Assembly: GCA_044222065.1 (NCBI GenBank)
Contig: JBGAOA010000020.1
Location: 1-59,908 of the forward strand
DNA: 59,908 bases
Direction of reading: 5' to 3'
From: Candidatus Eiseniibacteriota bacterium
GTDB taxonomy: Bacteria; Eisenbacteria; RBG-16-71-46
Position 1 is the first letter of the stretch; every line of letters begins with the position of its first letter. The notes beneath the pieces were generated by a model. The model made no database searches. It was not told the DNA's origin and saw only the letters and a list, made by a program, of their open reading frames with translations. The translations under genes were made by a program, and so were the position numbers. Below, piece by piece: positions 1 to 59,908 of the stretch.

Positions 1-126
1 CGTCGGGCTCGTGTGCGCGCGCGAGGTAGGTCATGCGCCACGGCGCCCAGAGCCGCGCGGGCCCGGTGCCGGAGGGCGTGGCGCCGCGCGTCCGTGCCCG
101 TCCGCCCGAGGTCCGGCCGGCGCGCT

Positions 127-900
127 TCACGTGCGCGCCTCCTTCGCCTGCAGCTCGCGCCAGATCGTCTCCGCTTCGTCGAGCTGCGGCACGGTGTTGA
201 TCCCGAGCGTCTCGCGGTAGTCCTCGGCCAGCACGACCGCAGCGCGGTGGCCGTTCGCGCGCAACAGCGCGACCGTGTCCGTCAGGTAGTACTCGCCCTG
301 CGCGTTCTCGGCCGTGAGCCGCCCGAGCACGGACGCGAGCTTCGGGTAGTCGAACACGTAGATGCCCGAGTTCACCTCGTCGAGCCGCCGGATCTCGTCG
401 CTCGCGTCCTTCTCCTCGACGATGCGGTCGATGCCGCCGTCGGCGGTGCGGACGACGCGGCCGTAGCCCTTCGGATCCGGAAGCCGCATGGAGAGCACGG
501 TGACGGCGGCGCCCGAGGCGCGATGTCCTTCGATGAGCGCGTGCATGGTCGACGCGCGCAGCAGCGGAGTGTCGCCGCACACGACGAGCAGGCTGCCGCC
601 GAAGCCCGCGAGCGCCTCGCCGGCGCACAGCACCGCGTGCCCCGTGCCCCGCTGTTCGGCCTGCACGGCCCATTCGACGTTCGGGGCGCCGCGGAACGCC
701 TCGACGACCTGCTCGCGACGGTGGCCGATCACCGCGACGCGCCGGCTCACGCCGAGCGTCTCGAGCATGCGGAGCACGTGACCGAGCAACGGCGTCCCCG
801 CCATCGGATGCAGCACCTTCGGCAGGTCGCTGTTCATGCGCTTGCCCATTCCGGCGGCGAGGATCAGGGCGACGGTCTCGGGATGCGAATAGCGCGTCAT
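127..900 (-). CDS. GlmU-like nucleotidyltransferase (N-terminal pyrophosphorylase domain only)
   Basis: ILAAGMGKRMNSDLPKVLH, EQRGTGHA, GDTPLL, GYGRVVR, NAQGEYYLTD motifs. ATG at 900 overlaps panC stop. No C-terminal hexapeptide acetyltransferase domain. Confidence 0.88.
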   Translation of the reverse strand: MTRYSHPETVALILAAGMGKRMNSDLPKVLHPMAGTPLLGHVLRMLETLGVSRRVAVIGHRREQVVEAFRGAPNVEWAVQAEQRGTGHAVLCAGEALAGFGGSLLVVCGDTPLLRASTMHALIEGHRASGAAVTVLSMRLPDPKGYGRVVRTADGGIDRIVEEKDASDEIRRLDEVNSGIYVFDYPKLASVLGRLTAENAQGEYYLTDTVALLRANGHRAAVVLAEDYRETLGINTVPQLDEAETIWRELQAKEART

Positions 901-1799
901 GCGCGTTTCCTCGTTCGGGAGCGCGTCGGCGGCTCCCATTCGAAATTGTCGATGAGCCGCGCGGGACCGACCCGCGCGGCGACGGCGACGAGCACGCGGC
1001 CGCGCACGGTGCGCACCGGGCGCAGCGTGCGGGCGTCCACGACCGCGACGTAGTCCTCGCGCACGGCGCCGAGGCCGCGCAGCGCGCGGCGCACGAGCGC
1101 CGCGAGCCTGGCGGCCGAGCGCTCGCCGGCGCCGAGCGCGTTGCGCGCGTCCGCGAGCCCCTGCGAGAGCGACATCGCCTGCTCGCGGTGCGGCTCCGAC
1201 AGGTAGGCGTTGCGCGACGACATCGCGAGCCCGTCGGGCTCGCGCACGGTCGGCGCGCGGCGCACGACGACCGGCACGTCGAGGTCGCGCACCATCTGCT
1301 CGACGATGCGCGCCTGCTGGGCGTCCTTCTGCCCGAGCCACAACACGTCCGGCTGGACGACGTTGAGCAGCTTCAGCACGACCGTTGCCACGCCGGTGAA
1401 GTGTCCGGGCCGCGACGCCCCCTCGAGCACGTCGTCGAGTTCGTGCACCCGCACGCGCGTGACGCTTCCCGGCGGATAGAGCGCCGCCGCCTCGGGCTCC
1501 CACAGCAGGTCCACGCCGGCGGCGCGGAACAGCGCCCGGTCGCGCGCGCGCGGCCGCGGGTACCGGCGGAAGTCCTCGGTCGGGCCGAACTGGAGCGGAT
1601 TCACGAACACGCTCGCGACGACGCGATCGGCGTCGACGCGCGCGCGGGCGACGAGGCTCAGGTGTCCGGCGTGGATCGCGCCCATCGTCGGAACGAACGC
1701 GACGCGCTCGCCGGCCGCCTTCCACCGCCCGACGCGCGCGCGAACGTCGGCGATCGAGCGCACGACGACGAACGGCCGGGGGCGGCGCGAGGGGCTCAA
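897..1799 (-). CDS. panC: pantoate--beta-alanine ligase
   Basis: FVPTMGAIHAGHLSL, SVFVNPLQFGP, RPGHFTGV, GQKDAQQ, REPDGLAMSSRN, RLIDN. Start inferred at TTG overlapping panB stop. Confidence 0.95.
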   Translation of the reverse strand: MSPSRRPRPFVVVRSIADVRARVGRWKAAGERVAFVPTMGAIHAGHLSLVARARVDADRVVASVFVNPLQFGPTEDFRRYPRPRARDRALFRAAGVDLLWEPEAAALYPPGSVTRVRVHELDDVLEGASRPGHFTGVATVVLKLLNVVQPDVLWLGQKDAQQARIVEQMVRDLDVPVVVRRAPTVREPDGLAMSSRNAYLSEPHREQAMSLSQGLADARNALGAGERSAARLAALVRRALRGLGAVREDYVAVVDARTLRPVRTVRGRVLVAVAARVGPARLIDNFEWEPPTRSRTRKRA

Positions 1800-2632
1800 T
1801 ACGACTCCGCGTCGCTCGGGTAGCGCTTCGCCTTCACGTCGGCGAGGAAGCGCTCGAACGCGGAGCGCATTTCGGCGCCCAGCTCGGCGTAGCGGCGGAC
1901 GAACTTCGGCTGGCGCCCGAGGTACAGGCCGACGAGGTCGTGCGTGACGAGCACCTGGCCGTCGCACTGCACGCCCGCGCCGATGCCGATCGTCGGGATC
2001 GTGAGCGACTTGGACACCGCCGCCCCGAGGCGCGCCGGGATGCCCTCGAGCACGATCGCGAAGCAGCCCGCCGATTCGAGCAGTCCCGCCTCGCGCTGGA
2101 GCCGCTCCTGGTCGGCTTCGCCGCGCGCCTGGACCTTGTAGCCGCCGAACGCGAGCACCGACTGCGGCGTGAGGCCCAGGTGCCCCATCACGGGAATGCC
2201 GGCCGCGGTGATGCGGCGCACCGCCTCGACGACGCGCTCGCCGCCCTCGAGCTTCACGGCGTCCGCGCCGCCTTCCTGAACGAGCCGTCCGGCGTTCGCG
2301 ACCGCCTGCTCGGGCGAGACCTGGTAGCTCATGAACGGCATGTCCGCGATCACGAGCGCGGACGTGCGGGCGCGCACGACGGCCTTCGTGTGGTGGAGGA
2401 TGTCCTCCATCGTCACGGGCAGCGTGCTCTCGTAGCCGAGCACGACCGTGCCGAGGCTGTCGCCCACGAGCAGCATCTCGACGCCCGCGTCGTCGGCGAG
2501 CCGGGCCGTCGGGTGGTCGTAGGCGGTGACGACGACGATCGGCTCGCCGCGGCGCTTCATCTCGGCGAACGCGGTCGCCTGCAGCTTCGGCCGGGGCGCG
2601 CGGCGCGCGCCCAGATTCGCATCGGAACTCAT
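1796..2632 (-). CDS. panB: 3-methyl-2-oxobutanoate hydroxymethyltransferase
   Basis: TAYD, LLVGDSLG, ADMPF, VKLEGG, GHLGLTPQ, IGIGAG..DGQVLV. Confidence 0.97.
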   Translation of the reverse strand: MSSDANLGARRAPRPKLQATAFAEMKRRGEPIVVVTAYDHPTARLADDAGVEMLLVGDSLGTVVLGYESTLPVTMEDILHHTKAVVRARTSALVIADMPFMSYQVSPEQAVANAGRLVQEGGADAVKLEGGERVVEAVRRITAAGIPVMGHLGLTPQSVLAFGGYKVQARGEADQERLQREAGLLESAGCFAIVLEGIPARLGAAVSKSLTIPTIGIGAGVQCDGQVLVTHDLVGLYLGRQPKFVRRYAELGAEMRSAFERFLADVKAKRYPSDAESY

Positions 2633-3279
2633 GTCGTCTTCCCTCGTTCGATCGGCGCGTAGTACACGGTGCCCTGGCGATGGGACAGGATGCGCTTGAG
2701 CAGGTCCTCGAAGTCGTCCGGGTTGTTCACGAAATCGATCGCGTTCGTGTTCACGACCAGCAGCGGCGCTTCGACGTAGTGGAAGAAGAAGTGGTTGTAG
2801 GCTTCGTTGAGCTGCTTGATGTAGTCGCGTTCCATCTCGCGCTCGAAGGTCCGCCCGCGCTTCGCGATGCGTTCCATGAGCACGTCCGGATTGGCCTGCA
2901 GGTACACGACGACGTCCGGCTTCATGACCTCGAGTTCGAGCCAGCCCACGAGCCGCTCGTACAGCGCGAGCTCGCGATCCTGCAGGTTCAATCCGGCGAA
3001 GATGCGGTCCTTCGCGAACAGGTAGTCCGAGACCGTGCGTTCGCGGAACAGGTCGAGCTGGCGCAGGTTCCGCTGCTGCTGGTAGCGGCTGAACAGGAAG
3101 TGCATCTGCGTCTGGAACGCGTAGCGCGCGCGGTCGCGATAGAAGTCCTTGAGGAAGGGATTCTCCTCGACCTCTTCGAGCACGAGCTTGGCCGTGAGCC
3201 GCTCGCTCAGCAGCCGCGAGAGACTCGTCTTGCCGACGCCGATCACGCCCTCGACGACGATGTAGCGGTTCTCCGCCAT
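2629..3279 (-). CDS. deoxynucleoside kinase family protein
   Basis: P-loop EGVIGVGKTSL, NPFLKDFY, PDVVVYL, RIAKRGR.FE. Usual folK-dNK-panB context. Confidence 0.92.
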   Translation of the reverse strand: MAENRYIVVEGVIGVGKTSLSRLLSERLTAKLVLEEVEENPFLKDFYRDRARYAFQTQMHFLFSRYQQQRNLRQLDLFRERTVSDYLFAKDRIFAGLNLQDRELALYERLVGWLELEVMKPDVVVYLQANPDVLMERIAKRGRTFEREMERDYIKQLNEAYNHFFFHYVEAPLLVVNTNAIDFVNNPDDFEDLLKRILSHRQGTVYYAPIERGKTT

Positions 3280-3328
3280 CCCTGGATCCGATTGCGAGGT
3301 GTGGGGCCGAAAGTCGGCGCGGACGGGC

Positions 3329-3823
3329 TCAGTTCCAGAGCCGCGTGTCCTTCTTCACCGGCGGCCGAGAGTGGATCCGCGACAGGTGCGAGACCAGCGT
3401 CTCGCCCGTCTCGGGGTGAACGAGCAACGGGTCCAGTTCGACGAGCGGCACGAGCACGAAGGAGCGCCTCGCGAGTTCGGGGTGCGGCACGCGCAGGTCC
3501 GGCTCCTCGATGACGACGTTGCCGTACAGCAGGAGATCGAGGTCGATCGTGCGCGGCCCCCACTTCTGGGTGCGAACGCGCCCGAGGCGGCGCTCGATCA
3601 GCAGCAGGTTCCAGAGCAGCTGGCGGGCCGTGAGCCCGGTCTCGATCTGGCAGACGGCGTTCAGGAAGTTCGGCTGCTCGGCGTCGCCGACGGGTTCGGT
3701 GTCGTACAGCGAGGACGCGCGCACGAGCGTGGTCTCGGGCAGCCGCGCGATCTCCTCGAGCGCCGAGCGGATCATCTCCTCGCGCTCGCCGAGGTTCGAG
3801 CCCAGTCCGACGAACGCCCTCAT
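3329..3823 (-). CDS. folK: 2-amino-4-hydroxy-6-hydroxymethyldihydropteridine diphosphokinase
   Basis: GLGSNLG, SSLY.TEP, FLNAV, WGPRTIDLDLL, PHP. Confidence 0.96.
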   Translation of the reverse strand: MRAFVGLGSNLGEREEMIRSALEEIARLPETTLVRASSLYDTEPVGDAEQPNFLNAVCQIETGLTARQLLWNLLLIERRLGRVRTQKWGPRTIDLDLLLYGNVVIEEPDLRVPHPELARRSFVLVPLVELDPLLVHPETGETLVSHLSRIHSRPPVKKDTRLWN

Positions 3824-4245
3824 CGCGCCACCCGCTTGCGGGAGCCCCGGCGCACGCTCGCGGCCCGCGCGGCGTGCGGGCGGCGGCGAGCGCCCCGCTC
3901 GCGCGTCACTTCGATCACGGCGCGGCCGCCGGTCGTCCAGCCGAGATTCTGCTTCGCGATCCGCACGCGCACTCGCCGCACGGCGAAGCGCGCGAGGATC
4001 GTCTCGGCGGTGGTCGCGGCGAGCGCCTCGAGCAGGTGGAAGCTCTTCCCCTCGACGACCTCGCGGACGAGTTCGTAGAGGCGGTCGTAGTCCACCGCGT
4101 CGCCGAGCCGGTCCGTGCGTTCGGCGCGGTCGTCGGCCGGCTCGAGCTCGAGGTCCACTTCGAGCCGCTGCCCCGCTTCCTTCTCGTAGGGACGCGCGCC
4201 GTGGTGACCGAACACCGACAGACCCTCGACCCGGATGATCGCCAC
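3820..4245 (-). CDS. folB: dihydroneopterin aldolase
   Basis: GHHGA..EK..GQR.EVD, DAVDY, FHLLEALA. GTG start preceded by GGAGG. Confidence 0.92.
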   Translation of the reverse strand: MAIIRVEGLSVFGHHGARPYEKEAGQRLEVDLELEPADDRAERTDRLGDAVDYDRLYELVREVVEGKSFHLLEALAATTAETILARFAVRRVRVRIAKQNLGWTTGGRAVIEVTRERGARRRPHAARAASVRRGSRKRVAR

Positions 4246-4304
4246 GCGCGTGCCTCCGCATGAAAGACGGCCGGCGAGCGTGCCGGCCGTCGAATTCGCG
4301 GGCG

Positions 4305-4334
4305 AGTCTAGGAGCCGCGCTCGAAGGGGGTCAA
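4305..4334 (-). promoter_or_regulatory. sigma70-type promoter of the folB operon
   Basis: Minus strand TTGACC-18 nt-TAGACT, about 60 nt upstream of folB. Confidence 0.6.
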
Positions 4335-4377
4335 GGCGCGGCGGGCCCGAACGACGCCGGGTCCGCCGCACGCGGGA

Positions 4378-6282
4378 TCAGTGCCCCGTGAGCTTGCGGA
4401 GCAGCTCGGGACCGTTCTCCCAGATCACGAGCACGACGCCCATCAGGCTCTCGCCCGCGATCCAGCCGGAAGCGACCGGGAACGTGAATTCCTCGGCGAG
4501 CTTCGGCTTCGACTTCTCGAACCACCACCCGATCACGCCGCCGAGGAAGAACAGCAGCCCGTAGTACCAGTGGAACGTCCACGCGAGTCCGACCGCGGCC
4601 GGCGAGGGGATCAGGTGCCGCTGCTTCGGGAACCAGGTCGAGAGCAGCGTCAGCACGATGCCGGCGACGGCGCCCCACAGGATGAGCGAGCGCTTCACGG
4701 GCTCGAGCCCCGAGAGCCCCTTCGACAGCGCGATCGCGACCGCGCGCCACGTCTGCATGGCGGGCGCCGGGAACTGATCGGTGCCGAGCACGGACGCGTT
4801 CGGCACGAGCAGCTGGAACGACACGACCGTCGCGAGCGTGCCGATGAAGATGCCGGCGAACTGCGCGATGAACTGCTTGCGCGGATTCGCGCCGAGCAGG
4901 TAGCCGCTCTTCAGGTCGGTCAGCAGGTCGGCGCTGCAGCTCGCCGAGTTCGCCGTCACGTTCGCGCTCATCAGGTTCACGTTCATGTCGCCGGGCCGGA
5001 TGAGGCCGAACGCGAGCTGCGTGATCTTGCCCATCGCGCCGACCGGAGTCGTGTCGGTCTCTCCCGTGACGCGGCACGCGACGAGCGTGAGCGCGAACGA
5101 CAGCACGACGGCGATCGCCGTCTGCCACACCGGCATCCCGAACGTGACGTGACCGAGCCACGAGAGCCCGACGAGGCCGACGACCTGTCCCCACAGGAAC
5201 CACGACGAGGGCGCTTCGATCTCGGCGAGCCGGTCGTCGCGCTTCGACTTCGCGCCGAACAGCGCGGCCATGTCGGTGAACGCGCGGAGCGCGGTGCGCC
5301 ACTGCATCGCGAACGCGAGCAGGCTCGAGGACACCATGCAGGCGACGCCGCCCCACAGCAGCCACGTCACGTTCGCGCGGTAGCCCGTGCCCTCGATCAG
5401 CCCCTGGCTCGAGAGCCACGGCGCCATGAACATCCAGGCCGTGATGCTGCCGAGCATCATGCTCCAGCCGACGTGGAGCCCGGTGATCGCGCCGGCCGCG
5501 ATGAACAGCGGCTCCCACGAGATCATCACGGTGCGCCCCATCCACTCGGGGCCGAACACCTTCTGGTTCAGGTTCGTCACCCACGTCCCGATCATCGCGG
5601 GCTCGAGCGAGGGGCTGATGCGCACGAGCCCTTCCGCCCAGAACTTGCTGATCGCCGCGAACAGCCCGGCGATGCCGAGCGACTGCGCCGAGCGCTGGCC
5701 CTTGTTCCCGGTCGAGTGCAGCGCGCGCAGCGTCTCGGCCGCCGCGATGCCGCTCGGGAAGCGCAGCTGCTCGATGTTGATCATCTGGCGCTTCATCGGG
5801 ATCGCCATCGTGACGCCCATCAGCGCGAGGAAGAACACCCACCACAGCATCGTCCAGAACGGCATCGTGGTGTTGTTGATCACCATGTACGCCGCGAACG
5901 CCGAAATGAGCGTGCCGCCGGTCGAATAACCGGCGGCGCTCGCGGTGGACTGCATGCAGTTGTTCTCGAGGATCGTCATCGGCGTCTTCGCGATGCCGAC
6001 CTTGTGGAACGTCGTCCAGATCGCGTACGACAGGATGCACGCGGTGATCGCGACGCCGAACGCCCAGCCGGCCTTGAGGCCGATGTACAGGTTCGTGAGC
6101 GACAGCACGGCGCCGAGGAGCGAGCCCATGATCACGGCCCGCCAGGTGAGCTGCAGCATGGAGTCGCCGCGGCCCCGGTAGACCTTCTCGTACCACTGCT
6201 GCTCGATCTCGTCGGGGGTGCCCTCGAAGGGCTTGATCGGAAGCGCGTCCAGCTCGTGAGCGGGCGTTGCGGGCTCGGCCAT
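4378..6282 (-). CDS. OPT family oligopeptide transporter
   Basis: QLTWRAVI.G, NLYIGLKAG, LENNCMQS.ASA, LRFPSG.A.AE, DLKSGYLLGANPR.QF, FPAP. Many hydrophobic segments. Confidence 0.93.
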   Translation of the reverse strand: MAEPATPAHELDALPIKPFEGTPDEIEQQWYEKVYRGRGDSMLQLTWRAVIMGSLLGAVLSLTNLYIGLKAGWAFGVAITACILSYAIWTTFHKVGIAKTPMTILENNCMQSTASAAGYSTGGTLISAFAAYMVINNTTMPFWTMLWWVFFLALMGVTMAIPMKRQMINIEQLRFPSGIAAAETLRALHSTGNKGQRSAQSLGIAGLFAAISKFWAEGLVRISPSLEPAMIGTWVTNLNQKVFGPEWMGRTVMISWEPLFIAAGAITGLHVGWSMMLGSITAWMFMAPWLSSQGLIEGTGYRANVTWLLWGGVACMVSSSLLAFAMQWRTALRAFTDMAALFGAKSKRDDRLAEIEAPSSWFLWGQVVGLVGLSWLGHVTFGMPVWQTAIAVVLSFALTLVACRVTGETDTTPVGAMGKITQLAFGLIRPGDMNVNLMSANVTANSASCSADLLTDLKSGYLLGANPRKQFIAQFAGIFIGTLATVVSFQLLVPNASVLGTDQFPAPAMQTWRAVAIALSKGLSGLEPVKRSLILWGAVAGIVLTLLSTWFPKQRHLIPSPAAVGLAWTFHWYYGLLFFLGGVIGWWFEKSKPKLAEEFTFPVASGWIAGESLMGVVLVIWENGPELLRKLTGH

Positions 6283-6431
6283 GGCGGATCCTCTCGATCT
6301 CACTGCGAGCGCCGTCCGCGAGCGCGGAACGCGGCGCGAATCATCGGTCCTGGGGCGAGGGGCGCCCGCCTCGAGCGAGTGAGGCGGGCCGCAGCATAAC
6401 CCGTCGTCCGCGCGGAGGCACGCGCGCGCGC

Positions 6432-9400
6432 TCAGCGCAGAACGACGAGCGTGCGCGTCTCGACGACGTGCGCGGCGGCGAAGCGCAGGTAGTAGACGCC
6501 GCTCGGGGCCGCGCGGCCGGAATCGTCCTTCCCGTCCCAGCGTTCGTGGTGCACGCCCGCGATCCGGCGCTCGTGCACGAGCGTGCGCACGCGGCGGCCG
6601 TCCACGCCGAACAGCGCGAGCTCGACGTCGGCATCGGACGCGAGCGCGAACGACAGCTCGCCGCCGCCGCGCAACGGGTTCGACGACGGCGCGAGCAGCA
6701 GTGTGCGCACGGGACGGGTGAGCACGGCGTCACCGCGGAGGTCGTCGAGCGCGACGGGTCGGTTCGACGCATCGCGCGCGACGAGCCGCTCGATGCGGAA
6801 GCCCGGATCGCCGGTGCGCCGCGCACGGAACGTGAACGTCGCGACCGGGCCCGTGCCCTCGATCCCGCGCGCGCGCAGGCCGAGCAGCGCGGCGTCGAGC
6901 GCGCCGCGCGCGGGCGACAGCGTGACGCCACCCTGCGCCTCGATGCGGCCCGACGAGCGCGTCTCGACCGGTTCCACCACGGCCGGGTTCCAGCCGAGCC
7001 GGGCCGAGAACGCCTGCACGCGTCCGTGCGCCTCGAGCGCGAGCGTGGCCGTGACCGTCTCCCCCGCCTCGACGAGCGCCGGCGCCGACAGCGAGAACGC
7101 CTCGGGCGCCGCGCTCGCGCCCGCTGCCGCGGCTTCGCGAGCGGCGAACTGCGGCGCCTGCACGACGGCGCCGAAGTTCCCCGCGAACACGAACAGGTCC
7201 TCGAAGTCGATGAGCCGGTCCGGCAGCGGACGTCCGTCGAGCGCGCCGCCCGCCGTGGGCCCGACGTCCAGGTACGCGACGCCGCGCGTCGTGATGTCCG
7301 AAGCGCCGATGCCGTAGTTCTCGCCGAGCAGCGACAGGTCCTCGGTGAAGTCCGCGTTGTTGCCCGTGCCGCGCACGAGCCCGTTCGAGACGTCGCCGAG
7401 CAGGTAGTTGAGCGTGCCGGGCGTGCGATTGGAAGGCGCCGAGGCGATGCCGCACGCATTCGTGACGATCGCGACGTAGTGCCAGAAGCCGCGCGGCGCC
7501 GTCGCGTCCACGTAGCCCGGTGCTGCGCCGGTCGCGATGAGCGACCACGGCGCGCCGGGCGCCGCGGCGCTGTCCGGCGGCGTCACGGGGCCGAGCGCGT
7601 CGTAGAGCGGGTAGCTGCCGAACGGCGCGCGGTAGAGCCGCACGGTGCCCGGGTCCCCGCTCGACCACGTGAGCGAGATTCCGCGCGTGGGTCCCGCGCC
7701 GTTGCCGTTCGCAATCGCGGTCGCGACGAGATCGTGGATCGCCGCCGGCGGCGCGTTGTTCACCGTGATCGCCGCCGCGGGGCCGGGAATCGCGGGCAGC
7801 GGCGCGCCGCCGCAATCGCGCAGGCCCACGGCGGTCACCGCGATCGCCGCCGCTCCGTCCACGCCGGTGGTCGCGAGGTCCATCGTGAACAGGGTGCCGC
7901 CCGTCGTCACTCCGCACGGCACGCCGACGATCGCCGCGTCCACCGTGTAGCGCCCGCCGCCGCGAGGCGTGACGTGGAGCTGCGAGTTCGGGAAGCCGGC
8001 GAGCCAGTTCCCGGCGTGGAAGTTCGACTCGGGAGTCGCGGGCGCGCAGAGCGCGAGGCGCGTCGTGTCGAGCGCGATCGTCACGCTGACGCCGCGCGCC
8101 GGATCGGACTCGCCGCGCGTGAAGACGACCGGCACGCTCGCGCACGGCTGCGCGTTCGACAGGCAGAGCCCCGTCGTGTTCGCGGCGACCATCGAGACCG
8201 GCGGCGTCGCGAACACCGGGAGCGTGAAGCTCTCGCTCGCCGTGCAGCCCGCGGTATCCGTGACCGTGACCGTGAACACGCCCACGCTCGTCGCGGGCGG
8301 CGTGCCCGAGAGGACGCCGTTCGCCGCACCGAGCGTGAGCCCCGTCGGCAGCGATCCGGCCGTGACGCTCCACGCGAACGGCGCCGCGCCGGCGCTCGAG
8401 ACGAGCGTCTCGGCGTACGCCACGCCGACGACTCCGAGCGGCAGCGCATCCGGGGTCACGGCCATCGCGGGACACGCGACCGCGAGCGTGTAGGCGCGCG
8501 CGCCCGGCACGCCGCCGGCGTCGGCGACGTTCACGGTGAACGCGTAGTTTCCGGCGGCGTAGCAGAAGCCCGAGATCACGCCGCCGCTCGAGAGCGTGAA
8601 GCCCGGCGGCAGCGCTCCGGCGCCGATCGAGTACGCGAACGGCGCCTCGCCCGGGGCCGCGGCGAGCGCCTGCGAGTACGGCGTCGCCGTCGTCGCGCCC
8701 GGCAGCGACGCCGGCGTGATCACGACCGGCGCGTTCTGGATGCGCAGGGAGGCGGGCGGACCGGCGGCGACCGGAATCGCGACGTTGTCGCAGTCGCGCG
8801 CCTTCGCCCACGTCACCTCGATCGGGCTCGAGCCGTCGCCGGCGACGGCCCCGAGTTCGACCGTGAACAGCGTCCCGCCCGCCGTGATGCCGCACGGCGA
8901 TCCGAGCAGCACGAGGTCCACCGCGTATTCGCCGCCGCCGACGTCGGTGACCAGCAGCTGCGCGTTCGGGTAGCCCGCGACCCACGGACCGGGCTGCACG
9001 CTCGCCGCCGGATTCGACGGCGTGCGGAGCGCGAGCCAGGCGGGGTCGATGCGGAAGCGCACGGTCACGCCGCGCGCGGGCGTCGCCTCGCCGCGCGTGA
9101 AGACGAACGGCACGGCCGGGTACGGATGCGCGCTCGACACCGCGAGCCCCGTCGTGTTCGCGGCGATGCTCGAGACCGGCGCCGACGCGAACACGTCCAC
9201 GACGTAGCTCTCGGAAGCCGAGCAGCCCGCCGTGTCGGTGACACCGATCGTGAAGGCGAACGTGCCCGTCGAGAGCGGCGTGCCCGAGAGAACGCCGGCG
9301 CTCGTGAGCGAGAGGCCCGAGGGCAGCGAACCGGCGGTGACGGCGAACGGCGCCGGAGCGAGGCTGCCGGGCGCGGCGAGCGTCTCGGCGTACGCGACTC

Positions 9401-12400
9401 CGGCGATGCCGTCCGGCAGCAGCGACGGGGTGATCACGAACGCCGAGCACGCGACGGCGAGCGTGTAGGCCCGCGTGCCGCGGCAGCCGCCGGTGTCCGT
9501 CGCGCTCACCGTGAAGGCGTAGTTCCCGGAATGGAGCGGCGTGCCCGAGAGCAGCCCCGCGGAAGTGAGCGCGAGCCCGGGGGGCAGCGCGCCCGAGGCG
9601 ACGGCGAAGCCGAGTGGCGGAGTGCCGGCCGTGGCCGTGAACGTGTCGGCGAACGCGACGCCCGCGACGGCGCCGGGCAGCGACACCGGGAGCACCGTGA
9701 TCGCGGTGCCGAGCAGGTTCACGGATCCCGCGGTTCCCGCCGCGACCGCGACCGGCGCATTCGAGCAATCGCGCGCTTCGACCGACGTGACGGTGATCGC
9801 TCCCGCGCCCTCGGGGCCCACGGCCTTCAGGTCGAGCACGAACAGCGTGCCGCCGCCCGTGATTCCGCAAGGTGCTCCGAGCAGCGCCTGGTCGATCGTG
9901 TAGGAACCGCCGCCGTTGTCGGTGACTTCGAGCAGTCCGTTCGTGTGACCGGCGAGCCACGAACCCGCGTGCACGCTCAGCGCCGGCGCGCCCGGAGTGC
10001 AGAGCGACAGCTTCGACGCCTCGAGCTGGATCGTCACGCTGATCGAGCGCACGGCCGCGGTGTCGGCGCGCGTGTAGACGACCGGGACGCCGATGCACGG
10101 CTGGCCCGGATTGATGCACAGGCCGCGGCCGTCGGCGGCGACGCTCGATACGGGCGGCGTCGCGAGCACCGTGAAGGTGTAGCTCTGCTCGCCGCGGCAG
10201 CCGCGCGCGTCGGTCGCGACGATCGTGAACACCGAGACTCCGGCCGCGAGCGGCGTGCCGCTCACGAGGCCGGTCGTGGACGAGAGCGCGAGCCCGGCGG
10301 GCAGTGCGCCGGACGCGAGCGCGTAGCAGTACGGCGCGCTCCCGCCGCTCGCCGCGAACGAGCGCGACGTCGCGGCCGAGAGCAGCGCGGGCGCGAGCGG
10401 CGGTGCGGGCAGCGCGATGACGGGGCACGGATTCGAAGCGTCGGACTCGATCGAGGCGACGTTGCCCGAAGCCGTCGTGCCGATCGTCGTGAAGGAACCG
10501 CCCGCGAACACCCATCCGGGATTCGCGGCGAGCGCGCGCACCGTGCCGTCCGAGTTCGGATTCCACGTCGTCGCGAGCCCGGTCTGCGGATCGATCGCGG
10601 CGAGCCGGTTGCGCGATTGTCCGCCGATCGCGCTCAGCACGCCGCCCACGTAGACGACGCCCGACGCGGGCAGCACCGTGAACACGGGGCCGTTCGCGTT
10701 CGGATTCCAGGCCGTGGCGAGCCCGGTCGCGGGGTCGAGCTCGGCGATGCGGTTGCGCGACTGCCCGCCGATCGTCGAGAAGAAGCCGCCCACGTAGATG
10801 CGGTCGCACGTGGCGGCGATCGAACGCACCGTCCCGTTCGCGTCCGGGTTCCACGGCAGCGCGAGGCCGCTCTCGCGATCGAGACGCGCGATGAAGTCGC
10901 GCGCCGCGCCGCCGACGTTCGAGAAGTTGCCGCCGACGTAGACGCCGCTCGCGTCCGGCACGATCGCGAACACCTGATCGTCCGCGGCCGGATCCCACGG
11001 CGTCGCGAGCGCCGTCCCGGCGTGCACTTCGGCGAGGTTCGCGCGCGAGGCGCCCGCCACGGTCGCGAACATGCCGCCGACGTACACCGACGTATCGGTC
11101 ACGGCGAGCGCGGTGACCTGGCCGTCGCATCCGGGATTCCACCCGCTCGGCGCTCCGGACGCGGTGTCCACCGCGGCGAGGTTCGCCCGTCCGAGCCCGC
11201 CGATCTGCGTGAACTGGCCGCCGACGTAGACGAGTCCGCCGCGCGTCGCGAGCGCGAGCACCTGGCTGTTCGCGTTCGGGTCCCACGCCGTGAGCTGTCC
11301 GCTCTGCACGTCGAGCGCGGCGAGGTTGTTGCGCCGCCACCCACCGACCGCCGTGAACAGTCCGCCGACGAACACCTCGGCGCCGTCCACGCCGATCGCC
11401 GAGACGCTGCCGAAGGCGGTCGGGTCCCAGTTCGTCGCGAGCCCGCTCGCGAGCGACAGCGCGGCGACGCGGCTGCGCGGCTGCCCGCCGATCGTGAGGA
11501 AGTCCCCGCCCACGTAGAGCCGGCCGTCCGAGATCCCGAGCGACTGGACCTGGTTGTTCGCGTTCGGATTCCAGCTCGTCGCGAGGCCGGTCGCGGCGTC
11601 GAGCGCGACGACTCGATTGCGCGTCTGTCCGCCGGCCGCGGTGAACTGCCCGCCCGCGTACACGACTCCCGCCGCGTACGCGAGCGCGAGCACCTGGTTG
11701 TTCGCGTTCGGGTTCCAGCTCGTCGCGAGCGCGGTCGTCGCGTGGAGCGCCGCGAGGCGGTTGCGCGCCTGGCCGCCGATCGACGTGAACTGGCCGCCGG
11801 CGTACACGGTGTCCCCCGCGACTTCGAGCGCGAACACGTTGCTGTTCGCGTTCGGATTCCAACCGGTCGCGAGTCCGGTCGTGCGGCTGATCGCGGCGAT
11901 GCGGTTGCGCAGCTGGCCGCCGATCGACGTGAACTGTCCGGCCACGAGCAGGTCGGAGCCGTGCCACGCGAGCGCGCGCACGATGTTGTTCGAGTTCGGA
12001 TTCCACGACGTCGCGACGCCGAGCGCCGTGTCCACCTCGGCGATCCGGTTGCGGGACTGGCCGCCGGCCGACGAGAACTGCCCCCCGAGGTAGACGCTGC
12101 CGTCGCGGAGCGCGATCGCTCGCACCGTCGAGTTCGGCGCGGGATTCCACGGCGCGACCGAGTTGTCGGCGCGCACGTACGCGGCGTTCGATCGGGCGAC
12201 GCCGTCCACGGCCGTGAACGTGCCGCCGAGGTACCAGCCGCCGCCGCCGTCCGACACGGCCACGAACACCTGGCCGTTGACGCGCGGGAAGCCCGGACGC
12301 GCGAGGCCGGTCGAGCTGTCCACCGGAACGCCCGAACCGGTCACGGGACCGACGGACGTGAAGCTGCCGCCGACGTACAGCTTTCCGTCCACGAGCAGCT

Positions 12401-12557
12401 CCGCGTTCACGGTGCCGTTCGTGACGAAGAAGTCCTCGCGCGCGCTCTGCGCCCGAGCCGGGGCGCCGCGCAGGAGCGCGAGCAGCGCAACGCCGGCCGC
12501 CGTCGCCCGGGCGATGCGGGCGAGTTCCAGGCGGGGGCGGCGGCGTCCGTGCGTCAC
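6432..12557 (-). CDS. giant secreted modular protein: ~14 x 48-aa beta-propeller repeats, 5 He_PIG-type Ig domains, 3 cohesin-like repeats, dockerin-like, cohesin-like and FlgD-Ig tail
   Basis: Signal peptide ending ARA. Repeats WNPNAN..V.AL...YxGG.FT.IGGQ.RNR.AALD. Ig motifs SG.LP.GL.L...G..SGTP. C-terminal DGRRVRTL..WDG.D..G....GVYY. Confidence 0.85.
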   Translation of the reverse strand: MTHGRRRPRLELARIARATAAGVALLALLRGAPARAQSAREDFFVTNGTVNAELLVDGKLYVGGSFTSVGPVTGSGVPVDSSTGLARPGFPRVNGQVFVAVSDGGGGWYLGGTFTAVDGVARSNAAYVRADNSVAPWNPAPNSTVRAIALRDGSVYLGGQFSSAGGQSRNRIAEVDTALGVATSWNPNSNNIVRALAWHGSDLLVAGQFTSIGGQLRNRIAAISRTTGLATGWNPNANSNVFALEVAGDTVYAGGQFTSIGGQARNRLAALHATTALATSWNPNANNQVLALAYAAGVVYAGGQFTAAGGQTRNRVVALDAATGLATSWNPNANNQVQSLGISDGRLYVGGDFLTIGGQPRSRVAALSLASGLATNWDPTAFGSVSAIGVDGAEVFVGGLFTAVGGWRRNNLAALDVQSGQLTAWDPNANSQVLALATRGGLVYVGGQFTQIGGLGRANLAAVDTASGAPSGWNPGCDGQVTALAVTDTSVYVGGMFATVAGASRANLAEVHAGTALATPWDPAADDQVFAIVPDASGVYVGGNFSNVGGAARDFIARLDRESGLALPWNPDANGTVRSIAATCDRIYVGGFFSTIGGQSRNRIAELDPATGLATAWNPNANGPVFTVLPASGVVYVGGVLSAIGGQSRNRLAAIDPQTGLATTWNPNSDGTVRALAANPGWVFAGGSFTTIGTTASGNVASIESDASNPCPVIALPAPPLAPALLSAATSRSFAASGGSAPYCYALASGALPAGLALSSTTGLVSGTPLAAGVSVFTIVATDARGCRGEQSYTFTVLATPPVSSVAADGRGLCINPGQPCIGVPVVYTRADTAAVRSISVTIQLEASKLSLCTPGAPALSVHAGSWLAGHTNGLLEVTDNGGGSYTIDQALLGAPCGITGGGTLFVLDLKAVGPEGAGAITVTSVEARDCSNAPVAVAAGTAGSVNLLGTAITVLPVSLPGAVAGVAFADTFTATAGTPPLGFAVASGALPPGLALTSAGLLSGTPLHSGNYAFTVSATDTGGCRGTRAYTLAVACSAFVITPSLLPDGIAGVAYAETLAAPGSLAPAPFAVTAGSLPSGLSLTSAGVLSGTPLSTGTFAFTIGVTDTAGCSASESYVVDVFASAPVSSIAANTTGLAVSSAHPYPAVPFVFTRGEATPARGVTVRFRIDPAWLALRTPSNPAASVQPGPWVAGYPNAQLLVTDVGGGEYAVDLVLLGSPCGITAGGTLFTVELGAVAGDGSSPIEVTWAKARDCDNVAIPVAAGPPASLRIQNAPVVITPASLPGATTATPYSQALAAAPGEAPFAYSIGAGALPPGFTLSSGGVISGFCYAAGNYAFTVNVADAGGVPGARAYTLAVACPAMAVTPDALPLGVVGVAYAETLVSSAGAAPFAWSVTAGSLPTGLTLGAANGVLSGTPPATSVGVFTVTVTDTAGCTASESFTLPVFATPPVSMVAANTTGLCLSNAQPCASVPVVFTRGESDPARGVSVTIALDTTRLALCAPATPESNFHAGNWLAGFPNSQLHVTPRGGGRYTVDAAIVGVPCGVTTGGTLFTMDLATTGVDGAAAIAVTAVGLRDCGGAPLPAIPGPAAAITVNNAPPAAIHDLVATAIANGNGAGPTRGISLTWSSGDPGTVRLYRAPFGSYPLYDALGPVTPPDSAAAPGAPWSLIATGAAPGYVDATAPRGFWHYVAIVTNACGIASAPSNRTPGTLNYLLGDVSNGLVRGTGNNADFTEDLSLLGENYGIGASDITTRGVAYLDVGPTAGGALDGRPLPDRLIDFEDLFVFAGNFGAVVQAPQFAAREAAAAGASAAPEAFSLSAPALVEAGETVTATLALEAHGRVQAFSARLGWNPAVVEPVETRSSGRIEAQGGVTLSPARGALDAALLGLRARGIEGTGPVATFTFRARRTGDPGFRIERLVARDASNRPVALDDLRGDAVLTRPVRTLLLAPSSNPLRGGGELSFALASDADVELALFGVDGRRVRTLVHERRIAGVHHERWDGKDDSGRAAPSGVYYLRFAAAHVVETRTLVVLR
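10450..12430 (-). repeat. intragenic tandem repeats, 144-nt (48-aa) period, beta-propeller blades
   Basis: 12 clear W(N/D)P units plus two degenerate N-terminal units in the translation. Confidence 0.85.
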
Positions 12558-12567
12558 GAGCGCCTCC

Positions 12568-13395
12568 TCACCTCAGGAGCAGGATGCGCGCGAAGCGCAC
12601 GCGGCCCGCGGCGTCGAGCCGTGCGAGATACACCCCGGCCGGCGCCGGCGCGCCCGACGCGTCGCGGCCGTCCCACTCGAGCACGCGCTCGCCCGGGGAC
12701 GCGAACGACGCGTCGAAGCGCCGCACCGTGCGGCCGGCGACGTCCATCAGCTCGAGCGACTGGCGGCCCGCGAACTCCGACCGGATTCTCAGCGAGATGG
12801 GTCCGCGGCCCGGATTCGGCGCCGCCGTGATCGAGGTCGCCGCGCCGCGCGCGGACTCCGGCGCGTCGAGCGAGATGCCGATGCCGATCGTCGCGCCGCT
12901 GCGCGTCACGGGCAGCACGAACAACCCGGCGTTGTAGAACGACGCACGGCGGATCGAGAGCGTCGTGACCTGCGGCGAGTTCGACGCGAGGAAGCGCAGC
13001 CGGTAGATCGTCCCGGGTCCCGTGAGCGAGATCTGGTTGCAGAGCAGCACGTCGTTCACGGCCACGCTGTCGCCCGCCGCGGAGAAGCGGTGGAACGTGT
13101 TCCCGCACGCGGCGCTGCACGCGCCGGTCATGAGGCAGCCCTGCTGCAGCGTGGTCGGCGACTCGGGCAGGAACGTGAGCGCGGCCGGGTCGTAAGCGAT
13201 GACGGCGTCGAAGCCGTTGAACGCCGAGCCCGCGGCCGGCACGACGACCTCGATCGTGAACTCGCTGCCGGGCGCGACCGTCGCGCTCGCGGGCGACAGC
13301 GCGACGCCCACCCCCGCGCGCGCGGCGGGCGGAACGAGCGAGACCGCGGCGAGCACGGCGACCGCGAGGCGGATTCGGTCGAGGGGCGTGGTCAC
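12568..13395 (-). CDS. secreted cohesin-like domain protein with FlgD-Ig tail
   Basis: GTG start and signal peptide ending ARA. Cohesin-like ATVAPGSEFTIEVVV..FNGFDAVIAYDPAALTF...GPGTIYRLRF. Tail PNP...DVAGRTVR...WDGRD..G..GVY. Confidence 0.78.
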   Translation of the reverse strand: MTTPLDRIRLAVAVLAAVSLVPPAARAGVGVALSPASATVAPGSEFTIEVVVPAAGSAFNGFDAVIAYDPAALTFLPESPTTLQQGCLMTGACSAACGNTFHRFSAAGDSVAVNDVLLCNQISLTGPGTIYRLRFLASNSPQVTTLSIRRASFYNAGLFVLPVTRSGATIGIGISLDAPESARGAATSITAAPNPGRGPISLRIRSEFAGRQSLELMDVAGRTVRRFDASFASPGERVLEWDGRDASGAPAPAGVYLARLDAAGRVRFARILLLR

Positions 13396-13408
13396 GTGAG
13401 GCTCCGGA

Positions 13409-16210
13409 TCAGCGCAGGCGCACGAGCGTGCGAGTGAAGCGCTCGCCGTCCGCGACGAAGCGCGCGAAGTAGACGCCGGGCGCGACGGCGCGGTGCGCGT
13501 CGTCGTCGCCGTTCCATTCGAGACGGTGAACCCCGGACTCGAAGCGCCCGCGGGCGAGCGTGCGCACGCGGCGCCCGTCCACCGAGTAGATCGCGAGGTC
13601 GACTTCGCCGGCGTGCGCGAGCGCGAAGGCGAGCGCGGAGCGGCCCTGCATCGGGTTCGGCGCGGGAGCGAGCAGCAGCGTGCGCGCCGGCGCCTCGCTG
13701 CGGACGCCGATCGCGACGGCCTCGGCGGCGAGCGCACGATTCGCCGCATCGCGCGCCGTGACGGAGCGCACGCGAATGCCGGGATCGCCGGCGCGCAGCA
13801 CGCGGAAGCGCACGCGCGCGACTTCGCCCTCGGCCGTGATCCCGCGATCGCGCACTCCGAGCAGCGCGGCATCCACGGTGCCGGGCGCGGGCACGAGCAG
13901 CACGCCGCCCTCGGCCTCGATCAGCCCGCCCGAGACGGTTTCGAGCGGCTCGACGACGGCGGCGTTCCAGGCCAGTTCGACCGAGAAGCCCTGCAGGCGT
14001 CCCGCGCCCGCGAGCGCGATCCGGGCCTCGGCCTCCGCCCCCGGCGTCACGTCGGACGGCGCGTCGAGCGTGAAGCGCTCGGGCGCGGCCGCGGCGCGCG
14101 CCGCCGATTCGGCGCGCTGCGCGATCAGCGCCGGCGCCGAGACGAGCCCGTAGTTCGTCGCGAACACGATCAGGTCCTCGAAGTTGATGCGCGCGTCCGT
14201 GAAGGGCCGCGACGTCGGCAGGAGGTCGGTCGTCGGTCCGACATCGAGGTACTGCACCCCGCGCGAGGTGATCAGCGCCGCGCCGATGCCGTAGTTCGCG
14301 CCGAGCAGCGACACATCGAGGTTGTCGACGCGGTTGTCGCCCGCGCCGGCGAGAACGCCGTCCGAGACGTCACCGAGCGCGTAGTTGCACGTCCCGGCCG
14401 TCGTGTTCGAGACGCCCGAGCGCCCGCCGCCCGCGTTCTCGACGAACGCGACGTAGTAGTAGAAGTCGCGCGTCGCGGGCTCGTCGGTCTGGCCGCTCGC
14501 GCTGACGGCCGTGAGCACCCACGGCGCGCTCGGCGGATAGCCCGGCGTCGGAGGCACGACGCCGCCCGCGTCGTCGTAGCGCGGATAGCCGCCGAAGGGC
14601 GCGCGATAGACCTCGACGCTCGTCCCCTCCGCGGGCATCGTGAACGTGAGCTGGATCTTCGCGGTGCCGTTCGCGTCGTTGCCGCTCGCCACTCGCGTCG
14701 CCGCGAGGTTCGCGATCGCCGCCGGAATGCCCGAGACGTGAAGCGCGTAGGGGCGCGCCCCCGCGCAACCGTTCGACGCCGTCGCCGTGACCGTGAACGA
14801 AAAGTCCCCGCCGCCTTCGGGCGTTCCCGAGAGCACGCCACCGCCCGACAGGGAGAGTCCGGCGGGCAGCGCGCCCGAGGTGACCGCGAAGGCGTGCGGC
14901 GCAATGCCGGCCGTCGCGGCGAGCGTGTCGGCGTAGGCGATCCCGACCGAGGCGGCCGCGAGCGCCGGCGGCGCGACGTCGATCACGGGGCACACCGTGA
15001 CGGCGTAGGCGCGCGCGCCCGAGCAGCTGTCCGCGTCCGTGGCCGTGATCGTGAACGAGAAGTCACCGCTGACCGATGGCGTGCCGCTCACCTCGCCCGT
15101 TCCCGAGTCGAGCGTCAGCCCGGTTGGAAGCGTACCGGCGCTGACCGCGAACGTGTAGGGACCGGCGCCGCCGTTCCCCGAGACGGTGTCCGCATAGCTC
15201 GCGCCGACCGTGCCTCCGAGGAGCGTCGAGGGCGAGAGCGCGATCGCCGGACACGTGATGGAGAACGCGTCGCTCGAGACCGGTCCGATCGAACCGCCGC
15301 TCGCCGCGAGCTGCTTGGAACCCTCGCGATTGATGCCCAGCGCCCCGAACGTCGCGAGGCCGTTCGCGTCGCTCGCCACCGCGCCACCGCCCGTGAGCGT
15401 GCCGCTCCCGATCAGCGTCAGCGTCACGTTCTCGCCCGCCACCGCGTTCCCGAACGAGTCGCGTACGCGCACCGTCACCGCCGGACTGATCGCGACACCC
15501 GCGACCGCCGCCGTCGGCTGCTGCTCGAACGCGAGCGTCGCCGCCGCGCCCGACGTGATCGCGAACGCATCGCTCGTCACCGGCGTCAGCGCGCCGCTCG
15601 ACGCCACGAGCTGCTTCGTCCCCGCCGTGTCCACGCTCAGCGCCCCGAACGTCGCGAGGCCGTTCGCGTCGCTCGCGATCGCGCCACCGCCCGTGAGCGT
15701 GCCGCTCCCGATCAGCGTCAGCGTCACGTTCTCGCCCGCCACCGCGTTCCCGAACGAGTCCCGCACGCGCACCGTCACCGCCGGGCTGATCGAGACACCC
15801 GCGACCGCCGCCGTCGGCTGCTGCTCGAAGGAAATGGTGTCGGGCGCACCGGCCACCACGTCGATCGAGAACGCGCGCGTCGCGGTGTCGGCGACCGCGT
15901 CCTCGACACGAACGATGAATGCGTACGTTCCCGCGACGGTACTCGTTCCCGCGATCTCACCCGTGCCGGAATCGATCGTGAGCCCGGGCGGCAGAGCGCC
16001 GCTCTCGAGCGACCAGGTGTACGGCGTCGTGCCGCTCGCCGCCTCGAGCGTGTCGACGTACGCGACTCCCGCGATGCCGCCCGGAAGCGAGGGCGTCAGG
16101 ATCTCGAGCGGGAGAGCGAACGCCTGAGCGTTCGTCGTGGCGAGCGCGAGTGCGGTGATCCAGCCGGCGAGTCCGGTGCGGCGCAAGGCGAACTTCGCGA
16201 ACGAGGGCAT
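13409..16210 (-). CDS. secreted modular protein: 3 He_PIG-type Ig, 2 tandem bacterial Ig-like repeats, dockerin-like, cohesin-like and FlgD-Ig tail
   Basis: Signal peptide, G.LP.GL.L/I..G..SGTP-type Ig motifs. C-terminal ~430 aa aligns by eye with the C-terminus of 6432..12557. Confidence 0.85.
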   Translation of the reverse strand: MPSFAKFALRRTGLAGWITALALATTNAQAFALPLEILTPSLPGGIAGVAYVDTLEAASGTTPYTWSLESGALPPGLTIDSGTGEIAGTSTVAGTYAFIVRVEDAVADTATRAFSIDVVAGAPDTISFEQQPTAAVAGVSISPAVTVRVRDSFGNAVAGENVTLTLIGSGTLTGGGAIASDANGLATFGALSVDTAGTKQLVASSGALTPVTSDAFAITSGAAATLAFEQQPTAAVAGVAISPAVTVRVRDSFGNAVAGENVTLTLIGSGTLTGGGAVASDANGLATFGALGINREGSKQLAASGGSIGPVSSDAFSITCPAIALSPSTLLGGTVGASYADTVSGNGGAGPYTFAVSAGTLPTGLTLDSGTGEVSGTPSVSGDFSFTITATDADSCSGARAYAVTVCPVIDVAPPALAAASVGIAYADTLAATAGIAPHAFAVTSGALPAGLSLSGGGVLSGTPEGGGDFSFTVTATASNGCAGARPYALHVSGIPAAIANLAATRVASGNDANGTAKIQLTFTMPAEGTSVEVYRAPFGGYPRYDDAGGVVPPTPGYPPSAPWVLTAVSASGQTDEPATRDFYYYVAFVENAGGGRSGVSNTTAGTCNYALGDVSDGVLAGAGDNRVDNLDVSLLGANYGIGAALITSRGVQYLDVGPTTDLLPTSRPFTDARINFEDLIVFATNYGLVSAPALIAQRAESAARAAAAPERFTLDAPSDVTPGAEAEARIALAGAGRLQGFSVELAWNAAVVEPLETVSGGLIEAEGGVLLVPAPGTVDAALLGVRDRGITAEGEVARVRFRVLRAGDPGIRVRSVTARDAANRALAAEAVAIGVRSEAPARTLLLAPAPNPMQGRSALAFALAHAGEVDLAIYSVDGRRVRTLARGRFESGVHRLEWNGDDDAHRAVAPGVYFARFVADGERFTRTLVRLR
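15338..15829. repeat. near-identical intragenic direct repeat, 300-nt period (15338-15529 and 15638-15829)
   Basis: Direct comparison: 192 nt with 6 mismatches by my count. Confidence 0.92.
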
Positions 16211-16641
16211 CGGCGACTCTCCGGGAGCGGACGTGCGGCGACCAGTGGCTCGATCCCTCCGGGCCGCCCGATCGTTTCAGCACGAATGACCGCGCAGCAG
16301 GCGTGCGGGTCACAGCGCACCGGTCTTCGGGGTCCGAGGAGAAGTCGAGCCTGAACAGCCGTTCGAGCCTCGGAAACACGCTTCCCGAGGACCTCCGCCG
16401 GCGGGTCACGTGGGGGACGCGGACCCGGCCGGCTCACCGACGATCACGATCGGCGGCGGAACGCGGAGTCGAGTCTAGCAAAAGGAACTCGGTTGCCGTC
16501 GGCAGAAGCACGCGAACCGGCGAGAAATCGCCTCGAAGCAGGCTGCTCCGTTCGGTCTTGCTTCGGGTGCTCCTGACGAGTCGTCCGGTCGACTGCCTGT
16601 TCGCGACCGATCTCGAGTGAAGGCCCGTCGGGCACACCCGC

Positions 16642-16653
16642 TGTTACGTAACA
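16642..16653. promoter_or_regulatory. perfect AT-rich palindrome TGTTACGTAACA, candidate operator
   Basis: 12-bp self-complementary site in the 680-nt divergent intergenic region. Confidence 0.45.
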
Positions 16654-16889
16654 TCGAACGATCCTGAGCGCGCGGCGGCTCGTGGGTAAATCGCCCCTTC
16701 CCGTTTGCCGGATCCCGCATTAAAGTAGCCGCCACTTGCAGTTCTTCTTTCCGGTCGAACACCTTGGGGACGTGACACGACTCGTCACGTCTGCGTTCGT
16801 GAGTGCCCCCCGCCTCGCGGCGTAATTGTCCTCAAGCCGTCCGCCGTCTTGTTTCCGCAAGGCGGCCTACCACAAGGAGGGGTACACCG

Positions 16890-17585
16890 ATGAAGCGATT
16901 CGCTACTTCTCTCCTCATTCTCGGTGCAGCCGCCACGCTGTCTGCCAGCATCGCCTCCGCGGCGCTTCGCGTGCCGCAGGTGCCGGTCCTCGGCGGCTCG
17001 CTGCAGGGTTACCTGAACAGCGTCGGCGAGTCGATCAACGTGGGCACCGATCAGAATGCGGTGCAGACCTGGTCGACGACCGTCTCCAACAACTCGACGT
17101 TCACGCTGCAGATCGAACTCGCGGGCAACGCCGCGTCGAACTCGGTCGGCATCTACAACGGTGGCGCGGCTGTTCCTGCGCTCTATCAGGTGTTCCCCGG
17201 CGCCGCGAGCGCCGGCTGGTTCGCGACCTGCTCGTTCCGTGCGGCGCCGACCCGCGTCGTCGTGAACCTGTTCGACGCGAACGCCGTGTTCCAGGGCTCG
17301 ACGACCTACCTCGGCGCCGACGCCACGAATTTCGGCTACTACCTCGCGGGCCCCGGCGGGACGTTCTACTCGCAGGACGCTCGCAACGCCGGCAGCGCGG
17401 CGCAGATGCTCGCGTATGCGGGCACCGGCGGCAACGTCGGTCAGTGGTGGCTCGCGATCGAAGACCTGTCGATCGGCGGCGGTTCGGATCAGGACTACGA
17501 CGACTGTGTGCTGTTCCTCGAGTCCATCACGCCGACGCCCACGCAGCGCATGAGCTGGGGCGCGCTGAAGGCCAGCTTCCGCTGA
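16890..17585 (+). CDS. secreted DUF4114-like protein with C-terminal SWGALKASFR motif
   Basis: AAGGAGG RBS, signal peptide MKRFATSLLILGAAATLSASIASA, LAIEDL..GGSDQDYDDCVL (DUF4114-type acidic motif), TPTPT linker, then terminal motif. Confidence 0.8.
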   Translation: MKRFATSLLILGAAATLSASIASAALRVPQVPVLGGSLQGYLNSVGESINVGTDQNAVQTWSTTVSNNSTFTLQIELAGNAASNSVGIYNGGAAVPALYQVFPGAASAGWFATCSFRAAPTRVVVNLFDANAVFQGSTTYLGADATNFGYYLAGPGGTFYSQDARNAGSAAQMLAYAGTGGNVGQWWLAIEDLSIGGGSDQDYDDCVLFLESITPTPTQRMSWGALKASFR

Positions 17586-17721
17586 TCGCATCCGTTTCCC
17601 GAACCGGCGTTGGCGACTCCGCCAGCGCCGGGTTGGTTTTGGGGGCTGTGCTCGCCCTCGGTCCCGCCGAGCCCGTATGCTCGGCGCGCTCGTTCGTCGC
17701 CCACTCGGAGGAACGTCCGTC

Positions 17722-18291
17722 GTGACCCGGAACGCACCGCCCGGCCGTCTTCGTCGGCGGCTCGCGCTGCTGCCGCTCGCGGCGCTGATCTTCGGATGCA
17801 TCGGAGCAGCGCCCGCCGCCGACCCCGCCGCGCGCGGGCTCGAGCGCCTGCTCGCGGCGCCGGGCTCGCGCTTCCGCGACGACGCGGCCGCGCTCAAGCC
17901 CGACTACTTCCTCGACTTCGACCGCCGTCTGCCGCTCGACACGGTCGTCCACGTGCTCGAACACGGCGCGCGCTGCCGCCGGGTGCTCGTGGGTGACAGC
18001 CTGTGGGCGGTGGACTACACGTGGGTCTATCCGCATCGCGGCCTGCCCGGACGCTGGTACGACGTGGACGACCTGATTCGCGTCGGCGATTCGCTCGGGC
18101 TCGGCGACGACGCCGACGTCGTCGTCACGTTCGGCACGCTGCGCACCGGAGTACGCGCGGGCTCGCTCGAACGCGCGCGGCTCGCGGCGGGACGCGCCCG
18201 CCCCCGCACGCTGCCCGAGCCGTTCCTCGGCCGGCTGAAGCTCAAGCTCGAGCGCGCGCGGAAGTCGCTGAGCGGCGAGACCGCGAACTGA
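17722..18291 (+). CDS. hypothetical secreted protein
   Basis: GGAGGA RBS before GTG, Arg-rich n-region plus hydrophobic h-region, genome-like codon usage. Confidence 0.65.
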   Translation: MTRNAPPGRLRRRLALLPLAALIFGCIGAAPAADPAARGLERLLAAPGSRFRDDAAALKPDYFLDFDRRLPLDTVVHVLEHGARCRRVLVGDSLWAVDYTWVYPHRGLPGRWYDVDDLIRVGDSLGLGDDADVVVTFGTLRTGVRAGSLERARLAAGRARPRTLPEPFLGRLKLKLERARKSLSGETAN

Positions 18292-18306
18292 AGCGGCGGT
18301 GCGCCG

Positions 18307-19148
<842 letters not shown>

Positions 19149-19152
<4 letters not shown>

Positions 19153-20321
19153 GAGATGCCGTCCAGGCGACGCACGGCCTCGCGGCATTCTTCGGGGGTC
19201 GGCACGAGCGCGAAGCGCACGAAGCCCTCGCCGCCCGGCCCCATGAACGATCCGGGCATCGCGACGATGCCGACGCCGAGCAGTCGCTCGACGAACTTCA
19301 CGTCGTCGCCGCCGGGCGCGGCGATCCACAGGTAGAAGCTCGCGGTGCTCGCCTCGACCTTCCAGCCGCGCGCGGCGAAGTACTCGAGGAACAGCCGGCG
19401 CTTCTCGGCGTAGCGGGCGCGCTGCGCGTCCGGATGCGCGTCGTCGTTCCACGCCGCGATCGCCGCCGCCTGCACGAAGTCGGGCGTCGCGACGCCGACG
19501 TTCGGGCGGAAGGCCCGCAGCGCGTCGATCAGCCGCTCGTCGCCGCACAGGAAGCCGCTGCGGTATCCGGTCATCGCGCTGCGCTTCGAGAGGGTGTGCA
19601 GCGCGAGCACGTTCTCGAAGCCCGCCTCGAGCATGCTGTGGGGCCGCTCGTCGAAATACACCTCGGCGTATGCCTCGTCGGCCGCAACCCAGAATCCGAA
19701 GCGGCGCGCGAGTTCGGCGATGCGCGCGAGTTCGTCGAGCGACAGCGTGGCGCCGGTCGGGTTGTGGGGCGAGTTGAGCCACAGGAGCGCCGTCTTCGCC
19801 CACACGGCATCGGGCACGCGCGCGGGATCGAAGCGCCAGCCGTCCTCGCTGCGGAGCGGCACGCCGTGGAACTCGCCGCCGGCGAACAGCACGCCGGACT
19901 CGTACACGGGGTACGCGGGCGTCGGCACGACGACGGTGCGCTTCGCGTTCGCGCCGCGTCCGAGCACGGCGAGGTGCAGCAGGAACACGGCCTCCTTCGT
20001 GCCGTTCGCGGGCAGCACGTGGCGCTCGGGGTCGGCCGTCACGCCGAAGCGACGGCCGAGCCAGCGCGCGCACGCCGCGCGCAGCTCCGGCTGGCCCGAC
20101 GCGGCGGGGTAGCTCGACATCGCCGGCACCGCGTCCTTCAGCGTCTGCCGGATGAACTCGGGCGTCGTCTCGCGCGGATCGCCGATCGAGAATCCGATCG
20201 GGCGCACCCCCGCCGGGCACAGCCGCGCCTTCATCTTGTCGAGCGTCACGAACGGATACTCGCGTCCGCCCGTGAGCAGCTCGTGCAGCGGGCCGGCCGT
20301 GCCGGCGCGCGTCGCGCTCAT
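19149..20321 (-). CDS. dapC: N-succinyldiaminopimelate aminotransferase (class I/II PLP)
   Basis: YPF..L, NGTKEA, PTPAYPVY, NSPHNPTG, DEAY.E, TLSKRSAMTGYRSGF. Lies between dapE and dapD. Confidence 0.88.
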
Positions 20322-21415
20322 GCGTTCTCCTTCGGCGCGCGGGACGCCGTCCCGGCGCCGTCCGTCAGGAACGCCGCGAGCCAGTCGAACGCGACGCCCA
20401 GGTTCGGAATCGGACAGTACTCGTTCATCTGGTGGCAGAGCTCGGGAATCCCGGGCCCGAAGTTGAACGCCGGCACGCCGGCCGACGTGAAGCGCGCGAC
20501 GTCCGTCCAGCCCTGCTTGCCGGCGATGCGCGCGCCGAAGCGCTCGACGAACTCGCGCACGATCGGCCGGTCGAGCGACACCGCGCCGGGCTCGGCCGCG
20601 TCCACGACGGCGAACTCGAAGGCCTCCGGCACGCGCGCGCGCAGGTCGCGCGTCGCCTGCTCGACGTTCCGGTCCGGCGGGAAGCGGTAGTTGAGGTTCG
20701 CGACGAGTTCGTCGGGCACGACGTTGCGCGCGCGCCCCGCCTTGAGCGTCGTGAGCGCGAGCGTCTCGCGGTATTCGATCCCGTGGATCGACACGGGCAC
20801 CGCCGGGACGCGCGTCACCTCGGCGAGCCACGCCGCCGCCTTCTCGACCGCATTGACGCCGGTCCACGGACGTGCGCTGTGCGCCGCCATGCCGCGCACC
20901 GTCACCTCGGCGTTCAGGATGCCGTTGCAGCCGAGTTCGACCGCGCAGTCGGTCGGCTCGAGCAGGATCGCGAGCGCCGCCCCGGTGAGCCACGGCATCT
21001 CGCCGAGGACGCGGCGCAGTCCGTTCTTCGACGCGGGCCCCTCCTCGGCGTCGTAGAACACCGCGGCGAGATCGAAACGCAGCGCGTCGGGATCGAGCGT
21101 CTCGAGCAGCGCGAGCATCACGGCGTCGCCGCCCTTCATGTCGGTCGAGCCGAGCCCGTACAGGCGGTCGCCTTCGACGCGCGCGCGCTCGTTCGCGTTC
21201 GGCGGCACGGTGTCGAGGTGGCCGGCGAGCACGACGAGCGGGCGGTCCCGCTGCGGCCCGCGCCACACGAGACCGTGGCCCGAACGCAGCAGCTCTCCGG
21301 TGCCGCGGCGGCGGAGGCGCTCGAGCACGAAACCCGCGATCTCGCGCTCGTTGCCCGTGACGCTCGGAATGTTCACGAGGTCGGACAGCAGGTCGGCGAT
21401 CTCGTAGGCGGTCAT
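20318..21415 (-). CDS. dapE: succinyl-diaminopimelate desuccinylase (M20)
   Basis: LAGHLDTVP, GLGSTDMKGG, YDAEEG, LEPT, AHSARPW.G.NA, GWTDVARF. Confidence 0.9.
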   Translation of the reverse strand: MTAYEIADLLSDLVNIPSVTGNEREIAGFVLERLRRRGTGELLRSGHGLVWRGPQRDRPLVVLAGHLDTVPPNANERARVEGDRLYGLGSTDMKGGDAVMLALLETLDPDALRFDLAAVFYDAEEGPASKNGLRRVLGEMPWLTGAALAILLEPTDCAVELGCNGILNAEVTVRGMAAHSARPWTGVNAVEKAAAWLAEVTRVPAVPVSIHGIEYRETLALTTLKAGRARNVVPDELVANLNYRFPPDRNVEQATRDLRARVPEAFEFAVVDAAEPGAVSLDRPIVREFVERFGARIAGKQGWTDVARFTSAGVPAFNFGPGIPELCHQMNEYCPIPNLGVAFDWLAAFLTDGAGTASRAPKENA

Positions 21416-21528
21416 CGGGCTCCTCCCTGAGCGCAGTCGGCCGCGAGAGGTTCACCCGCTGCCGCAAGGGACGGGCCGAATCTAGCATCGGGCTTCCGCT
21501 TGCGCCATCGCGCGACTATCTTGCCGGC

Positions 21529-22389
21529 GTGAACGCGAACCCATCCGCCGCGGCCTCGACCGTCCTGCGGCTCGAGGGACGAGACGTCCTCGACCTGCTG
21601 CACCGCATCTCGACCGCGGACCTGCGCGCGCTCGAGCGTGGCGCCGCGCGCGCGACGCTCTTCTGCGACTTCCGGGGCCGCATCCAGCATCGCGCGACGG
21701 TCGTGCACGCGCCGGACGGCGCCGTGTGGCTGCTCCGGCCCGATGCGCCCGGCGACGCGCTCGCGGCGTTCCTCGATCGCAGCGTCTTCCGCGAGGACGT
21801 GCGCATCGCGAACGCCGGCGACGCGTGGCGCGTCGAGGCGCACTACGATCGCGACACCGCCGGGCAGCCGGTCGTCGAATGGCGCGACGCGGTGCCCGGC
21901 TCGGTCGAGCTGCCGCTCGGTGAGCGGCTCCTCGTGCGCCCGGCGGATGCCGGCGCGAGCGAAGAGGCGGACGCGCGGGAGTTCGGCCGCATCGCGCGCC
22001 TCCTGCCTCGCGACGGCCACGAGCTGCGCGACGCGTTCACGCCGTACGACGTCGGCCTCGCGCGCGAAGTCCACCTGAGCAAGGGCTGCTACACGGGACA
22101 GGAGACGCTCCTGCGACTCGTCACGTACGAGAGCGCCCGGCGCGCGCTCGCCCGCGTCACGCTCCCGGGCGGGCCGGCGGCGCCGCTCGCTGCCGTGCTC
22201 GCGGGCGGCGAACGCGCGGGCGAGATCACGAGCGTCGCGCGCCGGTCCCGGGACGGTGAATTTTCGGCGCTCGCGGTGATGCGGCGGGACGCGGCAACTC
22301 CCGGGGCCGCGCTCGCGCTCGAAAACGGCGCGCCGGTCCGGGTCGATGCCGTGCGCGAGCCCGAACGTCCGCCCGGCCTGCCCGCCTGA
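21529..22389 (+). CDS. YgfZ/GcvT-like folate-binding protein
   Basis: KGCYTGQE signature, LEGRD..DLL.RIST.D. Confidence 0.88.
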   Translation: MNANPSAAASTVLRLEGRDVLDLLHRISTADLRALERGAARATLFCDFRGRIQHRATVVHAPDGAVWLLRPDAPGDALAAFLDRSVFREDVRIANAGDAWRVEAHYDRDTAGQPVVEWRDAVPGSVELPLGERLLVRPADAGASEEADAREFGRIARLLPRDGHELRDAFTPYDVGLAREVHLSKGCYTGQETLLRLVTYESARRALARVTLPGGPAAPLAAVLAGGERAGEITSVARRSRDGEFSALAVMRRDAATPGAALALENGAPVRVDAVREPERPPGLPA

Positions 22390-22483
22390 ACGCTTGACGC
22401 TCGCGAAGACGCGCTGATTGAATCGCGCGACGCCGACCGTCATCGTCTTCGCCGCGTCTCGCCTCGCGGCCCTCCGAGGTTCC

Positions 22484-23692
22484 ATGCCCGCACGCTCCGG
22501 AACGCCCTCCCGCCGCGCCCTGCTCGCGGCCTGCGCCGCACTCGCCGCCCTGCTCCCCGCGCTCGCCGGATGCGAGTCCAAGGCTCCGCGCCGCACACCG
22601 CGCGTGGCGGTGACGGTCGCGTCTTCGGAGACGCGCAGCGTCCCGTACGAGATCGACGCGACGGGCACCGTCGAAGCGAGCGAGGAAGCGGCCGTCACGG
22701 CGCAGGTCGGCGGCATCATCACGCGGCTCGGCTTCCGCGAGGGCGACGAGGTGCGCGCGGGGCAGCTGCTCGTGCAGATCGACCCGCGCCCGTTCCAGGC
22801 CGCGGTGGACCGCGCGGCGGCGACCCTCGCTCGCGACCGCGCGCTCGCCGGGGCGGCCCGGCTCGAGTTCGAACGTGCGACTTCGCTCGCGGCGCAGCAG
22901 CTCATCTCGCCGGGCGAACTCGACGCGAAGCGATCCGCGTGGGAGTCGCTCGACGCGACCGCGCGCGCGGACTCGGCCGCCCTCGCGAGCGCGCGGCTCG
23001 ACCTCGCCTACTCCGCCGTGCGCGCGCCGATCGGCGGCCGCACCGGCAGTCTGAGCGCGCGCATCGGGAACGTCGTGAAGGAGAACGATCCCGCGAAGCC
23101 GCTCGTCACGGTCGTGCAGATGCGCCCCGCCCGCGTGCGCTTCACGCTCACGCAGGCCGACCTGCCCGCACTCCAGAAGGTGCGCGGCCGCGCGCTCGTG
23201 GTCGAGGCGGCGCCCGCCGACCGCGAGTCCACGTGGGTGCAGGGGCGGCTCGTGTTCGTGGACAACGCCGTGGATCCGGCGTCCGGCACGCTGCTGCTCA
23301 AGGGCGAGTTCGCGAACCGCGACGGCGCGCTGTGGCCCGGTGCGTTCGTGCGCGTGCGGCTGCGGCTGTTCGAGGAGCAGGGCGCGATCGTCGTGCCGGC
23401 GAGCGCGGTCTCGAACTCGCAGTCGGGCACGTACGTGTTCGTGGTGAAGCCCGACACGACGGTCGAGGCGCGCCCCGTGAAGGTCGCGCGCTCGTGGAAC
23501 GAGTGGAGCGTCATCGCGAGCGGACTCGCGGCGAACGAGACCGTCGTCACGGACGGGCAGATGCGGCTCTCGGACGGCGCGAAGGCCGCGATCCGCACGC
23601 CCGGCGCTCACGGCGACGGCGGCGGCCGCGGCGAGGGCGGCGCGGGCGCGGCGCGCGGCGCTCGCGCGGGCGCGGCCGGTTCGGGCCGATGA
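22484..23692 (+). CDS. RND efflux periplasmic adaptor (MdtA-like) lipoprotein
   Basis: Lipobox LAGC, GDEVRAGQLLVQIDPRPF, VRAPIGGRTG, FVDNAVDP.SGT, LWPG.FV. Confidence 0.92.
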   Translation: MPARSGTPSRRALLAACAALAALLPALAGCESKAPRRTPRVAVTVASSETRSVPYEIDATGTVEASEEAAVTAQVGGIITRLGFREGDEVRAGQLLVQIDPRPFQAAVDRAAATLARDRALAGAARLEFERATSLAAQQLISPGELDAKRSAWESLDATARADSAALASARLDLAYSAVRAPIGGRTGSLSARIGNVVKENDPAKPLVTVVQMRPARVRFTLTQADLPALQKVRGRALVVEAAPADRESTWVQGRLVFVDNAVDPASGTLLLKGEFANRDGALWPGAFVRVRLRLFEEQGAIVVPASAVSNSQSGTYVFVVKPDTTVEARPVKVARSWNEWSVIASGLAANETVVTDGQMRLSDGAKAAIRTPGAHGDGGGRGEGGAGAARGARAGAAGSGR

Positions 23693-26600
23693 ACCTCTCC
23701 TCGCCGTTCATCCGGCGCCCCATCGCGACCTCGCTCGTCATGATGGGCATCCTGCTGTTCGGCATCGTCGGCTACCGGCAGCTGCCGGTGAGCGACCTCC
23801 CGAACGTGGACTATCCCGTGATCACGGTGCGCGCGAGCCTGCCGGGCGCGAGCCCCGAGACGATGGCGTCCGCGGTCGCGACCCCGCTCGAGAAGCAGTT
23901 CGCGACGATCGCGGGGCTCGACGCCATGACGTCGTCGAGCGGCCTCGGGAACACGAGCGTCACGCTGCAGTTCGCGCTCGACCGCCAGATCGACGCCGCC
24001 GCGCAGGACGTGCAGGCCGCGATCGCCCAGGTCCAGCGCCAGCTGCCGCAGGGCATCCTGCCGCCGTCCTACCAGAAGTCGAACCCGGCCGACTCCCCGA
24101 TCCTCTTCCTCGCGCTCACGTCCGACCTGCTGCCCCTCTCGACGCTCGACGAGTACGCGCAGACGTTCCTCGCGCAGCGCATCTCGACCGTGACGGGCGT
24201 CGCCTCGGTGCAGGTGTTCGGCTCGCAGAAGTACGCGGTGCGCGTGCAGCTCGATCCGCAGGCGCTGGCCTCGCGCGGCATCGGCATCGACCAGGTCACC
24301 GAGGCGATCTCTTCGGCGAACGTGAACCTGCCGACCGGCGTGCTGTGGGGCGCCGAGAAGTCGCAGACGATCCGCGCGAACGGACAGCTCCAGAACGCGG
24401 CCGAGTTCCGCTCGCTCGTGATCGTGAACCGCAACGGCGCACCGGTGCGGCTCGGCGACGTCGCGAGCGTTCTCGACGACGTGCAGGACAACAAGGCCGC
24501 GAGCTGGTTCAACGGCCGCCGCTCGATCGTGCTCGCGATCCAGCGTCAGCCCGGCACGAACACGGTCGCGGTCGCCGACGGCGTGCACGCGCTCGTCGAG
24601 CGGTTGCGCCCGCAGATGCCCGCCTCCGTGCACCTCGAGACGCTGAACGACCGCTCGGTGTCGATCCGCCACTCGGTCGTGGACGTGCAGACGACGCTGC
24701 TCATCGCGCTGCTGCTGGTCGTGCTCGTGATCTTCCTGTTCCTGCGCAACGCGTCCGCCACCGTGATCGCGAGCCTCGCGCTGCCGTTCTCGATCGTCGG
24801 CACCTTCGCGATCATGAAGCCGCTCGGCCACAGCCTCGACAACCTTTCGCTGCTCGCGCTGACGCTGTGCGTCGGCTTCGTCGTGGACGACGCGATCGTG
24901 ATGCTCGAGAACATCGTCCGGCACCTCGAGATGGGCAAGAAGCCGCTGCAGGCCGCCTTCGACGGCTCGAGTGAGATCGGCTTCACGATCCTGTCCATGA
25001 CGCTGTCGCTCGTCGCCGTGTTCATCCCGGTGCTGTTCATGGGCGGCCTGCTCGGCCGGCTGTTCAACGAGTTCGCGATCGTGATCAGCGTCGCGATCCT
25101 GATCTCGGGTTTCATCTCGATCACGCTCACGCCGATGCTGTGCAGCCGCTTCCTGCGACACGACGAGCCCGAGAAGCACGGCCGCGTCTTCAACGCGTTC
25201 GAACGCGGCTTCCGCGCGTCGCTCGACTTCTACACGCGCACGCTCGCGTGGGTGATGGACCGCCGCCGCCTCGCGCTCGCGTTCTCGTTCGCGATCCTCG
25301 TCGGCACCGTGGTGCTGTTCCGCATCGTGCCGAAGGGGTTCATCCCGAGCGACGACATCGATTCGCTCACGGGCACGACCGAGACGGCCGAAGGCACGTC
25401 GTTCGAGGCGATGGTCCGGCGCCAGCGCCAGATCGCCGAGATCGTCGCGAAGGACCCGAACGTCGAGGGCCTCATGTCGGCCGTGGGCAGCGGGCCGGGC
25501 GGCCCGAGCAACCAGGGCCGGCTCGTGATCCGCCTCAAGCCGCGCCACGAGCGCAAGCTCGACGCCGACGCCGTCGCGCGCGCGCTCCAGCCGAAGCTCG
25601 CCTCGGTGCCGGGCATCCGCGTGTTCGTGCAGAACCCGCCGCCGGTGCGCATCGGCGCGCGGTTCGCGAAGAGCCAGTACCAGTACACGCTCCAGAGTCC
25701 CGACATCGTGTCGCTGTACGACAACGCCGCGAAGCTCGAGGCCCGCCTGCGCGAGCTGCCCGGGCTCGACAACGTCACGAGCGACCTGCAGATCAAGAAC
25801 CCCGAGCTGCGCGTGCGGCTCGACCGCGACCGCGCGGCGGCGCTCGGCGTGACGCCCGAGCAGATCGAAAGCGCGCTGTACAGCGCCTACGGCTCGCGGC
25901 AGGTCTCGACGATGTTCACGCCGAACAACCAGTACTGGGTGATCCTCGAGCTGCTGCCGCAGTACCAGCGCGACCCCGCCGCGATGCGCCTGCTGTCCGT
26001 GCGCGCGAACGGCGGCGAGCTCGTGCCGCTCGGCGCCGTCGCCTCGTTCGAGGCCGGCCTCGGGCCGCTCACCGTGACGCACTCGGGTCAGCTCCCCGCC
26101 GTCACGCTGTCGTTCGACACGAAGCCGGGCGTCGGCCTGTCGGAGGCCGTGACCCAGATCCAGAACGCCGCGCGCCAGTCGCTCACGAGCGACGTCACGA
26201 CGAACTTCGCCGGCACCGCGCAGGCGTTCCAGTCGTCGCAGCAGGGACTGAACGTGCTGCTGCTCGTCGCCGTGCTCGTCATCTACCTCGTGCTCGGCGT
26301 GCTGTACGAGAGCTACATCCACCCGCTCACGATTCTCTCGGGCCTGCCGTTCGCGGGGTTCGGCGCGCTGCTCACGCTGTGGCTGTTCCGCACCGAACTC
26401 AGCGTGTACGCCTTCGTCGGGGTCATCCTGCTCGTCGGGCTCGTGAAGAAGAACGCGATCATGATGATCGACTTCGCGCTCGACGCCGAACGCGACCAGG
26501 GACTCTCACCGCGCGATGCGATCCTGGAAGCGTGCCGCATCCGCTACCGCCCGATCATGATGACGACGATGGCGGCGCTCATGGGCACGCTGCCCATCGC

Positions 26601-26823
26601 GCTCGGCTGGGGCGCCGGCGCGAACTCGCGCCGGCCGCTCGGACTCGCGGTCGTCGGCGGGCTGCTGTTCTCGCAGATCATCACGCTGTACGTGACGCCG
26701 GTGTTCTACACGTACCTCGACGAGTTGCAGCGGCGGTTCGGGCGCAAGAAGGCCGCGAAGGGCGCGGACACCGCGGCCGGCGCCGGAGTCGCCTCGGAGC
26801 CGCACGCGGCGTCTCCCGCCTGA
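23689..26823 (+). CDS. RND efflux permease (MdtB/MdtC-like)
   Basis: FIRRPIAT, GASPETMAS.VATPLE, GFVVDDAIVMLENI, VKKNAIMMIDFA, RPIMMTT. Confidence 0.96.
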   Translation: MNLSSPFIRRPIATSLVMMGILLFGIVGYRQLPVSDLPNVDYPVITVRASLPGASPETMASAVATPLEKQFATIAGLDAMTSSSGLGNTSVTLQFALDRQIDAAAQDVQAAIAQVQRQLPQGILPPSYQKSNPADSPILFLALTSDLLPLSTLDEYAQTFLAQRISTVTGVASVQVFGSQKYAVRVQLDPQALASRGIGIDQVTEAISSANVNLPTGVLWGAEKSQTIRANGQLQNAAEFRSLVIVNRNGAPVRLGDVASVLDDVQDNKAASWFNGRRSIVLAIQRQPGTNTVAVADGVHALVERLRPQMPASVHLETLNDRSVSIRHSVVDVQTTLLIALLLVVLVIFLFLRNASATVIASLALPFSIVGTFAIMKPLGHSLDNLSLLALTLCVGFVVDDAIVMLENIVRHLEMGKKPLQAAFDGSSEIGFTILSMTLSLVAVFIPVLFMGGLLGRLFNEFAIVISVAILISGFISITLTPMLCSRFLRHDEPEKHGRVFNAFERGFRASLDFYTRTLAWVMDRRRLALAFSFAILVGTVVLFRIVPKGFIPSDDIDSLTGTTETAEGTSFEAMVRRQRQIAEIVAKDPNVEGLMSAVGSGPGGPSNQGRLVIRLKPRHERKLDADAVARALQPKLASVPGIRVFVQNPPPVRIGARFAKSQYQYTLQSPDIVSLYDNAAKLEARLRELPGLDNVTSDLQIKNPELRVRLDRDRAAALGVTPEQIESALYSAYGSRQVSTMFTPNNQYWVILELLPQYQRDPAAMRLLSVRANGGELVPLGAVASFEAGLGPLTVTHSGQLPAVTLSFDTKPGVGLSEAVTQIQNAARQSLTSDVTTNFAGTAQAFQSSQQGLNVLLLVAVLVIYLVLGVLYESYIHPLTILSGLPFAGFGALLTLWLFRTELSVYAFVGVILLVGLVKKNAIMMIDFALDAERDQGLSPRDAILEACRIRYRPIMMTTMAALMGTLPIALGWGAGANSRRPLGLAVVGGLLFSQIITLYVTPVFYTYLDELQRRFGRKKAAKGADTAAGAGVASEPHAASPA

Positions 26824-26868
26824 CGTCCCGCGTGCGGGGCGCGGCGGACCGCGCGACGGCGCCCCGGG

Positions 26869-28461
26869 CTAGTTCGCTTCCGGACCCTCGTCGTCGTCCT
26901 CGACGACCATCGCGTCGGTCGTGAGCACGAGCGCCGCGATGCTCGCCGCGCTCTGAAGCGCGACGCGCACGACCTTCGCGGGATCGAGGATGCCGGCCTC
27001 GAGCAGGTCCTCGTAGACGCCCGTCAGCGCGTTCCAGCCGGTCGCGCCGCGCTCCTCGAGGATGCGCGCGACGACGATCTCGCCCTCGGCGCCGGCGTTG
27101 CGCGCGATCTGACGCGCGGGTTCGGCGAGCGCCTCGCGCACGATCTCGACGCCGCGGTCGGCGTCGCCGCCGAGCTGGAGCCGGTCGAGGCACGCGCGCG
27201 CGCGCAGCAGCGCGACGCCGCCGCCCGGCACGACGCCCTCCTCGACCGCCGCGCGCGTCGCCGCGAGCGAGTCCTCGATGCGCGCCTTGCGGTCCTTCAT
27301 CTCGGGCTCGGTCGCGCCGCCGACGCGCAGCACGCCGACGCCGCCCGTGAGGCGGCCGAGGCGCTCGCGCAACTGCTGGCGCTCGACCTCGGATTCGGCG
27401 TCGCCGATCGCGCGCTCGAGCCCGCCGACGCGGATCTGCACCGCCGCGGGCTGCCCGCCGCCGCCGATCAGCGTCGTGTGCTCGCGCTCGACGAGCACGC
27501 GCTTCGCGTTCCCGAGGTGCTCCGCCTCGACGTTTGCGGGACCGAGTCCGAGGTCGGCCGCGATCACGCTCGCGCCCGTGAGCAGCGCGAGGTCGTCGAG
27601 CAGTTCGCGCCGGCGCTCGCCGACGCCGGGCGCCTTGATCGCGACCGACGACAGGCTGCCGCGCAGCCGGTTCACGACCAGCATCGCGAGCGCGTCGCCC
27701 TCGACGTCCTCGGCGACCACGAACAGCGGACGGCCGGCTGCGGCCGCGTGTTCGAGCGCGGGCAGCAGGTCGCGCGCGCCCGTGAGCCGCGCGTCCACGA
27801 GCAGCACGAGCGGTCCCTCGAGCGCGCACTCCATCGCCTCGGGGTCGGTGATGAAGTACGGCGACAGGTAACCGCCCTCGATGCGCACGCCCTCGAGCAC
27901 CTCGAGCGTGGTCGAGAGCCCGCGGCCCTCTTCGACGGTCACGACGCCGGAGCGGCCGACGCGGTCGAGCGCCTCGGCGATCCAGCCGCCGAGCTCGGAG
28001 TCGCCGCGCGCGCTCACGGTCGCGATGCGTTCGAGGTCGGCGCGTCCGCGCACCGGGCGCGAGAGTTCGGCGACGAACCCCACGACCTCGGCGACCGCGC
28101 GCTCGATGCCGCGGCGGATCGCTGTCGGCGCGTGCCCCGCGGCGACCGCCCGCAGGCCGTGCTCGACGAGCGACTGCGCGAGCACGGTCGCCGTCGTCGT
28201 GCCGTCGCCCGCGGCCGCGCCCGTGCGCTGCGCCGCCTCCTTCAGCAGCTGCACGCCCATGTTTTCGAACCGGTCCGCGAGTTCGATCTCGTTCGCGACC
28301 GTGAAGCCGTCGTTCGTGATCGTCGGCATGCCGGCGCCGCGGTCCACGACGACGTTCCGGCCGCGCGGGCCGAGCGTCACGCGCACCGCGCTCGCGAGCT
28401 GGTTCACGCCGCGGCGCAGCGCGTTCCGCGCCTCGTCGTCGAACTGGACGTGTTTGGGCAT
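26869..28461 (-). CDS. groEL: chaperonin GroEL paralog (divergent)
   Basis: TLGPRGRNVV, AGDGTTTATVLA, GYLSPYFI, AEDVEGDAL, AAVEEGVVPGGG, GILDPAKV. Confidence 0.93.
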   Translation of the reverse strand: MPKHVQFDDEARNALRRGVNQLASAVRVTLGPRGRNVVVDRGAGMPTITNDGFTVANEIELADRFENMGVQLLKEAAQRTGAAAGDGTTTATVLAQSLVEHGLRAVAAGHAPTAIRRGIERAVAEVVGFVAELSRPVRGRADLERIATVSARGDSELGGWIAEALDRVGRSGVVTVEEGRGLSTTLEVLEGVRIEGGYLSPYFITDPEAMECALEGPLVLLVDARLTGARDLLPALEHAAAAGRPLFVVAEDVEGDALAMLVVNRLRGSLSSVAIKAPGVGERRRELLDDLALLTGASVIAADLGLGPANVEAEHLGNAKRVLVEREHTTLIGGGGQPAAVQIRVGGLERAIGDAESEVERQQLRERLGRLTGGVGVLRVGGATEPEMKDRKARIEDSLAATRAAVEEGVVPGGGVALLRARACLDRLQLGGDADRGVEIVREALAEPARQIARNAGAEGEIVVARILEERGATGWNALTGVYEDLLEAGILDPAKVVRVALQSAASIAALVLTTDAMVVEDDDEGPEAN

Positions 28462-28478
28462 CGTTCAGCGGCCCGCGC

Positions 28479-29621
28479 TCACGGCTTCCACTCGGCGACG
28501 AACAGGTTCGTCTCCCCCGGCGCCTTGCCGCCGCGATTCGAGGCGAACACGAGCCAGCGGCCGTCGGGATGGAACATCGGGAAGCCGTCGAAGTCGGCGT
28601 CGCGCGTCACGGCCTGCGGCTCGCCGCCCGCGACGTCCACGAGGTAGAGGTCGAAGTTGCGTCCGCGCGGATTCTCCCAGTTCGACGAGTAGATGAGCCG
28701 CTTCCCGTCGGGCGTGAAGTACGGCGCGAACGACGCCCCGGGCTTGTTCGTGACCTGGCGCTTGCCGCTGCCGTCCGAGCGCATCACCCACAGGTTCATG
28801 TGCGACGGCCGCACGAGGTTCTCTGCGAGCAGCGCGCGGAAGTCCTCGAGCTTCTTCGGGTCCGAGAGATCGTCGCGCCGCCAGCAGATCCACTTGCCGT
28901 CGCGCGAGTAGAACGCGCCGCCGTCGTAGCCGGGCTCGTGCGTGAGGCGCCGCACGCCGGAGCCATCCGGGCGCATCTCGTACAGCTCGATGTCGCCGTC
29001 GCGGACCGACGTGAACACGATGCGGCGGCCGTCCACCGACACCGTCGCCTCGGCGTCGTAGCCGGGCGAGTTCGTGAGGCGCTTCAGGTCGCCGCCGTCG
29101 GGCGTCGCGGTCCAGATGTCGTAGCTCGGGTAGAGCGGCCAGACGTAGCCCTTCGACATGTCGGGCGTCGGCGGGCACGCGTCCCCGCCGCCATGCGTCG
29201 AACCGAACAGGATGCGGCGGTCGCCGTCGTAGAAGTAGCCGCACGTGCAGCGCCCCTTGCCCGTGCTCACCCTGCGGCTCGACCCGTTCGCGAGGTCGTA
29301 GACGTACATCTCGTCGCACGGGTACTCGCCGCGAGTGGACTGCAGGATCAGCTTCGAGCCGTCGCCCGACCAGTAGCCCTCGGCGTTCTCGCCGCCGAAC
29401 GTGAGCTGCCACAGGTGCGCGAAGTGCGTCTCGCCGGCGCGGATCAGCGTGTCCTGGTTGACCGCGTGCGCGGCGGCCGGATCGAAGCGGACCGTTCGCC
29501 CCTTCGTCTCGCCCGGCCGCGTGGCGAGCGCGACGAGCGCGAGCGCGGCGACGGCGCCGATTCCGATTCCCGCGAACGCGCGGCCGCGCCCCCTCCACCC
29601 GAAACGACGATCCCTGTTCAT
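28479..29621 (-). CDS. TolB-like PD40 beta-propeller protein
   Basis: QLTFGGENAEGYWS.DG, LTNSPGYDAEA, GYDGGAFYS.DG, FDGFPMFHPDG..LVFASNR. Confidence 0.88.
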   Translation of the reverse strand: MNRDRRFGWRGRGRAFAGIGIGAVAALALVALATRPGETKGRTVRFDPAAAHAVNQDTLIRAGETHFAHLWQLTFGGENAEGYWSGDGSKLILQSTRGEYPCDEMYVYDLANGSSRRVSTGKGRCTCGYFYDGDRRILFGSTHGGGDACPPTPDMSKGYVWPLYPSYDIWTATPDGGDLKRLTNSPGYDAEATVSVDGRRIVFTSVRDGDIELYEMRPDGSGVRRLTHEPGYDGGAFYSRDGKWICWRRDDLSDPKKLEDFRALLAENLVRPSHMNLWVMRSDGSGKRQVTNKPGASFAPYFTPDGKRLIYSSNWENPRGRNFDLYLVDVAGGEPQAVTRDADFDGFPMFHPDGRWLVFASNRGGKAPGETNLFVAEWKP

Positions 29622-31609
29622 GGCCTTCTCCCCAGAGTCGCGACCAGCGTGCGCTCCTCGGCGCCGCGCTTCACCGTGATCCGCACGTCCTGCCCCGGCT
29701 TCCTCGACCGCAGCGCGAACGTGTAGTCGTAGATGTTGTCGATGCGCACGTCGTCGAACTTCACGATGACGTCGCCCTGCAGCAGCCCCGCCTTCTCGGC
29801 CGGACTCCCCGCCCGCACGCCCGACAGCAGCACGCCGCCCTCGGTCTGCAGGTAGTCGGGAATCGTGCCGAGGTACGCGCCGTAGCCGCCGCCTCCGGCG
29901 ATGCGTCCGGTCGAGCTGTCGGCCTTCGCCTTCTGATACGTGAGTCGCGGGCGCGCGTCCAGCGTTTCCACGACCGCGGCCGCGAAGTTCGCGATCCGCG
30001 CGATGCCGGCCGCGTGCACCCTGTCCCACGTGTCGCTCGGCTTGTGGTAGTCGCCGTGCGAGCCCGTGAACAGGAACAGCACCGGGACCTGCTTCTTGTA
30101 GAACGACGAGTGGTCGCTCGGTCCGAAGCCGTCGCCGGACGACTTGAGCTGGAACCGCGCCGCCGCGTTGACGCCGTCGAGCACCGCGGGCCACTCGCGC
30201 GCCGTCTCGACGCCCGACACCGCGAGCTTGTCGTCGCGCAGGCGGCCGATCATGTCCATGTTGATCATCGCCTCGACCGATTCGATCGGCCGCGTCGGAT
30301 CGTCCACGAAGTGGCCCGACCCGAGCAGTCCCGACTCCTCGCCCGTGAAGGCCGCGAACACGAGGTTGTGCTCGGGCTTCCAGTGGCGGTCGCGCGCCTT
30401 CGACGCGAAGTGCCGCGCGACGCCGAGCAGGCCGGCCGTCCCCGAGGCGTTGTCGTCCGCGCCCGGGTGCACGGCGTGCACGTTCGGCGACAGCGAGCTC
30501 TCGCCACCCCAGCCGAGGTGGTCGTAGTGCGCGCCGACGACGAGCGTGCGCGTCGTGTCGCGGCCCGGCAGCCAGCCGACGACGTTCTCGATCCGCGCGC
30601 GCGTCCGGCGCAGCGTCACGGTCACGCTCACCGTGTCGCCGAGCGCGAAGCTCTGCGGCTTCGCGTGGGCCTCGATCGCGTCCTGTGCGGCGGCGAGCGT
30701 GCGGCCGGAGCCGCGCAGCAGCGCGTCCGCGATGCGCTCCGAGACGTTCGCCGCGAGCAGCCCGCTCGTCATGTAGCCCGCGCCGTCGCCGCGCGGCTTC
30801 CGCAGCGGCTCTCCCGCGTGGTGCTTCGGCCCGTTCACGACGAGCAGGCCGAGCGCGCCGTGCTCGCGCGCGTTGATCGCCTTCGTGCGCAGGTCGGCGT
30901 ACGGCGTGTTCACGCTGCCGTCGAAGCGGCTCGTCGAGTCCATCTCGCCGGGCTCGTTCGTGAGCACGAGCACGAGCTTGTCTCGCACATCGAGGCCCGC
31001 GTAGTCGTCGTACTCGAGCCCGGGCGCCGTGATGCCGTAGCCCGCGAACACGACGGGCGCGCGCACGATGCCGTTCGTCGAGAACCCGATCGGCTGGAAC
31101 TCGTCGCCCACGTCGGCCGAGACGCCGGCGCCCGCGATTCCGCACGGCGTGCCGACCTGAACGCCGGTCGTCACTTCGAAGCTCTGGCGGAACGACGCGC
31201 CGTCGCCGCCCGGCCGCAGTCCGAGCTGGCGCAGCTCCCGCTCGAGGTAGGCCGCGGCGCGCTCGATGCCCTTCGTGCCGACGCCGCGTCCTTCCCAGTC
31301 GGGATTCGCGAGCGTTCGCACGATCGCGCGGTACGCGGCGCTCTCGGGCGCGGCGACGCGCCACCACGAGAGTCCCCACGGGTACCACACGGGATCGTTC
31401 GTCATCGGCTTCGATTCGATGCGCTGCGTCGGCGGCTTCGTGCCCGCGGGCGGCGCGAGCTTCGTCGCCGCGCTCGCGCCGGTCTTCGGCGCGGACATCG
31501 CCGCGCCGGCGCCGCCGCCCTTCTGAGCGTGCGCGGCCGCGACGAGCGCGAGGACCAGTGCGCCGGCCGCGAGCGCCGCCGTGAGTCCCCGCCGGCTTCG
31601 TGACGTCAT
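29618..31609 (-). CDS. M28 family peptidase with PA and PDZ domains
   Basis: EGRGVGT.G, VFAGYGI..DDY, GAHYDHLG, GADDNASG, FTGEE.GLLGS, NMDMIGR, SDH, YHKPSD, C-terminal GTIPDY..SPAEKAGL. Confidence 0.92.
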   Translation of the reverse strand: MTSRSRRGLTAALAAGALVLALVAAAHAQKGGGAGAAMSAPKTGASAATKLAPPAGTKPPTQRIESKPMTNDPVWYPWGLSWWRVAAPESAAYRAIVRTLANPDWEGRGVGTKGIERAAAYLERELRQLGLRPGGDGASFRQSFEVTTGVQVGTPCGIAGAGVSADVGDEFQPIGFSTNGIVRAPVVFAGYGITAPGLEYDDYAGLDVRDKLVLVLTNEPGEMDSTSRFDGSVNTPYADLRTKAINAREHGALGLLVVNGPKHHAGEPLRKPRGDGAGYMTSGLLAANVSERIADALLRGSGRTLAAAQDAIEAHAKPQSFALGDTVSVTVTLRRTRARIENVVGWLPGRDTTRTLVVGAHYDHLGWGGESSLSPNVHAVHPGADDNASGTAGLLGVARHFASKARDRHWKPEHNLVFAAFTGEESGLLGSGHFVDDPTRPIESVEAMINMDMIGRLRDDKLAVSGVETAREWPAVLDGVNAAARFQLKSSGDGFGPSDHSSFYKKQVPVLFLFTGSHGDYHKPSDTWDRVHAAGIARIANFAAAVVETLDARPRLTYQKAKADSSTGRIAGGGGYGAYLGTIPDYLQTEGGVLLSGVRAGSPAEKAGLLQGDVIVKFDDVRIDNIYDYTFALRSRKPGQDVRITVKRGAEERTLVATLGRRP

Positions 31610-32436
31610 TTCGCTCCCTCCCACAGCAGCCGCATGCCCTTGAGCGTGAGCGCCTCGTCCACCACGTTCACGGTCTCGCACTCGGGCGCGATCACCTTCG
31701 CAAGTCCACCGGTGGCAATGACGTGAGGGGTTCCCTTCATCTCGAGCGCGAGTCGCCGGACGAGCGTGTCCACGAGCCCGGCCTGCCCCCAGAGCACGCC
31801 CGCCTGGAGCGCCTCCTCGGTCGTGCGACCGAGCGCGCGCTGCGGCCGGCGCAGCTCGACCTTCGGAATCCGCGCCGCGCGCCGGAACAGCTCCTCGGCG
31901 CTCGTGATGACTCCCGGCGCGATCGCTCCGCCGAGGTAGGCGCCCTGCTTCGACACGCAGTCGAACGTCGTCGCGGTGCCGAGGTCCACGACGATCGCCG
32001 GCGTGCCGTAGATCTCGCGCGCCGCGATCGCGTTCGCGATGCGGTCCGCGCCGACCGCGGTGCGGTCGTGGTAGCGGATCGGGAGGCTCGCCGCGGTGTC
32101 CGCCGTCACCTCGATCGGCGCCGCGCCCGTGAAGCGTTCGAGCGCGCGGATCCACTGCATCGTGAGCGACGGCGCGACGGAGCACACGATCGCGCCCATC
32201 CCCTTGCCGCCGCCCTCGGCGACGCCGTCGCGCCGCATCAGGAATTCGAGCTGCAGGCTGACTTCGTCGGCCGTGAGCCGGCCGCTCGTCATGCGCCAGA
32301 AGTGCAGCACTTCCTTGCCGCGGAACAGCCCCACCACGGTCTCGCTGTTGCCGACGTCCACGGCGAGCAGCCCGCGCGGCGGCACTCGCCGCCGGCCGCG
32401 CTTCGTCACCGGCTCGGTCTTGCGGTTGAACGTCAC
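31606..32436 (-). CDS. coaX: type III pantothenate kinase
   Basis: LAVDVGNS, VGADRIAN, VVDLGTATTFD, GGAIAPG, IATGG. Confidence 0.94.
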   Translation of the reverse strand: MTFNRKTEPVTKRGRRRVPPRGLLAVDVGNSETVVGLFRGKEVLHFWRMTSGRLTADEVSLQLEFLMRRDGVAEGGGKGMGAIVCSVAPSLTMQWIRALERFTGAAPIEVTADTAASLPIRYHDRTAVGADRIANAIAAREIYGTPAIVVDLGTATTFDCVSKQGAYLGGAIAPGVITSAEELFRRAARIPKVELRRPQRALGRTTEEALQAGVLWGQAGLVDTLVRRLALEMKGTPHVIATGGLAKVIAPECETVNVVDEALTLKGMRLLWEGAK

Positions 32437-33383
32437 TCGGAAGCCTCCGCGTCTCGCGCGTCGGACGCGTCGCGACGCTTCGCGACGAAGTACGACAGGC
32501 CGACGCTCAGGAAGTACAGCAGCACCATCGGCACGCCCATGATGAGCTGCGCGGTGACGACGTCGCCGGGCGTGATCATGGCGGTGACGAGGAACGAGCC
32601 CACGATCGCGTATCGCCACTGGCGCAGCAACGTCCCGGGCGTGACGAGCCCGATCGCGGTGATGAGCATGGTCACGAGCGGCAGCTGGAACACGACGCCG
32701 CACGCGATCGCCATGTTGTAGACAAACGTGAGCAGCGATCCGAGCTGGATCTGCGCCCGCATGTTCGGGGTGAGGAAATTGTCGAGCACCTGCATCACGA
32801 CGGGTACGACGTAGAAGTAGGCGCTCGCCGCGCCGAGCGCGAACAGCAGCGCCGACGAGGCGACGAGCCACGGGATCCAGCGGCGTTCTCGGCGGAAGAG
32901 CCCCGGCACGATGAAGCCCCAGATCTGCCACAGCACGTAGGGCAGCGTCACGCCGAGCCCGAGGATCATCGCGAGCTTGAAGCGCTCGTTGAAGGCCTCG
33001 AGCGGCGACAGCACGATCGCCTCCTTCACCGTGCGCGCGATCACGTCCTCGAGCACGCGCGGCGCGAACCACCAGCCGGCGATCGCGCCGACGCCGCCCG
33101 CGACGACGACGCGCATCAGCACGCCCCGCAGCTCCTCGAGGTGCCCGAGGAACGACATGTCGCCGAGGAGGCGCGGATCGTCGTCGTCCGGGTGCTCGGC
33201 GCGCGGACGGCGCGGAACGAGCGCGCGTTCGGGATCTTCGGCGTGGAGCGGATCGCGGCGCGGATCGATCGCGGGCGCCGGAACCGATGCGCCGCCGAGC
33301 GCGGGCGGCGTCGGCGCGGGCAGTTCCGCGGGCTCGCGCGTGCGCTCGACCGGGGCGTCCGGCGCGCCGGGCTCGCCGCTCAC
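32433..33383 (-). CDS. tatC: twin-arginine translocase subunit TatC
   Basis: MSFLGHLEELR, QIWGFIVPGL...E, FQLP, ITPGD. Pro-rich N-terminal extension, start uncertain. Confidence 0.92.
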   Translation of the reverse strand: MSGEPGAPDAPVERTREPAELPAPTPPALGGASVPAPAIDPRRDPLHAEDPERALVPRRPRAEHPDDDDPRLLGDMSFLGHLEELRGVLMRVVVAGGVGAIAGWWFAPRVLEDVIARTVKEAIVLSPLEAFNERFKLAMILGLGVTLPYVLWQIWGFIVPGLFRRERRWIPWLVASSALLFALGAASAYFYVVPVVMQVLDNFLTPNMRAQIQLGSLLTFVYNMAIACGVVFQLPLVTMLITAIGLVTPGTLLRQWRYAIVGSFLVTAMITPGDVVTAQLIMGVPMVLLYFLSVGLSYFVAKRRDASDARDAEASE

Positions 33384-34195
33384 GCGCTCGTCCGGCCGGC
33401 CGCGGGCTCGGCGCCGTCGCCCGCGCGGCCGGCGCGCCGCGTGCCGTCTTCGTGTTCGAGCACGCGCGGGCGGTCGCGATCGAGCGCGCGCGCGACGCCG
33501 CGCCACTCGCCCGCCGGCGTCGCGACCGCGAGCTCGCGTCCCCAGAACGACGCGCGCGCGCTCCACGCGGCGAGCACGGCGTCGCGGTCGCCCTCCTGCG
33601 TCTCGGCCCACAGCGGTTCGAACGCGTTCAGGAACTCGGCCGCGACGCGCTCGCGCGTCGTCGCGACGCCCGCGAGCGCGAGCGAAGTCGCAAGTGCCGC
33701 GATTTCGGGCGCGAAGTCGTCCGCCGACTGCAGCACGTTCACGCCCACGCCGATCACGACCGCGTCCGCACCGCGCGGACCGGGCCGGCTCTCGGCCAGG
33801 ATGCCCGAGACCTTGCGGCCCGAGAGCAGCAGGTCGTTCGGCCACTTGAGTTCGGGTGCGGCGCCGATCCGGTCGAGCGCGCGCGCGAGCGCGAGTCCCG
33901 CGGCGAGCGAGATCACGCCGAGCGGCCGCCGGTCGCAGCCCGGGTGCGCGACGAGCGACAGCGCGAGGCCGCAGCCCGGGGCGTGGTGCCACGCGCGGCC
34001 CTGGCGGCCGCGTCCGGCGTTCTGCACGTCGGCGACGACGACCGCGCCGTCGGGCGCCCCCATCGAGAGCGCATCCCACGCGGCGTCGTTCGTCGAGCCG
34101 ACTTCGGCGCGAGCGATCAGCGTGCGGCCGAACCGGCGCGTCGTGAGCGCGGACTCGAACGCGGCGCGGTCGAACGTCGGCGCGGCCGCCGTCAT
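33380..34195 (-). CDS. birA: biotin--[acetyl-CoA-carboxylase] ligase (no HTH)
   Basis: STND, Q.AGRGRQGRAW, LKWPNDLL..GRKVSGIL.E, IGVGVN. Confidence 0.93.
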   Translation of the reverse strand: MTAAAPTFDRAAFESALTTRRFGRTLIARAEVGSTNDAAWDALSMGAPDGAVVVADVQNAGRGRQGRAWHHAPGCGLALSLVAHPGCDRRPLGVISLAAGLALARALDRIGAAPELKWPNDLLLSGRKVSGILAESRPGPRGADAVVIGVGVNVLQSADDFAPEIAALATSLALAGVATTRERVAAEFLNAFEPLWAETQEGDRDAVLAAWSARASFWGRELAVATPAGEWRGVARALDRDRPRVLEHEDGTRRAGRAGDGAEPAAGRTSA

Positions 34196-35085
34196 CCCAC
34201 GTCCTCGATCTCGAGGCTCAGGTTGAGCGCCGACGCCGAGTGCGTGAGCGCCCCGACCGAAACGTAGTCCGTGCCGGTCTCGGCGAACGCTCGCACCGTC
34301 GTCAGGTCCACCCCGCCCGAGACTTCCACCTCGGGCCAGCGCTTCGCGCCCGCGAAGCGGCGCGGCGAGTCGGACGGATTCGCGGCGCACCACGCGTCGA
34401 TCTCGGCGAGCGCGACGCGCACCTCGTCGGGCGTGCGGTTGTCGAGGAGGATGCGGTCCACGTCCGGCCGCAGCGCTTCCTTGAGTTCGTCGAGCGACTC
34501 GACCTCGACCTCGAGCAGCAGGTCACCCTGGCGCGTGCGCGCGATGCGGTCGAGCGCCGCCGTCACGCCGCCCGCGGCGCGGATGTGGTTGTCCTTGACG
34601 AGGTACATGTCCCAGAGCGCGAGCCGGTGGTTGTGCCCGCCGCCGCACGTCACGGCGTACTTCTCGAGAAAGCGCATCCCGGGCGTGGTCTTGCGCGTGT
34701 CGAGGATCTTCGCGCCCGTCCCGGCGATCGCGTCCACGTAGCGCCGCGTGAGCGTCGCGACGCCCGACAGTCGCTGAAGGAAGTTCAGCGCCGTGCGCTC
34801 GGCCTTGAGGATGCCGCCGACGTCGCCGACGACCTGCGCGACGCCCGCGCCCGCCTTCACGACGTCGCCGTCCTTCGCGATCGCGCGGAAGCGCAGGTTC
34901 GGCTCGGCCTCGCGAAACGTCAGCTTCGCGACATCGAGCCCCGCGAGCACGCCGTCCTGCCGGGCGAGGATCGTCGCGCGCGCGTTCACGCCGCCGCGGA
35001 TGGTGTTGAGCGTCGTCAGGTCGCCCGTGCCGACGTCCTCGGACAGTGCGAACTTCACGATCGGGAGCGCGAACGCTTCGAGCAC
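34192..35085 (-). CDS. nadC: quinolinate phosphoribosyltransferase
   Basis: ED..GDLTT, ERTALNFLQ.LSGVAT, DTRKTTPG, NHR, KDNH, LLDN, SVGALTHS. Confidence 0.96.
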   Translation of the reverse strand: MLEAFALPIVKFALSEDVGTGDLTTLNTIRGGVNARATILARQDGVLAGLDVAKLTFREAEPNLRFRAIAKDGDVVKAGAGVAQVVGDVGGILKAERTALNFLQRLSGVATLTRRYVDAIAGTGAKILDTRKTTPGMRFLEKYAVTCGGGHNHRLALWDMYLVKDNHIRAAGGVTAALDRIARTRQGDLLLEVEVESLDELKEALRPDVDRILLDNRTPDEVRVALAEIDAWCAANPSDSPRRFAGAKRWPEVEVSGGVDLTTVRAFAETGTDYVSVGALTHSASALNLSLEIEDVG

Positions 35086-35087
35086 GG

Positions 35088-37277
<2,190 letters not shown>

Positions 37278-37483
37278 GAGGCGGGCAGAGTAGCGGAGGG
37301 GGGCGTTCGAGCCAACGGCGCGGGCGCGCTCGGATCGAGGATGAGCGGTTGACGCGCGATCGAGGCGTTTGGCAGCGTCGCGCGAAGCTGACTCGGGCGG
37401 CATTCGCAGGGTGCTCAAGCATGAGGACTCCGTCCCGAAGCCAGACCCACGGGATGTGTCTGATCGGTCGGCCAGACGTGAGC

Positions 37484-38296
37484 ATGGGAGGATTCGTGGC
37501 ACCTACGAACGACGCGTCGAGATCCGTCGAGCTGCGACCCGATCAAATGACGTTCAAGCACTTCTCGGAGGTGCTCGCCCCACTCGAGTCATTCGACCCG
37601 AGCGTATTCCTGGCCACCAACGACGAGTCGGCGGACCTCGCGGCATTCGTGCTCGCACTCGCTCTCGCGTTCGACGACATCCGAAACGCGTTCATCGCTC
37701 AAGTGCTCCTCAATCCTGTTGAACCGAGCAACAAGGATGAGCGCACTCCCCGACGCGGGTTTCACGCTGGTCTGCGCGCTCATCTGGTTCGTGTAATCGC
37801 GGGATACCTGCACGAAATGCTGGCGCTCATCGAGAAAGACCGCAAGAAGCAACGCGGGGTGATCGAATCGAATGACTTCCAAGAGCTGCTTCGGAAACTC
37901 AGTCCACAGGCTCGGGAAAGCTGGCAGTTGCTCTACGATGCCGCGACTGGAACGACCGATGGGAACGAACTCAGCCAGTTCCTGGTTCAGATCCGGAACA
38001 ACGTCGCATTTCACTTCGACGGCAAGGCACTCCTCCGTGGCTTCAAGCGGGCCTTCGACCCGGAGCGCACGACTCTGAGGCCGCTCATTTCGAGAGGAAA
38101 TAGTCCACAGACGACCCAGTGCTACTTCGCTGACGCGGCAGCTCAACAGCGAATGCTGGAACTGGTCCCGCATGAGGAGCGTGAGCGATTCTTCACCCTC
38201 GATTCGCCGCTCCTGCTTGCCATTCATCAGCCACTATTCGAGATCGTCGTGGCCTTCGTTCAATCGCGCAGAGGGGCATGGCGCCCCGAGTCGTAG
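37484..38296 (+). CDS. hypothetical helical protein with HEPN-like R-x5-H motif
   Basis: [10 protein letters not shown], visibly lower GC and more A/T-ending codons than flanks. Start uncertain (37484/37496/37547). Confidence 0.6.
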
Positions 38297-38336
38297 CGCA
38301 ACGGGACCCCAGCGCGCGCACGCCCTTGCACTCGAA

Positions 38337-38600
38337 CTACGCCCCCACTCGCACCACCGCGTAGAACTCGACCTTGCGAGCGCTCCGGCCCGGACGCACG
38401 AGGCGCCGCCTCGGCGCCGGGACGCGCTGCCCGTCTTCGCGGAGCCCGCGGACGTGCATCGCGATCGCGATCTTGATGCGACGCAGGGTCGAGTCGAGCG
38501 TCTTGCCCACGGCCACGCAGCCGGGAAGGTCGGGCACCGATGCGCCCCAGTCGCTGTCGGCGTCCCTGTCGAATCGCACGAGCCAGTGGCGCTGCCTCAA
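38337..38600 (-). CDS. HicB family antitoxin-like protein
   Basis: WGASVPDLPGCVAVGKT...AIAMHV.GLREDG..VP.P. GGAGGA RBS before TTG. Confidence 0.85.
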   Translation of the reverse strand: MRQRHWLVRFDRDADSDWGASVPDLPGCVAVGKTLDSTLRRIKIAIAMHVRGLREDGQRVPAPRRRLVRPGRSARKVEFYAVVRVGA

Positions 38601-38688
38601 TCGTGCTCCTCCCGCTCCAAGGACGCGAACGCGGGCGAACGTACTCGCTCGCCCGCGCTCGATCAACGGTTGGTCGACACCACGAAAC

Positions 38689-40041
38689 CTAGTACCGCAC
38701 GCGCACCGTGTAGCCGACCACGGTCTCCTTGCCGGCCGGGACCGCGACCTCGAACTGGATCGTGTTCGCGTCCTTGCGCGTGAACGCGTGGGAGTTCTTC
38801 ACGACGTCCACGTCGCCGCCGACGCCCTCTTCCACCACGACGGTCACGTCGCCCTTCTTGCGGTTGCGCAGCTTGATCTCGACCGCGTACTCGCGCTCGC
38901 GGTCGCTGATGCGCTTGTTGTACAGCTCGCGCCGCTCCGCCGGCAGATCGAACGCCTGGCCGACGTCGAGCGTGAGCTTCTCGTCCTCGGCCGTGTGGCG
39001 GATCGTCGTCTCGCCCGTGAACTGCAGTGCGCCGCTCGCGTCGGCCTCGTAGAAGCGCACCCGGCCCGCGGGCAGCGGCACGCCGAGCCCGTTCGCCGAC
39101 TTGTTCTCGAGCACGACCTGCGTCGTCACGCCGCGCGGATCGCCGCCGCGGTAGAGGTAGCGAGGCGCGAATTTCACGTCGCGCGGCTCGTTCATCACGA
39201 GCGCCTGGGTCTCGCGGTCGCGCAGCGTCGCGGGCTTCGCGAGCGTGTACAGGTGGTAGTCCGCGAAGGACTGCTCGCTCATCTCGGGGGCCGCACCGTC
39301 GGCCGTCATCATGGTCTTGAGCTCGTAGCGCTGCGCCGCGACCGGCATCGGCATGCCGCCGCCCGCGCGCCGCGGCTCGCCGGCGACGAGCTTCACCGTG
39401 GCGTCCACGTAGTCGCGGCCGGTCGCGTTGTCCACGTTCACGACCGTGGACCAGCGGCCCGCGGTCTCGCCGCGGCGCACGAGCGTGTGCTCCGCGCTCC
39501 ACGACAGTCCGCCCGTGAGGTACGCGAGTTCGGCCTCGCCGCTCCCGCGCTTGCCCTCGATCACGGCTTCGACCGACGGCCGCAGCGCGAGCCGGCCCGC
39601 GGGCTCGGTGAAGCGCACGCTCTCGACGTTCGCGCGATTCACCGTCACGACGCCGCCGTCGTCGGTCCGCAGCACGAGCCAGGCGCCGTCCGTGACGAGC
39701 AGCGCGCCCTCGGTGATGCGGTCGTCCTTCGACGTCACGCGCACGCGGCGGCCGCGCGACTTCTCGAGCAGGCCATCGCCGCTCGCGACGTCGTAGCGGT
39801 ACGCGAGCCGCGACACGCGCGCGGTCGCGTCCGCGGGCGCGAGCCGCACCGAGCTGAAGTCGAGGCGCTCGGACACGCCCTCGAGGCGGATCGTGTCGCG
39901 CGCGGCGCCGAGCGTGAACGTGCGCGTCTCGCGCACGTAGCCGAGATCCGAGGTGTAGATCGTGACGGCGGGGCCGGCGGCCGCCGGCGCGGCGATGGCG
40001 AGTGCGAGGGCCGCGAGCGGCCCGAAGCGGCGAAGGGTCAT
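38689..40041 (-). CDS. DUF4139-type secreted protein
   Basis: VTIY..DLGYVRETR, YLTGGLSWSA, KLVAG, DYHLY, GLGVPLPAGRVRFY. Signal peptide. Confidence 0.82.
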   Translation of the reverse strand: MTLRRFGPLAALALAIAAPAAAGPAVTIYTSDLGYVRETRTFTLGAARDTIRLEGVSERLDFSSVRLAPADATARVSRLAYRYDVASGDGLLEKSRGRRVRVTSKDDRITEGALLVTDGAWLVLRTDDGGVVTVNRANVESVRFTEPAGRLALRPSVEAVIEGKRGSGEAELAYLTGGLSWSAEHTLVRRGETAGRWSTVVNVDNATGRDYVDATVKLVAGEPRRAGGGMPMPVAAQRYELKTMMTADGAAPEMSEQSFADYHLYTLAKPATLRDRETQALVMNEPRDVKFAPRYLYRGGDPRGVTTQVVLENKSANGLGVPLPAGRVRFYEADASGALQFTGETTIRHTAEDEKLTLDVGQAFDLPAERRELYNKRISDREREYAVEIKLRNRKKGDVTVVVEEGVGGDVDVVKNSHAFTRKDANTIQFEVAVPAGKETVVGYTVRVRY

Positions 40042-40130
40042 CCTGTCCTCCCGGTGAGGTCCCTGGAATCGAGCGTCCGGGGGAACATACGCCGCGGGCC
40101 GGGAATTAGTCCCGCGCCCCGGGGCGCAGG

Positions 40131-41024
40131 TCAGCGCGGCAGCCGCTCGCGGTAGGTCGCGGGCGCGAAGCGCTTCGCGAGCGACGCGAACGTGCGATCG
40201 AGCAGGTCGAGCTTCTTCGCCAACGCGAATTCGAGACCGGGGTGCTTCGCGAGCCGGCGGTCCACGCCGTCCTCTTCGAAGCCGAGCGCGTCCACGGCGT
40301 GCAGCACGTACGAGAAGTCCTCGCCGCGCCGGGCGAAGCCGTCGAGCAGCGACTCGAAGCGCGCGTCCGACGTGCCGTAGCGCAGCGTGTGGTAGACCGG
40401 GAAGCGGATTCCGGGCGTCACGCTCACCGGGAACTGCGTGAGCGTGAGACCGGGCGCGGAACGGAAGCGCATCACGTGCGGCTCACGCTTCCAGGTGAAC
40501 GGCCACGGCCGCAGCTTCATCACGCCGAGCGGATCGCCGCTCTTGGCCGCGAGCACGAGCCGCGCGACCGTGAGCACCGGCGTCGGGTAGGCCGAGGCGT
40601 CGTACGCGTAGCCGCACGCGGCGAGCTTCGCGAGCGTGCGCTCGTTCATGTCGAAGTTCGGCGCGCGGAAGCCCACGACGCGGTCCTCAACCGCGTGCTC
40701 GAGCACCTTTCGCGAGCCCTCGAACTCGATCGCGAGCGCGCCATCGTCGAGCGAGGCGAGCGCGAGCGGGTGCGTGAGCGAGTGGCTCGCGATCTCGTGG
40801 CCGCCCGCGCGCAGGTCGCGCAGCACCTGCGGGCGCGCCGCCGCGTCGCGGCCGACGACGAACAGCGTCGCGCGGATGCCGTGCTTCGCGAACGTTCGAG
40901 CGAGCCGCGGCAGCGCGACGTCGTAGACGAGGTAGTCGGGATCGAGCCCGTGGAAACCGTAGCCGAGAAGGTGCAGATCCACCGGGTCCACATCCACGCT
41001 GACCGTCACCCGGGGACGCGGCAT
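40131..41024 (-). CDS. polysaccharide deacetylase family protein
   Basis: SVDVD, ATLFVVG, GHEIASHS.TH, GFRAP, YDAS. Confidence 0.88.
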   Translation of the reverse strand: MPRPRVTVSVDVDPVDLHLLGYGFHGLDPDYLVYDVALPRLARTFAKHGIRATLFVVGRDAAARPQVLRDLRAGGHEIASHSLTHPLALASLDDGALAIEFEGSRKVLEHAVEDRVVGFRAPNFDMNERTLAKLAACGYAYDASAYPTPVLTVARLVLAAKSGDPLGVMKLRPWPFTWKREPHVMRFRSAPGLTLTQFPVSVTPGIRFPVYHTLRYGTSDARFESLLDGFARRGEDFSYVLHAVDALGFEEDGVDRRLAKHPGLEFALAKKLDLLDRTFASLAKRFAPATYRERLPR

Positions 41025-41031
41025 CGGATCC

Positions 41032-42558
41032 TCAGCGGCGCGAAACCGTCGTGTCGGACGGCGCGGTGACCGGAACGTAGCGGTAGCGCGGATAACCCTT
41101 CTCGCCGCTCGTCGGGGCCAGGTTCGCGAAGCGGTCGCCGTAGTCTTCCGCGAGCCGGTACGACTCGCCGAGCCCGTCCCACGGTGCGCCGAGCTTCTCG
41201 AGCGGGTAGTCCGCGAACAGCACGGGGCGGTCGCTTCCCACGCGCAGCGGGTCGGCGAAGCGGTCGAGGTAGCGGGGGTCGCGGCGCTCGAGCCGGTTGC
41301 CGAACGATCGCGCGAGATCGCCGACCGCGATGATCTGCGCGCCCATCCCCTTGCCCGCGAGCGTCGCGTAGAAGCCGTGGCAGATCACGAGCACGCCGCC
41401 CGGCGTCTCGCGCAGCGTCTCGACGAAGTCGCGGCGCGCCTCGAGCGCGTGGTGGCGCGGCAGCATGCCGTGCACGGAGTAGACGAGCGGGATGAGCTGC
41501 AGCAGCAGCACGCCCCACGCGAGCGCGTGGTCGCGGTCGGCGTTCGGCGCCGCGTTGGGCGAGATCGCCCGCAGCAGCGCCTCGACCGAAATCGGACCGA
41601 GGATCGAGAAGCCGACCATCGTCGGGATGAACACGTGATGCCACGCGCTCGGATCGAGCGTGGCCATGAGGCCGGTGCACACGGAGCCCGCGCCCGCGAA
41701 CAGCCAGATCGCGCCGCGACCGCGCCACGGCGGGTTCGGCAGCGCGAGCGTGAGCATCGTCGGGATCGTGAGCACGCCGATCGTGCCGAGCAGACCGATG
41801 CCGAGGTAGCGCTGGATGCGCACCCAGCTGATCGTGGACCAGTGCGACGGCACGTTCCACGTGTAGTAGCTGAACCACGGCCCGAGCCACAGCGAGAGCG
41901 CGAGGTAGCCGAGCCCGCAGCCGAGCACCCACGGGATCGCGAACGCGCGGAAGCGCGCGCGGTCGTTCACGAACAGGTGCGCGAGCGCCGCGAACCCGAA
42001 CCACACGGCGTGCTGCTTCGTGAAGAACGACACGACGAGCAGGGCGGCCGCGAATACGGCGCCGCGCGTGCCGGTCGTCGTGCGCAGCACCGTGAGCGCG
42101 GCGAACGCGAGGCACAGCATGAGCGAGTCGGGACGCGAGAGGTCGTAGTGCCCGCCGCCCGCGAAGCCGTAACCGCCGAGGTACACGCCCGCGCCCGCGA
42201 GCGCGAGCGCCCAGCTCTTCGTCTCGCGGCGCACGGCGAACGCGATCAGCACGGTGAGCCCGAGCGTCGCGAGCGTCGAGAGGAGCCGCGGCTGCCAGAA
42301 CGCCGGGCCGAACACCTTCGCGAGGCCCGCGGTCAGCACCGAGAACACCGGCATGTACGCGAGCGTGACGTACTCGAGCGTGGGCGGCGCGTAGAGCGGC
42401 TGGCCGCGAACGATGCGGATCGCGTGGTCGAGCATCACGCCCTCGATGTAGTCGCGCTCGACCGGGTAGCGCAGGTGCATCACCGCGAGCAGCAGGAACA
42501 GCGCGACCGCCGCGAGCATGCCGGCGACGAGGCCGGCGCGAACGAGTCCGCGGATCAC
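41032..42558 (-). CDS. GT-C fold (ArnT/PMT-like) membrane glycosyltransferase
   Basis: YP....EG, RPD, FFTKQ motifs, many TM segments. GTG start overlaps upstream stop. Confidence 0.72.
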   Translation of the reverse strand: MIRGLVRAGLVAGMLAAVALFLLLAVMHLRYPVERDYIEGVMLDHAIRIVRGQPLYAPPTLEYVTLAYMPVFSVLTAGLAKVFGPAFWQPRLLSTLATLGLTVLIAFAVRRETKSWALALAGAGVYLGGYGFAGGGHYDLSRPDSLMLCLAFAALTVLRTTTGTRGAVFAAALLVVSFFTKQHAVWFGFAALAHLFVNDRARFRAFAIPWVLGCGLGYLALSLWLGPWFSYYTWNVPSHWSTISWVRIQRYLGIGLLGTIGVLTIPTMLTLALPNPPWRGRGAIWLFAGAGSVCTGLMATLDPSAWHHVFIPTMVGFSILGPISVEALLRAISPNAAPNADRDHALAWGVLLLQLIPLVYSVHGMLPRHHALEARRDFVETLRETPGGVLVICHGFYATLAGKGMGAQIIAVGDLARSFGNRLERRDPRYLDRFADPLRVGSDRPVLFADYPLEKLGAPWDGLGESYRLAEDYGDRFANLAPTSGEKGYPRYRYVPVTAPSDTTVSRR

Positions 42559-44216
42559 GAGCCCCCTCCTTCCTGAGGCGGGTGCTGCCACAGTTCCTCG
42601 GGCGCGGTCGGCGCCGTCGAGGTGTCGTCGAGCGACGGCGCCCAGCCGGGGCCGAAGCGCGACAACTCGAACAGGTGCAGCGTGCCGAGCGTGCGTCCCG
42701 CGTGCTCGACCGGATCGCTCGCGACGCGCGCCGGCTCGAGGAACGCGGGCACGCGCATGTCGGGGTTCTCGGGACTCGTCACGATCGCGACCCAGCGCGC
42801 GCCGAAGCCGCGCAGCTTCGCGACGCGCCCCGCCGTCAGCTCGTTCCAGCGCATCGGCCAGCCCTCGCGGTGCGCGCGTCCGAGCAGCCGTGGATCGGTC
42901 GGCGGCAGCGTGTTGTGGTCCGAGGTGATGACGAGGTCGCCCTCGGGCACGCGCGCTTCGAGCGCGCGGCCGGCCGCCTCACGCAGCCAGTCCACGCGGT
43001 AGTACTCGAGCCGCGGCGGGATCCACGCGGCGACGATCAGGAACGCGCCGAACGCGAGCGTCGCCGCGTGCACGGGTCCGATCCGCGGCAGACGCCGGTA
43101 CGCCCAGTCCGCGCCGAGGCCGACGAAGAACGCGCAGGGCGCGATGAGCGGCGTCTGGTAGTAGTTGTGCAGGTAGTTCAAGCGGAACAGGAACAGCACG
43201 TGGAACGCCGCGCCCGCGGCCCACGCGAGCGCGAACGCCCGCGGCGAGAGCGCGACCGGCCGGGCGCCGGCGCCTTCGGCCTCCCCGGAGCGCAGTTCCG
43301 CGCGCGCGCCGCCGTGCAGCAGCGCCGCGAGCGCGAACGGCACGCCGACGTAGGCGAACATCTCGCGCTCCATGCGCCGTCCGAGTCGCGTCCAGTTCCG
43401 CACGTCCTCGCGCTCGGCCATCGTGCCCATCCAGCGCCACAGCGGATTCACTTCCTTGTAGAAGTCGGGCAGGAACGTCCAGTCGGGCACGCGCGCGTTC
43501 ACGGCGTCCGCGTGATGCCGCCACGCGAGGAACGCCATCACGCCCGGGATCATCGCGAGCGCAACCTGCACCCACGGCAGGAACGCGCGGGCGCCCCACA
43601 GCGCGAGCGCGATCGGCGGCGCGACGGTCGCGAGGTACGGCGCCTTGACGAGGCACGCGAGCGCGCACCACAGCGCGGCGAGCACGGGGTGCTTCCAGCC
43701 GCGCTCGCCGGACGTCCGGAGCGCGTGGTGCAGGAAGCCGTTGACGCCCGCGACGACGGTGAACTCGATGTGCGGCGCGCGCGAGTAGAACACCGCGAGC
43801 GGGAACGCGAAGTAGGCGATCGTCGTGAGCCGCGCGACGCGCGTGCCGGCCACGAAGCGCGCCGCGCCGTGCAGGTGCCACGCGGAGACGAGAAAGAAGA
43901 CGAGCGAGACGACGCGGTCCCAAACGGGAGACGGGCCGAACAGCCGGTAGAGCAGCGAGGACAACGCCGGCGTGATCGGGAAGTCGAGCACGAGCGTGCG
44001 GTGCCCGCCGAGCCACGGCACCGCGGGGTGCAGGACGTCGAGGCCGCGGTGATAGAAGTCGAGCGCGTTGTGGACCGTGTCCACCTGTCGCCACGAGTTC
44101 GGATCGTCCAGCGGCCCGGACACGTGCGCGAGGCGGAGCCCGAGGAACGCGACGAGCACCGCCCAGAAGGCGAGCGTGGCGCGGTGGCTGCGGTCCGGTT
44201 CGGAGGTCGCGGGCAA
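42555..44216 (-). CDS. GT-C fold (ArnT/GT39-like) membrane glycosyltransferase
   Basis: WRQVDT, DFP, FYSR, LVK, H.YYQ.P, many TM segments. TTG start with GAGGA RBS inferred. Confidence 0.75.
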   Translation of the reverse strand: MPATSEPDRSHRATLAFWAVLVAFLGLRLAHVSGPLDDPNSWRQVDTVHNALDFYHRGLDVLHPAVPWLGGHRTLVLDFPITPALSSLLYRLFGPSPVWDRVVSLVFFLVSAWHLHGAARFVAGTRVARLTTIAYFAFPLAVFYSRAPHIEFTVVAGVNGFLHHALRTSGERGWKHPVLAALWCALACLVKAPYLATVAPPIALALWGARAFLPWVQVALAMIPGVMAFLAWRHHADAVNARVPDWTFLPDFYKEVNPLWRWMGTMAEREDVRNWTRLGRRMEREMFAYVGVPFALAALLHGGARAELRSGEAEGAGARPVALSPRAFALAWAAGAAFHVLFLFRLNYLHNYYQTPLIAPCAFFVGLGADWAYRRLPRIGPVHAATLAFGAFLIVAAWIPPRLEYYRVDWLREAAGRALEARVPEGDLVITSDHNTLPPTDPRLLGRAHREGWPMRWNELTAGRVAKLRGFGARWVAIVTSPENPDMRVPAFLEPARVASDPVEHAGRTLGTLHLFELSRFGPGWAPSLDDTSTAPTAPEELWQHPPQEGGGS

Positions 44217-44271
44217 GGACGGTCCTCGGAGAGCGAGCGAGCGGGCCGCCTGCAGGCCCGAAGGACGCGGC

Positions 44272-44300
44272 AAATTAGGTTCGGCGAGGGGTCGGGTCAA
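44272..44300 (-). promoter_or_regulatory. sigma70-type promoter for the GT-C/deacetylase operon
   Basis: Minus strand TTGACC-17 nt-TAATTT. Confidence 0.6.
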
Positions 44301-44385
44301 GCGCCGCGGAATTTCCTGTAGGGTATCGCCCGTTTCGCCGATCCACTTGACCGGAACCGGGATACCGCCCCTCGTGGAGTCCGTC

Positions 44386-45873
44386 GTGAGACCTCAGCCG
44401 CCCCGAAACGCCGCCGCCCCCGCGCTCGCGCCCCCGTCGCGCGCCGAATGGGGGGCCGTCGCGCTCGTGCTCGTCGCGGCCGCCGCCCTGCGCGTGCGGC
44501 TCGCGGCCGACACCCCCCTGTGGTTCGACGAGATCTACACCCTGTGGGTCGCCCGGCTCGCCCCGGCCGATCTGTTGCGGACGGTGGCCGGCGACATCCA
44601 CCCGCCGCTCCACTACCTGCTCGTCTGGGCCTGGCGAGCCGTGGGCGGCGAGGGCGACCTGTGGATCAAGTCGCTCTCGATCCTGTGCGGGCTCGGCTCG
44701 ATCCTCGTGGGCTGGGCCACCGCCCGCGCGATCGCCGGGCGCTTCGCGGGGCTCGCGACCGCCGCGCTGCTCGCCGTGCACCGCACGCACGTCGCGTTCT
44801 CGCAGGAGTCGCGCGCGTTCATGCTGCTGTGGCTGCTGCTCGCGGCGAGCGCGTTCACGGCCTGGCGATGGACTCGGGCCCCCGGCCGCCGCGACGCGCT
44901 GTGGCACGTCGTCACGGGCGCGGCGGCGCTCTACACCCACTACCTCGCGATCCCCGTGCTCGCGCTCCAGGCGCTGTGGGGACTCGTGACGCTGCGCCGC
45001 GACTGGAAGCGCGCGCTGCTGTGGCTCGCGCTCCAGCTCGCGATCGTCGCGCTGTTCGCGCCGCAGCTCCCGATCCTCGAGGCGCAGCGCGCCCGACTCG
45101 GCGCCGACCACTGGGTGCGGCCGCCGACGTTCGCCGACGCGATGAACCTGCTCCGCCAGCTCGGCTTCGGCGCGTGGTACCTCGCGCTGCCGCTGTTCGC
45201 GCTCGCCGCGGTGCCGTTCTCACGCGAGTCCACGCGCAAGCCCGCGCTCCTGCTCGCCGTGACGACGTTCCCGATCGTGATCGCGTGCTTCGTCGCCTCG
45301 CTCGGCCGCGGCGGCCTGTTCGTCGAGCGCTACATGTACTTCGTGCTGCCGGCGCTCGTGACGCTCGCGGGCGCCGGGCTCGCGAGCCTGCCGATCCCGG
45401 ACTCGTGGCCGCGCGCCGCACGGCTCGCGCTCCCGATCGCCGTGCTCGCGGGCTTCCTCGGGCTCGGCGGCCGCGCGCTGCTGCTCAAGCCGGTGCACGA
45501 GGAGGCGCGCAACCTCGAGGCCGCGGGGACGTGGCTCGACACGCAGGCGATCCCCGAGCACCTCGTGCTGCACGCCGAGTCGCACAGCCTGTTCTACTTC
45601 CGCCACTACCAGGGCGCGCACGGCCGCCACGTCCTGCTCATGACCCGCGAGCGCATCCCCTATTACGACGGCGACCTGCTCACGCCCGAGGACTGGCGCT
45701 GGCCGACGGACCGCCCGCCCGGCGACGACCGCTGGTGGGCGGTCGTGAACGGCACGAGCGGCATTCCGACCGAACCCGCGCGGCGCTGGATCGAGGCGAA
45801 CGGCGGCGTCCTCGTCGCGAGCTACGGAAAGGTCGAGGTCTGGACGCGGCCCGGCGTGCCCCGCGGACGCTGA
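44386..45873 (+). CDS. GT39/PMT-like membrane glycosyltransferase
   Basis: LWFDE, DIHPPLHY, SQESR, YTHY, ERY. Start uncertain. Confidence 0.85.
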   Translation: MRPQPPRNAAAPALAPPSRAEWGAVALVLVAAAALRVRLAADTPLWFDEIYTLWVARLAPADLLRTVAGDIHPPLHYLLVWAWRAVGGEGDLWIKSLSILCGLGSILVGWATARAIAGRFAGLATAALLAVHRTHVAFSQESRAFMLLWLLLAASAFTAWRWTRAPGRRDALWHVVTGAAALYTHYLAIPVLALQALWGLVTLRRDWKRALLWLALQLAIVALFAPQLPILEAQRARLGADHWVRPPTFADAMNLLRQLGFGAWYLALPLFALAAVPFSRESTRKPALLLAVTTFPIVIACFVASLGRGGLFVERYMYFVLPALVTLAGAGLASLPIPDSWPRAARLALPIAVLAGFLGLGGRALLLKPVHEEARNLEAAGTWLDTQAIPEHLVLHAESHSLFYFRHYQGAHGRHVLLMTRERIPYYDGDLLTPEDWRWPTDRPPGDDRWWAVVNGTSGIPTEPARRWIEANGGVLVASYGKVEVWTRPGVPRGR

Positions 45874-46068
45874 TCCCGCGGGACGCCGCTTGTTTCAAGG
45901 CAGGCCGCACCCTACTCTGCCGCGCGCCCGGCTGGCTGGCCGGTCGTTGCGCATCCGGCCCTGAAGCGCGTCGGGTCCCGAGCCGATACTCCGAGTGATC
46001 CGCTCCGGCGCTCGCAGGCTCGTGGCGCCGGTGCGGCCCTTCCGGCTTCCCAACTCCAGACTCCAGGG

Positions 46069-47379
46069 GTGTTCGTGGCTTCGACGGCGGCGGTGATCGG
46101 CGGCGGCATTTCCGGACTCGCGAGCGCGACCCGGCTCGCGCAGCGCGGCGTGAAGGTGACGCTGTACGAGACCGAGGAGTTCCTCGGCGGACTCGGCACG
46201 ACGTTCCAGTGGCGCGACCGCCACCTCGAGCGCTTCTACCACTGCATCCTGCCGGACGACGGCGCGCTGCTCGCGCACATCCGCGAACTCGGGCTCGAGC
46301 GCGAGCTGCTGTGGCGCGGCACGAAGATGGGCTTCCTCTACCAGGGCCGCATGTTCGCGCTCAACACGCCGATGGACCTGCTGCGGTTCTCGCCGCTCAC
46401 GGTCGTCGAGCGGCTGCGCATGGGGCTCATGGCCTTCCGCGCGCGCTCGCACGGGCTCTCGCCCGAACTCGACACGATCACGGCCGCCGACTGGATCCGC
46501 GGCATGATCGGCGACCGCGCGTTCGACGTGCTGTGGAAGCCGCTCCTGTCGGCGAAGATCGGCGACCACTATCCGGCGCTGCCGGCGCTGTGGCTGTCGA
46601 GCCGCATGAACCGCGAGAAGAACGTGAAGGCCGAGGAGAAGGGCTGCCTCGCGGGCGGTTACAAGTCGCTCATCGACGCGTTCGAGCGCAACCTGCGCGA
46701 GCGCGGCGCGACGATCCGCTTCGGCACGCGCGTGCGCCAGGTCGAGCGCGACGGAGAGCGCCTGTCGGTCGTGCTCGAGGACGGCTCCCGCTCGAGCTAC
46801 GACCTCGCCGTGTGCACGTCGCCGCTGCCCGCGTTCCAGCGCATGACGGCGGGGCTCGGGCTCGACCCGAAGCTCGCGAACCTGCAGCTCGACTATCAGG
46901 GCGTCGTGAGCGGCGTCTTCCTCATGGAGAAGCCGCTCACCCACTACTACTGGATGCCGTGGGTGGACTCGGGCGCGACCTCGCAGGGTGCGATCGAGAT
47001 GTCGAACCTCGTGCCGCTCGAGCGCGCGGACGGCCTGTACGTGACGTACCTCGTCAACTACACGCACCGCGACAGCGCGCTGTACCAGAAGAGCGACGCC
47101 GAGTTGCTCGCGCTCTACCGCAAGGACCTCGAGTCGCTGTTCCCCGAGGCCGGGCGCACCGTGCGCGAGGCGTTCCTGTTCCGCGCGCCGTTCGTCGAGC
47201 CGATCTGGACCGTCGGCTACCGCGACAAGCGGCCGCCCACGACGATCCTGCCGGGCAAGCTGTACCTGACCTGCACCGCGCAGGTGTATCCGCGCGTCAA
47301 CTCCTGGAACTCGTGCTGCGAGGTCGTCGAGGAGATGATGACCGCGCTCGCCGCCGAAGCGAAGCTCGCGCCGGCCTGA
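46069..47379 (+). CDS. FAD-dependent oxidoreductase (amine oxidase/protoporphyrinogen oxidase-like)
   Basis: VIGGGISGL..A, LGGL, LERFYH, W.PLL..K. Confidence 0.85.
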   Translation: MFVASTAAVIGGGISGLASATRLAQRGVKVTLYETEEFLGGLGTTFQWRDRHLERFYHCILPDDGALLAHIRELGLERELLWRGTKMGFLYQGRMFALNTPMDLLRFSPLTVVERLRMGLMAFRARSHGLSPELDTITAADWIRGMIGDRAFDVLWKPLLSAKIGDHYPALPALWLSSRMNREKNVKAEEKGCLAGGYKSLIDAFERNLRERGATIRFGTRVRQVERDGERLSVVLEDGSRSSYDLAVCTSPLPAFQRMTAGLGLDPKLANLQLDYQGVVSGVFLMEKPLTHYYWMPWVDSGATSQGAIEMSNLVPLERADGLYVTYLVNYTHRDSALYQKSDAELLALYRKDLESLFPEAGRTVREAFLFRAPFVEPIWTVGYRDKRPPTTILPGKLYLTCTAQVYPRVNSWNSCCEVVEEMMTALAAEAKLAPA

Positions 47380-47422
47380 TCCCTTCCGCCGCGGGCGCGG
47401 CTTCCGCCCGCCGAACCCCCGA

Positions 47423-48499
47423 ATGAAGATCGCGATCGTCGTCGGCACCCGTCCCGAGATCATCAAGATGGCCCCGGTCGTGCGCGCGTGCATCGCGCGC
47501 GGCACGCCGTACCTGCTGCTGCACACGGGCCAGCACTACTCGTTCGAGATGGACGGCGTGTTCTTCCAGGAGCTGGGCCTGCCGGCGCCGCACACGAACC
47601 TCGAGGTCGGCTCGGGCACGCAGCCCTACCAGATCGCGACGATCCTCGCGGGCTTCGAGCCCCTGCTCGCGAAGGAGCGCCCGGACGTCGTGCTCGTCGA
47701 GGGCGACACGAACTCCGTGCTCGCGGCCGCGCTGTGCGCGCAGAAGATGGGCATCGCGGTCGGTCACGTCGAAGCGGGGCTCCGCTCCTACGACCGCAAC
47801 ATGCCGGAAGAGATCAACCGCATCCTCACCGACCAGTTGTCCGAGCACCTGTACGCGCCGACCGAGAAGTCGCGTGCGATCCTCGTCGGCGAGGGCGTGG
47901 ACCCGAAGCGCATCCACGTCACGGGCAACACGGTCGTGGACGAACTGCTGCTGCAGAAGGACCGCACCGGCGGCCCCGCGCTGTTCGCGAAGTACGGCGT
48001 CGAGCCGGGACGCTACGCGCTCGCGACCGTGCACCGCGCCGAGAACACGGACCACGAGGCGCGGCTGCGGGGCATCTTCGAGGGACTCACGCGCTCGGCC
48101 GCCTCACTCGGCGTCCCGGTGCTCGCGGCGCTCCACCCGCGGACGACGGCGCGGCTCGGCGGCCTCGGGCTCTCCGTGGACGGCGCCGTGCGCGCGCTGC
48201 CGCCATTGCCCTACCTCGACTTCCTCGGGCTGCACGCGAGCGCGACGGTGGTGCTCACGGACTCGGGCGGGCTTCAGGAAGAGGCGTGCTCGCTGCGCGT
48301 GCCGTGCGTGACGCTGCGCGACAACACCGAGCGTCCCGAATCGCTGGACGTCGGCGCGAACTTGCTCGCGGGCGCCGAACCCGACGCGATCGTCGCCGCC
48401 GCGCGCACGATGTCGGCGCGCAGCCGCGACTGGCCGAACCCGTTCGGCGACGGCAAGGCCGGCGAGCGGATCGTGGACCTGCTGCTCGGCCGCGCCTGA
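47423..48499 (+). CDS. wecB: UDP-N-acetylglucosamine 2-epimerase (non-hydrolysing)
   Basis: GTRPEIIK, HTGQHY, GDTNS, HVEAGLRS, PEEINR, TDSGGLQEEA, TERPE, NPFGDG.A. Confidence 0.96.
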   Translation: MKIAIVVGTRPEIIKMAPVVRACIARGTPYLLLHTGQHYSFEMDGVFFQELGLPAPHTNLEVGSGTQPYQIATILAGFEPLLAKERPDVVLVEGDTNSVLAAALCAQKMGIAVGHVEAGLRSYDRNMPEEINRILTDQLSEHLYAPTEKSRAILVGEGVDPKRIHVTGNTVVDELLLQKDRTGGPALFAKYGVEPGRYALATVHRAENTDHEARLRGIFEGLTRSAASLGVPVLAALHPRTTARLGGLGLSVDGAVRALPPLPYLDFLGLHASATVVLTDSGGLQEEACSLRVPCVTLRDNTERPESLDVGANLLAGAEPDAIVAAARTMSARSRDWPNPFGDGKAGERIVDLLLGRA

Positions 48500-48511
48500 C
48501 GGCCGCGACGG

Positions 48512-48937
48512 CTACGGTCCGTCGCCCTCGAAGCGCGAGCCGTCGTCCTCGTGCGTGATCGCGGGATGCGCGCCCGCGAGCCCCGCGTTCAGCCGCGCCC
48601 ACTGGTAGAGCGCGACGAGGCCCGCGAACACCGCGGCCCCGCCGACGCTGAACGCCGCGATCTCGAGCACGGCGAACCAGGTCGCGCCGACCGCGCCGAG
48701 CGAGTCGGGCCACAGGGCCGGCCGCAGCGCGTACGCGAAGGCGAGCAGCGCGAAGCCGAACGGGAACGACATCGAGGCGACGCGCAGCAGGTAGGTCGCC
48801 GCGTGCTCCCGCGGTCCCTGTCGCAGGAAGAGCCCGCGCCAGAGCCATTGGAACCACGGCGAGTGTGACCAGCGTCCGGCGGCGATGACGAAGCCGCACA
48901 ACGCGGCCACCGAAGTCGGTAGCAGGAGTGCGTTCAT
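48512..48937 (-). CDS. hypothetical membrane protein
   Basis: 141-aa ORF with about three hydrophobic segments. Confidence 0.55.
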   Translation of the reverse strand: MNALLLPTSVAALCGFVIAAGRWSHSPWFQWLWRGLFLRQGPREHAATYLLRVASMSFPFGFALLAFAYALRPALWPDSLGAVGATWFAVLEIAAFSVGGAAVFAGLVALYQWARLNAGLAGAHPAITHEDDGSRFEGDGP

Positions 48938-49140
48938 GGTGGGTGTCGTCTGCGAGTGGGAAGTCCGGCTCGCGCAGCCCTGCACGGAGCCTGGACCCGG
49001 AACCCTGAAGGGTTCATCGGCAGTCGGACGCGCAAACTGTGGGGGAGAGTGTCAGTCCCGTCCGAGGGCGCGGACTCTAGAACGCGCGAGCGGGGCGCGA
49101 CAAGAGGATGTTTCTGCCGGTCCATTCCTGGCCGGCCGTG

Positions 49141-49168
49141 AGGGTTGCCGTCACGAAACGACAACCCT
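49141..49168 (-). terminator. stem-loop downstream of lipoprotein gene (possible terminator)
   Basis: Minus strand AGGGUUGUCGU-UUCGUG-ACGGCAACCCU, 11-bp stem with one G-U pair. No U tract on this strand. Confidence 0.4.
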
Positions 49169-49194
49169 TTGGGGCGGGTTCGCGGCCCCGCGCC

Positions 49195-49680
49195 TCACGG
49201 CACGGGGCAGTCGATGACCTGGGAGTCTTCGACGAAAGACGCGCGGCTCGAGACGCGCGGAAGCTTCACGATGTCGGCGGGCGTGATGGGCATCTGGGCC
49301 ACACCGCAGTGCGCTCCCGCGATGCGCGTGCGAACTTCGACGAGGAGCTTCCCTCCCGAGAGCTTCGCGCCCGCGACCTCGAACGACGCGTCGCTCGCCC
49401 CGCGCGCGCCGAGCGCCGCGATCACGACGATGTTCCGGTCGAAGTCCACGTTCGGTCGCGGCGGTACGGTCCCGGCGGCGAAAGCGCGTTCCCAGGCGCC
49501 GGCGAAGTCGCGCGAGTTGGTGATCACGAGACGTGCGGGCCGGTCGTACCCCGACACCGGGAGCGAAGTCCCGCTCGGGGTGAGTCGCGTCAGCGTGACG
49601 GGGCCGTCGGGGCGAGTGGTGTCGGAGAGGCAGCCGGAGAGCGCGGCGAGCGCGACGACGAGCAGGGCGAGACGCAGCAT
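49195..49680 (-). CDS. lipoprotein, PrcB C-terminal-like domain
   Basis: Lipobox LSGC, VI....W, P.VDF....VV..ALG, C...Q.IT.P..IV.LP. Confidence 0.72.
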   Translation of the reverse strand: MLRLALLVVALAALSGCLSDTTRPDGPVTLTRLTPSGTSLPVSGYDRPARLVITNSRDFAGAWERAFAAGTVPPRPNVDFDRNIVVIAALGARGASDASFEVAGAKLSGGKLLVEVRTRIAGAHCGVAQMPITPADIVKLPRVSSRASFVEDSQVIDCPVP

Positions 49681-49726
49681 GTCGTACCTCGAATCCCGGT
49701 GAGGAGTGGCCAGGGCGAGGCCGATT

Positions 49727-50191
49727 CTAGCGACGCTTGCGTCCGGCGCGCGAGGACGAATTCGCCCGGGGGCGGGCGACCGCCGCCGCACGGCGCCGAG
49801 CAGCGCCCGTGCGCCCCGGCGCCCACGCGTGCCGATCGAGCCGGGCGCGGCCGCGGGCGTCGAACGTCACGCCCTCGGCTTCGAGCCGGATGCGCTGCGT
49901 GAGCGCCCCGTCCAGGCTGAGCCGTCCGAGCGAGAGCCTCCCTCCCGCGCCGAGCACGCGGTGCCACGGGACCGGCGAGCCGTCGGGCAGCGCGTGGAGC
50001 GCGTAGCCCGCGAGCCGCGGCGCGTGCGCGTAACCCGCGAGCGTTGCGACCTGGCCGTACGTCGCGACGCGGCCGCGCGGAATGCGCCGCACGACGGCGA
50101 GGATCTTCGCGTACGCGCTCCCGGCCGCGGGGCCGCGGGTCGCGGCGGGCGGACGCGTCCCGCGCGCGCGCCCGCCGCGACCGGGCGTCAT
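49727..50191 (-). CDS. alkyltransferase-like protein (ATL, MGMT family, Trp at active-site position)
   Basis: VRRIPRGRVATYGQVA, VPWHRV, L.AEGV.F. ATG overlaps valS stop. Confidence 0.9.
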   Translation of the reverse strand: MTPGRGGRARGTRPPAATRGPAAGSAYAKILAVVRRIPRGRVATYGQVATLAGYAHAPRLAGYALHALPDGSPVPWHRVLGAGGRLSLGRLSLDGALTQRIRLEAEGVTFDARGRARLDRHAWAPGRTGAARRRAAAVARPRANSSSRAGRKRR

Positions 50192-52851
50192 GCGCCGGCG
50201 AGCGCCGACTGCGCCCGACGCAGCTTGTCGAGCGTCTCCTCGAGCTGCGCGAGCCGCTGCTTCTCCTTCTCGACCACTTCGGCGCGCGCCTTCGCGAGGA
50301 AGTCCGTGTTCCGGAGCTTCTTCTTCACCGCCTCGAGATCGTCGAGCAGCTTCGCTGCTTCCTTCGTCAGCCGCTCCCGCTCGGCGTCCACGTCGATCAG
50401 GCCTTCGAGCGGCACGAACACTTCGAGCCCCTCGACCACGGCCGACGCCGAGAGACCCGGCTTCTGCCCCGCGCCCGCGACCTCGAGCGACTCGATGCGA
50501 GCGAGCGGCAGCACCTGGGCCTTGAGCGAGTCGATCAGGGCGAGCTGCTCGTCGCTGCCGCGCACGACGACGCGCACCGGCTTGCCCGGCGGAATCTTGT
50601 TCTCGGCGCGCAGGTTCCGCACCGCGGTGACGAACGACTGCACGAACTCGAAGCGCTTCTCGACCGCGGCGTCGAACCACGCCTTCTTCGGCTTCGGCCA
50701 CGCCGCGAGCGCGAGCGCGTCGCCGTCGTGCGGGATCGCCTGCCACAGTTCCTCGGTGACGAACGGCATGAACGGGTGCAGCAGGCGCAGCACGCCGTCC
50801 AGCACCTTCCACGACACCCAGCGCGCGGTGCGAAGGTCGGCGCGCTCGTCGGCCGTGAGCGCCTCGGCGCGCTCGGCGAGCGCCCAGCGCGGCTTCGCCA
50901 TCTCGAGGTACCAGTCGCAGTACTCGTTCCACGCGAAATGGTAGACCGCGTTCGCGGCCTCGTTGAAGCGGAACGTCTTCAGATTGCGCGTCGTGTCCTT
51001 CGCCGCGTTCGCGAACCGCGACAGGATCCAGCGGTCGGCGGGCTGGAGCCGCAGCTGCGACTCCTTCACCGCGGACAGGTCCTCGTCGCCGAGCCGCATC
51101 TGCACGAGCTTGGTCGCGTTCCACATCTTGTTCGCGAAGAACTTGCCGGTCTCGAGGCGCTTCTCGTCGAACAGCAGGTCCTGCCCGGTCGGCGTCAGGT
51201 AGATCATCGTGAAGCGCACGGCGTCGGCGCCGTACTGCTTCATCATCGCGAGCGGATCGGGCGAGTTGCCGAGCGACTTCGACATCTTCCGGCCCTGCCC
51301 GTCGCGCACGATGCTCGTGAAGTAGACGTGGGTGAAGGGCTCCTTCCCCATGAACTCGTAGCCGGCCATGACCATGCGCGCGACCCAGAAGAAGATGATG
51401 TCGCTGCCCGTGACCATGAGGCCGTTCGGGTAGTAGCGCTTCAGGTCGTCGGTGTCCTCGGGCCAGCCGAGGATCGCGAACGGCCAGAGCCACGACGAGA
51501 ACCACGTGTCGAGCACGTCGTCGTCCTGCCGCCAGCCCTCGCCCGCGGGCGGATCCACGGACACGACCATCTCGTCGCCGCGGTACCACACCGGGATGCG
51601 GTGCCCCCACCACAGCTGCCGCGAGATGCACCAGTCGCGGATGTTCTCCATCCAGTGCTGGTAGACGCGCTTCCAGCGCGCCGGGTAGAGCTTGATGCGC
51701 CCCTTCTTCACCGCTTCGAGCGCGGGCTGCGCGAGCGGCTTCATCTTCACGAACCACTGCCACGACAGGTACGGCTCGATCACGGTGTTGCAGCGCGAGC
51801 AGTGCCCGATGCTCACGGCGTAGGGCTCGATCTTCTCGAGGTAGCCCGCGTCCTCGAGCGCCGCGACGATGCGCTTGCGCGCCTCGAAGCGGTCGAGGCC
51901 GCGGAAGTCGCCAGCGTTCTCGTTCATGACGCCGTGCTCGTCCATGACGATCAGCTCGGGCAGGGAATGGCGCTGCGCGGTCTGGAAGTCGTTCGCGTCG
52001 TGCGCGGGCGTCACCTTCACGGCGCCGGTGCCGAACTTGGGGTCCACCATCTCGTCGGCCACGACCGGGATCTCGCGCCGCACGAGCGGCAGCACGACGG
52101 TCTTGCCCACGAGCTTCGCGTACCGCCGGTCCTTCGGGCTCACGGCGACCGCGGTGTCGCCGAGCATCGTCTCGGGACGCGTCGTCGCGACCGTGACGAA
52201 CTTCTCGGTACCCTTGATCGGGTAGCGGATGTGCCACAGGCTGCCCTGCTTCGCCTCGTGATCCACTTCCTCGTCGCTCAGGGCGGTGAGGCAGCGCGGG
52301 CACCAGTTCACGATGTAGCGGCCGCGGTAGATGAGGCCCTTCTCGTAGAGCTTCTGGAAGCACAGCAGCACGGCGCGCGAGTACTCGGGATCGAGCGTGA
52401 AGCGCTCGCGCGTCCAGTCGGCCGTGATGCCGAATCCGCGCAGCTGCTTCAGGATCAGCCCGCCGTACTCGTGCTTCCAGTTCCAGACCTCGTTGAGGAA
52501 GCCCTCGCGCCCGAGCTGGTGGCGGTTCTTGCCGTCCTTCTTGAGCTTCTTCTCGACCACGTTCTGGGTCGCGATACCCGCGTGATCCGTGCCCGGAACG
52601 TAGAGCGTCTCCCGCCCCTCCATGCGCTGCCAGCGCAGCACGACGTCGCGCACGGACTCGCCGAGCAGGTGTCCCATCGTGAGCGAACCGGTGACGTTCG
52701 GCGGCGGGATCGAGATCACGAACGGCGGCTTGCCGTTCCCGTCGGGGCGCGGCTTGAACACGCCGAGCGACTCCCAGTGCTCGTACCACTTCGCTTCGAC
52801 GCGATTGGGATCGTAGGGCTGGGCGAGCGCCTCGGGACGACCGGGACGCAT
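50188..52851 (-). CDS. valS: valine--tRNA ligase
   Basis: PPPNVTG, DHAGIATQ, ATTRPET, DWCISRQLWWGH, DVLDTWFSS, KMSKS, coiled-coil tail. Confidence 0.98.
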   Translation of the reverse strand: MRPGRPEALAQPYDPNRVEAKWYEHWESLGVFKPRPDGNGKPPFVISIPPPNVTGSLTMGHLLGESVRDVVLRWQRMEGRETLYVPGTDHAGIATQNVVEKKLKKDGKNRHQLGREGFLNEVWNWKHEYGGLILKQLRGFGITADWTRERFTLDPEYSRAVLLCFQKLYEKGLIYRGRYIVNWCPRCLTALSDEEVDHEAKQGSLWHIRYPIKGTEKFVTVATTRPETMLGDTAVAVSPKDRRYAKLVGKTVVLPLVRREIPVVADEMVDPKFGTGAVKVTPAHDANDFQTAQRHSLPELIVMDEHGVMNENAGDFRGLDRFEARKRIVAALEDAGYLEKIEPYAVSIGHCSRCNTVIEPYLSWQWFVKMKPLAQPALEAVKKGRIKLYPARWKRVYQHWMENIRDWCISRQLWWGHRIPVWYRGDEMVVSVDPPAGEGWRQDDDVLDTWFSSWLWPFAILGWPEDTDDLKRYYPNGLMVTGSDIIFFWVARMVMAGYEFMGKEPFTHVYFTSIVRDGQGRKMSKSLGNSPDPLAMMKQYGADAVRFTMIYLTPTGQDLLFDEKRLETGKFFANKMWNATKLVQMRLGDEDLSAVKESQLRLQPADRWILSRFANAAKDTTRNLKTFRFNEAANAVYHFAWNEYCDWYLEMAKPRWALAERAEALTADERADLRTARWVSWKVLDGVLRLLHPFMPFVTEELWQAIPHDGDALALAAWPKPKKAWFDAAVEKRFEFVQSFVTAVRNLRAENKIPPGKPVRVVVRGSDEQLALIDSLKAQVLPLARIESLEVAGAGQKPGLSASAVVEGLEVFVPLEGLIDVDAERERLTKEAAKLLDDLEAVKKKLRNTDFLAKARAEVVEKEKQRLAQLEETLDKLRRAQSALAGA

Positions 52852-53001
52852 GAAGGCCTCCTTCGGGTGGGCGGCCCGCCGAGCGAGGCGGCGGGCGGGG
52901 CCTCGCGGGACCCCTCGGAAAAACGAGCGGCGAACCGTAGCACAGGGGTTTCGCCGCCCCAAACCACCGCGCTCCCGCGGGCCCTGCTAGAGTGCGCGCC
53001 C

Positions 53002-54546
53002 ATGCGACCGCGATTCCGTCCCCCGCTCGCCGCCGTCACGCTCGCGCTGTCGTTCGCCGTCCCGGCCTTCGCGACGCCGTTCGATTACCTCACCGTGGGC
53101 GATCCGCTCGAGGCCGAACTCCGCATCCTCGACGTGCTCGGCCCCGATCGGCGTCCGCTGCGCCGCCGCCTTGCACTCGTTCCTCAGGCCGTGGCAGCGG
53201 ATCGAGCTCGATTCGCTTCGCCCTGCCTGCGCGCACCGCGCGGCAGCGCGCGCTGCGCGGGCGCACCGGCAGCGCTCGTCCGGCCTGCGAGCGTCCTCGG
53301 CGCGCCTCGGCCGGAGGCGCTCGGCCCGCGCGAGACGACGCCGCGGCTCTTCCAGGCCAACCCGCGCCCGGCGCCGAAGTGGACCTGTCGCGGGCTTCGA
53401 AGGCCACGGTGAACTGCACGGCGACACGGCGTTCGTGGCGCGCGCGACCGGCCTGCACGTGCGCACGGCCGTTGCGGGACTGGATCGCTGTCGGCGCGTC
53501 GTCGCCGTGGGCGAGTTCGCGGCCGCGGCGCTACGCGATCCGATCGTCTCCGAGAGCACGTCACGACGCCTACCGGACGAGGCGTACCTCGCCCACACGG
53601 GCGCTGAACGCTGGGCCGTTCAGTTCGGACGCAGCCGCTGGCACTGGGGCCCGGGCGACGAGGCGTCGCTGCTGCTGTCCGGCACCTCGCCCGCCTTCAC
53701 GGGCGCGCTGCTGCGCGCGAGCGTGCCCGAGCTGTCGCTCGACTTCGCGGCGCTCAACGCGACCCTCGCCGCGACCGCGGGCGAGCAGCTCGCGGCGCAC
53801 CGCGTCGAGTGGCAGCCGCTCGATGCGTTGCGGCTCGGACTCGGCGAGGCCGCGCGCTATCACGCGGACGGCTGGCGGCCGACCTACGCCGTCGGCGTGA
53901 TCCCGTACGTGCTCGCGCAGCGCCTCGAGGCCTCGGACGAGCCCGACTCGGGCGCGGCGCTGCGCAACAACGTCGAGGTCGCGGTGGACGCGGCGTGGCG
54001 AGTCGCTCCGGGGACGCGCGTGTACGGCGAGCTGCTCGTGGACGACCTGCACTCGAAGACCGCGAACGTGCCGGACAAGCTCGGCTACCAGATCGGCCTC
54101 GAGGGCGCGGGACTCGCGCTCGGCCGCCGTCTCGCGTCGGGCGCCGAATACACGCGCTCGCGCTTGTCGCCACACGTCGTTCTTCGGCCGCGCGTTCGTC
54201 GCGCGCGGCGAGGTACTCTGGCTTCCCGACCGTCCCGATTCGCGGCGCCTGCGCGTGCGGGCGGCGACTGGCAGCTCGTCGCGCGCTCGGCGCTCACCGA
54301 CCGCGGCGACAGCTCGCTCGACGAGCCGTTCGTGCCCGGCGATCCGCGCCCCGAAGCCGTTCGCGTTCGCGGGCGTCGTCGAGCGCACGCGCGCGTTCGA
54401 GGCGGCGCGGTGCGCGCTGGTGGCCCGCGAGCGGTGTGGACCTGGCGCTCTTCGCGGGCTTCACGAACGTCGAGAACGCCGCGCACGTCCCGGGCGACGA
54501 CGACACGCGCTGCCACGCCGCTCTCGAGATCCGGCTCGAGCGCTGA
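53002..54546 (+). CDS. Wzi-like (capsule assembly) outer-membrane beta-barrel protein, multiply frameshifted in this sequence
   Basis: Signal peptide in one frame. EAYL..GR...WGPG..SLLLS, AAHRVEW, YGELLVDD in a second. Terminal ALEIRLER in a third. Confidence 0.6.
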
Positions 54547-54604
54547 ACGCGCGACGGCCGCCGCGACGGTCCCGCGGCGGCCGCCGTCCTGGAACCTGCC
54601 CCGG

Positions 54605-55206
54605 TCAGGGCAGCTGCGCGTGGCTCGCGATGACGCGCGAGACGAGCCCGTACTCGATCGCTTCCTCGGCGCTCATCCAGTAGTCGCGCTCGATGTCGGC
54701 GAGCACCTTCGCGAGCGGCTGACCCGTCTGGTCCGAAACGACCTTTGCAATGCGCTCGCGCATGCGCACGATCTCCTTCGCCTGGATCGCGATGTCGGTC
54801 GCCTGCCCGCCCGCGCCGCCGCTCGGCTGGTGCAGGAGGAAGCGCGCGTGTTCGGCAGGCGCCACGCGCCGCTCATGCGGTGCTGCGAGGAACATCGTGC
54901 GCGCCCACGCCAGACCCAGCCCGATGGGATCGTCGTCACCGGCGAGCGCAGGAAGCGGATCAGGTCGTGAATCGCGTCGCCCGACTCGACGTGCCCGCCC
55001 GGCGACGAGATCAGCACGCGGATCGGCGCCTGCGATTCGTGATCGAGCGCGATCAGCCGCTCGCACGTCGCGCGCGCGAGCGACGAATCGATCGAGCCGT
55101 ACAGGAACACGAAGCGCGCCTTGAACGACAGTCGCTCCTCGATCGTGGTCAGCCGTTCGGCGGCGAGCGTTTCGTCGTCGTCGTGCAGCGTCGGATGGGC
55201 GGACAT
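54605..55206 (-). CDS. clpP: ClpP protease subunit paralog, frameshifted near 54860-54925
   Basis: ISSPGGHVESGD.IHD in one frame. LLHQPSGG..GQA.DI, DIERDYWMSAEEA.EYGLV in another. Confidence 0.85.
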
Positions 55207-55419
55207 CGCGGGTTCCCTCAAGGTGTGTGGAGCGAATTCCGTTTCGTGCGGCGCGGCACTCTAGCACGCGCGTCCGCCGCGCTCGTCGGTCCGGAGCACG
55301 CGGCGGTCGCAGCGCCGGCGGGCCGCCGGTCGCGGCCCGCGCGCGGCTCGACTACGCTGCCGCGCGAGCCGCTCGATTCGCGCCGACGTCCGGCGCTCTT
55401 CCCCTTCCCGGAGCCTCCC

Positions 55420-57470
55420 ATGTCCGCTCGCACGTCCCGGCGCCTCGCGCCCGCCACGCTCGTCCTCGCGCTCGCGGCGTTCGTCCTCGCGCTGCCCGCG
55501 GCCGCCCGCGCGGAAGAGCCCGCGCTGTCGCGCGCCAACATCGATCCGAATTGCGTTCCGTGCCGCGACTTCTTCCGCCACGCGAACGGCGGCTGGCTCG
55601 ATCGCGCGACGATTCCCTCGACGCGCGATGCGTGGGGCAGCTTCGACGAGCTGACCGAGCGCAACACCGCGCGGCTGCGCGGCATCCTCGAGGCTGCGGC
55701 GGCGAACAAGTCCGCGAAGCCCGGCTCGGACGACGCGCGGCTCGGCGACTACTGGTGCGCAAAAACGTTCCCGGGCGGCCGCCGAGCGCGCCGGATCAGT
55801 TGCGTCAGGCCGCAGCTCGCGACGTCGCCGTTCGCGAACAAGCAGCGGGGCTCCCGGCGCTGCTCGCCTCGCTGCACGACCACGGCGTCTCGGGGCTCTT
55901 CGGCGTGCGCGTCGGGCAGGATCCGAAGCACAGCGACTGGCAGATCCTGTCGGTCGGACCGGGCGGGCTCGGGCTGCCCGATCGCGACTACTACTTCCGC
56001 ACCGACTCGGCCTCGGTCGAGACACGCGCGCGCTACGTCGCGCACGTCGCGAAGGCGTTCGAACTCGTCGGCACGCCGTGGGCGGACGCGAAGGTGAAGG
56101 CCGACCGCATCCTCGCGCTCGAGACCGCGCTCGCGGGCGCCTCGCTCACGAACGTGCAGCGCCGCGATCCGCGCGCCGTGTACCACAAGATGAGCGCCGC
56201 CGCGTTCGAGTCCTCGGCGCCGCGCTTCGGCTGGGACGCGTACCTCGCCGCGCGCGGGCTCGCGAAGCTCGACTCGGTGAATGTGACGCAGCCCGGCTAC
56301 GTGCGCGCCGTGGACAGCCTCGTCGCGGCCGTGCCGCTCGAGGACTGGCGCGCGTACCTGAGCTGGCGCGTCGTGGACCACGCCGCGCCGGCGCTGTCGC
56401 GCGCGTTCGTGGACGAGGACTTCCGCTTCGACCAGGTGCTCAGCGGCATCGAGCAGAGCCCGCCGCGCTGGAAGCGCTGCGTGCGCGCCGCCGACAACGA
56501 CCTCGGCGACCTGCTCGGCAAGGCGTACGTACAAGGCGCTCCTTGCTGGCCGCGCGCAGAGCGGCAAGGCCTGCCGCTCGTGCGGAACCCTGGACGCGCT
56601 CGGCGCGATCGCATCACGGCGCTCGAATGGATGGGCCCCGAGACGCGCACGAAGGCGATCGAGAAGCTGAAGGCGTTCGAGAACAAGATCGGGTACCCGA
56701 ACACGTGGCGCGACTACGCCGGCGTGAAGCTGACGCGCACCTCCTACTACGCGAACCGCCAGAACGCGACCGCGTACGAAAGCCGCCGCAACCTCGCGAA
56801 GCTCGGCAAGCCCGTGGACCGCGGCGAATGGAACATGAGCGCGCCGACGGTGAACGCGTTCTACAGCTCGTCGCTCAACAGCATCAACTTCCCCGCCGGC
56901 ATCCTGCAGCCGCCGTTCTTCGGCGCCAATTCGGACGACGCGATGAACTACGGCGCGATCGGCACCGTGATCGGCCACGAGATGACGCACGGTTTCGACG
57001 ACCGCGGCCGGCAGTTCGACGCCGCCGGCAACCTGCGCGACTGGTGGACCGCGGACGACGCGAGCCGCTACAAGGAGCGCGCCGACAAGGTCGCGGCGCA
57101 GTTCAGCGGCTACACCGTGCTCGACACGCTGCACGTGAACGGGCGGCTGACGTTGGGCGAGAACATCGCCGATCTCGGCGGCGTCGCCGTCGCGTGGGCG
57201 GCGCTCAACAAGGCGCTCGAGAACCAGCGCGTCGCCGCGATCGACGGCCTGTCGCCGCACGAGCGCTTCTTCTATTCCTACGCCCAGATCTGGCGCGAGG
57301 TGACGCGCGACGCGTCGCTGCGCACGCTCGTGCTCACGAACCCGCACTCGCCGCCCGTGTGGCGCGTGAACGGCCCGCTGTCGAACCTGCCCGAGTTCGC
57401 CGAGACGTTCGGCTGCAAGGCCGGCGACGGCATGGTGCGCGCCGAGGAGCTGCGGGCGCGGATCTGGTAG
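55420..57470 (+). CDS. M13 family zinc metallopeptidase (PepO/ECE-like), frameshifted near 55750-55860
   Basis: PC.DFF..ANG.W in first frame. GLGLPDRDYY, VNAFY, GHEMTHGFDD, GENIADLGG, PHSP..RVNG in second. Confidence 0.92.
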
Positions 57471-57614
57471 CGATCGGCGGTTCGAGCGACGTGCACTGCG
57501 GCGCGACCTCCCCCGGTCGCGCCGCACTTGCGCCGCCGGAACCCTCCGAAGAAGATGCGCCCGCACCGGATCAAATCGGGTTCGAACGTGGAGGTGCGGA
57601 CTGGAGAAGCGGAG

Positions 57615-58105
57615 TGTCGAGCGCATCGCGCAAGCGTTGGACGAGGCGGACGTCCGCTATCTGATCGCGGGCGGGATGGCCGTCGTCGCGCACGGATGGG
57701 TTCGATTCACGGCCGACTTCGACGTCATCCTCGACCCGAATCCGCAGGCCCTGTCGCGCGCCGTTCACGCCTTCGAAGGACTCGGGTACGGTCCGCGGGC
57801 GCCGGTGCGCTTCGCGGATTTCGCGGATGCCGGAGCACGCGCTCTCTGGGCGAGCGAAAAGGGCCTGACGGTGTTCTCGCTGTTCAGCGCCGAACATCGC
57901 AGCACCGAGGTGGATCTCTTTCTGGAGTGCCCGCTCGACTTCGAGTCTACGACCTCGAGCCGGCGAACGGAACTGGAGGACGGCGACGCTGACGTTCGTC
58001 TCGCTCGCGGACCTGCTCGAACTCAAGCGTCGCGCCGGCAGGCCGAGGGATCTCGAGGACATCGCCGGACTCGAAGCCGCCGAACGTGAGCGCAGCCAGC
58101 CATGA
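57615..58105 (+). CDS. nucleotidyltransferase-fold protein (DUF6036-like), frameshifted
   Basis: YLIAGG.AV..HG..R.T.D.D, EVDLF. Shifted frame continues FVSLADLLELKRRAGRPRDLEDI to TGA at 58103-58105. Start approximate. Confidence 0.78.
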
Positions 58106-58287
58106 GCGGCGACGAGCGGATTTGGGAGCAAGGCTGGGACGGCCACGAGCGCGCCCAGCGCGCGAGGCTCGCGCGACTCAGCCTCGACGAGAAGCTCGAC
58201 TGGCTCGAAGAGGCTCATCGCCTGCTGCTGCGACTGCGGGCCGCCGCGCCGCCGAAGCTCGGCGAGGAAGACTCGGCCGAACGCTGA
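58102..58287 (+). CDS. small helical hypothetical protein coupled to the nucleotidyltransferase
   Basis: ATGA overlap with upstream stop, LSLDEKLDWLEE motif. Confidence 0.65.
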   Translation: MSGDERIWEQGWDGHERAQRARLARLSLDEKLDWLEEAHRLLLRLRAAAPPKLGEEDSAER

Positions 58288-58356
58288 GTAGGCGGCGGAC
58301 GACTGACGAGCAGAGTGATCCGTCGTTGCCGCCTGCGTGGGATTCGCCAAAGGCCC

Positions 58357-58619
58357 TCACTCGAATGGACTGAAGATGTCGATCAGAGCCTCGATCTCGT
58401 ACCCGCGCTGATTGGGCTCGTCATCCGCGTCGAGTCCCGACGCCACGAGTTCATCCGACAAGAGGCTCCGGATATCCCGACACGCGCTGGCCGAGAGTGT
58501 GGGCTCGGAATCGACGAGGAGCTCCGACGCAAGAAGAGGGGGCCGGTGGCGATTACCTCGCGGAGTAGCCTGCGAAGCCCCTCCGGGACACGAACCGTTT
58601 TCAGCGCGCGCTCATTCAT
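58357..58619 (-). CDS. small acidic hypothetical protein, one apparent frameshift
   Basis: MNERALKTVRVPEGLRRLLREVI joined across a frame change to ELLVDSEPTLSASACRDIRSLLSDELVASGLDADDEPNQRGYEIEALIDIFSPFE*. Lower GC. Confidence 0.5.
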
Positions 58620-58744
58620 CGTGAAGGCCTCTGTATCGCGGCTGACCGAAGGCCGTGATGGAGTTCCACCGGTAATCGGTCGGAACCAGGTTGACCTTGT
58701 CGCCGCCGCCGCCCGCGTTCCGAGCCCCGCGCCTGGACTGGCAG

Positions 58745-59656
58745 TCAAGGTGGCGCTGACCAGTCCACCGTTCGTGAGGCCGTCGCGGAACGACGCGGCG
58801 TCCAGCGAGCACCTGCTGCGCGAGCGCGGCGTCGAGGTAGATGCGCTGGATCTCGCCCGGACGCGCGGCCTCGAAGATCGGCTCGATCGTGGTGCCGAGG
58901 ATCACGTTCAGCTCGCGCACGATGTCGAGCACCCGAGCCGACGCCGGTGCCGAGGTTCACCATCTCGCCGCTGCCCTTCGAGAGCGCGATCACGTTGCCC
59001 TCGACGACGTCGTCCACGAACAGGTAGTCGCGCACCTGCTCGCCGGTGCCGAAGATCTTCGGGCGCTTCCCCTCGAGCATGAGCCCGATGAAGATCGCGT
59101 TCACGCCCGCCTCGCCGTGCGGGTTCTGGCGCGGTCCGTAGACGTTCGGGTAGCGCAGCACGGTGTAGTCGAGGCCGTGGAGCAGCTTCCACAGGTAGAG
59201 GTAGTGCTCGAGCGCGTGCTTGCTCGCGCCGTACGGCGCCTCGGGATTGATCGGGTGGTCTTCCGTCGCCGGGAGCTGGCGGCCTTCGCCGTAGAGCGCG
59301 CCGCCCGTGGACGCGTACACGAATTTCTTCACGCCGTGGCGCGTGCACGCCTCCAGCAGCCGGATGCCGCCGACGATGTTCACGGTCGCATCGAAGCCGG
59401 CGTCCGTGACCGACTTGCGCACGTCGATCTGCGCGGCGTGATGGTCCACGAGTTCGGGACGGAAGCTCGCGAACGCGCGCTCGATCGCGGCGGCGTCGGT
59501 GATGTCGGCCTCGAAGAACGTGGCCTTCGGGTTCACGAACTCGCGGAACCCGCTCGAGAGGTTGTCGAGGATCGCGACCTCGTGACCGAGGGCGATGAAG
59601 CGGTCGGCGACGTTCGAGCCGATGAAGCCGGCGCCGCCGGTGACGAGGATTCGCAT
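58745..59656 (-). CDS. NAD-dependent epimerase/dehydratase (GalE-like), frameshifted near 3' end
   Basis: LVTGGAGFIGS, YGASK, RYPNVYGPRQ, RDYLFV.D. The tail RPGEIQRIYLD lies in another frame. Confidence 0.9.
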   Translation of the reverse strand: MRILVTGGAGFIGSNVADRFIALGHEVAILDNLSSGFREFVNPKATFFEADITDAAAIERAFASFRPELVDHHAAQIDVRKSVTDAGFDATVNIVGGIRLLEACTRHGVKKFVYASTGGALYGEGRQLPATEDHPINPEAPYGASKHALEHYLYLWKLLHGLDYTVLRYPNVYGPRQNPHGEAGVNAIFIGLMLEGKRPKIFGTGEQVRDYLFVDDVVEGNVIALSKGSGEMVNLGTGVGSGARHRARAERDPRHHDRADLRGRASGRDPAHLPRRRARAAGARWTPRRSATASRTVDWSAPP

Positions 59657-59781
59657 GGCGCTCCCTGGTCGCGCGTCCGGCGCCGCGCGGCGCCTCGGAC
59701 GGATGGGGGTTTCGGATTGGGCGCGGCACGTTAGCGGCCGGGCCGCGCGGCGCGCAAGAACGCGCCGCGCGATCCGCGCCG

Positions 59782-59908
59782 CTACGCCGCGGGACGGACC
59801 GGCTGCGCGTCGAACTCCTGCGCCGCGCGCTCCAGCGGCCGCGGGGCGAGCCGCGGGGCGAAGCGCTCGAGGTCGAGCGCGGCCGCGAACGCGCGCCCTG
59901 CTTCGACC
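59782..59908 (-). CDS. 3' end of an unidentified gene running off the window
   Basis: Open minus-strand frame ending ...QEFDAQPVRPAA* at 59782. Confidence 0.35.
   Translation of the reverse strand, partial: VEAGRAFAAALDLERFAPRLAPRPLERAAQEFDAQPVRPAA

Follow-up and report, generated by a model that had tools for sequence, protein, structure and literature searches.

Three genes occupy positions 6432..16210 on the minus strand of the window (the whole stretch of 59,908 nucleotides that was analysed) and encode proteins of 933, 275 and 2041 amino acids. As read from the sequence, they form a putative operon with intergenic gaps of 13 and 10 nt, in line with the three co-oriented, closely spaced genes of a preliminary description of this DNA. 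The signal peptides and the common FlgD-Ig-type tail proposed there are likewise present: by eye, all three N-termini resemble Sec signal peptides (basic, hydrophobic, AxA), and all three C-termini match FlgD_ig above the Pfam cut-off. Pfam detected no catalytic family in the three proteins, as had been read from the sequence. A scan for promoters and terminators yielded nothing exceeding chance, and in three RNA runs only short contigs of low depth lie over the three genes, none of which, among the matches listed, spans a gene junction; these contigs do not demonstrate transcription or co-transcription.

Gene 1 (13409..16210, 933 aa) encodes, after the signal peptide, one He_PIG, two Big_1 and two further He_PIG domains, followed by a cassette of X module, dockerin and cohesin and by the tail. 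The FN3-like X module (residues ~495-609, 14384..14728) was assigned from its fold match to titin FN3 together with covariation, the dockerin-like module (residues ~610-689, 14144..14383) contains two F-hand-like repeats with loop inserts of 7 and 12 residues, and the terminal cohesin, cohT (residues ~711-838, 13697..14080), was identified by VIA and Foldseek; the FlgD_ig tail (PF13860), similar to a type A sorting tail of type IX secretion systems (T9SS), lies at 13412..13678. Gene 2 (12568..13395, 275 aa) has a GTG start and, as described before, consists of little more than a single divergent cohesin, cohS (12877-13314), between signal peptide and tail (12571-12840). Gene 3 (6432..12557, 2041 aa) encodes a signal peptide, a 14-blade propeller region, five He_PIG domains, three internal cohesins (cohI), a second cassette and a tail (6435..6704, PF13860). 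Its head (10443..12440) is built of 14 DUF5122/Rax2-like repeats of 48 aa (Pfam), with 13 motif matches spaced 47-48 aa apart plus one 96-aa gap, and is likely to form two 7-bladed β-propellers, the split into two being putative. The first two internal cohesins (9714..10151 and 8739..9176) were delimited by pairwise phmmer and profile comparison, while the third (7761..8198), which immediately precedes the X module, was modelled and matches 6kgc_A in VIA; pairwise phmmer E-values of 1e-40 to 1e-47 agree with the three extra repeats noted before. The X module (7407-7751) and the dockerin-like module (7167-7406) together cover 7167..7751 and are followed by cohT (6723..7103), which matches cohT of gene 1 with a phmmer E-value of 6e-36, so that both large proteins do carry the duplicated Asp-rich segment and ensuing cohesin-fold domain reported earlier. 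All of these features lie on the minus strand. The FN3-like module ahead of the dockerin and the He_PIG/Big_1 stalks are features absent from the preliminary description.

Fold searches with models of cohT and cohI place both among the cohesins. VIA aligned 127 residues of cohT with 4uyp_A (Z 13.7, rmsd 2.8) and 138 residues of cohI with 6kgc_A (Z 16.9, rmsd 2.3), and the top 18 and top 20 rows, respectively, are all cohesin-containing chains; the archaeal cohesin 2xdh is among the top matches, and the ScaE cohesin 2zf9 was found at Z 10.6-12.3. For cohT, Foldseek also returned cohesins, and both models show the nine-stranded jelly roll of the cohesin fold (PF00963). The identity of cohS comes from sequence profiles: hhalign relates it to cohT and cohI at 93%, with mutual probabilities among the three types of 93-95%, while the FN3 and tail controls stayed at ~1% or below. 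With an E-value limit of 0.1, Pfam Cohesin matches 33/38 of its relatives, the best of them at 3.9e-9. The window's own cohesins fall under the Pfam cut-off, the cassette as a single-sequence query had no match among solved structures, and profile searches gave weak matches only, all to cellulosomal cohesin-containing chains. Generic Ig or CBM folds, which the preliminary description had named as the contrary outcome, were thus not what the fold and profile searches returned; they gave cohesin-fold and dockerin-like modules. On the dockerin-binding plateau (strands 8-3-6-5), cohT residues S743, D780, A782 and R820 are conserved at 90-100%, and G741 and A782 covary with the dockerin. The cohT-type motifs recur in cohI (Ser in 186/226, Asp in 215/226, Arg in 207/226 and Asn in 208/226), and cohS uses the same strands in a predicted complex.

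The dockerin is, by its sequence, very unusual, with inserts of 7 and 12 residues in its two predicted calcium loops in place of the canonical 12-residue loop, and Pfam Dockerin_1 (PF00404) matches in 0/64 cassettes. Two F-hand repeats, each followed by a helix, can be recognised all the same: loop positions 1 and 12 are Asp in 263/263 and 263/263 sequences for repeat 1 and in 263/263 and 260/263 for repeat 2, position 5 is Asp/Asn, and the model has three helices at 136-144, 150-156 and 183-192. Calcium-dependent, high-affinity binding to a cohesin is predicted from covariation and a modelled complex (see below). In the ESM Atlas the dockerin leads to Dockerin_1 clusters, at ~0.90 only. The X module aligns with titin FN3 over 89 residues (VIA Z 7.8, rmsd 2.2), and inter-domain couplings indicate that it packs on the dockerin. 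The cohI-X-dockerin model could be aligned with CohI9-X-DocII of CipA (3kcp_A, Z 16.4, rmsd 7.7, 246 aligned); the dockerin falls within the span of this match (model 3..350), which is a fragment-level alignment. The matches listed by the fold searches, which are taken up by the larger domains, include no dockerin chain on its own; this does not speak against a dockerin fold.

The best-supported partner of each dockerin is the cohT of its own chain, 15-43 residues further downstream, with which it covaries on the binding face. Among 263 sequences, dockerin I681 and cohT G741 form the rank 2 coupling (z 22), and A684 is coupled to A782 (z 6.7). At the first of these pairs, a large helix-3 residue goes with Gly (170) and a small one with Ala (69), with 24 other combinations, gene 3 itself having a Phe/Ala pair off this size rule (2/263). 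The size pairing withstood a tree control (7.5 same versus 0.0 opposite, median p 0.008), and it was the best of 107 columns. Closure in cis appears possible from the monomer model of X module, dockerin and cohT (pLDDT 96, pTM 0.91), and the linker has a sharp lower edge, with at least 17 residues in 260/263. A clasp within one chain, with a linker of 20 residues, would be expected to prevail over partners offered in trans. Of 31 loci with several cassettes, 4 mix two pairing codes, and each chain there is self-matched.

The small protein points to a second mode of binding. The complex prediction for the X-dockerin fragment with cohS, a check called for in the preliminary description, gave a score of 0.76 against 0.00 for the best of 3 controls (the mark for this score is reached by 116/157 solved and 2/215 mismatched pairs), with runs agreeing in 100% of contacts and a partner pLDDT of at least 93. 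Dockerin helix 1, on whose face S634 (243/263) and G637 (257/263) are near-invariant, is predicted to lie on cohS strands 3, 5, 6 and 8, such that loop positions 14 and 17 touch G34 and V89 of cohS, which align to G741 and A782 of cohT. The helix-1 contacts thereby mirror the dockerin-cohT covariation, and the cohS mode is predicted to be the mirror image of the cohT mode, with helix 1 in place of helix 3. As the two modes likely overlap, binding of cohS would either open the self-clasp or cap it. The score may, however, stem from likeness to solved cohesin-dockerin pairs. Paired covariation between cassette and cohS, based on the 94 of 103 pairs whose members lie within 2.5 kb, gave no coherent cross-chain signal, I681-G741 staying at rank 1; position 14 of dockerin repeat 2 does not track cohS G34 in these pairs, and conservation at the predicted interface is not enriched (0.75 versus 0.74 elsewhere). 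By occurrence, cohS follows the cassette: 101/102 genomes with cohS also hold it, 84/121 cohS genes have a dockerin no more than 1.5 kb upstream, and a cluster of tightly spaced cassette genes, one to several in number, usually comes with a single cohS. A tail-less cohesin partner of relatives (cohX) was not found in this genome with the cohX profile. For cohI, covariation with the dockerin is borderline (p 0.03 in one run, 0.06 with trait columns removed; rank 3609 of 11952 by MI-APC), no strong coupling was seen within 134 cohI-X-dockerin sequences, and most relatives have one internal cohesin (96/151).

The tail appears to be a generic T9SS-like export tag. It resembles the C-terminus of the PorU model and scores 21.6 bits in gene 1 and 15.0 in gene 2 against TIGR04183, both under the cut-off of 23, with no match in gene 3. 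FlgD_ig tails occur on 214 six-frame ORFs of the genome, and the shared tail was rejected as evidence of a complex on account of this generality; the family dockerin profile, which answers the earlier call for a genome-wide count, finds the cassette in two genes only. SprA, PorU and eight PorV-family matches lie above cut-off in this genome, SprA being found in 145/151 genomes of the phylum; the GldM model matched neither this genome nor the control genomes. Export of the subunits by a type IX-like secretion system is likely; as an export tail is present on every one of them, there is no obvious need for an anchor.

The system is present in 118/206 genomes of the phylum, with named relatives mostly from Ca. 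Eisenbacteria, and, counted at 50% identity, at least 150 distinct proteins carry the cassette. A scan of 82 relatives that carry the cassette found no catalytic family of glycoside hydrolases or peptidases above cut-off, which, together with the lack of a catalytic family in the operon, sustains the earlier non-cellulosomal claim; one GH43 match lies under cut-off, and 11/82 have β-helix domains that could be lyases. Heads in relatives comprise β-helix, lectin-like and FG-GAP domains. Gene 3, with four cohesins, has the make-up of a scaffoldin, but neither the operon nor the dockerin matches of the genome include a recognisable dockerin-bearing carbohydrate-active enzyme; Pfam Dockerin_1 has one other match, on a protein in which no hydrolase domain is recognisable by eye.

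With both large proteins ending in X module, dockerin, cohesin and tail and the small one consisting of cohesin and tail, as sequence and models have it, the locus is, on balance, probably a non-cellulosomal cohesin-dockerin system with type IX-like export, forming an adhesive surface assembly through a two-orientation dockerin. Helix 3 would bind the downstream cohT; this would probably begin as a clasp within the chain, keeping the subunit monomeric during export. The same dockerin would then be bound by cohS through helix 1, rotated by ~180 degrees, and the two modes would exclude each other because they share residues. In this way one end could be anchored or capped by cohS, and cohT would become available to the dockerin of another subunit. 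In the least secure step, internal cohesins with the cohT-type face may serve as branch points. The role of the propeller and Ig stalks, and of the heads found in relatives, would be adhesion or binding to a matrix and not hydrolysis. That such a type IX-secreted polymer grows by partner exchange, cohS freeing a first cohT that captures the next subunit and cohI giving branches, is possible but doubtful. From the branched scaffold proposed earlier, the cohesin-fold and dockerin-like modules and the non-cellulosomal nature stand, whereas chaining into branches is uncertain, the best-supported partner of each dockerin being in its own chain and the cohI signal being borderline; the sheath proposed alongside was unsupported by any test made.

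It is unlikely, if still to be reckoned with, that dockerin and cohT form a permanent clasp which stiffens or locks the stalk base without chaining, with cohI as spacers and cohS a transient partner or none. The strongest covariation within one chain, the confident compact monomer, the lower edge of linker length, the self-matched mixed-code loci and the missing cohS covariation all agree with it, but it leaves unexplained the near-invariant helix-1 face and its predicted cohS site, the cohT-type face on cohI, and the tracking of the cassette by cohS in genome and position. Shielding of the dockerin by cohS would also be expected of a dedicated folding or export chaperone with a periplasmic role, which would let go once secretion is complete and give way to cohT or cohI; the overlap of the two modes and the usual single cohS per cluster suit this improbable reading, yet the export tail of cohS makes it likely to leave the periplasm, and one copy serving several genes would fit an anchor or initiator equally. 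A cellulosome-like complex, in which gene 3 recruits dockerin-bearing hydrolases encoded elsewhere, is very improbable: the CipA-like C-terminus and three internal cohesins are set against a family dockerin confined to these two genes, a single other Dockerin_1 protein without recognisable hydrolase domain and 0/82 relatives with glycoside hydrolase or peptidase families above cut-off. Least probable of all are generic β-sandwiches with a calcium-binding insert and no cohesin-dockerin function, which would accord with the Pfam results for dockerin and cohesins but conflict with the fold searches, the covariation on the binding face and the complex prediction.

That cohesin-dockerin pairs also occur outside cellulosomes has puzzled workers for a long time, and few of their functions have been worked out. 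In Ruminococcus flavefaciens, an insert-bearing dockerin behind an X module in CttA/ScaB reportedly binds the single-cohesin anchor ScaE (type III), which is said to be sortase-anchored, the dockerin being C-terminal without a following cohesin; apart from the fold match to 2zf9, no sequence-level link was found. The type II X-dockerins and anchoring cohesins of Clostridium thermocellum (CipA/ScaA and CipB XDoc with ScaF/SdbA and ScaC2; PDB 3kcp, 4fl4, 5k39, 5g5d) share the cohesin-X-dockerin order and fold and a small single-cohesin partner, and one such X-dockerin has two orientations of different specificity, through helix 1 or helix 3 (PMC5141474), a precedent for two specificities on one X-dockerin here. 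The present system differs in that one of the partners comes after the dockerin within a single chain, inserts lengthen the predicted calcium loops, the X module is FN3-like, the host encodes T9SS outer-membrane parts, T9SS-like tails take the place of SLH, and no hydrolase payload was found. A same-chain pair and a single-cohesin protein are also known from the amylosome of Ruminococcus bromii, where the Amy4 cohesin recognises its own dockerin, multimerisation is proposed and Sca2 is the anchor (PMC4611034); Amy4, however, is one GH13 enzyme of a sortase-using host, in contrast to a fixed cassette on many proteins, which includes an X module and has a dedicated partner gene next to it. Further cases outside cellulolytic Firmicutes are the Archaeoglobus fulgidus pair (PDB 2xdh), ANME archaea, in which proteins combine a dockerin with several cohesins (PMC9012536), and Ca. 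Stygibacter (Cloacimonadota), with a scaffoldin-like protein bearing a C-terminal domain (PMC8542988). These were found by standard domain libraries, the Stygibacter dockerins are on enzymes, and in the available portions of the sources no X-Doc-Coh-tail cassette is described that has a second partner of its own. Searches mostly outside subscription journals found no literature on this family or on cohesin-dockerin in Eisenbacteria or Latescibacteria, and among papers on cohesin-dockerin and T9SS in metagenome-assembled genomes none describes the system in its title or the start of its abstract.

The family lends itself to testing: hundreds of surface proteins in two uncultured phyla share one fixed cassette, with a dockerin missed by standard libraries, a residue-level pairing code and a predicted second binding mode, and every module is small enough for expression. 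Were the exchange model true, it would be a new way of building a bacterial surface structure, with pilus-like donor-exchange logic made from cellulosome parts and interchangeable adhesive heads displayed in more than half of the genomes sampled from the phylum, and it could supply an orthogonal, switchable pair for protein engineering. DNA of the organism occurs in metagenomes from activated sludge, bioreactors and biofilms, habitats in which adhesion is relevant.

The three genes of this locus all lie on the minus strand, gene 1 at 16210..13409 (933 aa), gene 2 at 13395..12568 (275 aa, GTG start) and gene 3 at 12557..6432 (2041 aa), with intervals of only 13 nt (genes 1/2) and 10 nt (genes 2/3), and are adjoined by an OPT transporter and housekeeping genes. 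The preliminary description of a co-oriented, close-set trio with a common FlgD-Ig-type tail and without a catalytic domain is borne out, as Pfam places FlgD_ig at each C-terminus and finds no catalytic family in genes 1-3. Signal peptides were assigned to the three proteins by eye, and Pfam also finds He_PIG and Big_1 stalks in the set. Genes 1 and 3 carry an FN3-like module (X), the Asp-rich duplicated segment already remarked upon, a β-sandwich (cohT) and the tail, an order hereafter termed the cassette. As also described, gene 3 has three additional internal sandwiches (cohI), while gene 2 comprises a single sandwich (cohS) and the tail; the three-gene observation is thus real. Gene 3 further contains a DUF5122/Rax2-like region (Pfam) of 14 repeats of 48 residues, likely forming two seven-bladed propellers. 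In three RNA data sets the contigs covering genes 1-3 are short and of low depth, and among those listed none spans a junction between the genes. Conserved, covarying Cys pairs, likely disulfides, are seen in cohS (window 12877-13314) and in the gene 3 cohI domains, and are absent from cohT of genes 1 and 3.

AlphaFold2 models of X-Doc-cohT (Doc, dockerin-like segment; pLDDT 96, pTM 0.91) and cohI-X-Doc (pLDDT 94.6, pTM 0.87) allowed comparison with solved structures. Both cohT (Z up to 13.7, rmsd 2.8, 127 aligned) and cohI (Z 16.9, rmsd 2.3, 138 aligned) match cohesins ahead of adhesin and pilin domains (Z about 10 or less), and X resembles FN3 domains (Z 7.8). The cohI-X-Doc model aligns along the CohI9-X-DocII fragment of Clostridium thermocellum CipA (3kcp_A; Z 16.4, rmsd 7.7, 246 aligned), with 4fl4 and 3kcp at ranks 2-5 in a further fold search. 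By profile comparison cohS is homologous to cohT and cohI (hhalign 93-95%), with a Pfam Cohesin match in 33 of 38 relatives. The dockerin-like segment consists of two loop-helix repeats and, in the model, a linker helix. If the loops are numbered after the canonical dockerin motif, 260-263 of 263 sequences have Asp at positions 1 and 12. Inserts of 7 and 12 residues break the loops, and likely explain why the Pfam dockerin model matches none of 64 cassettes. We are confident that the modules constitute a genuine cohesin-dockerin system, which resembles the type II X-dockerin anchoring pair in the way it works; that they are merely generic domains is the least credible reading.

Coupling analysis of 263 cassettes links dockerin I681 (repeat 2, position 14; gene 1 numbering) to cohT G741 in strand 3 (rank 2 of all pairs, z 22), and A684 to A782 (z 6.7). 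At the former pair residue size is traded, with Ile/Met/Leu and Gly in 170 cassettes, Val/Ala/Thr and Ala in 69, and other combinations in 24. On a tree built without the two trait columns there were 26 changes in each state, and independent pairs ran 7.5 in the same direction versus 0.0 (median p 0.008), the best of 107 columns tested. Gene 1 obeys the rule (Ile, Gly), and the gene 3 pair (Phe, Ala) is rare. The linker between Y687 and F713 spans 15-43 residues (median 20), and the high pTM of the X-Doc-cohT model suggests that closure within the chain is possible. Doc and cohT may close in cis, the covariation being the same for cis or trans pairing. In its working the system also resembles Ruminococcus bromii Amy4, in which a cohesin pairs with the dockerin of its own chain (PMC4611034).

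For X-Doc with cohS, complex prediction scored 0.76, against 0.00 for the best of three controls, with 100% contact agreement between runs and partner pLDDT of at least 93. The pass mark is reached by 116/157 solved and 2/215 mismatched pairs, counts that are approximate for the alignments used here, and the pass may reflect resemblance to solved cohesin-dockerin complexes, though the predicted geometry is informative even so. The prediction seats cohS on dockerin helix 1, where S634 and G637 (positions 14 and 17; near-invariant at 243/263 and 257/263) face cohS 33-34 and 89-93. Since the latter align to cohT G741 and A782, the predicted mode is the two-fold counterpart of the cohT mode deduced from covariation; because its interface includes A684, the modes overlap and are likely mutually exclusive. 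C. thermocellum X-dockerins engage either of two distinct cohesins, via helix 1 in one orientation and via helix 3 in the opposite one (PMC5141474). Against the helix-1 mode count the lack of cassette-cohS coupling among 94 locus-paired sequences and of extra conservation at the predicted interface.

The internal cohesins retain the cohT-type face (Ser 186, Asp 215, Arg 207 and Asn 208 of 226). Agreement of their strand-3 Gly/Ala with the dockerin code is weak (119 large-Gly, 34 large-Ala, 23 small-Ala, 15 small-Gly). Tree control gave p 0.03, or 0.06 once the trait columns were left out (best of 71 columns), and MI-APC gave no cohI-dockerin signal. A search of the genome with the family dockerin profile found only genes 1 and 3, so that any dockerin of this family bound by cohI would be one of these two, and a cohI adjoining X would have to bind in trans. 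CohI2 and cohI3 of gene 3 have Gly, which would suit the gene 1 dockerin (Ile). Dockerin binding by cohI is the weakest step of the model that we somewhat favour, in which subunits would be exported self-clasped, cohS would bind a dockerin the other way round and serve as anchor, cap or initiator, and the freed cohT and the cohI sites would capture other dockerins, giving a linked adhesive assembly at the cell surface. A permanent in-chain clasp without assembly is a serious but less probable reading, and cohS acting as an export chaperone is rather unlikely. A true cellulosome is very improbable because no enzyme payload was found, and the non-cellulosomal interpretation put forward earlier is upheld: among 82 cassette-bearing relatives, chosen mostly for apparent full length and scanned at E 1e-5 (42) or E 1e-8 (40), none had a glycoside hydrolase or peptidase catalytic family above cut-off.

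Within the phylum the cassette occurs in 118/206 genomes (E <=1e-10; 1-9 matches each, eight genomes weak) and cohS in 102/206, 101 of these also cassette-positive, relatives not being independent in either count. One family lacks both (0/41), yet has SprA in 30/32. Named cassette records are mostly Ca. Eisenbacteria, plus two Krumholzibacteriia, and 34/61 genomes around one of the latter are also positive. A more distant class of matches, at E of about 1e-31 to 1e-40 and in some cases confined to X and dockerin, comes from genomes G206-G268, which belong to the same phylum as a Krumholzibacteriia record. Of 20 regions retrieved for paired hits, 6 show the same three-gene order, again with three cohI, the large gene being split in one, and a dockerin lies <=1.5 kb upstream of 84 of 121 distinct cohS genes having 1.4 kb of upstream DNA. 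At E <=1e-30 the cassette matches 391 proteins (50% identity level); in the best 150 of these plus gene 3 the X-Doc-cohT-tail order is almost fixed, and 107/151 have at least one cohI, immediately before X in 81. Heads of relatives vary, including propellers, β-helices (11), LamG, Calx-beta, FG-GAP and Ig stalks. Cassette genes are split across frames in loci L033, L048, L129, L219, L229 and L233, through assembly error or decay. Many related loci (e.g., L140:9355-9933, L150:5402-5953, L126:9306-9920) encode a fourth partner with a signal peptide, one cohesin with a cohT-type face and, in place of the FlgD tail, a WGxxKxxYR end. Of 29 distinct examples, 28 lie in loci that have a cassette; the profile of this partner is not matched in the source genome.

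The tail itself is generic: 214 six-frame ORFs in the genome carry it, whereas cassette profiles match genes 1 and 3 only and the cohS profile gene 2 only. It scores slightly below the T9SS type A cut-off. SprA, PorU and eight PorV-family proteins of the genome are matched above cut-off, and SprA is present in 145/151 phylum genomes. We read the tail as a putative T9SS-like export tag. A GldM model found no match in the source genome, but control genomes were all zero too. Across the phylum, Eisenbacteria-type genomes combine SprA and PorU with an expanded set of PorV-family proteins but give no GldM match (in the source genome the components are on contigs C118, C77, C55, C38 and others); they may have a T9SS variant whose motor differs or has diverged. 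A short motif, [ST]WGx[VIL]Kxx[YF]R, ends 42 ORFs of the genome and is a candidate for a second sorting signal at the C-terminus; one of these ORFs is at window 16803-17585 (+), for which an NCBIfam search gave zero matches.

Non-cellulosomal cohesin-dockerin proteins are known from ANME archaea and Cloacimonadota (PMC9012536, PMC8542988; background in PMC12484212 and PMC9705933). No literature on the cassette family was found in a search covering few subscription journals. The same genome holds a second, unrelated three-gene cohesin-dockerin operon on contig C98 (10352-18124; L154-L157). Its large repeat-rich protein, β-helix-like by eye, ends in a canonical dockerin (Pfam above cut-off), a cohesin-like domain and the tail; the second protein has two Pfam cohesin matches and likely a third, and the third is a small cohesin-tail protein. 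The dockerin-cohesin part is present in 21/121 phylum genomes, and the operon shares the design of the window operon with a dockerin of another lineage.
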